From: Thermotogota bacterium
Lineage (GTDB): Bacteria > Bipolaricaulota > Bipolaricaulia > UBA7950 > UBA9294
NCBI GenBank assembly: GCA_039679545.1
Contig: JBDKUT010000120.1
Span: 1 to 35,674, forward strand
Direction of reading: 5' to 3'
Length of the DNA stretch: 35,674 bases
The notes beneath the pieces were generated by a model that worked only from the letters and a program-made list of their open reading frames with translations, ran no database searches and was not told where the DNA came from. A program made the translations under genes and the position numbers. Of this stretch, positions 1-35,674 are shown one piece after another. How positions within the stretch are numbered: position 1 is the stretch's first letter; every line of letters begins with the position of its first letter.

Positions 1-352
1 GACCCTTCTCGAACGCTGTCCTCGCTCCGTCGGCGTTGTGCAGAAACACGTCGCCCAAGGTGTAGTAGGCCTGCGCGAGCTTGTTGACGAGGCCCTTCTG
101 CTCTACGGGAACTCCAAGTGCGGTGTACGCGTCTTCGCTCATCGCGTCGAACGACGCGGTCACACCCACGGCGACCTCCAGCGCACCGATCGCTGCCTCC
201 AGCGCGGCCCTTCCCGCGTCGTCGTAGTGGATGGCCACGTCGCCGCCGTCAGGGATGAGTGCGATGGCCGCCTCGAGCGCCTCGTCAGCGTAGGCCGCCG
301 ACCCGGCGACGAGGAGGACGATGCCCAACAAGAACCCCATCTTCTTCACCAT
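1..352 (-). CDS. Secreted helical/TPR-like protein (5' part; runs off the window)
   Basis: Read by hand, absent from the ORF track: ATG at 352 after AAGGGGGG; MVKKMGFLLGIVLLVAGSAAYA signal peptide, then ...KLAQAYYTLGDVF...AFEKG, a TPR-like helix. Open to base 1. Confidence 0.75.
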   Translation of the reverse strand, partial: MVKKMGFLLGIVLLVAGSAAYADEALEAAIALIPDGGDVAIHYDDAGRAALEAAIGALEVAVGVTASFDAMSEDAYTALGVPVEQKGLVNKLAQAYYTLGDVFLHNADGARTAFEKG

Positions 353-425
353 GGAGGTCCCCCCTTGCCTGGAATGCCCCACTATAGCCGATCCACCGTT
401 TCCCCGAAAGCCGCGTCGTCTCGGC

Positions 426-454
426 TTGGACCCAGGCTGCGACTGTGGTATCCT
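426..454 (+). promoter_or_regulatory. Putative sigma70 promoter of the ferredoxin gene
   Basis: TTGGAC(426-431)-17 nt-TATCCT(449-454), with an extended -10 TG. Confidence 0.55.
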
Positions 455-485
455 TCCGCCCACCGTTCGGAAGAAGGAGGATTCC

Positions 486-668
486 ATGGCCAAACCCGTC
501 GTGGACAAGGATCTCTGCGTAGGGTGTGGGTTGTGCACCCAGGTGTGCTCCGACGTCTTCGAGATGGGCTCGGATGGCGCGGCCAAGGTCGTTGCGGGCG
601 CCGACCTGGACGACGACTGCATCCAGGACGCCATCGACCAGTGCCCGGTCGGGGCAATCTCCAACTAG
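486..668 (+). CDS. Single-cluster [4Fe-4S] ferredoxin (60 aa)
   Basis: SD AAGGAGG; MAKPVVDKDLCVGCGLCTQVC...C...CPVGAIS, i.e. CxxCxxC...CP plus an extra Cys pair as in Thermotoga/Pyrococcus-type ferredoxins. Confidence 0.95.
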   Translation: MAKPVVDKDLCVGCGLCTQVCSDVFEMGSDGAAKVVAGADLDDDCIQDAIDQCPVGAISN

Positions 669-687
669 CCGCGAAGTGAGACCGTTT

Positions 688-730
688 GGAACGCGGAGGG
701 TCGTTCGACGCCCTCCGCGCTTCCCTTTTC
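688..730 (+). terminator. Putative intrinsic terminator after ferredoxin
   Basis: CGCGGAGGG(692-700)/CCCTCCGCG(711-719) stem followed by the pyrimidine tract CTTCCCTTTTC. Confidence 0.65.
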
Positions 731-819
731 TCCTCGTTCTCTGTCCTCTTGTTCGCCCTGAAAACGTAGGGGATTGCCGATTCACGACCTCGTCGTTAGG
801 ATGGACGCGGCGGTGAGCG

Positions 820-1695
820 ATGGCGAGGCGGAGGATCGGGCTTGTTCTCTCTAGCGGAGGTGCTCGGGGGTCTGCGCACATCGGTGTGCTGGAGGTCCTC
901 CTTGAGAACGGCCTAGCTCCCGATGTGATTGCCGGCGCGAGCATGGGCGCCCACGTCGGCGCCGCGTACGCCGCCGGCATCGAGATCGACGCGCTCAAGG
1001 CCGAGTGGCAACAAGCCTCCTTTGTCCGAACGGCGAAGACCCTGTTCCCTACGATCCCCTGGTCCGGGTGGAGCTCGGGGGGCGAGCTCATGCGTACCTT
1101 GCGGCGGCATTTCGGCGACCGACGGATCGAAGACCTCGACGTGCCCTTCGCGGCCGTGGCGACGAACCTCGCGACCGGGGCGTCCGAGGCCCTCACAACG
1201 GGCCCGATTGCCGAGGCGGTGCGCGCCAGCCTGTCGGTCCCCGGCCTTTTCACGCCCGTGTGGCTCGACGACCGCCTGCTCATCGACGGCGGCGTCTCGA
1301 ATCCGCTCCCGCTCGACGTCGTTCGCGCGCTCGGTGCGGAGGTTGTCATCGCCGTCGATGTTCTCGTCGAGCCGAGTGAAGCTCACCTGTCGGGGATCCC
1401 GGCGTTCGGGATCCGCGATCGTCTCGGAATTGCGGGAGGGGCCGCGGCGGACGACCCTGCAAACCGTCGCTTCCACCCGAGCGTGCTCTCCGTCCTGTTC
1501 CAGATGTCGACGGTGTTCCAGAAGCGCCTGTGCGAGCTTTCCATCGCCGCGCATCCGCCCGACGTCCTTGTTCGACCGAACTTCTCGGCGGATCCGCCGT
1601 GCTACAGCCGCGTGGGATGCGGGATCGAGGCGGGGGCCCAGGCGGCCCAACGGGCACTCGGGGAGATCCGCCGGGCTGTCGAGGGAGCGAACTGA
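820..1695 (+). CDS. Patatin-like phospholipase (RssA/NTE family)
   Basis: SGGARG glycine loop, GASMG nucleophile elbow, DGG motif. Confidence 0.92.
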   Translation: MARRRIGLVLSSGGARGSAHIGVLEVLLENGLAPDVIAGASMGAHVGAAYAAGIEIDALKAEWQQASFVRTAKTLFPTIPWSGWSSGGELMRTLRRHFGDRRIEDLDVPFAAVATNLATGASEALTTGPIAEAVRASLSVPGLFTPVWLDDRLLIDGGVSNPLPLDVVRALGAEVVIAVDVLVEPSEAHLSGIPAFGIRDRLGIAGGAAADDPANRRFHPSVLSVLFQMSTVFQKRLCELSIAAHPPDVLVRPNFSADPPCYSRVGCGIEAGAQAAQRALGEIRRAVEGAN

Positions 1696-2576
1696 CTCCC
1701 CACACGCTGCGTCGATCGGATCTGTACGCGCGGATCGCCGTCGGACTCCTTGCCGTCTCCTCGGGATCGATTCTCGTCCGGCTCGCTCCCGACGCCACGC
1801 CCCTTGCTGCGGCCACGTGGCGCCTCGTGCTCGCATCGTTGGTTCTCGTCCCGATCGCGTGGGTCCGTGGCGCGCTGCGGACTCTCCGCCGACGCGATCT
1901 TGCTCTGGCCGGCCTGAGCGGCCTTGCCCTCGCTCTCCACTTCACTCTCTGGTTCACGTCGCTTCGGCACACGTCCGTGGCGAGTTCCGTGCTCTTGGTA
2001 AGCACGCACCCCGTGTTTGTGGCGATTGGGGCCGCCGTCGCCCTGCGCGAGCGGGTCGGGCGGCTGGCGGCGATCGGGATCGCCGTCGCCCTTCTCGGGG
2101 CCGCCGTGATCAGTCTCACCGACCTCCAATCGGGGAGACAGACGATCGTCAGCGACCTGTTGGCCGTGGGGGGCGGAGCCTGCTTTGCCGTGTACGTCCT
2201 CATCGGGCGGAATCTGCAGAAGAGGGTGTCGTTTGTCGACTACGTCGCCGTTTCCTACGGGGTTGCCGCGCTCACGGTCCTTGCCGCGGCCCTCGCCCTA
2301 CGACAGCCGCTCTTTGGGTTTCGGCCGGCGTCGTACGGCGTCCTCGTCCTCCTCGCCCTTGTCCCGCAGCTCATCGGCCACAGCACGTTCAACTGGGCGC
2401 TTCGCCACCTACCGGCGTCCAAGGTGTCGACGCTCGTTCTGGGCGAGCCGGTTGGAGCGGCCATCCTCGCGTACGCGATCTTCCGCGAGGTCCCGTCCTG
2501 GCAGGGAGCGCTCGGGGCGGCGACGATTCTCGTCGGAATCTACGTCAGCCAACGAAGCGAAGGAGGCGTCACGTGA
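1692..2576 (+). CDS. DMT/EamA family transporter
   Basis: About 10 hydrophobic segments with EamA motifs (WFTSLRHTSVASSVLL, GHSTFNWAL, LGEPVGA). Start uncertain; CTG at 1692 overlapping the patatin stop is proposed. Confidence 0.88.
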   Translation: MTPHTLRRSDLYARIAVGLLAVSSGSILVRLAPDATPLAAATWRLVLASLVLVPIAWVRGALRTLRRRDLALAGLSGLALALHFTLWFTSLRHTSVASSVLLVSTHPVFVAIGAAVALRERVGRLAAIGIAVALLGAAVISLTDLQSGRQTIVSDLLAVGGGACFAVYVLIGRNLQKRVSFVDYVAVSYGVAALTVLAAALALRQPLFGFRPASYGVLVLLALVPQLIGHSTFNWALRHLPASKVSTLVLGEPVGAAILAYAIFREVPSWQGALGAATILVGIYVSQRSEGGVT

Positions 2577-3844
2577 GCTGGGAAGACGGTCGGAGGAAGA
2601 TCGAATGGGCCCGGGACCACATGCCACTCCTCGAGCGGCTGCGCAGCGAGTTTCGGCGCGATCGCCCGTTCGCCGAACGACGGATCGCGATGTCCATTCA
2701 CCTTGAGGCGAAGACGGCATGCCTTGCGATTCTTCTTCGCGACGGCGGCGCCGAGGTGGGGGTGACGGGCTCGAACCCGCTTTCGACCCAGGATGACGTG
2801 GCGGCCGCGCTAAGGGTAGAGAAGGGAATTTCGGTTCACGCCCGTCACGGGGTGACCGAGGCGGAGTATGCACAGCACCTCCACGAGGTCCTCGACTCCT
2901 CTCCGCACCTGATCCTCGACGATGGCGGCGACCTCGTGGAGATGGCCCATCGGGACGGGTTGGGCGACGTCCTTGGCGGGTGCGAGGAGACGACGACCGG
3001 GGTGGCTCGCCTCCGGGGACGCGCCCGCGCAGGTACGCTTCGAATCCCCATGTTCGCGGTGAACGACGCGCGGACGAAGCACCTGTTCGACAACCGACAC
3101 GGCACGGGGCAATCCGTCTGGGACGCGATCCTGCGTTCCACGAACCTCTTGGTCGCCGGCAAGGACGTGGTGGTCGCGGGGTACGGCTGGTGCGGCCGGG
3201 GAATCGCGTTGCGGGCGCGGGGACTGGGGGCGCGGGTCACGATCACGGAAGTTGACCCGGTGAAGGCCATCGAGGCGTGGATGGACGGGTTCGCTGTCGC
3301 GTCCATGCGCGAGGCGATCCGGACGGCCGACGTGGTCGTCACCGCGACCGGGTGCACCGACGTCGTCGCCGGAGAGGTGCTCGCCACGGCGAAGAGCGGC
3401 GTTCTCCTCGCGAACGCCGGGCACTTCAACGTCGAGGTCAGCGTCCGCGACCTCGTGGCGTCGGCGAAAGCCTCGCGGACGGCTCGTCCGGGGATCGTCG
3501 AGTACGAGCTCGCCGACGGCCGTCGCCTCAACCTCCTCGCGGAGGGGCGACTGGTCAACCTCGCGCTCGGAGATGGCCATCCGGTCGAAATCATGGATAT
3601 CTCGTTCGCGCTTCAGGCGCTGACGCTTCGCCACCTCGCCGAGCACGCGCCGCTTCGGCCAGGTCTCTACGCCGTTCCGCGCTCGATCGACGAGCGCATC
3701 GCTCGCATGAAGCTTGAGGCCCTCGGGGTCTCGATCGACAAGCTCTCCGACGCTCAGTGCGCCTACCTCGGCGTCCCGGCGAGCGAGGGTACGTCTACCG
3801 ACGACGAGCCTCTGCCGGTACAATCCCTAGGATCAGCGGGGTGA
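2573..3844 (+). CDS. ahcY: Adenosylhomocysteinase (archaeal/Thermotoga-type; possibly SIH-preferring)
   Basis: GTG at 2573 (GTGA overlap, SD GGAGG); motifs HLEAKT, GSNPLSTQDD, LDDGGD, EETTTG, KHLFDNRHGTGQS, GYGWCGRG, NAGHF, GRLVNL, GHP. Confidence 0.95.
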   Translation: MSWEDGRRKIEWARDHMPLLERLRSEFRRDRPFAERRIAMSIHLEAKTACLAILLRDGGAEVGVTGSNPLSTQDDVAAALRVEKGISVHARHGVTEAEYAQHLHEVLDSSPHLILDDGGDLVEMAHRDGLGDVLGGCEETTTGVARLRGRARAGTLRIPMFAVNDARTKHLFDNRHGTGQSVWDAILRSTNLLVAGKDVVVAGYGWCGRGIALRARGLGARVTITEVDPVKAIEAWMDGFAVASMREAIRTADVVVTATGCTDVVAGEVLATAKSGVLLANAGHFNVEVSVRDLVASAKASRTARPGIVEYELADGRRLNLLAEGRLVNLALGDGHPVEIMDISFALQALTLRHLAEHAPLRPGLYAVPRSIDERIARMKLEALGVSIDKLSDAQCAYLGVPASEGTSTDDEPLPVQSLGSAG

Positions 3845-3848
3845 CACC

Positions 3849-5024
3849 ATGAGGCATGCGACGTTGAAACGAACCCTCGGGATCCTTCTCTTGGCGCTGC
3901 TTGGGGTCTGCGCCGTCGGGGCGGGCGGCTCGCAGCAGCAGGCCTCGTCAAGCGGGTTGTTCGATCCCGTGTACCAGATCTATCAGTACGTCCAGAGTTA
4001 CTTCTACAAGCCGGAGCTGATCGACGACCAGAAGGCTCTCTACGGAGCGATGAAGGGAGTTGTCGAAGAGCTCGGCGATCCGTACAGCGAGTTCCTCGAT
4101 CCGGAAGAGAAGCGGGAGTTCGACGAAAGCCTTGAGGGTGAGTTCAGCGGCGTGGGGATCGAGATTTCCATTGAAGAAGGTGTTCTTACGGTGATTACGC
4201 CGCTCGTCGGGACCCCCGCGGAGGCCGCCGGAATCAAGGCCGGCGATCAGGTCCTCGCGATTGACGGAAAAGCGACCGAGAAGATCACGCTGTCCGGCGC
4301 GTCGACTCGTATCCGCGGCGAGATCGGAACGACGGTCACGCTGACCGTCCGCCACGAAGACGGCCAGGTCGTGGACATCCCAATCGTCCGCAGCCTCATC
4401 GTCATCGATCCGGTCGAGAGCAAGACGCTCGAGGACGGGAAGATCGGCTACATCCGCATCCTGCGCTTTGAGTCGGACACGGTGGTCGAGGTTGATGAGG
4501 CGCTCGCCTCCTTTGACCTTGCGCAGATGTCGGGGCTCGTCCTCGACCTGCGAAACAACCCCGGCGGCCTCATGCCGGCGGCGATCTCGGTCTGCAGCCG
4601 CTTCGTCGACGAGGGGGTCGTGCTCCTCGTCCACGACCGACTGAGCGGCGAGAAGAAGTACTACTCCAAAGGGAACCGCATTCCGAACCTTCCCCTCGCC
4701 ATCCTGATCAACCGCGGCTCGGCGAGCGCGGCGGAGATCACGGCGGGTGGTATCCGGGACAACCGGATGGCGGTCCTCATCGGCGAGACGTCGTTCGGCA
4801 AGGGCGTCTACCAGCAGATGATCGACTTTCCGGATGGATCCGCTCTGAAGATCACCGCGGGCGAGTACTTCACGCCGTCCGGACAAGTGGTGCAGGAAAT
4901 CGGCCTCACGCCGGACATCGCGATCCCCGAGGACGGGGATCCAATTGCCGCGGCGGTCGAGTGGATCGACCAGCAAGACGGCGTGGCGCTGCCCCTCGAT
5001 CTCCCCCCGCTTTCGGAAGGATGA
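3849..5024 (+). CDS. S41A C-terminal processing peptidase (CtpA-like, PDZ domain)
   Basis: Signal peptide, GEFSGVGI PDZ, LDLRNNPGG, SASAAEI, GETSFGKG. Confidence 0.93.
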   Translation: MRHATLKRTLGILLLALLGVCAVGAGGSQQQASSSGLFDPVYQIYQYVQSYFYKPELIDDQKALYGAMKGVVEELGDPYSEFLDPEEKREFDESLEGEFSGVGIEISIEEGVLTVITPLVGTPAEAAGIKAGDQVLAIDGKATEKITLSGASTRIRGEIGTTVTLTVRHEDGQVVDIPIVRSLIVIDPVESKTLEDGKIGYIRILRFESDTVVEVDEALASFDLAQMSGLVLDLRNNPGGLMPAAISVCSRFVDEGVVLLVHDRLSGEKKYYSKGNRIPNLPLAILINRGSASAAEITAGGIRDNRMAVLIGETSFGKGVYQQMIDFPDGSALKITAGEYFTPSGQVVQEIGLTPDIAIPEDGDPIAAAVEWIDQQDGVALPLDLPPLSEG

Positions 5025-6013
5025 AGCTCTCCGTTCTCGGAGCCGGAGGATGGGGCACGGCGTTCGCCCGGCTCCTGGCGAACGCCGGCCATGAGACGAC
5101 CCTCTGGGCGCGCCGTCCCGAGCTCGCGGAGGCGATCGACAAGACGCGCGAGAACGTCCGGTACCTGCCCGGCGTCGTCCTCCCGCAGGAGCGACTCGTC
5201 GTGACGAGCGAGGTCCTCGTCGCGCTGGACGCGGAGGCGATCTTCCTCGCGGTCCCGTCTTTCGGAATGAACGAGCTCCTGCATCGGATCGCTCCGGTGC
5301 TGACGGGGTCGCCGACGCTGATCAACCTAGCGAAAGGCCTTGACCGCGAGTCGAGACGGACGATGTCTGAGTTGATCGGGTTCCACATCCCGGACGCCGA
5401 GGTTTTCACCCTGTCCGGCCCGAGCCACGCGGAGGAGGTCGGACGCGACGTCCCGACCGCCGTCGTCCTCGCCGGGAAGAACCTCGACCTCGGGCGCCAG
5501 CTCGTGGACGCGGTCGCGACGCCGCGGTTCCGCATCTACCTGTCGGAGGACATCCGCGGCGTCGAGCTGTGCGCAACGGTCAAGAACATCATTGCTGTGG
5601 CCACAGGCATTGCCGACGGGCTCGGGTACGGGGACAACAGCCGCGGGGCGCTCATCGCACGCGGACTGGCGGAGATGGTCCGCTTCGGACGGTCGTTCGG
5701 CGTCGAGGACGCGACGTTCTTCGGCCTGTCCGGGCTGGGGGATCTCGTCACGACGTGCACGAGCCGACACAGCCGCAACCGCCTCGTCGGGGAGCGCCTC
5801 GGACGAGGAGAGTCCTTGAAATCGATTCTGCGCGGGATGGTCATGGTCGCGGAAGGGGTGTACGCCACGAACGTCGTCCGAGAGATGGCCGCGGCACGGG
5901 GGATCGAAATGCCGATCACCGAGGCCGTCGACCAGTTGCTTCAAGGAAAGACAGACGCCCTCTCGCTCGTCGACCGGATCATGACCCGCGCCCCAAAGAT
6001 CGAGGGGTTCTGA
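5021..6013 (+). CDS. gpsA: NAD(P)H-dependent glycerol-3-phosphate dehydrogenase
   Basis: ATG at 5021; LGAGGWGTA, LSGPSHAEEV, KNIIA, GLGDLVTTC, SRN, AEG. Confidence 0.96.
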   Translation: MKLSVLGAGGWGTAFARLLANAGHETTLWARRPELAEAIDKTRENVRYLPGVVLPQERLVVTSEVLVALDAEAIFLAVPSFGMNELLHRIAPVLTGSPTLINLAKGLDRESRRTMSELIGFHIPDAEVFTLSGPSHAEEVGRDVPTAVVLAGKNLDLGRQLVDAVATPRFRIYLSEDIRGVELCATVKNIIAVATGIADGLGYGDNSRGALIARGLAEMVRFGRSFGVEDATFFGLSGLGDLVTTCTSRHSRNRLVGERLGRGESLKSILRGMVMVAEGVYATNVVREMAAARGIEMPITEAVDQLLQGKTDALSLVDRIMTRAPKIEGF

Positions 6014-6020
6014 GATCCCG

Positions 6021-7217
6021 ATGTCTTCTTACGATGTCGTCGTCGTCGGGGGAGGGCCCGCCGGCGCCGTCGCCGCGCGCACGGCAGCCGAGAACGGCGC
6101 CTCCGTCCTCGTTGTCGAGCGGCGAAGCCGCATCGAAGGGCCGTCGCCGTGTACCGGCCTGGTCAGCCGCCATGCCCTTACGGCGCTGGGGGCGTCCGAA
6201 CGTTCGGTTCTCCGAAGGATCCGCGCCGTCGCCGTGTACGGCCCGAACGCTCATGCGACCCTGCGCGCCGCCTCCGACAAGGCGGTGGTCGTGGATCGGG
6301 CCGCCCTTGAGCGCGAGCTCTTGGAGCGCGCCGCCGCGGCTGGAGTCGAGGTACGGCTCGGGACGTCGGCCGTCGGTGCGAAGCGAGGCGAGGTTCGAGT
6401 GCGCCGGCAGGGCGGCGTTGACGTCGTCGGCGCCCGGGTCGTCGTCGGCGCCGACGGTCCAAAGAGCGACACGGCGAGGTGGTTCGACTTGCCGGGCCCC
6501 GCGGAGACCCTCCGAGCCGCTCAGGTCGAGGTTGTCGCTGAGGGATCGGAGGATGCCGTCGACGTCTTCGTCGGCACGCTCGTCGCTCCGGGGTTCTTCG
6601 CGTGGTCTGTGCCATCGGAGCTCGGTCGGCGGCGCGTCGGGCTTGCCGTCTCCGATCCGCTCGACCCATTGGAGCTTCTCGGGCGCCTCGTCGCCCGCCG
6701 CTTTCCCGCCGCTCGCGTGATCTCGTCGATCACGGCGCCGATTCCGATTCCTCCGGTCGAGCCGATCGTCGGCGACGGCGTCCTTCTCGTCGGGGACGCC
6801 GCCGCGCAGGTGAAGCCCTGGTCGGGCGGAGGTCTCTACGTTGGGGGCATCTGCGCCCGGCTTGCCGGCCGAGCGGCGGCCGACGCCACCCGAAGTGACG
6901 ACGCTTCCCAGGGCCGCCTTGCGCGGTATGCGGAGGCATGTCGTCGAGCGGTGGGAGGAGAGCTTCGCTTCGGCGGAGCGGCGCGCTCGATGCTGCGCAC
7001 CATGTCCGACCCAGCCCTCGACGCCGCGATCTCGGCGCTCCAAGAAGCCGACCTCGCTGCGTTCATCGCTCATGAGGCGGACATCGACCATCCGAGTCGC
7101 ATCCTGCCCCGTGTGGTCTCGCACCCGCGTCTGTGGCCGCTCCTCTTCTCTCTTTGGACGGCGGTGCGGAGCGCGGACACGGCCCGGCTTCTCTCCCAAA
7201 CGGTGGACCCCGTATAA
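6021..7217 (+). CDS. Geranylgeranyl reductase family flavoprotein
   Basis: YDVVVVGGGPAG FAD motif, PCTGLVS, GADG, PGFFAW, LVGDAAAQVKPWSGGG. Confidence 0.85.
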   Translation: MSSYDVVVVGGGPAGAVAARTAAENGASVLVVERRSRIEGPSPCTGLVSRHALTALGASERSVLRRIRAVAVYGPNAHATLRAASDKAVVVDRAALERELLERAAAAGVEVRLGTSAVGAKRGEVRVRRQGGVDVVGARVVVGADGPKSDTARWFDLPGPAETLRAAQVEVVAEGSEDAVDVFVGTLVAPGFFAWSVPSELGRRRVGLAVSDPLDPLELLGRLVARRFPAARVISSITAPIPIPPVEPIVGDGVLLVGDAAAQVKPWSGGGLYVGGICARLAGRAAADATRSDDASQGRLARYAEACRRAVGGELRFGGAARSMLRTMSDPALDAAISALQEADLAAFIAHEADIDHPSRILPRVVSHPRLWPLLFSLWTAVRSADTARLLSQTVDPV

Positions 7218-7227
7218 TCCGGCCATC

Positions 7228-9339
7228 ATGGCGACGTCGAGGAGATCGGGGAAACGAAAGTCGGAGATCCCGAAGCTGTCGGCCTTTCGGTTCGACCGCC
7301 TCTTCCTCTACGCGCTCGCGTTCGTCGTCTTCGCCCTTCCTCTCTTCATCTGGCCGGGGATCACCGAGTACGGGTACGGAAAGACGATCGTTGTTACCGT
7401 GGCGGTGTCGATCCTGTCGGCGGCCTGGGGCATCGACGCGTGGCGGCGTCAAGCGTGGGAGATTCGGATCCCGTGGATCGCCGCTCCGGTCGGAGCCCTG
7501 GTTGCGGCGTCGCTCTTGTCGCTCTTGACCGCGACGAACGGCCGAGTGGTCATCCAGAGTCTCGTCCTCGTGCTCGTGTTCTTCCAGCTCCTTGTTTTGA
7601 TTCAGCACGCGACCCGAGACAAACGCGACGCGACCCTGCTTCTCTTCTCCTTTGTCGCCTCCGTTTCACTTGTCTCCCTGTACGCGCTCTTGCAGTACCT
7701 AGGCGTGATGCAGGGTCCGACGGAGGGCGCCGGACTGCAGCAGATCATCTCGACCCTCGGCAACAAGGAGTACCTCGGCGGACTGCTCGCGTACCTGATT
7801 CTTCCGTCGTTCGTTCTCCTCCTCCGGCTCCGCTCGCGAGTCCTCCGCGCCGCGGCCCTCGTCCTCATCGCATTCAACTTCGGGACCCTGATGCTGGTTC
7901 AGCAGACGGGGCCGGTCGTGGCTCTTGTTCTCGGTGCTGTGGCCCTGCTCGTCCTGTGGATCGTCTTCCGCCCGATCGAGCCGCTGCGCGCGGCCCGGCG
8001 ATGGATCATTGCGTTGTTCCTACTTCTTGCGTTCACGTTCCTCGTCGAGGCACCTTCCGGTCCTTTGAACTCGGTGGTCGGCCTGTCCGCCGACGGGACG
8101 TCGTGGATCGGTCGAGTGTGGGAAGCGAACTCCGGCCGCACGCGGGCGTGGGACTGGTGGATCGGCCTCGAGATGTTGAAGGATCACCCCGTCACCGGGG
8201 TCGGACTTGGCAACTACAAGATCGAGTTCCTTCCGTACAAGGCGGAGTTCCTGGCCAGCCCGCGGGGCGCGGCGTACGACTGGTACATTCCACGCGCGGC
8301 TCAGGCGCATAACGACTACGTCCAGATCGCTGCGGAGATGGGAGCGCTCGGCCTCGTTGCGTTGGCCTCCCTGGCCGTCCTGCTCCCGGTGGCCCTCTGG
8401 CTTCGAGTGCGCAGAAACCCCGATGAGGGGGACCGAATGGACCTCCTCCTTTACTCGGCCGGGCTCGTAACGCTTCTCGTGCACGCGTTCGTCAGTTTCC
8501 CTGCCCATCTCCCAGTCTCGATGCTGGCCGGCGTCCTGTTTTGCGGGTTGGCGTGGTCGCCGGGGTACGGGGCCACGGCCACGTGGACGTTGACGCTGCG
8601 GCGTTGGACCTTGCGGAGCTTCGCCCTCGTCGGGGTCGTTCTGGGTCTCGTCGTCTCGACCGTCGCCGTGAGAGACCTCCGCGCCAATGTACTCATGGGG
8701 CGCGGAATCGCCCAGTTGCAGATGGGGTATCCGCAGCAGGCAGTGGTGGCGCTCGAGCAGAGCGCGAGGCTCGATTTCTCGCCTCAGCAGACCTACTTCT
8801 ACCTCGGTGCGGCACACGCCCAACTTGGGAACCGCGCCGTGGCCCTCGCGTACCTCGAACGGTGCCTCACGCGGTTCCTCGACGAAGCGGTCTACCTGGC
8901 CTACGGGGAACTTGCGGCTCGGGAAGGGAAGACGAGCGAGGCGCGCGCGAGCATCGAGGTTTTGATCGCTTCAAAGCCGTACGCGGACATCGCGGCCAAG
9001 GCGCGGTTCATCGACGCGACCATCTCGATCCAAGAGAAGGACTACGCGACAGCAATGGAGAAGATCCAGCGCCTCGTCGCCGATACACCGACGTTCGAGC
9101 CCGCGTGGATCACCCTGGGCAACCTGTACTTGGCCCGAGGGAGCCGGACCGAGGCGAGCGCCGCGTACGAGCGAGCGCTGCAACTCATCGAGGCGGCTCT
9201 CGCGAACGCAGAAGGGAAGATCGCGTCCCGCACCGGGCTGACCGATGCCGAGTACGGTGACCTGCGTGGGCAGGTCACGACGCTGCGTAGTGAGCGGGAC
9301 TTTGTGCAAGACCGGTTGAAGACGCTCGGGGCCTCGTAG
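7228..9339 (+). CDS. O-antigen ligase/O-oligosaccharyltransferase-like (Wzy_C) membrane protein with C-terminal TPRs
   Basis: About 12 TM helices, STLGN, HPVTGVGLGNY, AHNDYVQIAAEMG, then TPR helices. ATG at 7228 chosen as start. Confidence 0.85.
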   Translation: MATSRRSGKRKSEIPKLSAFRFDRLFLYALAFVVFALPLFIWPGITEYGYGKTIVVTVAVSILSAAWGIDAWRRQAWEIRIPWIAAPVGALVAASLLSLLTATNGRVVIQSLVLVLVFFQLLVLIQHATRDKRDATLLLFSFVASVSLVSLYALLQYLGVMQGPTEGAGLQQIISTLGNKEYLGGLLAYLILPSFVLLLRLRSRVLRAAALVLIAFNFGTLMLVQQTGPVVALVLGAVALLVLWIVFRPIEPLRAARRWIIALFLLLAFTFLVEAPSGPLNSVVGLSADGTSWIGRVWEANSGRTRAWDWWIGLEMLKDHPVTGVGLGNYKIEFLPYKAEFLASPRGAAYDWYIPRAAQAHNDYVQIAAEMGALGLVALASLAVLLPVALWLRVRRNPDEGDRMDLLLYSAGLVTLLVHAFVSFPAHLPVSMLAGVLFCGLAWSPGYGATATWTLTLRRWTLRSFALVGVVLGLVVSTVAVRDLRANVLMGRGIAQLQMGYPQQAVVALEQSARLDFSPQQTYFYLGAAHAQLGNRAVALAYLERCLTRFLDEAVYLAYGELAAREGKTSEARASIEVLIASKPYADIAAKARFIDATISIQEKDYATAMEKIQRLVADTPTFEPAWITLGNLYLARGSRTEASAAYERALQLIEAALANAEGKIASRTGLTDAEYGDLRGQVTTLRSERDFVQDRLKTLGAS

Positions 9340-9343
9340 TTCC

Positions 9344-9372
9344 TTGCGCCCGCAAAGCGCCGTTCCTATACT
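9344..9372 (+). promoter_or_regulatory. Putative sigma70 promoter of secA
   Basis: TTGCGC(9344-9349)-17 nt-TATACT(9367-9372). Confidence 0.65.
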
Positions 9373-9388
9373 GACCGCGTGATCCGAC

Positions 9389-11986
9389 ATGCCGATGGAT
9401 AGCGTACGCCGAGGGATTGACTTCCTGCTTGGACAGACCAACGCGCAGCAGCTCAAACGCTTCGACCGCGAGATGCAGCGAATTGGCGCAATGGCCGACG
9501 ATCTGGCGGCGCTCTCCGATGACGCGCTCCGAGCGAAGACGGCCGAATTGCGCGATCGCCTGCGCGACGGCGAGACGAAGCAGGACGTGCGCCCCGACGC
9601 GTTCGCCGTCGTTCGAGAGATTGCGACGCGGACCGTCGGACTGCGGCCGTTCGACGTGCAGATCCTTGGTGCAATCGCTCTCGACGAGCATCGGATCGCT
9701 GAGATGCAGACCGGAGAGGGGAAGACGCTCGTCGCAACGCTCCCCGCGTACCTAAATGCCCTGGTCGGCAAGGTCCACGTGGTCACCGTCAACGACTATC
9801 TGGCCCGACGCGACCGGGAGTGGATGGGTCCGATCTACGAGTCCCTCGGCCTCACCGTCGGCCTCCTTCAGGAAGACTCCACACCGCAGGAGCGCCAGGC
9901 CGCCTACGCCGCCGACATCACGTACGGGACGAACAACCAGTTCGGGTTCGACTACCTGCGAGACAACATGGTCCTGTCGTCCGGCGACAAGGTTCAGGGG
10001 GCGCTCGACTTCGCGATCGTCGACGAGATCGACAACATTCTGATCGACGAGGCTCGCACCCCGCTGATCATCTCCGGTTCGACGGCCGACTCCTACGACC
10101 TGTACAAGAAGTTCGCCTCGCTCGTCCGGCGGTTCCGACGCGACGAGGACTTCGAGATCGACGAGGAATCCAAGCGGCTGACCCTGACGGACGCCGGCAT
10201 CCACAAGGCGGAGGGCGACCTACGGGTCGAGAACCTGTTCTCGCCCGAGCACGCCGAGACGTTGCACTACATCGAGAATGCGCTGCGCGCGCTCCACATG
10301 TTCACGAAGGAGCAGCAGTACATCGTCAAGGACGGCCGCGTGATGATCGTCGACGAGTTCACCGGCCGCCTCATGCCGGATCGGCGCTACTCCGACGGAC
10401 TCCACCAGGCGATCGAGGCGAAGGAGGGGCTCACGATCCAGCGCGAGTCCCAGACCCTGGCCACGATCACGCTGCAGCACTACTTCCAGCTGTACAAGGG
10501 CCTGTGCGGCATGACGGGAACGGCGAAGACGGAAGAGGACGAATTCAAGCAGATCTACGCGCTCCCCGTACTCGAGATTCCGACGAACCGCCCTCTTCGC
10601 CGGGAGGCCAAGCCGGACGCGATCTTCCGCACCCGCCGGGCGAAGTACGAGGCGATCGCCGACGAGATCGCCCGGCTGCACGAGCAGGGGAGACCGGTCC
10701 TCATCGGCACGAACTCGATCGAGAAGTCGGAGATCGTCTCGCACCTCTTGAAGGCTCGCAAGCTCCCCCACACGGTTCTGAACGCCAAGTACCACGAGAA
10801 GGAAGCGGAAATCGTCGCGGACGCCGGGCAGCACGGCGCGATCACCGTCGCGACGAACATGGCGGGCCGCGGGACGGACATCAAGCTTGGCGAGGGAGTC
10901 GCCGAGATCGGCGGGCTGCACGTCATCGGATGCCAACGTCACGAGTCCCGCCGCATCGACAACCAGCTCCTCGGACGCGCCGGTCGACAGGGAGATCCCG
11001 GATCCTCGCAGTTCTACCTGTCGCTCGAGGACGACCTCCTGCGGATCTTCGGCGGCGAGCGGATCGGACTCGTCATGGACCGCATCGGCATGAAGGAGGG
11101 GGAGGCAATTGAGCACAACCTCCTCACCGGAGCCATCCGCCGTGCGCAGAAGCGCGTCGAGGGGAGGAACTTCGAGATCCGCAAGCGGCTCCTCGAATAC
11201 GACCTCGTCCTGGCCAAGCAGCGCGAGGCCATCTACTCGCTCCGCAACCGCTTCCTCCTCCCGCCGCGTCCAGACGCAATGCGCTTCTCCGGGGAAGCGG
11301 AGGAAGACCTCACGGAGTACCTCCACGACCTGTTCGAGGAGTTCGCCGAGAACCTCGTCTCGACGTACGCGCGCAAGGACCGCTCGCCCGACGAGTGGAA
11401 CCTCGAGGGGCTCTGCCGCGAGCTGTCGGCGTTCGGGCCGGTCGACGAGGGCGCGTGGCACGATGTCCGCGCGTCGGAGCTGGTCGAGCGGGTCGTGGAG
11501 CACCTCGACCAGGCCCTCGCTCGGCAGCGCGAACGGATTGGCGAACCGTTCCCCTTCGTCGGCCGCTACCTCATCCTGATGACGCTCGATGAGGCGTGGA
11601 GAACTCACCTCTACAACCTGGACGATCTCAAGGGCGGAATCGGATGGACGGCATACGCAGGGACGGACCCGCTTGTCGCGTTCAAGCGGGAGTCGTTCGT
11701 CCTGTTCCAGGAGATGCTCGGAAGCACCGCGGACAAGATCGTCCGAATGCTCCTGAACCCCCGCCTCTCGGTTGGCGAAGGCGCATCGACGACCACGTCC
11801 ACCGCGCCCCGACAGCCGCTTCGCTTTGTCCACGGAGGAGAACGCCCCATCGTGCCCCCGCGCCCGGAGGCTCAGGCCCCAGACGCCCACCGACCCGTGC
11901 ATGTGGCGGCCGCCCCGGGACGGAACGATCCGTGCCCGTGCGGTTCCGGCAAGAAGTACAAGAAGTGCCACGGGGCCGGTCGCTGA
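9389..11986 (+). CDS. secA: Preprotein translocase ATPase SecA
   Basis: MQTGEGKT, VTVNDYLA, DEIDNILIDEARTPLIISG, ATNMAGRGTDI, GRAGRQGDPG, C-terminal SEC-C motif GRNDPCPCGSGKKYKKCHG. Confidence 0.98.
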   Translation: MPMDSVRRGIDFLLGQTNAQQLKRFDREMQRIGAMADDLAALSDDALRAKTAELRDRLRDGETKQDVRPDAFAVVREIATRTVGLRPFDVQILGAIALDEHRIAEMQTGEGKTLVATLPAYLNALVGKVHVVTVNDYLARRDREWMGPIYESLGLTVGLLQEDSTPQERQAAYAADITYGTNNQFGFDYLRDNMVLSSGDKVQGALDFAIVDEIDNILIDEARTPLIISGSTADSYDLYKKFASLVRRFRRDEDFEIDEESKRLTLTDAGIHKAEGDLRVENLFSPEHAETLHYIENALRALHMFTKEQQYIVKDGRVMIVDEFTGRLMPDRRYSDGLHQAIEAKEGLTIQRESQTLATITLQHYFQLYKGLCGMTGTAKTEEDEFKQIYALPVLEIPTNRPLRREAKPDAIFRTRRAKYEAIADEIARLHEQGRPVLIGTNSIEKSEIVSHLLKARKLPHTVLNAKYHEKEAEIVADAGQHGAITVATNMAGRGTDIKLGEGVAEIGGLHVIGCQRHESRRIDNQLLGRAGRQGDPGSSQFYLSLEDDLLRIFGGERIGLVMDRIGMKEGEAIEHNLLTGAIRRAQKRVEGRNFEIRKRLLEYDLVLAKQREAIYSLRNRFLLPPRPDAMRFSGEAEEDLTEYLHDLFEEFAENLVSTYARKDRSPDEWNLEGLCRELSAFGPVDEGAWHDVRASELVERVVEHLDQALARQRERIGEPFPFVGRYLILMTLDEAWRTHLYNLDDLKGGIGWTAYAGTDPLVAFKRESFVLFQEMLGSTADKIVRMLLNPRLSVGEGASTTTSTAPRQPLRFVHGGERPIVPPRPEAQAPDAHRPVHVAAAPGRNDPCPCGSGKKYKKCHGAGR

Positions 11987-11997
11987 GCGGGCACCCT

Positions 11998-12783
11998 CTA
12001 CGTGGGATCGAGGAGGAGTTCGTCGTCGACCACGTGCCGCCGGGAGAAGAGGTCAACAAGATCGCACACCCGCGTTTGCCGCTTCACCTCGTCCCGAACC
12101 TCGTGGACGATCTGCCCCTTGTGCATCATCAGGAGCCGGTTCCCGAGTTCGATCGCCTGGTCCATGTTGTGCGTGACCATGATCGTCGTCAGGGCTTCCT
12201 CTTCAACGAACGCACGCGTCAACTCGACGATCCTCTCGGCGTTCTTCGGGTCGAGCGCTGCGGTGTGCTCGTCGAGCAGAAGGAGGTCGGGGCGCGACAG
12301 GGTGGCCATCGACACCGCGAGCGCCTGGCGCTCGCCGCCCGACAAGGTCGAGACGGGATCGTCAAGTCGCGCCGTAAGGTCGACTCCGAGGTCGGAGAGC
12401 CGTTCGACGAAGGCCGCTCGCCGGCGCCGGGAGATCGCGCGCCGCAACGTCCGTCCGCGGCGCTTGGAGGCCAAGGCGAGGTTCTCCGCCACGGTCATCG
12501 AGGGCGCCGTGCCCTTCATCGGATCCTGGACGATCCGGCTGATCCTCCGGGCGCGACGGTATGCCGGCGTGCACGTCACGTCGATGCCACCAAGACGCAC
12601 GCGCCCAGTCGTCGGGAGGAGAACGCCGCAAATCACGTGGAGCAGCGTGCTCTTTCCCGCGCCGTTCGAGCCGATCACGGTCAGGAAGTCGCCGCGGTCG
12701 AGGTGCAGGTCGATCCCTGAGAGCGCAAGAACCTCGTCCGCTCCAGATCGAAATCGCTTCTCCACCCCCAGGACGTCTAGCAT
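11998..12783 (-). CDS. ABC transporter ATP-binding subunit (TrpX-type amino-acid importer)
   Basis: ATG at 12783; GSNGAGKST, LSGGERQ, LLLLDEHTAALDP, VTH. Confidence 0.92.
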   Translation of the reverse strand: MLDVLGVEKRFRSGADEVLALSGIDLHLDRGDFLTVIGSNGAGKSTLLHVICGVLLPTTGRVRLGGIDVTCTPAYRRARRISRIVQDPMKGTAPSMTVAENLALASKRRGRTLRRAISRRRRAAFVERLSDLGVDLTARLDDPVSTLSGGERQALAVSMATLSRPDLLLLDEHTAALDPKNAERIVELTRAFVEEEALTTIMVTHNMDQAIELGNRLLMMHKGQIVHEVRDEVKRQTRVCDLVDLFSRRHVVDDELLLDPT

Positions 12784-13676
12784 GATCCCACCTTTCGCAT
12801 AAGCCGTTCGCGCACGGTCGGGATGACGAGCGCGACGATGACGATGAGGGACGTGACGAGCTTGAGATCGCTCGCCTGGAACCCGATCAGGTACCCATAT
12901 CGCAGCGCGAACATCACGGCCACGCGGTAGACGAGCGATCCAACAAGGACGCTCGCGGTCATCCAACCGATCCGTCGGGAGCGGATAAGAGACCCGCCCA
13001 CGATGACGGCGGCGAGTCCCGTGACGATCGTTCCCACACCCATTCCGACATCGGCAAAGCCGCTGTACTGAGCTACGAGCGCCCCCGACAACGCGACGAG
13101 GCCGTTGGAGAGCGCGAGGCCGAACACCTTCATCGACTTCGTGTTCACGCCCTGTGCCACGATCATCGCCTCGTTGTCGCCGGTCGCTCGTAGCGCGAGC
13201 CCGAACTCCGTGCGGAAGAACGCGTCCAGGACGAACTTGATCAAGAGCGTCATCCCGGCCAAAACGGCGAGGATCGCGACTGCGCCGAGCGGTGACAGAG
13301 CCCGCTCGACCACGTCCGATAACGTTGCGACACGGAGGAGCGAGATGCTCGGCTTTCCCATGATCCGCAGGTTGATCGAGTAAAGCATGATCATTGACAG
13401 GACGCCCGCGAGGAGGTCGGTGATTCCCAGGCGTGTGTGCAGGAAACCCGTGACCATCCCGGCGATGCAGCCGGCGCCGAAGGCAGCGGCGAGCGTCAGA
13501 AACGGGTCGACGCCCATCGAGGTTAAGAGGGAGGAGGCGATGGCGGCGCCGGTCACGAAGCTTCCGTCCACCGTCAGGTCGGGGAAGCGCAGGATCCGAA
13601 ACGTGATGAATACCCCAAGCGCCGCGATCCCGTACGCAAACCCCTGTTCCGCCGCATGGATCAAGATCGATCCCAT
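12777..13676 (-). CDS. ABC transporter permease (BPD_transp_2 family)
   Basis: FPDLTVDGSF, LYSINLRIMG, GLALRATGDN, GLALSNGLVALSG, GFADVGMG. Confidence 0.92.
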   Translation of the reverse strand: MGSILIHAAEQGFAYGIAALGVFITFRILRFPDLTVDGSFVTGAAIASSLLTSMGVDPFLTLAAAFGAGCIAGMVTGFLHTRLGITDLLAGVLSMIMLYSINLRIMGKPSISLLRVATLSDVVERALSPLGAVAILAVLAGMTLLIKFVLDAFFRTEFGLALRATGDNEAMIVAQGVNTKSMKVFGLALSNGLVALSGALVAQYSGFADVGMGVGTIVTGLAAVIVGGSLIRSRRIGWMTASVLVGSLVYRVAVMFALRYGYLIGFQASDLKLVTSLIVIVALVIPTVRERLMRKVGSC

Positions 13677-13701
13677 CGCTCTCCTCCCCTGAAGAAACCC
13701 G

Positions 13702-14706
13702 TCAGTCGCCCGACCGCAGCCAGGACGCCCCGCCGAAGAAGATCCCCGTCGCGCGATCGATCAGGCTCGCCGGAAACTCGAGGCCGATGTGCGCCGCCGC
13801 GTCGAGGTTCAGATGGATCTCGGCTCCGGTCTGGTACACCACCGGAATCTGGTTCGGCTTCTTCCCGGTCAGGATCTGGAGCACGATGTCACCGGCCAGG
13901 AGCCCCTGCTTGTAGTAGTCAAACCCGGTCGCCAGGACGGGGCCGAAGCGGAGGCTCGTCGGGTCGGCCATGAGGAACGGCACGTTCCCTTCCTCCGCGG
14001 CTGCGATTACAGCATCGATCGCCGAGACCACCGTATTGTCCGTCGTAACGTAGAACGCGTCGACGCGCCCAACGAGCGACTGCGCCGCGGCAGGAACGTT
14101 GGCGCTCGTGTCGGCGATCGCCTTCACGATCGACAGGCCCAGCCCCGGAGCCGCCGCCTCCGCGATCGCCGTCAACCGTGCGGAGTTGGCCTCCCCGGGG
14201 TTGTAGACGATGCCGATGCGGCGGATGGACGACGACAACTCTTTGAGCAGAGCGAGGTCGCCGGCCACGTCAATCAGGTCCGATACGCCCGTCACGTTCC
14301 CGTTTTGGCTGGGGTCGTCGTCGTCGAGGACGAGCCCCGCCGCCACGGGGTCGGTCACCGCGCTGAAGACGACCGGCACTCCCGTACCCTCGAACACCTC
14401 GGCGGCGGCGAGCGCCATCGGCGTCGAGATCGCGACGACCAGCGTCACCCCCTTGGCCTGGAAGTCCTGGGCGATTGGGATCGCGTTGTTCGGATCCCCC
14501 TGAGCGCTTGCCAGGATGTACTCGACGTCCTTCCCCTCGATGTATCCGGCGGCCGTAAGCGCGTCGATGATTCCGCGCTCGTTGGCGTCGAGCGCTGGGT
14601 GTTCCACGATCTTGCAGATCCCAATCCGAATTGGAGCTCCAAGCCCCGCGACGGCGACCGCCGCAATCAACAGTCCAACCAGAACTCCTGCGATTCCTCT
14701 TTTCAC
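13702..14706 (-). CDS. ABC substrate-binding protein (ABC_sub_bind, TrpX-like; probable aromatic amino-acid binder)
   Basis: GTG at 14706 with SD GGGAGG; signal peptide; IVEHPALD, PVVFSAVTDPV, NVTGVSD, YNPGEANS, TDNTV. Confidence 0.92.
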   Translation of the reverse strand: MKRGIAGVLVGLLIAAVAVAGLGAPIRIGICKIVEHPALDANERGIIDALTAAGYIEGKDVEYILASAQGDPNNAIPIAQDFQAKGVTLVVAISTPMALAAAEVFEGTGVPVVFSAVTDPVAAGLVLDDDDPSQNGNVTGVSDLIDVAGDLALLKELSSSIRRIGIVYNPGEANSARLTAIAEAAAPGLGLSIVKAIADTSANVPAAAQSLVGRVDAFYVTTDNTVVSAIDAVIAAAEEGNVPFLMADPTSLRFGPVLATGFDYYKQGLLAGDIVLQILTGKKPNQIPVVYQTGAEIHLNLDAAAHIGLEFPASLIDRATGIFFGGASWLRSGD

Positions 14707-14892
14707 GTTCGGTCCTCCCGATGTATCCTTGTGCCGTGCTCGCGGCACGGCCCCGTGCCTTTGGCACGCTTCCGTGGACGCCCCAAGCGTCCATCCTTGC
14801 CCGTCCGCTCAAGCGCCTCTCTCCGGCAGGCGGACAGGCTTGTCTCCTAGCCCGTCTCCTCGGTGCCGCGTTGTCGTTTCGACCTCCTTCCC

Positions 14893-14932
14893 AAAAACAG
14901 AGCGACTGCGGGAAATCCCGCAGTCGCCTCTC
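14893..14932 (-). terminator. Intrinsic terminator (attenuator) in the ABC operon leader
   Basis: Minus strand GCGACTGCGGGA-TT-TCCCGCAGTCGC-TCTGTTTTT, lying between the promoter and the first gene. Confidence 0.88.
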
Positions 14933-14966
14933 GGTTCCTCCGCAGTCTACGCGCTACCCTGAGCGG

Positions 14967-15062
14967 CTAGCGCGCCGCGGAGAAACCGTGCTCAAACCAA
15001 TACCAGTAGAAGGAGAAGCTGCCGGTTCGATCGCTCTGGGCACGCTGTCTCGCTTCGTTCAT
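14967..15062 (-). CDS. Aromatic-amino-acid leader peptide (31 aa)
   Basis: MNEARQRAQSDRTGSFSFYWYWFEHGFSAAR*; run FYWYWF; starts 9 nt after the -10 box; followed by a terminator. Confidence 0.85.
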   Translation of the reverse strand: MNEARQRAQSDRTGSFSFYWYWFEHGFSAAR

Positions 15063-15071
15063 GGCTGGGCC

Positions 15072-15100
15072 ACTATAGAGTCCAACGGATTCAGTGTCAA
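15072..15100 (-). promoter_or_regulatory. sigma70 promoter of the leader peptide/ABC operon
   Basis: Minus strand TTGACA(15100-15095)-17 nt-TATAGT(15077-15072). Confidence 0.85.
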
Positions 15101-15119
15101 GCCCCCCTTGCGACGAGCG

Positions 15120-15148
15120 TTGACAAGATCGAGGGTTCCCTTTATGAT
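15120..15148 (+). promoter_or_regulatory. sigma70 promoter of the hrcA operon
   Basis: TTGACA(15120-15125)-17 nt-TATGAT(15143-15148). Confidence 0.88.
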
Positions 15149-15174
15149 TAGCAGACACGTATATGGAGTGCTAA
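15148..15174 (+). promoter_or_regulatory. CIRCE element (HrcA operator)
   Basis: TTAGCAGAC-N9-GAGTGCTAA versus consensus TTAGCACTC-N9-GAGTGCTAA, directly upstream of hrcA. Confidence 0.93.
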
Positions 15175-15183
15175 CTGGAGACG

Positions 15184-16248
15184 GTGAGGACCTTGACCCT
15201 GCCCGAACGACAGAGACTGATTCTGAAGGAGATCGTAGACCGGTACATCCGGCTCTACGAGCCGGTTTCGTCGCGGATGATCCTCGAGGAGTACGGGCTA
15301 AAGGTAAGCTCGGCGACCGTCCGCAACGACATGTATGACCTGGAGAAGCTGGGATTCATCGCCAAGCCGTACTCGTCCTCGGGGAGGATTCCCACGCAGA
15401 GGGGATTCCGATTCTTCGTCGAGTGGTTACTGGATCTTTCGGAGCTTCAGAAGACACAACGGCTCGAGATCGTTGAGACGTACGAGGCGCGGGTGCTGGA
15501 CGTCTCGGAGGCGATCCGGCAGACGGCGTTTGTGCTCGCCAACATGACCAGGTACGCCGCGTTCGTGGTCCCGCCCCGCCTTGAGGACGCCCGCCTCGAA
15601 CGCGTCCTCCTCGTTCGCATGAGCGATCGGACGGCGTTCCTCGTCGTCGTGTCGGACATCGGCGTCGTCGAGCAGGGCCTGATCCCGCTCGAGACCGACG
15701 CGACGGAGGAAGAAGTCGAGCGGATGATGCAGACCGTCAACCGCACGCTGCGCGGCGCGCGCCTCGAGGAGGTGCGTGCGCTGGCGGCGGAAGAAGGGCC
15801 AGAGGGATGGTACGAGCGCCCCGAGCGGCAGGCGCTCGCCGTGGTCGGCAAGCTGCTCGACCGCCGGATGGGACAGCGCGTCGTCGTGGAAGGGATCCTG
15901 CATCTCATTGAGCCGCTCCAGCGGCTCGCTCCCGAGCATGCTATGGAGCGGTTCGCGGCGCTCGGCCGGGCCGTCCAGGACGAAAAGGCGTTCCCTGAAG
16001 CCCTCGAGCGTGCCCGGGAGGGACGCACGGGAATCGTCGTCAACGTGGGCGACTTCCCGCTTGCGGGCGCAGAGGAGTTCAGCGTGATCACCCTCCCGTA
16101 TCGGCCGCACGGCGGTCTGCTCGGGGTGATTGCCCCGGTCTGCATGGACTACGGACGAGCGATGTCGGCGCTGACGTACGTCGCGAACCGGCTGGAGGCG
16201 CTCCTCGTCTCAGCGCGCGGCCGCGCGCTGAAAGAGGAGGCAAGATGA
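15184..16248 (+). CDS. hrcA: Heat-inducible transcription repressor HrcA
   Basis: ERQRLILKEIV, EPVSS, SSATVRNDM, SSGRIPT, GVIAPVCMDY; CIRCE upstream; precedes grpE-dnaK-dnaJ. Confidence 0.95.
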   Translation: MRTLTLPERQRLILKEIVDRYIRLYEPVSSRMILEEYGLKVSSATVRNDMYDLEKLGFIAKPYSSSGRIPTQRGFRFFVEWLLDLSELQKTQRLEIVETYEARVLDVSEAIRQTAFVLANMTRYAAFVVPPRLEDARLERVLLVRMSDRTAFLVVVSDIGVVEQGLIPLETDATEEEVERMMQTVNRTLRGARLEEVRALAAEEGPEGWYERPERQALAVVGKLLDRRMGQRVVVEGILHLIEPLQRLAPEHAMERFAALGRAVQDEKAFPEALERAREGRTGIVVNVGDFPLAGAEEFSVITLPYRPHGGLLGVIAPVCMDYGRAMSALTYVANRLEALLVSARGRALKEEAR

Positions 16249-16832
16249 TCCCGGACAACGAGGACGCGGTGCGAACACCGCGCGAGGAGTTGTCGGAGAA
16301 CGCGGCCCCCGCTTCCGAAAGCCCGGGTCCCGGCGCCGCGGAGGAAACCGCCGCCGCGGGGCTTCTCGCCGAGAAGAAGGCGGAGCTTGCCGCGACGATC
16401 GACCGCCTGAAGCGGCTGCAGGCCGAGTTCGAGAACTATCGGAAGCGGAGCGCGCGGGACATCGCCGCGCTCCGCGAGCGGATTGCGGACGATGAGATCT
16501 GCAGCTTTCTTCCGCTCTACGACGGACTGGAGCGAGCATTCTCCACCTACAGAGAGACGAAAGACGCCGAGGGTCTCGTCGTCGGCGTGGAGAAGATCTT
16601 TGGGCAGTTTCACCAGATCCTGGAGCAGAAGGGACTCAAGCGCATCTGCACGATCGGCGAGCGCTTCGATCCCGAGCTCCACGAAGCGCTCGTCTCCCTA
16701 CCGAGTGAAGAAGAGAAGAACACCGTTATCGAAGAACTCTCTCCCGGGTATGCCAGGGCCGGCCGGACGCTCTTGCCGAGCAAGGTTGCGGTGAGCCAGG
16801 GCCCGGGCGCGGAAGAGAAGGAGGAGTCATGA
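16245..16832 (+). CDS. grpE: Nucleotide exchange factor GrpE
   Basis: [23 protein letters not shown]; gene context. Confidence 0.96.
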
Positions 16833-18682
16833 GAGAGAAGATCATTGGCATCGATTTGGGAACCACCAACTCCTGCGTCGCCGTGCTGGAAGGAGGGGCG
16901 CCGGAGATCATCACGAACTCGGAGGGAGAGCGCATCACGCCGTCGGTCGTCGCGTTCACGGAGGCCGGCGAACGCCTCGTCGGCCGCCTCGCGCGCCGCC
17001 AGGCCATCATGAACCCGTTGCACACGGTCTCATCGATCAAGCGAGAGATGGGGACCGATCACCGGATCAAGATCTCGACGGACGGGAAGACGACCGAGTA
17101 CTCGCCGGAGCAGATCTCGGCGATGATCCTCCAGAAGATGAAGCAGGACGCCGAGGCTCACCTCGGCGGGAAGGTCACCAAGGCGGTCATCACGGTGCCC
17201 GCCTACTTCAACGACTCGCAGCGCCAGGCGACGAAGGACGCCGGGACCATCGCCGGGCTCGAAGTCATGCGGATCATCAACGAGCCGACGGCGGCGGCGC
17301 TGGCCTACGGACTCGACAAGCAGCACGAGCAGACGATCCTCGTCTACGACCTCGGCGGCGGCACGTTCGACGTGTCGATCCTCGAGATCGGCGACGGAGT
17401 CTTCGACGTCCGCGCCACCGACGGCGACACCCGCCTCGGCGGCGACGACTTCGACCAGCGGATCCTCGAGTGGCTGAAGGATGAGTTCCGCAAGGACACG
17501 GGGATCGACCTCTCCAAGGACCCGAGCGCCATGCAGCGCCTTCGCGACGCCGCCGAGGCGGCCAAGATGGAGCTGTCGAGCCGGATGGAGACGACAATCA
17601 ACCTCCCGTACCTCACGGCCGACGCGGCGGGACCGAAGCACCTGGAGAAGAAGCTGTCCCGCGCCAAGTTTGAGTCGATGATCGACGACTACCTCACCCG
17701 GACGATCTCGATCGTCGACGCGACGCTGCGCGCCGCCAACAAGGAGTCGAAGGACATCGACCAGGTCGTGCTCGTCGGCGGGTCCACGCGCATCCCGAAG
17801 GTCCAGGAGCTCGTGGCGAAGCGGATTCCCGGCAAGATCAACCGGGAGATCAACCCCGACGAGGTCGTCGCGGCCGGCGCCGCCATCCAGGGGGGCATCC
17901 TGGCCGGCGAGGTCGACGAGATTGTCCTTCTCGACGTCACGCCGCTGACCTTGTCCATCGAGACGCTGGGCGGGGTCGCCACGCCGCTCATCGAGCGGAA
18001 CACGACGGTTCCGACGGAGAAGACGAAGACGTTCACGACGGCGGAGGACAACCAGCCCGCGGTCGAGATCCACGTCGTCCAGGGCGAGCGCAAGATGGCG
18101 TCCGACAACAAGTCGCTTGGCAAGTTCCAGCTCACCGGACTGCCGCCGGCTCCGCGCGGAATTCCGCAGATCGACGTGACGTTCAACATCGACGCCGACG
18201 GGATCCTTCACGTCACCGCGAAGGACAAGGCGACCGAGAAGACGGCGTCGATCGCCATCACCGACTCGTCGCGCCTCGACCAAACGGAAATCGACCGGAT
18301 GAGGAAGGCGGCCGAGGAGCACGCCGAGGAGGACCGGAAGAAGGCCGACCTGGCGACGCTCCGCAACCAGGCGGATCAGCTCACGTACTCGGTCGAGAAG
18401 GCGCTCGCCGACCTCGGACAAAAGGTGGACGGCACGAAGCGCGCCGAGATCGAGGAGCGGATCCGAACGCTTCGCCAGAAGCTCAGCCAGGAGGCGAGCC
18501 ACGACGACGTACGCCGCGCCATGGACGAGCTGTCGAAGAGCGCCCAGGACGTGATCGCGAAGGCCTACCAGCAAGGCCAGCAGGGAACTCCGTCGGGCGC
18601 CGGAACGTCGGGCGGCGGACCGTCGGCCTCCTCCGACAAGGACGACGGCGACTACATCGACGCGGAGTACGACAAGGGATAA
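16829..18682 (+). CDS. dnaK: Chaperone DnaK
   Basis: [49 protein letters not shown]. Confidence 0.99.
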
Positions 18683-18709
18683 GCTCCCGCCTCAGCAAGG
18701 GAGGGCGGC

Positions 18710-19822
18710 GTGGCCAAGAAGGACTACTACGAGGTCCTTGGGGTAGCCAAGGACGCGACCGAGGCGGAGATCAAGAAGGCCTATCGGCAGAAGGCCAAGG
18801 AGCTCCACCCCGACCGCAACCCCAACGATCGGAAGCGCGCCGAGGAGGACTTCAAACGGGTCGCGGAGGCCTACGAAGTCCTCGCCGACTCGCAGAAGCG
18901 CGCGCAGTACGATCGCTACGGCCACGCCGGTCCGGACCAAGGATTCACGTTCGGCGACACCGACTTCCGCCGCGCCCGCGAGGCGTACCAGGAATTCGGG
19001 TTCGGCGGATTCGACAGCCTGTTCGACCTGTTCTTCCGTCAGGGCGGCTCCCGCGGCGCCGGGCCGCGTATGCGAGCTCAGCAAGGCGAGTCGATCGAGT
19101 ACCGGCTGCGCATCACCCTTGAGGACGCCGCGCACGGGACGAAGATGTCGCTGACGGTGCCGCGTCTTGTGCCATGCGGCGTCTGCAGCGGAACCGGGCG
19201 GGAGCCCGGATCGTCGGTGCACACGTGCTCCACCTGCAAGGGGCGAGGACAGATCGAGCATCGGCAGCAGAGCTTCCTCGGGAGCTTCGTCAACGTCAGC
19301 ACGTGCCCGGAGTGCGGCGGGACCGGGGAGATCGTCGAACGTCCCTGCAATCGCTGTCACGGGAACGGGCGCGTCAAGGAGAAGAGCAAGGTGTCGATCA
19401 CGGTCCCCGCTGGCGTCGACACCGGGTCTCGACTGCGGCTGCGAGGCCAGGGGAACGCGGGCGTCGAAGGAGGGCCGAGCGGCGACCTCTACATCGTCAT
19501 CGAGATCATCCCGCACCCCGAGTTCGCACGGAACGGGCTCGACATCCACTCCCGCGTCGCGGCGACCTATCCGCAAGCGGCGCTCGGCGCGAAGGTGAGC
19601 GTTGACACCCTCTGGGGCAAGGAGACGCTGACGATTCCGGCTGGGACGCAGCCGGGGACCGAGTTCCACCTGCGCGGCAAGGGGATTCCAAGCCTGCACC
19701 CCTTAGAAGGGAAGGGCGACCACGTCGCCCACGTTACGATCGACGTCCCGACCAAGCTCTCTGCGCGTCAGAAGAAGGCGCTGGAGGAGTTCGTCAAGAC
19801 GTTCGACTCAGTCGCCGGATAG
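18710..19822 (+). CDS. dnaJ: Chaperone DnaJ
   Basis: J-domain HPD, G/F region, four CxxCxGxG motifs. Confidence 0.98.
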
Positions 19823-20419
19823 GTCCCCCGACGCAAGGAGATCGACCAGGAGGATTCGCATGCGGCCGATCGCGCGTCGGCGATGGCTGATCTCGTTCTT
19901 TTCGGCGAGCGTCATCTCCGCCAGGGTCTTCGCCGCCCCCGCGGGGACGAACAGCGGGTCGTAGCCGAATCCGCTCGTTCCGCGCGGCGAGTCGGCGATC
20001 CGTCCATGCAGCACCCCGGAGCACACGAACGCCTGCCCGTCGGGAAGCCACAGCGCCGCGACCGCGACGAACCGCGCCCGCCGATCGGCGATTCCTGAGA
20101 GCCGTTCGAGAAGCAGCGCGTTGTTGCGGGCGTAGTCAACCGGCTCGCCGGAGTATCGGGCCGAGCGCACGCCGGGCTCCCCGCCGAGGGAGGAAACCTC
20201 CAGCCCCGCGTCCTCCGACAGAACCGGAAGCCTTGTCTCGCCGCCGATGGCGACGGCCTTCAGGAGGGCGTTCTCGAGGAAGCTCGAGCCGGTCTCCTCG
20301 ACGTCGGTGAACGAGCAGTCAGCGTGCGTGCGCCAGCCGATGCCCGGAAGGCCGGAGAGAATGCCGAGGGCCTCGGCGATCTTCCCGGGGTTCTTAGTGC
20401 CCAAGAGGACTTGCGTCAT
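19808..20419 (-). CDS. rdgB: Non-canonical purine NTP pyrophosphatase (RdgB/HAM1)
   Basis: [40 protein letters not shown]. Confidence 0.95.
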
Positions 20420-20539
20420 AGGTGCTGGGGATTGTAGCCGACGCTGCGGTGGCGACGTGCCAAGCCCCCAACGAACACAGGAGCCTAGATCCCTGGCTTC
20501 GCGCGGCAGAGGAGTTGGAGAAGAACGAGAGAACGGGCG

Positions 20540-20782
20540 CTAGGCCGGCCACGGCGCAAACGAAATGAGGGCGCCGAGGACCAAGAAGACCGTGGACAGG
20601 GCGACCGTAAGCGTGCGCTTCGGGTCCTTGACCTCGTCGCGTCCGAACACGGTGCTCGACATTCCCGATCCGAACGCGCCGCCGAGCCCCGAGTGCTCGC
20701 TCATCTGCATGAGAACGATTCCCATAAGCGCAAAGCAGTCCACGAAGAAGATGACCTCGATCACGAGCTTCAGTATCGCCAT
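20540..20782 (-). CDS. secG: Preprotein translocase subunit SecG
   Basis: 80 aa, two TMs flanking IVLMQ...GLGGAFGSG...VFG. Confidence 0.9.
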   Translation of the reverse strand: MAILKLVIEVIFFVDCFALMGIVLMQMSEHSGLGGAFGSGMSSTVFGRDEVKDPKRTLTVALSTVFLVLGALISFAPWPA

Positions 20783-20840
20783 GATCCCTTAACCTTTCCC
20801 GATGTCCGTCGGGTGTGTCCAAGAATCCTACAGTCCAGCG

Positions 20841-20911
20841 ATTGTAGCATGGCCGACCGCGAGCCTCAACGGTCGGGCGTCCTTGCGCACCTCGAATGGC
20901 TCTCTTATGCT
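20841..20911. promoter_or_regulatory. Back-to-back sigma70 promoters for secG (-) and pyrG (+)
   Basis: Minus: TTGAGG(20869-20864)-17-TACAAT(20846-20841) with extended TG. Plus: TTGCGC(20883-20888)-17-TATGCT(20906-20911). Confidence 0.6.
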
Positions 20912-20943
20912 GTGGCAGCCACGTCGAAGTGCGGGGGGAACCG

Positions 20944-22569
20944 TTGCGCAAGTACGTGTTCGTCACCGGAGGTGTCCTTTCCGGGCTCGGAAAGGGCGTT
21001 GTCGCTGCATCCATCGGTCTTCTCTTCAAGCTCCAGGGGTACCGGGTCAGTCTTCAGAAGATCGACCCGTACGTTAACGTGGACGCTGGAACGATGAATC
21101 CGTACGAACACGGCGAGGTGTTCGTCACCCACGACGGGAAGGAGACGGACCTCGACGTCGGTCGTTACGAGCGGTTCCTGAACGAGCAGCTCTCCGCCGC
21201 CAACTACATGACAACCGGTCAGGTGTACTGGAACGTCATTCGCCAGGAGCGGGTCGGCGCGTTCCTCGGGAAGACGGTGCAGGTCATTCCCCACATCACG
21301 GACGAGATCAAGCGCCTGATCCGACTTGCGCTCGAGGAGAGCGACGCGGAGATCGGCGTCATCGAGGTCGGCGGGACGGTGGGGGACATCGAGAGTCTCC
21401 CGTTCCTCGAGGCTCTCCGCCAGATGAAGGACGAGCTGCCGCGCGAAGACACGTTCTTCGTTCACCTAACGCTCCTCCCTCACCTCTCGACGTCGGACGA
21501 GATCAAGACTAAGCCGACCCAGCACAGCGTGAAGGAGCTCCGCGGGATCGGAATCCAGCCGAACGCGATCGTGGCGCGCACGGAATGCCCCGTTCCGGAC
21601 GCGGTCAAGGGGAAGATCGCGCTCTTCTGCGACGTCCCCCGCGACAACGTGATCGAGGATCCCGACCTGCCGTCGAGCTACTACGCGCCGCTGCGACTTC
21701 ACGAGAACGGCCTGACCAAGGCCATCTCCACGGGCCTTCATCTGCCACCGCGTGAGCCCGACCTTCAGAGGTGGCACGACCTGGTTCGGGCGATCGAGGC
21801 ACCGAAGGACCGCGTGCGGATCGGAATCGTCGGCAAGTACGTCGAGCTCAAGGACTCCTACATCAGCATCCGCGAGGCGTTCCTGCACGCCGGAGCCCAT
21901 GAAGGGATCGCCGTCGACATGGAATGGATCTCGTCGGAGCACATCGCCCGCGACGGAGCCGAGTCCCACCTGAAGGACAAGGACGGCCTGCTGATCCCGG
22001 GGGGGTTCGGAGACCGGGGCGTCGAGGGGAAGATCGACGCCGTCGAGTACGTACGAACCCACGGGGTTCCGTACTTCGGCCTCTGCCTCGGCATGGAGTG
22101 CGCGGTGATCGAGTTCGCCCGCCACGTGCTCGGCCTAGCGAAAGCTAACAGCACGGAGTTCGCCCCCGACACGCCGGATCCCGTCATTGCGCTTCTCGAG
22201 GACCAGAAGCGCGTCGTGCAGAAGGGCGGAACGATGCGTCTCGGCGCGTACGAGGCGAAGCTTCGCGCGGGGACGATCAGCCGGGAGTGCTACGGCCGAG
22301 AGGCGATCGAAGAGCGCCACCGCCATCGGTTCGAGTTCAACCCGGACTACCGCACGCGTTTTGAGAAGGCGGGAATGCGAATTGCGGGAACATCGCCCGG
22401 TGGGGAGCTGGTGGAGATCATCGAACTGCCGGACCACCCGTGGTTCGTGGGCGTGCAGTTTCATCCGGAGTTCACCTCGCGGTTCCTCGCTCCGCATCCG
22501 CTGTTTCGAGGGTTCATCCGCTCATGTCGCGAACGACGAAGATCCTCCTCCTCGCCGCGGGCATCCTGA
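20944..22569 (+). CDS. pyrG: CTP synthase
   Basis: TTG at 20944; KYVFVTGGVLSGLGKG, KIDPYVNVDAGTM, KTKPTQHSV, GLCLGM, VQFHPEF. Confidence 0.98.
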   Translation: MRKYVFVTGGVLSGLGKGVVAASIGLLFKLQGYRVSLQKIDPYVNVDAGTMNPYEHGEVFVTHDGKETDLDVGRYERFLNEQLSAANYMTTGQVYWNVIRQERVGAFLGKTVQVIPHITDEIKRLIRLALEESDAEIGVIEVGGTVGDIESLPFLEALRQMKDELPREDTFFVHLTLLPHLSTSDEIKTKPTQHSVKELRGIGIQPNAIVARTECPVPDAVKGKIALFCDVPRDNVIEDPDLPSSYYAPLRLHENGLTKAISTGLHLPPREPDLQRWHDLVRAIEAPKDRVRIGIVGKYVELKDSYISIREAFLHAGAHEGIAVDMEWISSEHIARDGAESHLKDKDGLLIPGGFGDRGVEGKIDAVEYVRTHGVPYFGLCLGMECAVIEFARHVLGLAKANSTEFAPDTPDPVIALLEDQKRVVQKGGTMRLGAYEAKLRAGTISRECYGREAIEERHRHRFEFNPDYRTRFEKAGMRIAGTSPGGELVEIIELPDHPWFVGVQFHPEFTSRFLAPHPLFRGFIRSCRERRRSSSSPRAS

Positions 22570-23318
22570 GCGGAGCGGTCGCTCTCTTCCTTACCTTCAC
22601 GCGCCCTTCGATGTTCTCGCCCACCGCGGCCGCCGAGGCGACCGACGTCGTGATGCGGGGATACTCCGCGGCGGGGGACCCAACCTGGGAGATGCGCGCC
22701 GCGCGGGGGGAGATCGTGGAGCGCGAGGGCACCCTTGTCGACGTCGTCGTTGCCCTCTTCCAGCGAGGGAAGGAGCCGATCCGCGTGAGCGCCGACCGCC
22801 TGGTTCGCGAGGGAGAGACGGCGCTGCTCGAGGGCGGCGTTCGGATCGAGCGCGAAGACGGGCTCGAGATCGAGACGGGCGCCGTGACGTGGCGTGAGGA
22901 CGCCGAGACGCTCGAATCCGGCGAGACGACGCTTTCGTACGAGGACGGCGAACTCCAAGCCGACCGCTTCCAGTACGATCTCCGAACAAGGCGAGGCGAG
23001 CTGTCCGGGGTCGCCGTCACGTTGAATCGCGAGGACGAGCTCCGCGTTGGGAGCGAGCGCGCGGAACTAACCGAAGACCTTCTGACGCTGGAAGGGTCGG
23101 TGCACGCCGAGTCCAACGAAGGGACGCTCGAGGCGGAGCGCCTGACGGCGACAATTGACGGTAACTCCATCGCCTTATCGGGTGGAGTGGCCGCGGAGGG
23201 AGAGGGGTTTTCGGCGTCGGCGAACGCCGCCGACGTGCGTGAGGACGGCTGGGTTCTTCGCGGGAATGTGTCAGTCGATGCGGAGTTGTCGAAGCTCGGA
23301 GGCGGACGTGGCTCTTGA
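22524..23318 (+). CDS. LptC-like membrane-anchored beta-jellyroll protein (extended, 264 aa)
   Basis: ATG at 22524; N-terminal TM, repeated beta-strand motifs (LEGGVRI, LEGSVHA, LSGGVAA, LRGNVSV); immediately upstream of lptB. Confidence 0.7.
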   Translation: MSRTTKILLLAAGILSGAVALFLTFTRPSMFSPTAAAEATDVVMRGYSAAGDPTWEMRAARGEIVEREGTLVDVVVALFQRGKEPIRVSADRLVREGETALLEGGVRIEREDGLEIETGAVTWREDAETLESGETTLSYEDGELQADRFQYDLRTRRGELSGVAVTLNREDELRVGSERAELTEDLLTLEGSVHAESNEGTLEAERLTATIDGNSIALSGGVAAEGEGFSASANAADVREDGWVLRGNVSVDAELSKLGGGRGS

Positions 23319-24021
23319 GGGTTGGGGGCTTGTCAAGCGGTACGGCTCGCGAGCCGTCGTCGACGGGGTCACGCTGTCGATCGAGCCGGGACGCATCGTC
23401 GGACTTCTCGGTCCGAACGGAGCCGGGAAGACGACCACGTTCAACATCATCGTCGGCTTTACCGGCGCCGACGCAGGGCGGGTTCTCCTCGACGGGGACG
23501 ACCTGTCACGGCTTCCGTTCTACCGCCGCGCGAGGCTCGGCATTGGATACTTGCCCCAAGAACCGTCGGTGTTCACGAAGGCTACCGTACGACGGAACCT
23601 CGACATGGCCCTGGAGTGGACGGACGGGAGCGGCCGGGAGGCTCGAAGAGAGACGTTGCTCGCCGAGTTCGGCCTGACCTCTCTCGGCGACCAGGCGGCC
23701 GGAACGCTGTCCTCCGGCGAACGGCGGCGGCTCGAGATTGCGCGATCCCTGGCGGCATCCCCTCGCTACATCCTGCTTGACGAGCCGTTCTCCGGGATCG
23801 ATCCCATTTCCATCGCCGATCTACAGACGGAGATCCGGTCCCTACGAGACCGCGGCATCGGCGTCGTCATCACCGACCACAACGTCCGTGACACTCTGTC
23901 CATCACCGACCACGCCTACCTCATCGACCACGGCAAGCCGGTTGCGTCGGGCACTCCGGCCGAGATCGTCGCCGACCCCCAGGCCCGCCGCGTGTACCTC
24001 GGCGAGGGGTTCCGGCCGTAG
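23308..24021 (+). CDS. lptB: LPS-export-type ABC ATPase LptB
   Basis: GTG at 23308; GLLGPNGAGKTTTF, RARLGIGYLPQEPSVF, GERRRLEIAR, LLDEPFSGIDP, ITDHNVR, VYLGE. Confidence 0.93.
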   Translation: MALEGWGLVKRYGSRAVVDGVTLSIEPGRIVGLLGPNGAGKTTTFNIIVGFTGADAGRVLLDGDDLSRLPFYRRARLGIGYLPQEPSVFTKATVRRNLDMALEWTDGSGREARRETLLAEFGLTSLGDQAAGTLSSGERRRLEIARSLAASPRYILLDEPFSGIDPISIADLQTEIRSLRDRGIGVVITDHNVRDTLSITDHAYLIDHGKPVASGTPAEIVADPQARRVYLGEGFRP

Positions 24022-24241
24022 GCTTCTTGAGTCACAGATTCGAGAGCGCATGCACGGGTCTACGAAGCCCAACCCTGGCACCTGGAGTGGGCTACTTTCG
24101 AACGGGGTTCGAAACTCCTCCGTCCGAACAGCCTGACAGAACGGGTCTTTGGAATCTGGGCACGAATCCAGCTTCCTTGCTGGAGCCTGGCTCACGTCGC
24201 GCGAGCTACCTCGCATACCCTAACCGCAGAGCCCAGAACAG

Positions 24242-25297
24242 CTAGCGGGTTGAAACGACGACGAGGTAGTTACCATGCTGCTTCTGCCACTCGATGAAGC
24301 CGCCAAGAAGGCTCTGCGCACGCCTTCCGCCTTTCTGTAGGCTCTCAGCCACGGGGTCACTCTCCAATCCATCGTCGCTGTAGATGACCACCGGAGTATC
24401 CCGCGGCAGCGTTCGGACATATTCAGCGACGCTGGCTTCGGGAAGGTTCACGGCACCGGCCAGATGCCCGGCGGAGAAGGTGGACGCGGAACGGATGTCG
24501 ATCAGGATGTAGTCGGATCTGAGCCGTGTCACGTCGTAGTACCGCAGCATCCCTGATGAGGAGTCGGTGCGAGCGCCAGAGATGTCGAGAAACGCACCCC
24601 ACGACGCGTCCTCTCCCATCGCCATGCGCGTCGAGCCATAGCTCTTCTGCCACATATCGAGGCCGCCTTGCAGAGCGTAAACAGCGGCCAGTCCCTCAGC
24701 GCGGAACTCCTCCAAGACAGCCGTCACCGTGGAGCCGGCCTGATCGTAGATGATCGTCAGAACACCCGGCGGCAGGGCAGCAGCGTACGCCGTTGCCTCA
24801 GCCGTCGGAGCGTTCATGGCGCCGATAAGGTGTCCTGCGGCATACGCTGACGGGTCGCGAACGTCAATGAGAAGGTATGCATCGTAGAAGAGGTCGCCCA
24901 CCGGCTTTTGGTACGGCTGCCGCTCAACAACCTTGCCCGCCAGGTTGAGTGTAAGTCTGGGACGAGCCGGATCGTTCGATTCCACCGTGACGTAGCGCAC
25001 GACCCTGTCAGAGAATCCATTGGTGTCAAGCATGGCCTGCAGACCGACGCTCTGGCCCGGCTGAAGCCGATCCGTCTCGAGCTTGGTGGTCGTGCAGTGA
25101 CAGCCCACGGTGACGTCCGTGATAACGAGCTCTTGGTCGCCGACGTTCGATAATACGAACGTGTGGACCACCGCGATTCCTTCGATCGTATCAGGGTAGT
25201 TGTACGTCTCTTGGTCCACGGCGATTTGGGGAGCGGCCACGGCCGCGACGCCAAACCCCACAAGCGATATCGCCAGAAAAGCGAGAATCCGTCTCAT
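24242..25297 (-). CDS. Secreted DUF1573 (Ig-like) protein with two rhodanese-like domains
   Basis: ATG at 25297 with SD AAGGAG; signal peptide; F.LSNVGDQELVI...GCHCT...LQPGQ; two IDxR...GHLxGAxN repeats. Confidence 0.85.
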   Translation of the reverse strand: MRRILAFLAISLVGFGVAAVAAPQIAVDQETYNYPDTIEGIAVVHTFVLSNVGDQELVITDVTVGCHCTTTKLETDRLQPGQSVGLQAMLDTNGFSDRVVRYVTVESNDPARPRLTLNLAGKVVERQPYQKPVGDLFYDAYLLIDVRDPSAYAAGHLIGAMNAPTAEATAYAAALPPGVLTIIYDQAGSTVTAVLEEFRAEGLAAVYALQGGLDMWQKSYGSTRMAMGEDASWGAFLDISGARTDSSSGMLRYYDVTRLRSDYILIDIRSASTFSAGHLAGAVNLPEASVAEYVRTLPRDTPVVIYSDDGLESDPVAESLQKGGRRAQSLLGGFIEWQKQHGNYLVVVSTR

Positions 25298-25486
25298 GCT
25301 TCTCCTTTTCGTCCACCTCTCATCGAGGTATCGCACCCCAGGTACCGGCGCGTTTCTGCCATGAGTCTCCGCACGTGGGCCGAGCGCACCGTGGGCGCAA
25401 CAGAGCCAGCGCGGCTCATCCTAGCCTTCACCACGGTCACTCGTCGAGAGGTGTGATGCGTCAACACCCTTCCAAATCTGGACACC

Positions 25487-26284
25487 CTAGGAATCGCCGG
25501 ACGCGGTGAGAAGCCGAACGGCCTCGCGGAACCCGTCGAGCGGGCTTTGTCCCCCGCACTGCACCTCAAGGACTCCTCGGCCTGTGTAGTGGATGTCGCC
25601 AAGAATGTCGAACAGGTCATTCCAATCGATCCGCCCTCGCCCCGGCGCGTCGTGGCTGTCGTGGACTCCGTCGGTGTCGTGGAGGTGCAAGTGGGCGAGC
25701 TGGCCTCGATAGCGCCGCAGGTAGTCGCGAAGAGGATGCCGCCCCGCATCGGTCGAGAGAAACGCGTGCCCGACATCGATGCAGATGCCGAGGTTGGATG
25801 TCGTGGGGTCATCGCCGAAGTCGTCGAGGGCTCGATCGAGGGCCCACATGGCGTTCGGGGTGTTCTCGAGCGCGAGCTTCACCCGCTGTCGATGCCCGTG
25901 GTCGAGGATGCGCTCGATCTCCGGTACGTCGGGGCGTCGATCCGGCCGATCGAGTCCGAGGCTACCCGGATGAACGACCAAGATGGGAGCGCCAATCCGA
26001 GAAGCGAAGTCGATCTCCGCGCGCAGGCCGGCGGGGTTCCACGTCCAGTAGTCGCCGCGCGTGTGGGTCGTGACGAAGGGAGCCGCGGAGACTGCACGGA
26101 TGAGGTCGCTTTCCTCTCCCGGAATCGGCCCCGCATCGGTGGGCCCTTTCGACGCCCAGACCTCAACGCCAAGCCCAAGCTTCAGACCGACGACGGAACG
26201 AACGGCATCACCGAGCGACGGCCACGTCGCCACGTCGCGCCCGAAGTAGAAGCCCCAGAGACTTGCCCCGAGCTCGAGATGCAT
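25487..26284 (-). CDS. Sugar-phosphate isomerase/epimerase (AP endonuclease 2 TIM-barrel family)
   Basis: ATG at 26284; VVHPG, LALEN, CIDVGHA, HLHLHD, DSHDAPGRG, VLE. Confidence 0.88.
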   Translation of the reverse strand: MHLELGASLWGFYFGRDVATWPSLGDAVRSVVGLKLGLGVEVWASKGPTDAGPIPGEESDLIRAVSAAPFVTTHTRGDYWTWNPAGLRAEIDFASRIGAPILVVHPGSLGLDRPDRRPDVPEIERILDHGHRQRVKLALENTPNAMWALDRALDDFGDDPTTSNLGICIDVGHAFLSTDAGRHPLRDYLRRYRGQLAHLHLHDTDGVHDSHDAPGRGRIDWNDLFDILGDIHYTGRGVLEVQCGGQSPLDGFREAVRLLTASGDS

Positions 26285-26297
26285 GATCGATCGCCGT

Positions 26298-27617
26298 CTA
26301 CACGACGGTTGTGGTCTCGCGGAACTGCACACCGAGGGTAGCGAGTTCCTTGAGAACCGGCTCATAGACGGCCGGAACCATCGGGACGTGGACGCCGGTG
26401 AGGTCGATCTCGCCCTGGAGAACCATCCGTGCGGCGATCGCCGCGGGAAGCCCGACAAGACGCGACATCGACGTGTCCCCGTTCGGGATTCCGTAGTCAA
26501 CCAAGGTCGACGTGATCTTCTCCGTTCGATCGGCGTAGTCGACGACGAACTCGTGCTGCATGATGAGCAAGTCCCGCTCACCGGGCGCATACTGCATCTT
26601 CTCCAGCATCCGCTGCGCTAGCACGTCGAGGTACGTGTTCGCGCTGGCCGGAAGGGGCTCGCCGGAGAGGAAGCCCAACCACTCGAGGTCGGAGATCGGC
26701 TTGGCTGTCGCAGGAAGGCCAAGGCGCTTCGCCAGGTCGGCGCGGGTTGCCTTGCGCGTCCCTCCGCACAGCTTCCCGGTGAGCTCGGCGAACGTCAGCC
26801 CCGCAAGTTCCGGCCGCGCCGTCTCGTCGAGCAACCCAAGTTCCGCGATCTTTTTCATCGTGTCGCACCAGCCGGGGTACCGGAGGGTGCCACGGAACAT
26901 GCTCTTTACCGTGGGGATACCGTAGCTCTCGATGTACGGGAGCGAGTCGCGATTCGGATAGACCTCGAGGGTTCCGAACCCGACGATCGGGCACGGCCAA
27001 TGGTGAGCAAACAGCTCGGGACCCGGAATGTCGACGACGACACCGTCCTTCAGGTAGCGGGCGGAGTTCTTCCCCGCCAGAACGACGCCGCGCGGCGCCC
27101 ACGAGAACTTGTACCCCATCGGGTTGTCGTTCGCATCGGGAGCCGGGAGCCCTCCGGTGTTCGAAGTGAACGACACGAGCGTTCCGCCCTCATCCCGAAT
27201 CCGATCGATGACCTGCATCGCCGACATGTGGTCGATGCCGGGGTCGACGCCAATCTCGTTCAGGAGGATGACGCCCGCCTTGCGGGCTTCGCCGTCGAGG
27301 GCGCGCATCGCGTCTTTCACGTACGACGTCGTGACCATGTGCTTGCCGTGTTTCACGCAGAGCCGCGCGACCACAGGATGGTAGACGTAGGGAAGGAGGC
27401 TGATTGACAGGTCATTCTGTGCAATCAGCGCCTCGAGCGCGCTCTCGTCGCTAACGTCGACCGCGCACGCCACTCCGTTCTTGGCACGGCCGACAAGCTT
27501 CTCGGCCTTCTCCACCGTCCGCGTGGCCACCGTGACCTGGAATCCCTTCACTCCGAGCAGGTAGCGAACCAGTGGACCGGACACCAAGCCGGCCCCGAGG
27601 ACTAGAACCTTGTTCAT
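26298..27617 (-). CDS. Saccharopine dehydrogenase (glutamate-forming, SDH/Lys9-like)
   Basis: VLVLGAGLV, SLLPY, VTTSY, NEIGVDPGIDH, GGLPAP, NPMGYKFSW, YPNRDS, RGTLRYPG. Confidence 0.93.
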   Translation of the reverse strand: MNKVLVLGAGLVSGPLVRYLLGVKGFQVTVATRTVEKAEKLVGRAKNGVACAVDVSDESALEALIAQNDLSISLLPYVYHPVVARLCVKHGKHMVTTSYVKDAMRALDGEARKAGVILLNEIGVDPGIDHMSAMQVIDRIRDEGGTLVSFTSNTGGLPAPDANDNPMGYKFSWAPRGVVLAGKNSARYLKDGVVVDIPGPELFAHHWPCPIVGFGTLEVYPNRDSLPYIESYGIPTVKSMFRGTLRYPGWCDTMKKIAELGLLDETARPELAGLTFAELTGKLCGGTRKATRADLAKRLGLPATAKPISDLEWLGFLSGEPLPASANTYLDVLAQRMLEKMQYAPGERDLLIMQHEFVVDYADRTEKITSTLVDYGIPNGDTSMSRLVGLPAAIAARMVLQGEIDLTGVHVPMVPAVYEPVLKELATLGVQFRETTTVV

Positions 27618-27642
27618 TAGCGTCTCCCTCCCTCTCAGCCCT

Positions 27643-28956
27643 CTAGGCCGAATTTAGGTGTTGCTCCAGGTACCGGTAGTCGGGGGTAAGGTTCCCGCGG
27701 CATGCAATCACGGCGCGCTTCAGTTCAGGCGACAACCCGCACGCGTCAAGGGACTTCGAGTAGTCGGCCGCGGCGATCTGCGGCACGAATGCCTTCAGGA
27801 TGTTGCTGAAGTAGGCGGACGCCTCCCGCGGCAACTCACTCGGAAGGATCTCCACCGCCATGATGACGGGGCCTTTTCCGCCCACGCCCGGCGTGGTGGT
27901 TCCACGAGAAATGTCGTACACGTAGATCGGATCGTCCGGCTCGGTAGCGCGCACCGTGACCTCGATCGCCCCTTTGACGTCGCATGAGATGTCCCCGATC
28001 ACGCGAAGCTTCGGTCGCTGACTCTCGAATTGGTCTCGGACGTCCTGCCGGGTAACGAGCCGGGGGTATTTCGGCTCCCAGTAGATGCAGTTCACGATCG
28101 TGTGAAGATGTGGCAAGTACTGCGCAAACGTGCCTCGGTACCGCTCCGGGTGCTGGTAGTACTCCTGCAAGTCGAACGACTTGCCTGCGACCTGAGGGGC
28201 GACCGTATCCTGCTCTTTGAACAGAACCTTGACGATCGGATGGGCCGGGTCTACGGCAGGCATCCCCGACAAGAGCGCCGACGGCGAGACCTCCGTCAGC
28301 GGGAGCAGGCCGAGAATCTCCTGTGCGCCTCGTGAGACATTCCCGTACCCCGTCACGCCGATCACGAGGGGAGAGATCGACTTCGGAAGCCCGCGCGTTC
28401 GGATTTCGTCCCCCACGGCGGCAATCGCGGCCTTGGCCTCAGCAAGCGACGCGTACGAGGACGCCTGTCGCACCCGCTCGAGAGGTGTGTGGATTCCTTC
28501 CCACAGCAGGCGCTGTCCAAGCGCCCACAACGTGTCGATCATCCCCGCGAGTCCAGCGTAGTTGCCGAAGAAGACGAGTCGGCGTCCCGAGCCATCGACG
28601 ATCCGCTCGTAATCGATGATGGTCGCCCCCAGATCAAGGATGCGTTTCAGCATCGACATGTTGTGCGGCTGCCCCTTGATCGTGTGGGAGAAGAACACGT
28701 AGACCTTATCCCGTTCGATCACGTCGACCGGGATCTCCTTCAGGCCGATGATGACCGAGCAATCCGTCAGCCGATCCGCCACAGGGAGTCCCACGGCTCG
28801 GTAGTCGTCGTCCTCAAAGATCCGTCGTCCCGAGGACTGGATGGTCACGTCCAGCGGATGACGGTCGCACAGCTCGCGCACATGCTCCGGAATCAGCGGC
28901 GTACGCCGCTCCCAGACATACATGTCTTCCCGGCGGATACCGATCTTGTGACGCAC
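27643..28956 (-). CDS. Lysine-ketoglutarate reductase (LKR domain of AASS; AlaDh/PNT fold)
   Basis: GIRREDMYVWERRTPLIP, GLKEIP, FFSHTIKGQ, IDYE, FGNYAGLAG, GYGNVSRGA, NCIYW, DISCD, LPSELP. Confidence 0.9.
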   Translation of the reverse strand: MRHKIGIRREDMYVWERRTPLIPEHVRELCDRHPLDVTIQSSGRRIFEDDDYRAVGLPVADRLTDCSVIIGLKEIPVDVIERDKVYVFFSHTIKGQPHNMSMLKRILDLGATIIDYERIVDGSGRRLVFFGNYAGLAGMIDTLWALGQRLLWEGIHTPLERVRQASSYASLAEAKAAIAAVGDEIRTRGLPKSISPLVIGVTGYGNVSRGAQEILGLLPLTEVSPSALLSGMPAVDPAHPIVKVLFKEQDTVAPQVAGKSFDLQEYYQHPERYRGTFAQYLPHLHTIVNCIYWEPKYPRLVTRQDVRDQFESQRPKLRVIGDISCDVKGAIEVTVRATEPDDPIYVYDISRGTTTPGVGGKGPVIMAVEILPSELPREASAYFSNILKAFVPQIAAADYSKSLDACGLSPELKRAVIACRGNLTPDYRYLEQHLNSA

Positions 28957-29004
28957 GATATTCCTCCATGGTCGAACTGAACGGCCTCTCGGTCACGCCG
29001 GGGG

Positions 29005-29033
29005 AGTATACCGAAGCGGAAATGTCCAAGCAA
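29005..29033 (-). promoter_or_regulatory. Putative sigma70 promoter of the LKR-SDH operon
   Basis: TTGCTT(29033-29028)-17-TATACT(29010-29005). Confidence 0.6.
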
Positions 29034-29117
29034 CCCGTACTTTCAGCTTCCTTCCGCTCGAGACACTAGAGACACTAGCCAAGAGGATATCCTATCGGAT
29101 AAGATAATGGTCCTGAC

Positions 29118-30170
29118 ATGAGAGAACTCATCAGAACAACCAGAGGCCGTCTGATAATCGCGCAGCGGATCCTGCTCCGCAGTGCGGCGGCCGTCGCGTG
29201 TCTCGTACCGCTGGGAGGAGGAATCGGCGGGCGCGGCACGGTATCTACGGATGTCGTCATTCACGAAGTGTGTTGGACGGGCACGCAGGCGAGCTCCGCC
29301 GACGAATGGATTGAGCTCAAAAACAACCTCAGCCGCGCTGTGCTGCTCTCCGGCTGGCGCCTCGTTGCGGAAGACGGAGTCCCGGCCGTAACGCTCTCCG
29401 GAACCCTCGCTGCGCAGGGGTTCGTTCTGCTCGAGCGAACCGACGATTCGACCGTCGTCGACGTACCTGCGGATGTTCTTTTCACGGGGACGCTCGAGAA
29501 CTCGGGAGAAACGTTGTACCTCTTCGACTCGAGCGGGCGACTCGTCGACTCGGTCGAGTGCGGCGGGGGATGGTTCGCCGGCGAGTCCGCGCCGTCGTAC
29601 GCCACGATGGAACGAGTGAACTCAAGACGGTCCGGCGTCGCTGCGAATTGGCGCACGCACGACGGGTCGATGCAGAACGGGCACGACGCCGCTGGCCACG
29701 CACTTCGGGGCACGCCGAGGGCCGCGAACTCCGTGACGAAGCCTCCGCACGTTGATTTCGTCACGTCGCCCGCGAGCCCGACAGTCTGGGACAACGTGGA
29801 ATTCCGGGATCTCTCCACCGACAGCGACGGCGAGGTGAACTCGTGGCAGTGGGATTTCGGAGACGGGGTCGTGTGCAACACCCAGACCGCCGTTCACCGT
29901 TTTCCCGCCCCGGGAACGTACTGCGTTGCCCTGACGGTTGAAGACAACGACGGTCTTATCGCACGTTGCGAGCAGTGGGTCGCCGCGTCGACCGGACCCG
30001 GCGACCTAAACGACGACGGGAAGATCGATCTGATTGACGTCCATCTTTGCCTAGAGCTCACGCAGGAGCTCGGCGGCACGTCGGCATTGGAGGATGCCGA
30101 CGTTGACCTCGACGGAAATGTCGATCTCGACGACGCGAAGAAGCTCGCGGAGTTCGTCCTCGGTCTGTAG
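29118..30170 (+). CDS. Secreted lamin-tail-domain + PKD + dockerin-like protein
   Basis: VVIHEV...DEWIELKN...LSGWRL (LTD); STDSDGEVNSWQWDFGDG...H.F..PGTY.V.LTV.D (PKD); GDLNDDGKID...ADVDLDGNVD (dockerin/EF-hand pair). Confidence 0.85.
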   Translation: MRELIRTTRGRLIIAQRILLRSAAAVACLVPLGGGIGGRGTVSTDVVIHEVCWTGTQASSADEWIELKNNLSRAVLLSGWRLVAEDGVPAVTLSGTLAAQGFVLLERTDDSTVVDVPADVLFTGTLENSGETLYLFDSSGRLVDSVECGGGWFAGESAPSYATMERVNSRRSGVAANWRTHDGSMQNGHDAAGHALRGTPRAANSVTKPPHVDFVTSPASPTVWDNVEFRDLSTDSDGEVNSWQWDFGDGVVCNTQTAVHRFPAPGTYCVALTVEDNDGLIARCEQWVAASTGPGDLNDDGKIDLIDVHLCLELTQELGGTSALEDADVDLDGNVDLDDAKKLAEFVLGL

Positions 30171-30177
30171 GCCGCCG

Positions 30178-30957
30178 TCAGCGGCCGCCCCACCGCTCGA
30201 ACGCGTCCTTCCCTTCAGAGCGGTGGAACGCCCACGTGATCAGGGCGTTCGTGTCATGGTGGAAAGTCTCTCCTCGCTCGTCGAGCCAAGCGCCGACCGT
30301 GTCGACCATCCGCTTCGTCCGTTCCTGGGTGGGGTCGCGGAACGCCGCCTCCATGTTCTCAAGAAGATTCTCGGGGATGCCGAGTCGGAGCAACTCCTGC
30401 TCGGTCCAGTGGTGGGTTGCCGGCCACGATCGCGCAGCAAGGAAGAGAACCTTGACGAGTGCTGAGACTGCGTCGCCATGCAGGAGACGTAGGTTCAGGT
30501 TTCGGTCCCTCCCCGCAAGCTCCGTTTTGCGAGCCCGGCCGAGCGCAAAGCGAAACTCAAGGTAGTGCACGCACAATCGATCGTGTCGGATCCTCTCCGG
30601 AAGTTCGGCAAGGCGCCGGACGACCGGAGCGATCCTTCCCTGGGGGTCATGGAGGATCTCGGCGTGCTGGTATGGGTAGTGAAACAAATCCTGGGTCGAC
30701 GAAACGAGAGCGAGGAACTCGCTCCACGGCCGCAGGTAGAACTCGTAGTCGACGACCTTCGGCTCGCCGTCCTTGTATGCGAAGATCTGCCGCTCGGCAT
30801 CGGGAGTCTGCGCGTACGCCGCGTCTTCGAGGACGACCTCAATGTCGTAGTCCGAGAGGTCGTCACGGTGTGGGCGCGTCGCTGAACCGACGACGTAGAT
30901 CCCGACGACATCCTTCCTTGCGATGTACGAGCGGCTGAGTTCCCTGGCGCGTTCCAC
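30178..30957 (-). CDS. Pol-beta-superfamily nucleotidyltransferase (DUF4037/KNTase-like)
   Basis: GTG with SD GGGGAGG; VVGS...SDYDIEVV motif, ILHDPQG, helical C-terminal domain. Confidence 0.78.
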   Translation of the reverse strand: MERARELSRSYIARKDVVGIYVVGSATRPHRDDLSDYDIEVVLEDAAYAQTPDAERQIFAYKDGEPKVVDYEFYLRPWSEFLALVSSTQDLFHYPYQHAEILHDPQGRIAPVVRRLAELPERIRHDRLCVHYLEFRFALGRARKTELAGRDRNLNLRLLHGDAVSALVKVLFLAARSWPATHHWTEQELLRLGIPENLLENMEAAFRDPTQERTKRMVDTVGAWLDERGETFHHDTNALITWAFHRSEGKDAFERWGGR

Positions 30958-31034
30958 TGGGTTGGCCTCCCCGAACGACGAATGAGAAGCGCCGCAGGCA
31001 CACCCACGGCGTCAGGCACGGGCCCCTTGCAGCG

Positions 31035-31110
31035 TGGTGGGTGGTACAGGACTCGAACCTGTGGCCTCATGCACGTCAAGCATGCGCTCTCCCAACTGAG
31101 CTAACCACCC
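31035..31110 (-). tRNA. tRNA-Val(GAC)
   Basis: GGGTGGTTAGCTCAGTTGGGAGAGCG-CATGC-TTGACGT-GCATG-AGGCCACAGGTTCGAGTCCTGTACCACCCACCA; full cloverleaf, CCA encoded. Confidence 0.97.
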
Positions 31111-31123
31111 CTGGGATTGGGTG

Positions 31124-31194
31124 AGGCGGCGAGCGGACTCGAACCGCTGATCAGGGATTTGCAGTCCCTTGCCTTACCGCTTGGCTACGCCGCC
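31124..31194 (-). tRNA. tRNA-Cys(GCA)
   Basis: GGCGGCGTAGCCAAGCGGTAAGGCA-AGGGA-CTGCAAA-TCCCT-GATCAGCGGTTCGAGTCCGCTCGCCGCCT; U73 discriminator; CCA not encoded. Confidence 0.96.
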
Positions 31195-31203
31195 GGCCGA
31201 CCG

Positions 31204-31232
31204 ATTATAGAGTCTGTCTCTACAACCAGCAA
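31204..31232 (-). promoter_or_regulatory. Promoter of the tRNA pair
   Basis: TTGCTG(31232-31227)-17-TATAAT(31209-31204), about 10 nt before tRNA-Cys. Confidence 0.75.
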
Positions 31233-31272
31233 TTCTCTCGGCAGACCTTCGACACACCTCGGCTCTGCGGCC

Positions 31273-33577
<2,305 letters not shown>

Positions 33578-33580
33578 GGC

Positions 33581-35157
<1,577 letters not shown>

Positions 35158-35161
<4 letters not shown>

Positions 35162-35652
35162 GCCTCCCCCGATTGCCCGAGCGTCTGATGGAGCCGATCG
35201 AGCCTTGCTTTCAGCGTTCCGTCCAACGTTCGCCCCTCGATCTCGATCCGTGCCCCGGCCAGGACCGCCGGATCGACGTTCTCTTCAAGCTTGATCCGGA
35301 CCTTCAGGGCGTGCTCGAGCTTCTCCGTCAGGTGCGTTCTTTCGTCGTTCGACAGCGACTGGGCGGTGACGACGCGCACACGGACGATTCCTTCGGCCTC
35401 GGCACGCACCGACAGGAATTCGCCGAGAACGAGGTCGCGGACGAGGAGTCCCATCAAGTGCCGGAATCCTTCGCTCGCGTCGGGGAACGCCGTCTTGACG
35501 AGCTCTGCGGCCCGGCTCTCGGGCTCGGGCGTCTCGTCAGTCGACGCAGCGATCTGCCGAAGCTCCCGTTCCAGGGCGTCGGTCGTCTTCTCCCCGGCCG
35601 AGAGGGCGTAGAGGTCCTCGGCGATCTTCCGCGCGACGTCCCGGGATCTCAC
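35158..35652 (-). CDS. atpH: F1 ATP synthase delta subunit (short, divergent)
   Basis: [22 protein letters not shown]...DGTL; directly upstream of atpA. Confidence 0.88.
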
Positions 35653-35674
35653 CGCTTCTCCTTCACCCCGTCAA
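35649..35674 (-). CDS. 3' end of the upstream gene (probably ATP synthase b subunit)
   Basis: ...DGVKEKR* with TGA overlapping the atpH GTG; identity is from gene order only. Confidence 0.5.

Follow-up and report, generated by a model that had tools for sequence, protein, structure and literature searches.

What controls the ABC importer encoded on the minus strand of the 35,674-nt stretch of DNA analyzed here (the window), and how might a ribosome on the short aromatic open reading frame (ORF) in front of it act on transcription? The element between promoter and importer is very probably a ribosome-sensed transcription attenuator as such. It works like the trpL/pheL attenuator but fails the antiterminator test of that family.

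The leader and its importer

A promoter, a leader ORF, a long hairpin and a terminator had been claimed for this region in an earlier note made from the sequence alone, and all four were found where it had placed them, on the minus strand. The sigma-70-type promoter (15072..15100; −35 box at 15100-15095, −10 box at 15077-15072) reads TTGACA-17-TATAGT and matches 11 of 12 consensus bases. It is one of two promoter-grade sites found between 8000 and 20000, versus 0.6 expected, and its boxes and spacing are kept in relatives. Nine nucleotides past the −10 box, with no ribosome-binding site between them, lies the ATG of a 31-codon ORF (14967..15062), which appears to be effectively leaderless, its start being predicted from the promoter. 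The putative sensing codons are the aromatic run F16-S-F-Y-W-Y-W-F23 (14994..15017), one of 12 places over the six frames of the genome with at least six aromatic codons in eight. A weak 5′ hairpin, H0 (15009..15056), is predicted to pair early codons with codons just upstream of the run (−18.0 kcal/mol). The long hairpin A (14932..14988) starts 5 nt past the run, has the stop codon within its 5′ arm and pairs 14988-14975 with 14945-14932 and 14974-14968 with 14956-14950. In the intrinsic terminator hairpin with its U tract (14893..14928; core 14925-14904), 14928-14917 pairs with 14912-14901. The stem of what the earlier note had called a GC-rich terminator with a U tract is there, but the tract is interrupted (6 U in 8), as in most strong hairpin-U sites of the genome. 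The whole leader folds with a z score of −4.92, and none of 200 shuffles was equally stable; terminator-like sites alone are at chance in the region (6 found versus 6.4 expected). An Rfam scan of the window gave no leader family at gathering score and detected only two tRNAs, whose genes lie at 31038-31194 (minus strand). One of four sequencing runs, a run marked “probably DNA,” yielded a 175-nt contig over 14891-15024; apart from this, the four runs gave only short, unrelated pieces.

By profile match, the first importer gene encodes an ABC substrate-binding protein of PF04392 (13702..14706; the VC_1101/CD0873/SP1069 family); a permease (PF02653; 12777..13676) and an ATPase (PF00005; 11998..12786) complete the importer, all on the minus strand. 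Against the NCBIfam TrpX model NF041285, the binding protein scored 213.3 of 390 bits, below the curated cut-off. Its closest named relatives are from Candidatus Bipolaricaulota, and its best solved relatives are 3LKV (E 3e-61), 6HNI (8e-46) and 3LFT (1e-36). According to the available part of PMC6816091, these solved PF04392 members hold Phe, Tyr and Trp, and selectivity depends on two positions: a Tyr/Phe-type state excludes Trp, and SP1069 has Gln at the Trp-admitting position. By alignment, the protein in the window has Asp248 at the Tyr-hydroxyl position and Tyr264, rather than a small residue, at the Trp-admitting position; Asp and Tyr recur there in 49 of 50 rows from the phylum (some genomes being in twice). 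The earlier note had held that the codon run predicts the substrates of the transporter. An aromatic substrate is indeed likely, as the family binds aromatic amino acids, but transport of Trp is doubtful because the pocket residues are of the Tyr/Phe type.

The organism itself appears unable to make aromatic amino acids. No AroC (chorismate synthase), TrpA or prephenate dehydratase was found in its genome (93.6% complete), nor was a TrpP or Mtr/TyrP-type permease, and the binding protein of the importer is present in one copy. Chorismate synthase was found in none of five congeners and in 74 of 184 phylum genomes. Control of the importer by a T-box or by TRAP was rejected, since neither a T-box nor a TRAP gene (PF02081) was found in this 93.6%-complete genome. 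Over the phylum, T-box RF00230 exceeded the cut-off in 0 of 151 genomes; two T-box-like matches lay just below it (G046:C36:19806-20081 and G041:C5:3048-3349), in families in which no leader was seen. Rho is encoded in the genome and is not needed to explain a U-tailed hairpin.

Opposite to the importer runs hrcA-grpE-dnaK-dnaJ (15184-19822, plus strand), in which we take dnaK and dnaJ to be correctly identified from their sequence. A divergent promoter precedes this operon within 15120-15174 (plus strand), overlapped by an inverted repeat (15148-15174) that is presumably CIRCE-like, with two mismatches in one arm. Since the −35 boxes of the two promoters are only 20 nt apart, HrcA might touch the importer promoter too. 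The same hrcA neighborhood was seen at loci L002, L003, L008, L011 and L012.

Conservation before importers and other genes

Of 184 genomes of the phylum Bipolaricaulota, 86 were found to encode the binding protein. Ninety-one loci (29 + 62) were examined, of which 10 with less than 250 nt upstream were dropped. A short ORF with an aromatic run, a hairpin and a U-tailed terminator precedes 79 of the remaining 81 importers (78 genomes); a check for such conservation before orthologous transporters had been advised in the earlier note. The two loci without a leader have distant binding proteins (31% and 24% identity). By family, the 79 leaders comprise 35 of f1, 32 of f6 and 12 of f7.

Because the run was picked by its aromatic content (by hand at L018, L037 and L053, with run ends adjusted at a few more loci), three less circular checks were added. 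When the start was set by the −35 box alone, the run lay in its frame in 34 of 35 f1 leaders (one has no box) and in 30 of 32 f6 leaders (two have no start), which bears out the claim of an in-frame leader ORF with a mixed aromatic run. For f7 the count is 0 of 12; starts lie further down in this family, and the ORF is not leaderless. The start codon of f1 leaders lies 8 to 10 nt past the −10 box, judged from sequence with a predicted transcript 5′ end. One fixed rule for such an ORF picked out 24 of 24 phylum loci versus 1 of 53 homologue loci in other phyla; the counts exclude three loci with scant upstream DNA, the 24 genomes are among those above, and six of them were deposited as “Thermotogae.”

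Across the 79 loci, aromatic codons account for 421 of 632 positions in the run window versus 27 of 1240 elsewhere in the leaders. The run window contains 141 Phe UUY codons versus a single Leu UUR codon (UUA/UUG), and Cys codons occupy 22 of the 632 positions. Both synonymous codons are used, and F, Y and W interchange. In 68 of 79 leaders, the last eight run codons include Phe, Tyr and Trp; the others have W+Y (8), F+W (2) or Y (1), and a Trp codon is kept in 78 of 79. Outside the run, neither the sequence nor the length of the leader peptide is conserved. The Phe at F27 of the 31-aa leader peptide, which the earlier note had listed beside the run, is present but is kept in only 16 of 35 f1 members.

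The structures were compared in a folding set of 127 leaders, made up of 78 importer leaders (one dropped) and 49 paralogues; some tests have an n of 126. Hairpin A has a z score below −1.64 in 126 of 127 leaders, and all nine of its nine basal pairs show changes on both sides in the 35 f1 sequences. In the same 35 sequences, 97.8% of terminator cells are paired, a value reached by 0 of 500 shuffles and compared with about 45% in slid controls; four of nine terminator pairs change on both sides, and the three basal pairs are invariant. The f1 covariation counts come from kin that are not independent. For H0, 47 of 126 leaders fall below a z score of −1.64, among them 17 of 35 in f1 and 2 of 32 in f6.

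Two sequence words were observed in addition. Close behind the U tract in the window is a ribosome-binding-site-like word (14890-14884, minus strand), which is also found in most f1 loci; the binding-protein start in f1 lies 75 to 250 nt beyond that word, downstream of the U tract. A ribosome-binding-site-like word inside the ORF, 6 to 12 codons before the run, was seen in 44 of 44 f6 and f7 leaders (e.g., L057, L058 and L021). It has a constant frame and no start codon at the usual distance, is absent from the 35 f1 leaders and is possibly a ribosome pause signal.

What the earlier note missed, besides the effectively leaderless state of the ORF, is that the leader is a member of a phylum-wide family, with four leaders in its own genome. 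Of 48 strong hairpin-U sites in this genome, 3 carry the terminator core, and upstream of each lie a promoter, a near-leaderless ORF and a hairpin. These three are the window leader; L094 (G000:C87 ~29751-29910, plus strand), with a Thr/Ile/Met run before a homoserine dehydrogenase gene that is followed by ORFs we take to be aspartokinase-like and asd-like; and L095 (G000:C5 ~24630-24800, minus strand), with a Leu/Met/Val/Ile run before a PF13458 binding protein. The fourth leader (G000:C90 ~34500-34700, minus strand) has a near-match of the core and four Thr codons. A pattern search for the core gave 79 matches in 51 of 184 genomes. Sixty core-match stretches away from the importer were retrieved, of which 47 were used (9 had no leader, 1 was cut and 3 had an ORF without a clear run). 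Family f6 has a fixed terminator core of its own, found 31 times in 30 genomes, and the core differs between f1, f6 and f7.

The genes next downstream of the leaders were compared with Pfam (53 genes, 50 with a match), and the amino acids of the run change with the downstream pathway. Aromatic runs precede prephenate dehydratase (pheA; 8 loci), chorismate mutase (2), DAHP synthase (aroF; 1) and anthranilate synthase (trpE; 2), and an f6 copy with an aromatic run precedes one TrpB-like gene. Thr/Met/Ile runs precede homoserine dehydrogenase, aspartokinase-type kinases and threonine synthase, the last assigned from a Pfam match below cut-off on a partial protein. Met runs precede Cys/Met PLP enzymes. 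Three Met codons are present in leaders before PF13458 binding proteins at L134, L136, L137, L140, L151, L152 and L154, pointing to candidate methionine importers within a family usually labelled branched-chain. Four leaders (L158-L161) lie within a 21-kb stretch of G178:C37; the genes they precede encode two binding proteins, a member of the glutamine synthetase family and a class III aminotransferase. Leader-like ORFs without a clear codon run were seen before an archaeal-type PEP carboxylase (PF14010; L147) and before genes without a Pfam match (L146 and L148).

By the logic of attenuation, biosynthetic operons open when their product is scarce. Since the same layout, with cognate runs, stands before biosynthetic operons, starvation and the resulting stall most likely give read-through. 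Two relatives fit this starvation logic less well: at L163 and L166, a Thr run precedes an NAD-dependent epimerase/dehydrogenase gene (PF01370) that is possibly catabolic, perhaps, as a guess, a threonine dehydrogenase.

Search for an antiterminator

Three features of a classical attenuator were found, namely, an in-frame cognate ORF, a terminator before the first gene and a run matching the pathway. The fourth, a stall-formed antiterminator overlapping the terminator, was not found among the 127 leaders. Folding of full-length leaders at equilibrium gave hairpin A plus the terminator in every ribosome position. In transcripts cut before the terminator 3′ arm (69 loci; 10 dropped with no detected core), the 5′ arm was least paired at mid-run stalls. 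The best duplex between the terminator 5′ arm and upstream RNA was weaker on average than in shuffles in all seven classes of the 127 leaders. When the 3′ arm of hairpin A was fully freed, the pairing amounted to −2.4 versus −3.0 kcal/mol for shuffles, with a z score below −1.64 in 2 of 127 leaders. With a limited ribosome footprint, gains were flat over positions (−2.3 to −2.8), and in 49 of 126 leaders a mid-run ribosome gave a larger gain than one at the stop.

Consensus folding yielded no covarying alternative helix. A four-pair helix from f6 consensus folding was discarded, with no pair changed on both sides. The hairpin-to-terminator (2:3) pairing, a zipper extension and the ORF-to-terminator pairing proposed in the earlier note were no better than shuffles. 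Its mutually exclusive folds were likewise not borne out, as terminator-arm pairing did not exceed shuffles and was independent of ribosome position; the 8-mer word it had seen in both the hairpin and the terminator 5′ arm is present, but only 4 of 78 orthologous leaders share it.

Six E. coli leaders (trpL, pheL, thrL, leuL, ilvL and hisL) served as the positive control. In a wider-reach test, five of the six gained −8.3 to −14.3 with the ribosome stalled and about 0 to −1.3 with it at the stop, while hisL, a known multi-step switch, was missed. With a fixed 12-nt mask, thrL, pheL and ilvL were clear, leuL and trpL were weak, and hisL was again missed. Applied to the 127 leaders, the wider-reach test gave a median of −4.0 and was stall specific in 9; the gain reached at least 0.4 of the terminator energy in 25, and the window leader gave −5.6 at the stall versus −6.0 at the stop. 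Because the shuffle tests were null while five of six E. coli leaders were positive, we conclude that a conserved trpL-type antiterminator is not there in these leaders.

Classical attenuation might still act through an antiterminator that is weak, lineage specific or multi-step. A stalled ribosome would fray hairpin A at its foot, and bases released there, or a cascade like that of hisL, would briefly occupy the terminator 5′ arm and delay its folding. The spacing between run and A is compatible with fraying by a ribosome on the last codons, and under the 12-nt mask, terminator-arm pairing in f1 goes from 0.09 (mid-run) to 0.42 (last codon); the 25 leaders with a ratio of at least 0.4 and the failure of the test on hisL also speak for such a switch. 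We nevertheless consider it unlikely, given that the pairings are no better than shuffles, scattered and equally strong with the ribosome at the stop, that no alternative helix covaries and that the terminator arm is freest at mid-run stalls.

The invariance of the basal terminator pairs in f1 would fit a factor (an antiterminator protein, NusA/NusG or a pausing polymerase) that reads the terminator core under the control of the stalled ribosome or of intact hairpin A. So would the fixed core of f6 and the occurrence of the window's core at 3 of 48 hairpin-U sites, all three with leaders for different amino acids, with a near-match at the fourth leader. This is improbable, however: the core differs among f1, f6 and f7, 9 of the 60 fetched core matches have no leader, no candidate factor was found (TRAP was not found in the genome itself), and common descent explains a shared core.

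An inverted logic, in which a ribosome at the stop melts A and the freed 3′ arm opposes the terminator, turning the importer on when aromatics are plentiful, is very improbable. Truncated transcripts do show more pairing of the terminator arm with the ribosome at the stop (0.33-0.53) than mid-run (0.08-0.23), but this pairing is not above shuffles, and induction by product makes no sense for the cognate biosynthetic operons with the same layout. It is hardly credible that the ORF encodes a functional small peptide or that the run is kept as RNA, with the terminator merely ending a short transcript; the region folds strongly and its U-rich run tolerates Cys codons, but the peptide is unconserved outside the run, both synonymous codons are used, F, Y and W interchange, and the amino acids of the run follow the downstream pathway.

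Geometry, proposed blocking and known systems

The reading that we favor, as a realistic possibility, is control by physical blocking of the terminator with no antiterminator fold. It is reached by exclusion, because equilibrium folding forms the terminator in every ribosome state. The run lies 2 to 7 nt from hairpin A in 104 of 127 leaders, and in 120 of 127, A ends 3 to 8 nt short of the terminator core. Added together, these distances come to 7 to 13 nt in 99 of 127 (standard deviation [SD], 3.2), and the length of hairpin A varies from 28 to 62 nt (SD, 9.2). In 127 of 127 leaders, the stop codon starts at most 4 nt upstream and at most 22 nt downstream of the first base of A, a position from which a terminating ribosome would melt A. 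A ribosome covers about 10 nt 3′ of its A site.

Under the blocking proposal, the ribosome would load on the start codon at the transcript 5′ end. With amino acids plentiful, it would reach the stop codon, located at the base of A or within its 5′ arm, melt A and leave, after which the terminator would fold with slack RNA upstream and transcription would end. When charged Phe-, Tyr- or Trp-tRNA is short, the ribosome would stall on the run and A would stay folded. Because A loops out 28 to 62 nt, the stalled ribosome would then be near the terminator, with about 10 single-stranded bases between it and the terminator 5′ arm. These would be too few to complete the terminator stem in the polymerase exit channel, and the importer would be transcribed. 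The mRNA tunnel entry lies 11 to 12 nt from the P-site codon, as given in the available part of PMC8861025.

A precedent is E. coli pyrL, where, in the part of PMC5021804 available, a ribosome near polymerase prevents the terminator without an antiterminator. In pyrL, however, it is the advancing ribosome that blocks, covering the terminator sequence itself, and an upstream stall raises termination; here, blocking by a stalled ribosome 39 to 70 nt upstream would depend on hairpin A to bring it close enough. Other points also count against blocking. The antiterminator test misses hisL, and its narrower version also failed on trpL and detected leuL weakly; in 25 of 127 leaders, moreover, the gain amounts to 0.4 or more of the terminator energy. 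The spacing could be kept by shared ancestry, and f7 has looser spacing (sum, 14.7; SD, 3.8) and an ORF that is not leaderless (0 of 12). Hairpins can dock in the ribosomal A site, although longer stems did not dock in the available parts of PMC8861025 and PMC7282821. The 11-nt spacing for docking fits the last aromatic codon in the window; hairpin A is long, and docking was rejected as the main mechanism and kept only as a possible amplifier. A TnaC-like arrest peptide was rejected because the run-to-stop distance varies from one to eight codons and the C-terminal residues are not conserved.

All three aromatic amino acids are probably sensed, but equal sensing of Phe, Tyr and Trp is doubtful by analogy with aroR-aroF of C. 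glutamicum. There, as here, a mixed aromatic leader (Phe-Tyr-Phe) precedes an aromatic pathway gene, but it has no Trp codon and serves biosynthesis only. It responds to Phe, and its Tyr codons conferred no Tyr sensing (Neshat et al. 2014, as reported in the available part of PMC11802643). The claim in the earlier note that a shortage of any aromatic aminoacyl-tRNA is read therefore holds as regards an attenuator with a mixed run and is qualified as regards equal sensing.

Like trpL, pheL, thrL, leuL, ilvL and hisL, the element places a short ORF with cognate codons, a hairpin and then a terminator ahead of the first gene, and like thrL and ilvL it has codons of several amino acids. Unlike the E. 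coli leaders, five of six of which gave a strong stall-specific antiterminator in the wider-reach test, it gave none there, and its ORF is near-leaderless, carries all three aromatics and targets an importer. The mycobacterial polycysteine “ribulon” (10.1101/834739, in the portion available) also uses leaderless short ORFs at several loci for stall-based sensing, but its output is release of a ribosome-binding site in response to one amino acid, whereas here a terminator responds to several amino-acid groups. Sequestration of a ribosome-binding site does not describe this leader, in which a U-tailed terminator lies about 190 nt ahead of the gene start.

The pLS20 zipper-type attenuator (PMC13401043) shares the layout of weak hairpin, long imperfect hairpin and terminator, although H0 is significant in only 47 of 126 leaders here. 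In the parts of that paper available, its upstream hairpin is complementary to the terminator and no leader peptide appears; in our leaders, upstream pairing was −2.4 versus −3.4 kcal/mol for shuffles and was stronger in 30 of 126. The S. suis trpXYZ operon, under a Trp T-box in the available text of PMC9382623, encodes the same transporter family and is likewise controlled by aminoacyl-tRNA, but a T-box reads one amino acid and the window leader has none. Acholeplasma uORFC-13-1 before aroF is a predicted upstream ORF with a Phe codon or codons beside a terminator, as here, but in another phylum, with Phe only and aroF only; the likeness is one of description, not of sequence (PMC8632094, available part). 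Actinobacterial leaders with terminators and unclear switches, in which codon changes were sometimes without effect (PMC1262725, part available), advise caution for the window leader.

Mixed-codon leaders (thrL, ilvL and aroR) and leaderless sensing ORFs (mycobacteria) are thus already known. A description of the element in Bipolaricaulota was not found in the literature searched, chiefly the main text of non-subscription papers. We tentatively propose that Bipolaricaulota run amino-acid supply via a leaderless attenuator family without an antiterminator, in which a hairpin spacer docks the stalled ribosome against polymerase and so blocks the terminator. If blocking is the mechanism, only geometry matters, and the sensing codons would therefore be freely swappable, giving a modular amino-acid sensor with an input set by codons alone. 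One cassette would serve the aromatic, aspartate-family, methionine and branched-chain pathways as well as importers, in a phylum almost without T-boxes, and one leader would read all three aromatic tRNAs for the importer. Amino-acid attenuation would then be possible without the textbook alternative fold, and such switches would be overlooked elsewhere because prediction tools look for that fold. The element would further offer a short and portable means of testing how intrinsic termination is controlled by a ribosome close to RNA polymerase, and its codon runs would assign substrates to many unnamed importers of an uncultured phylum.
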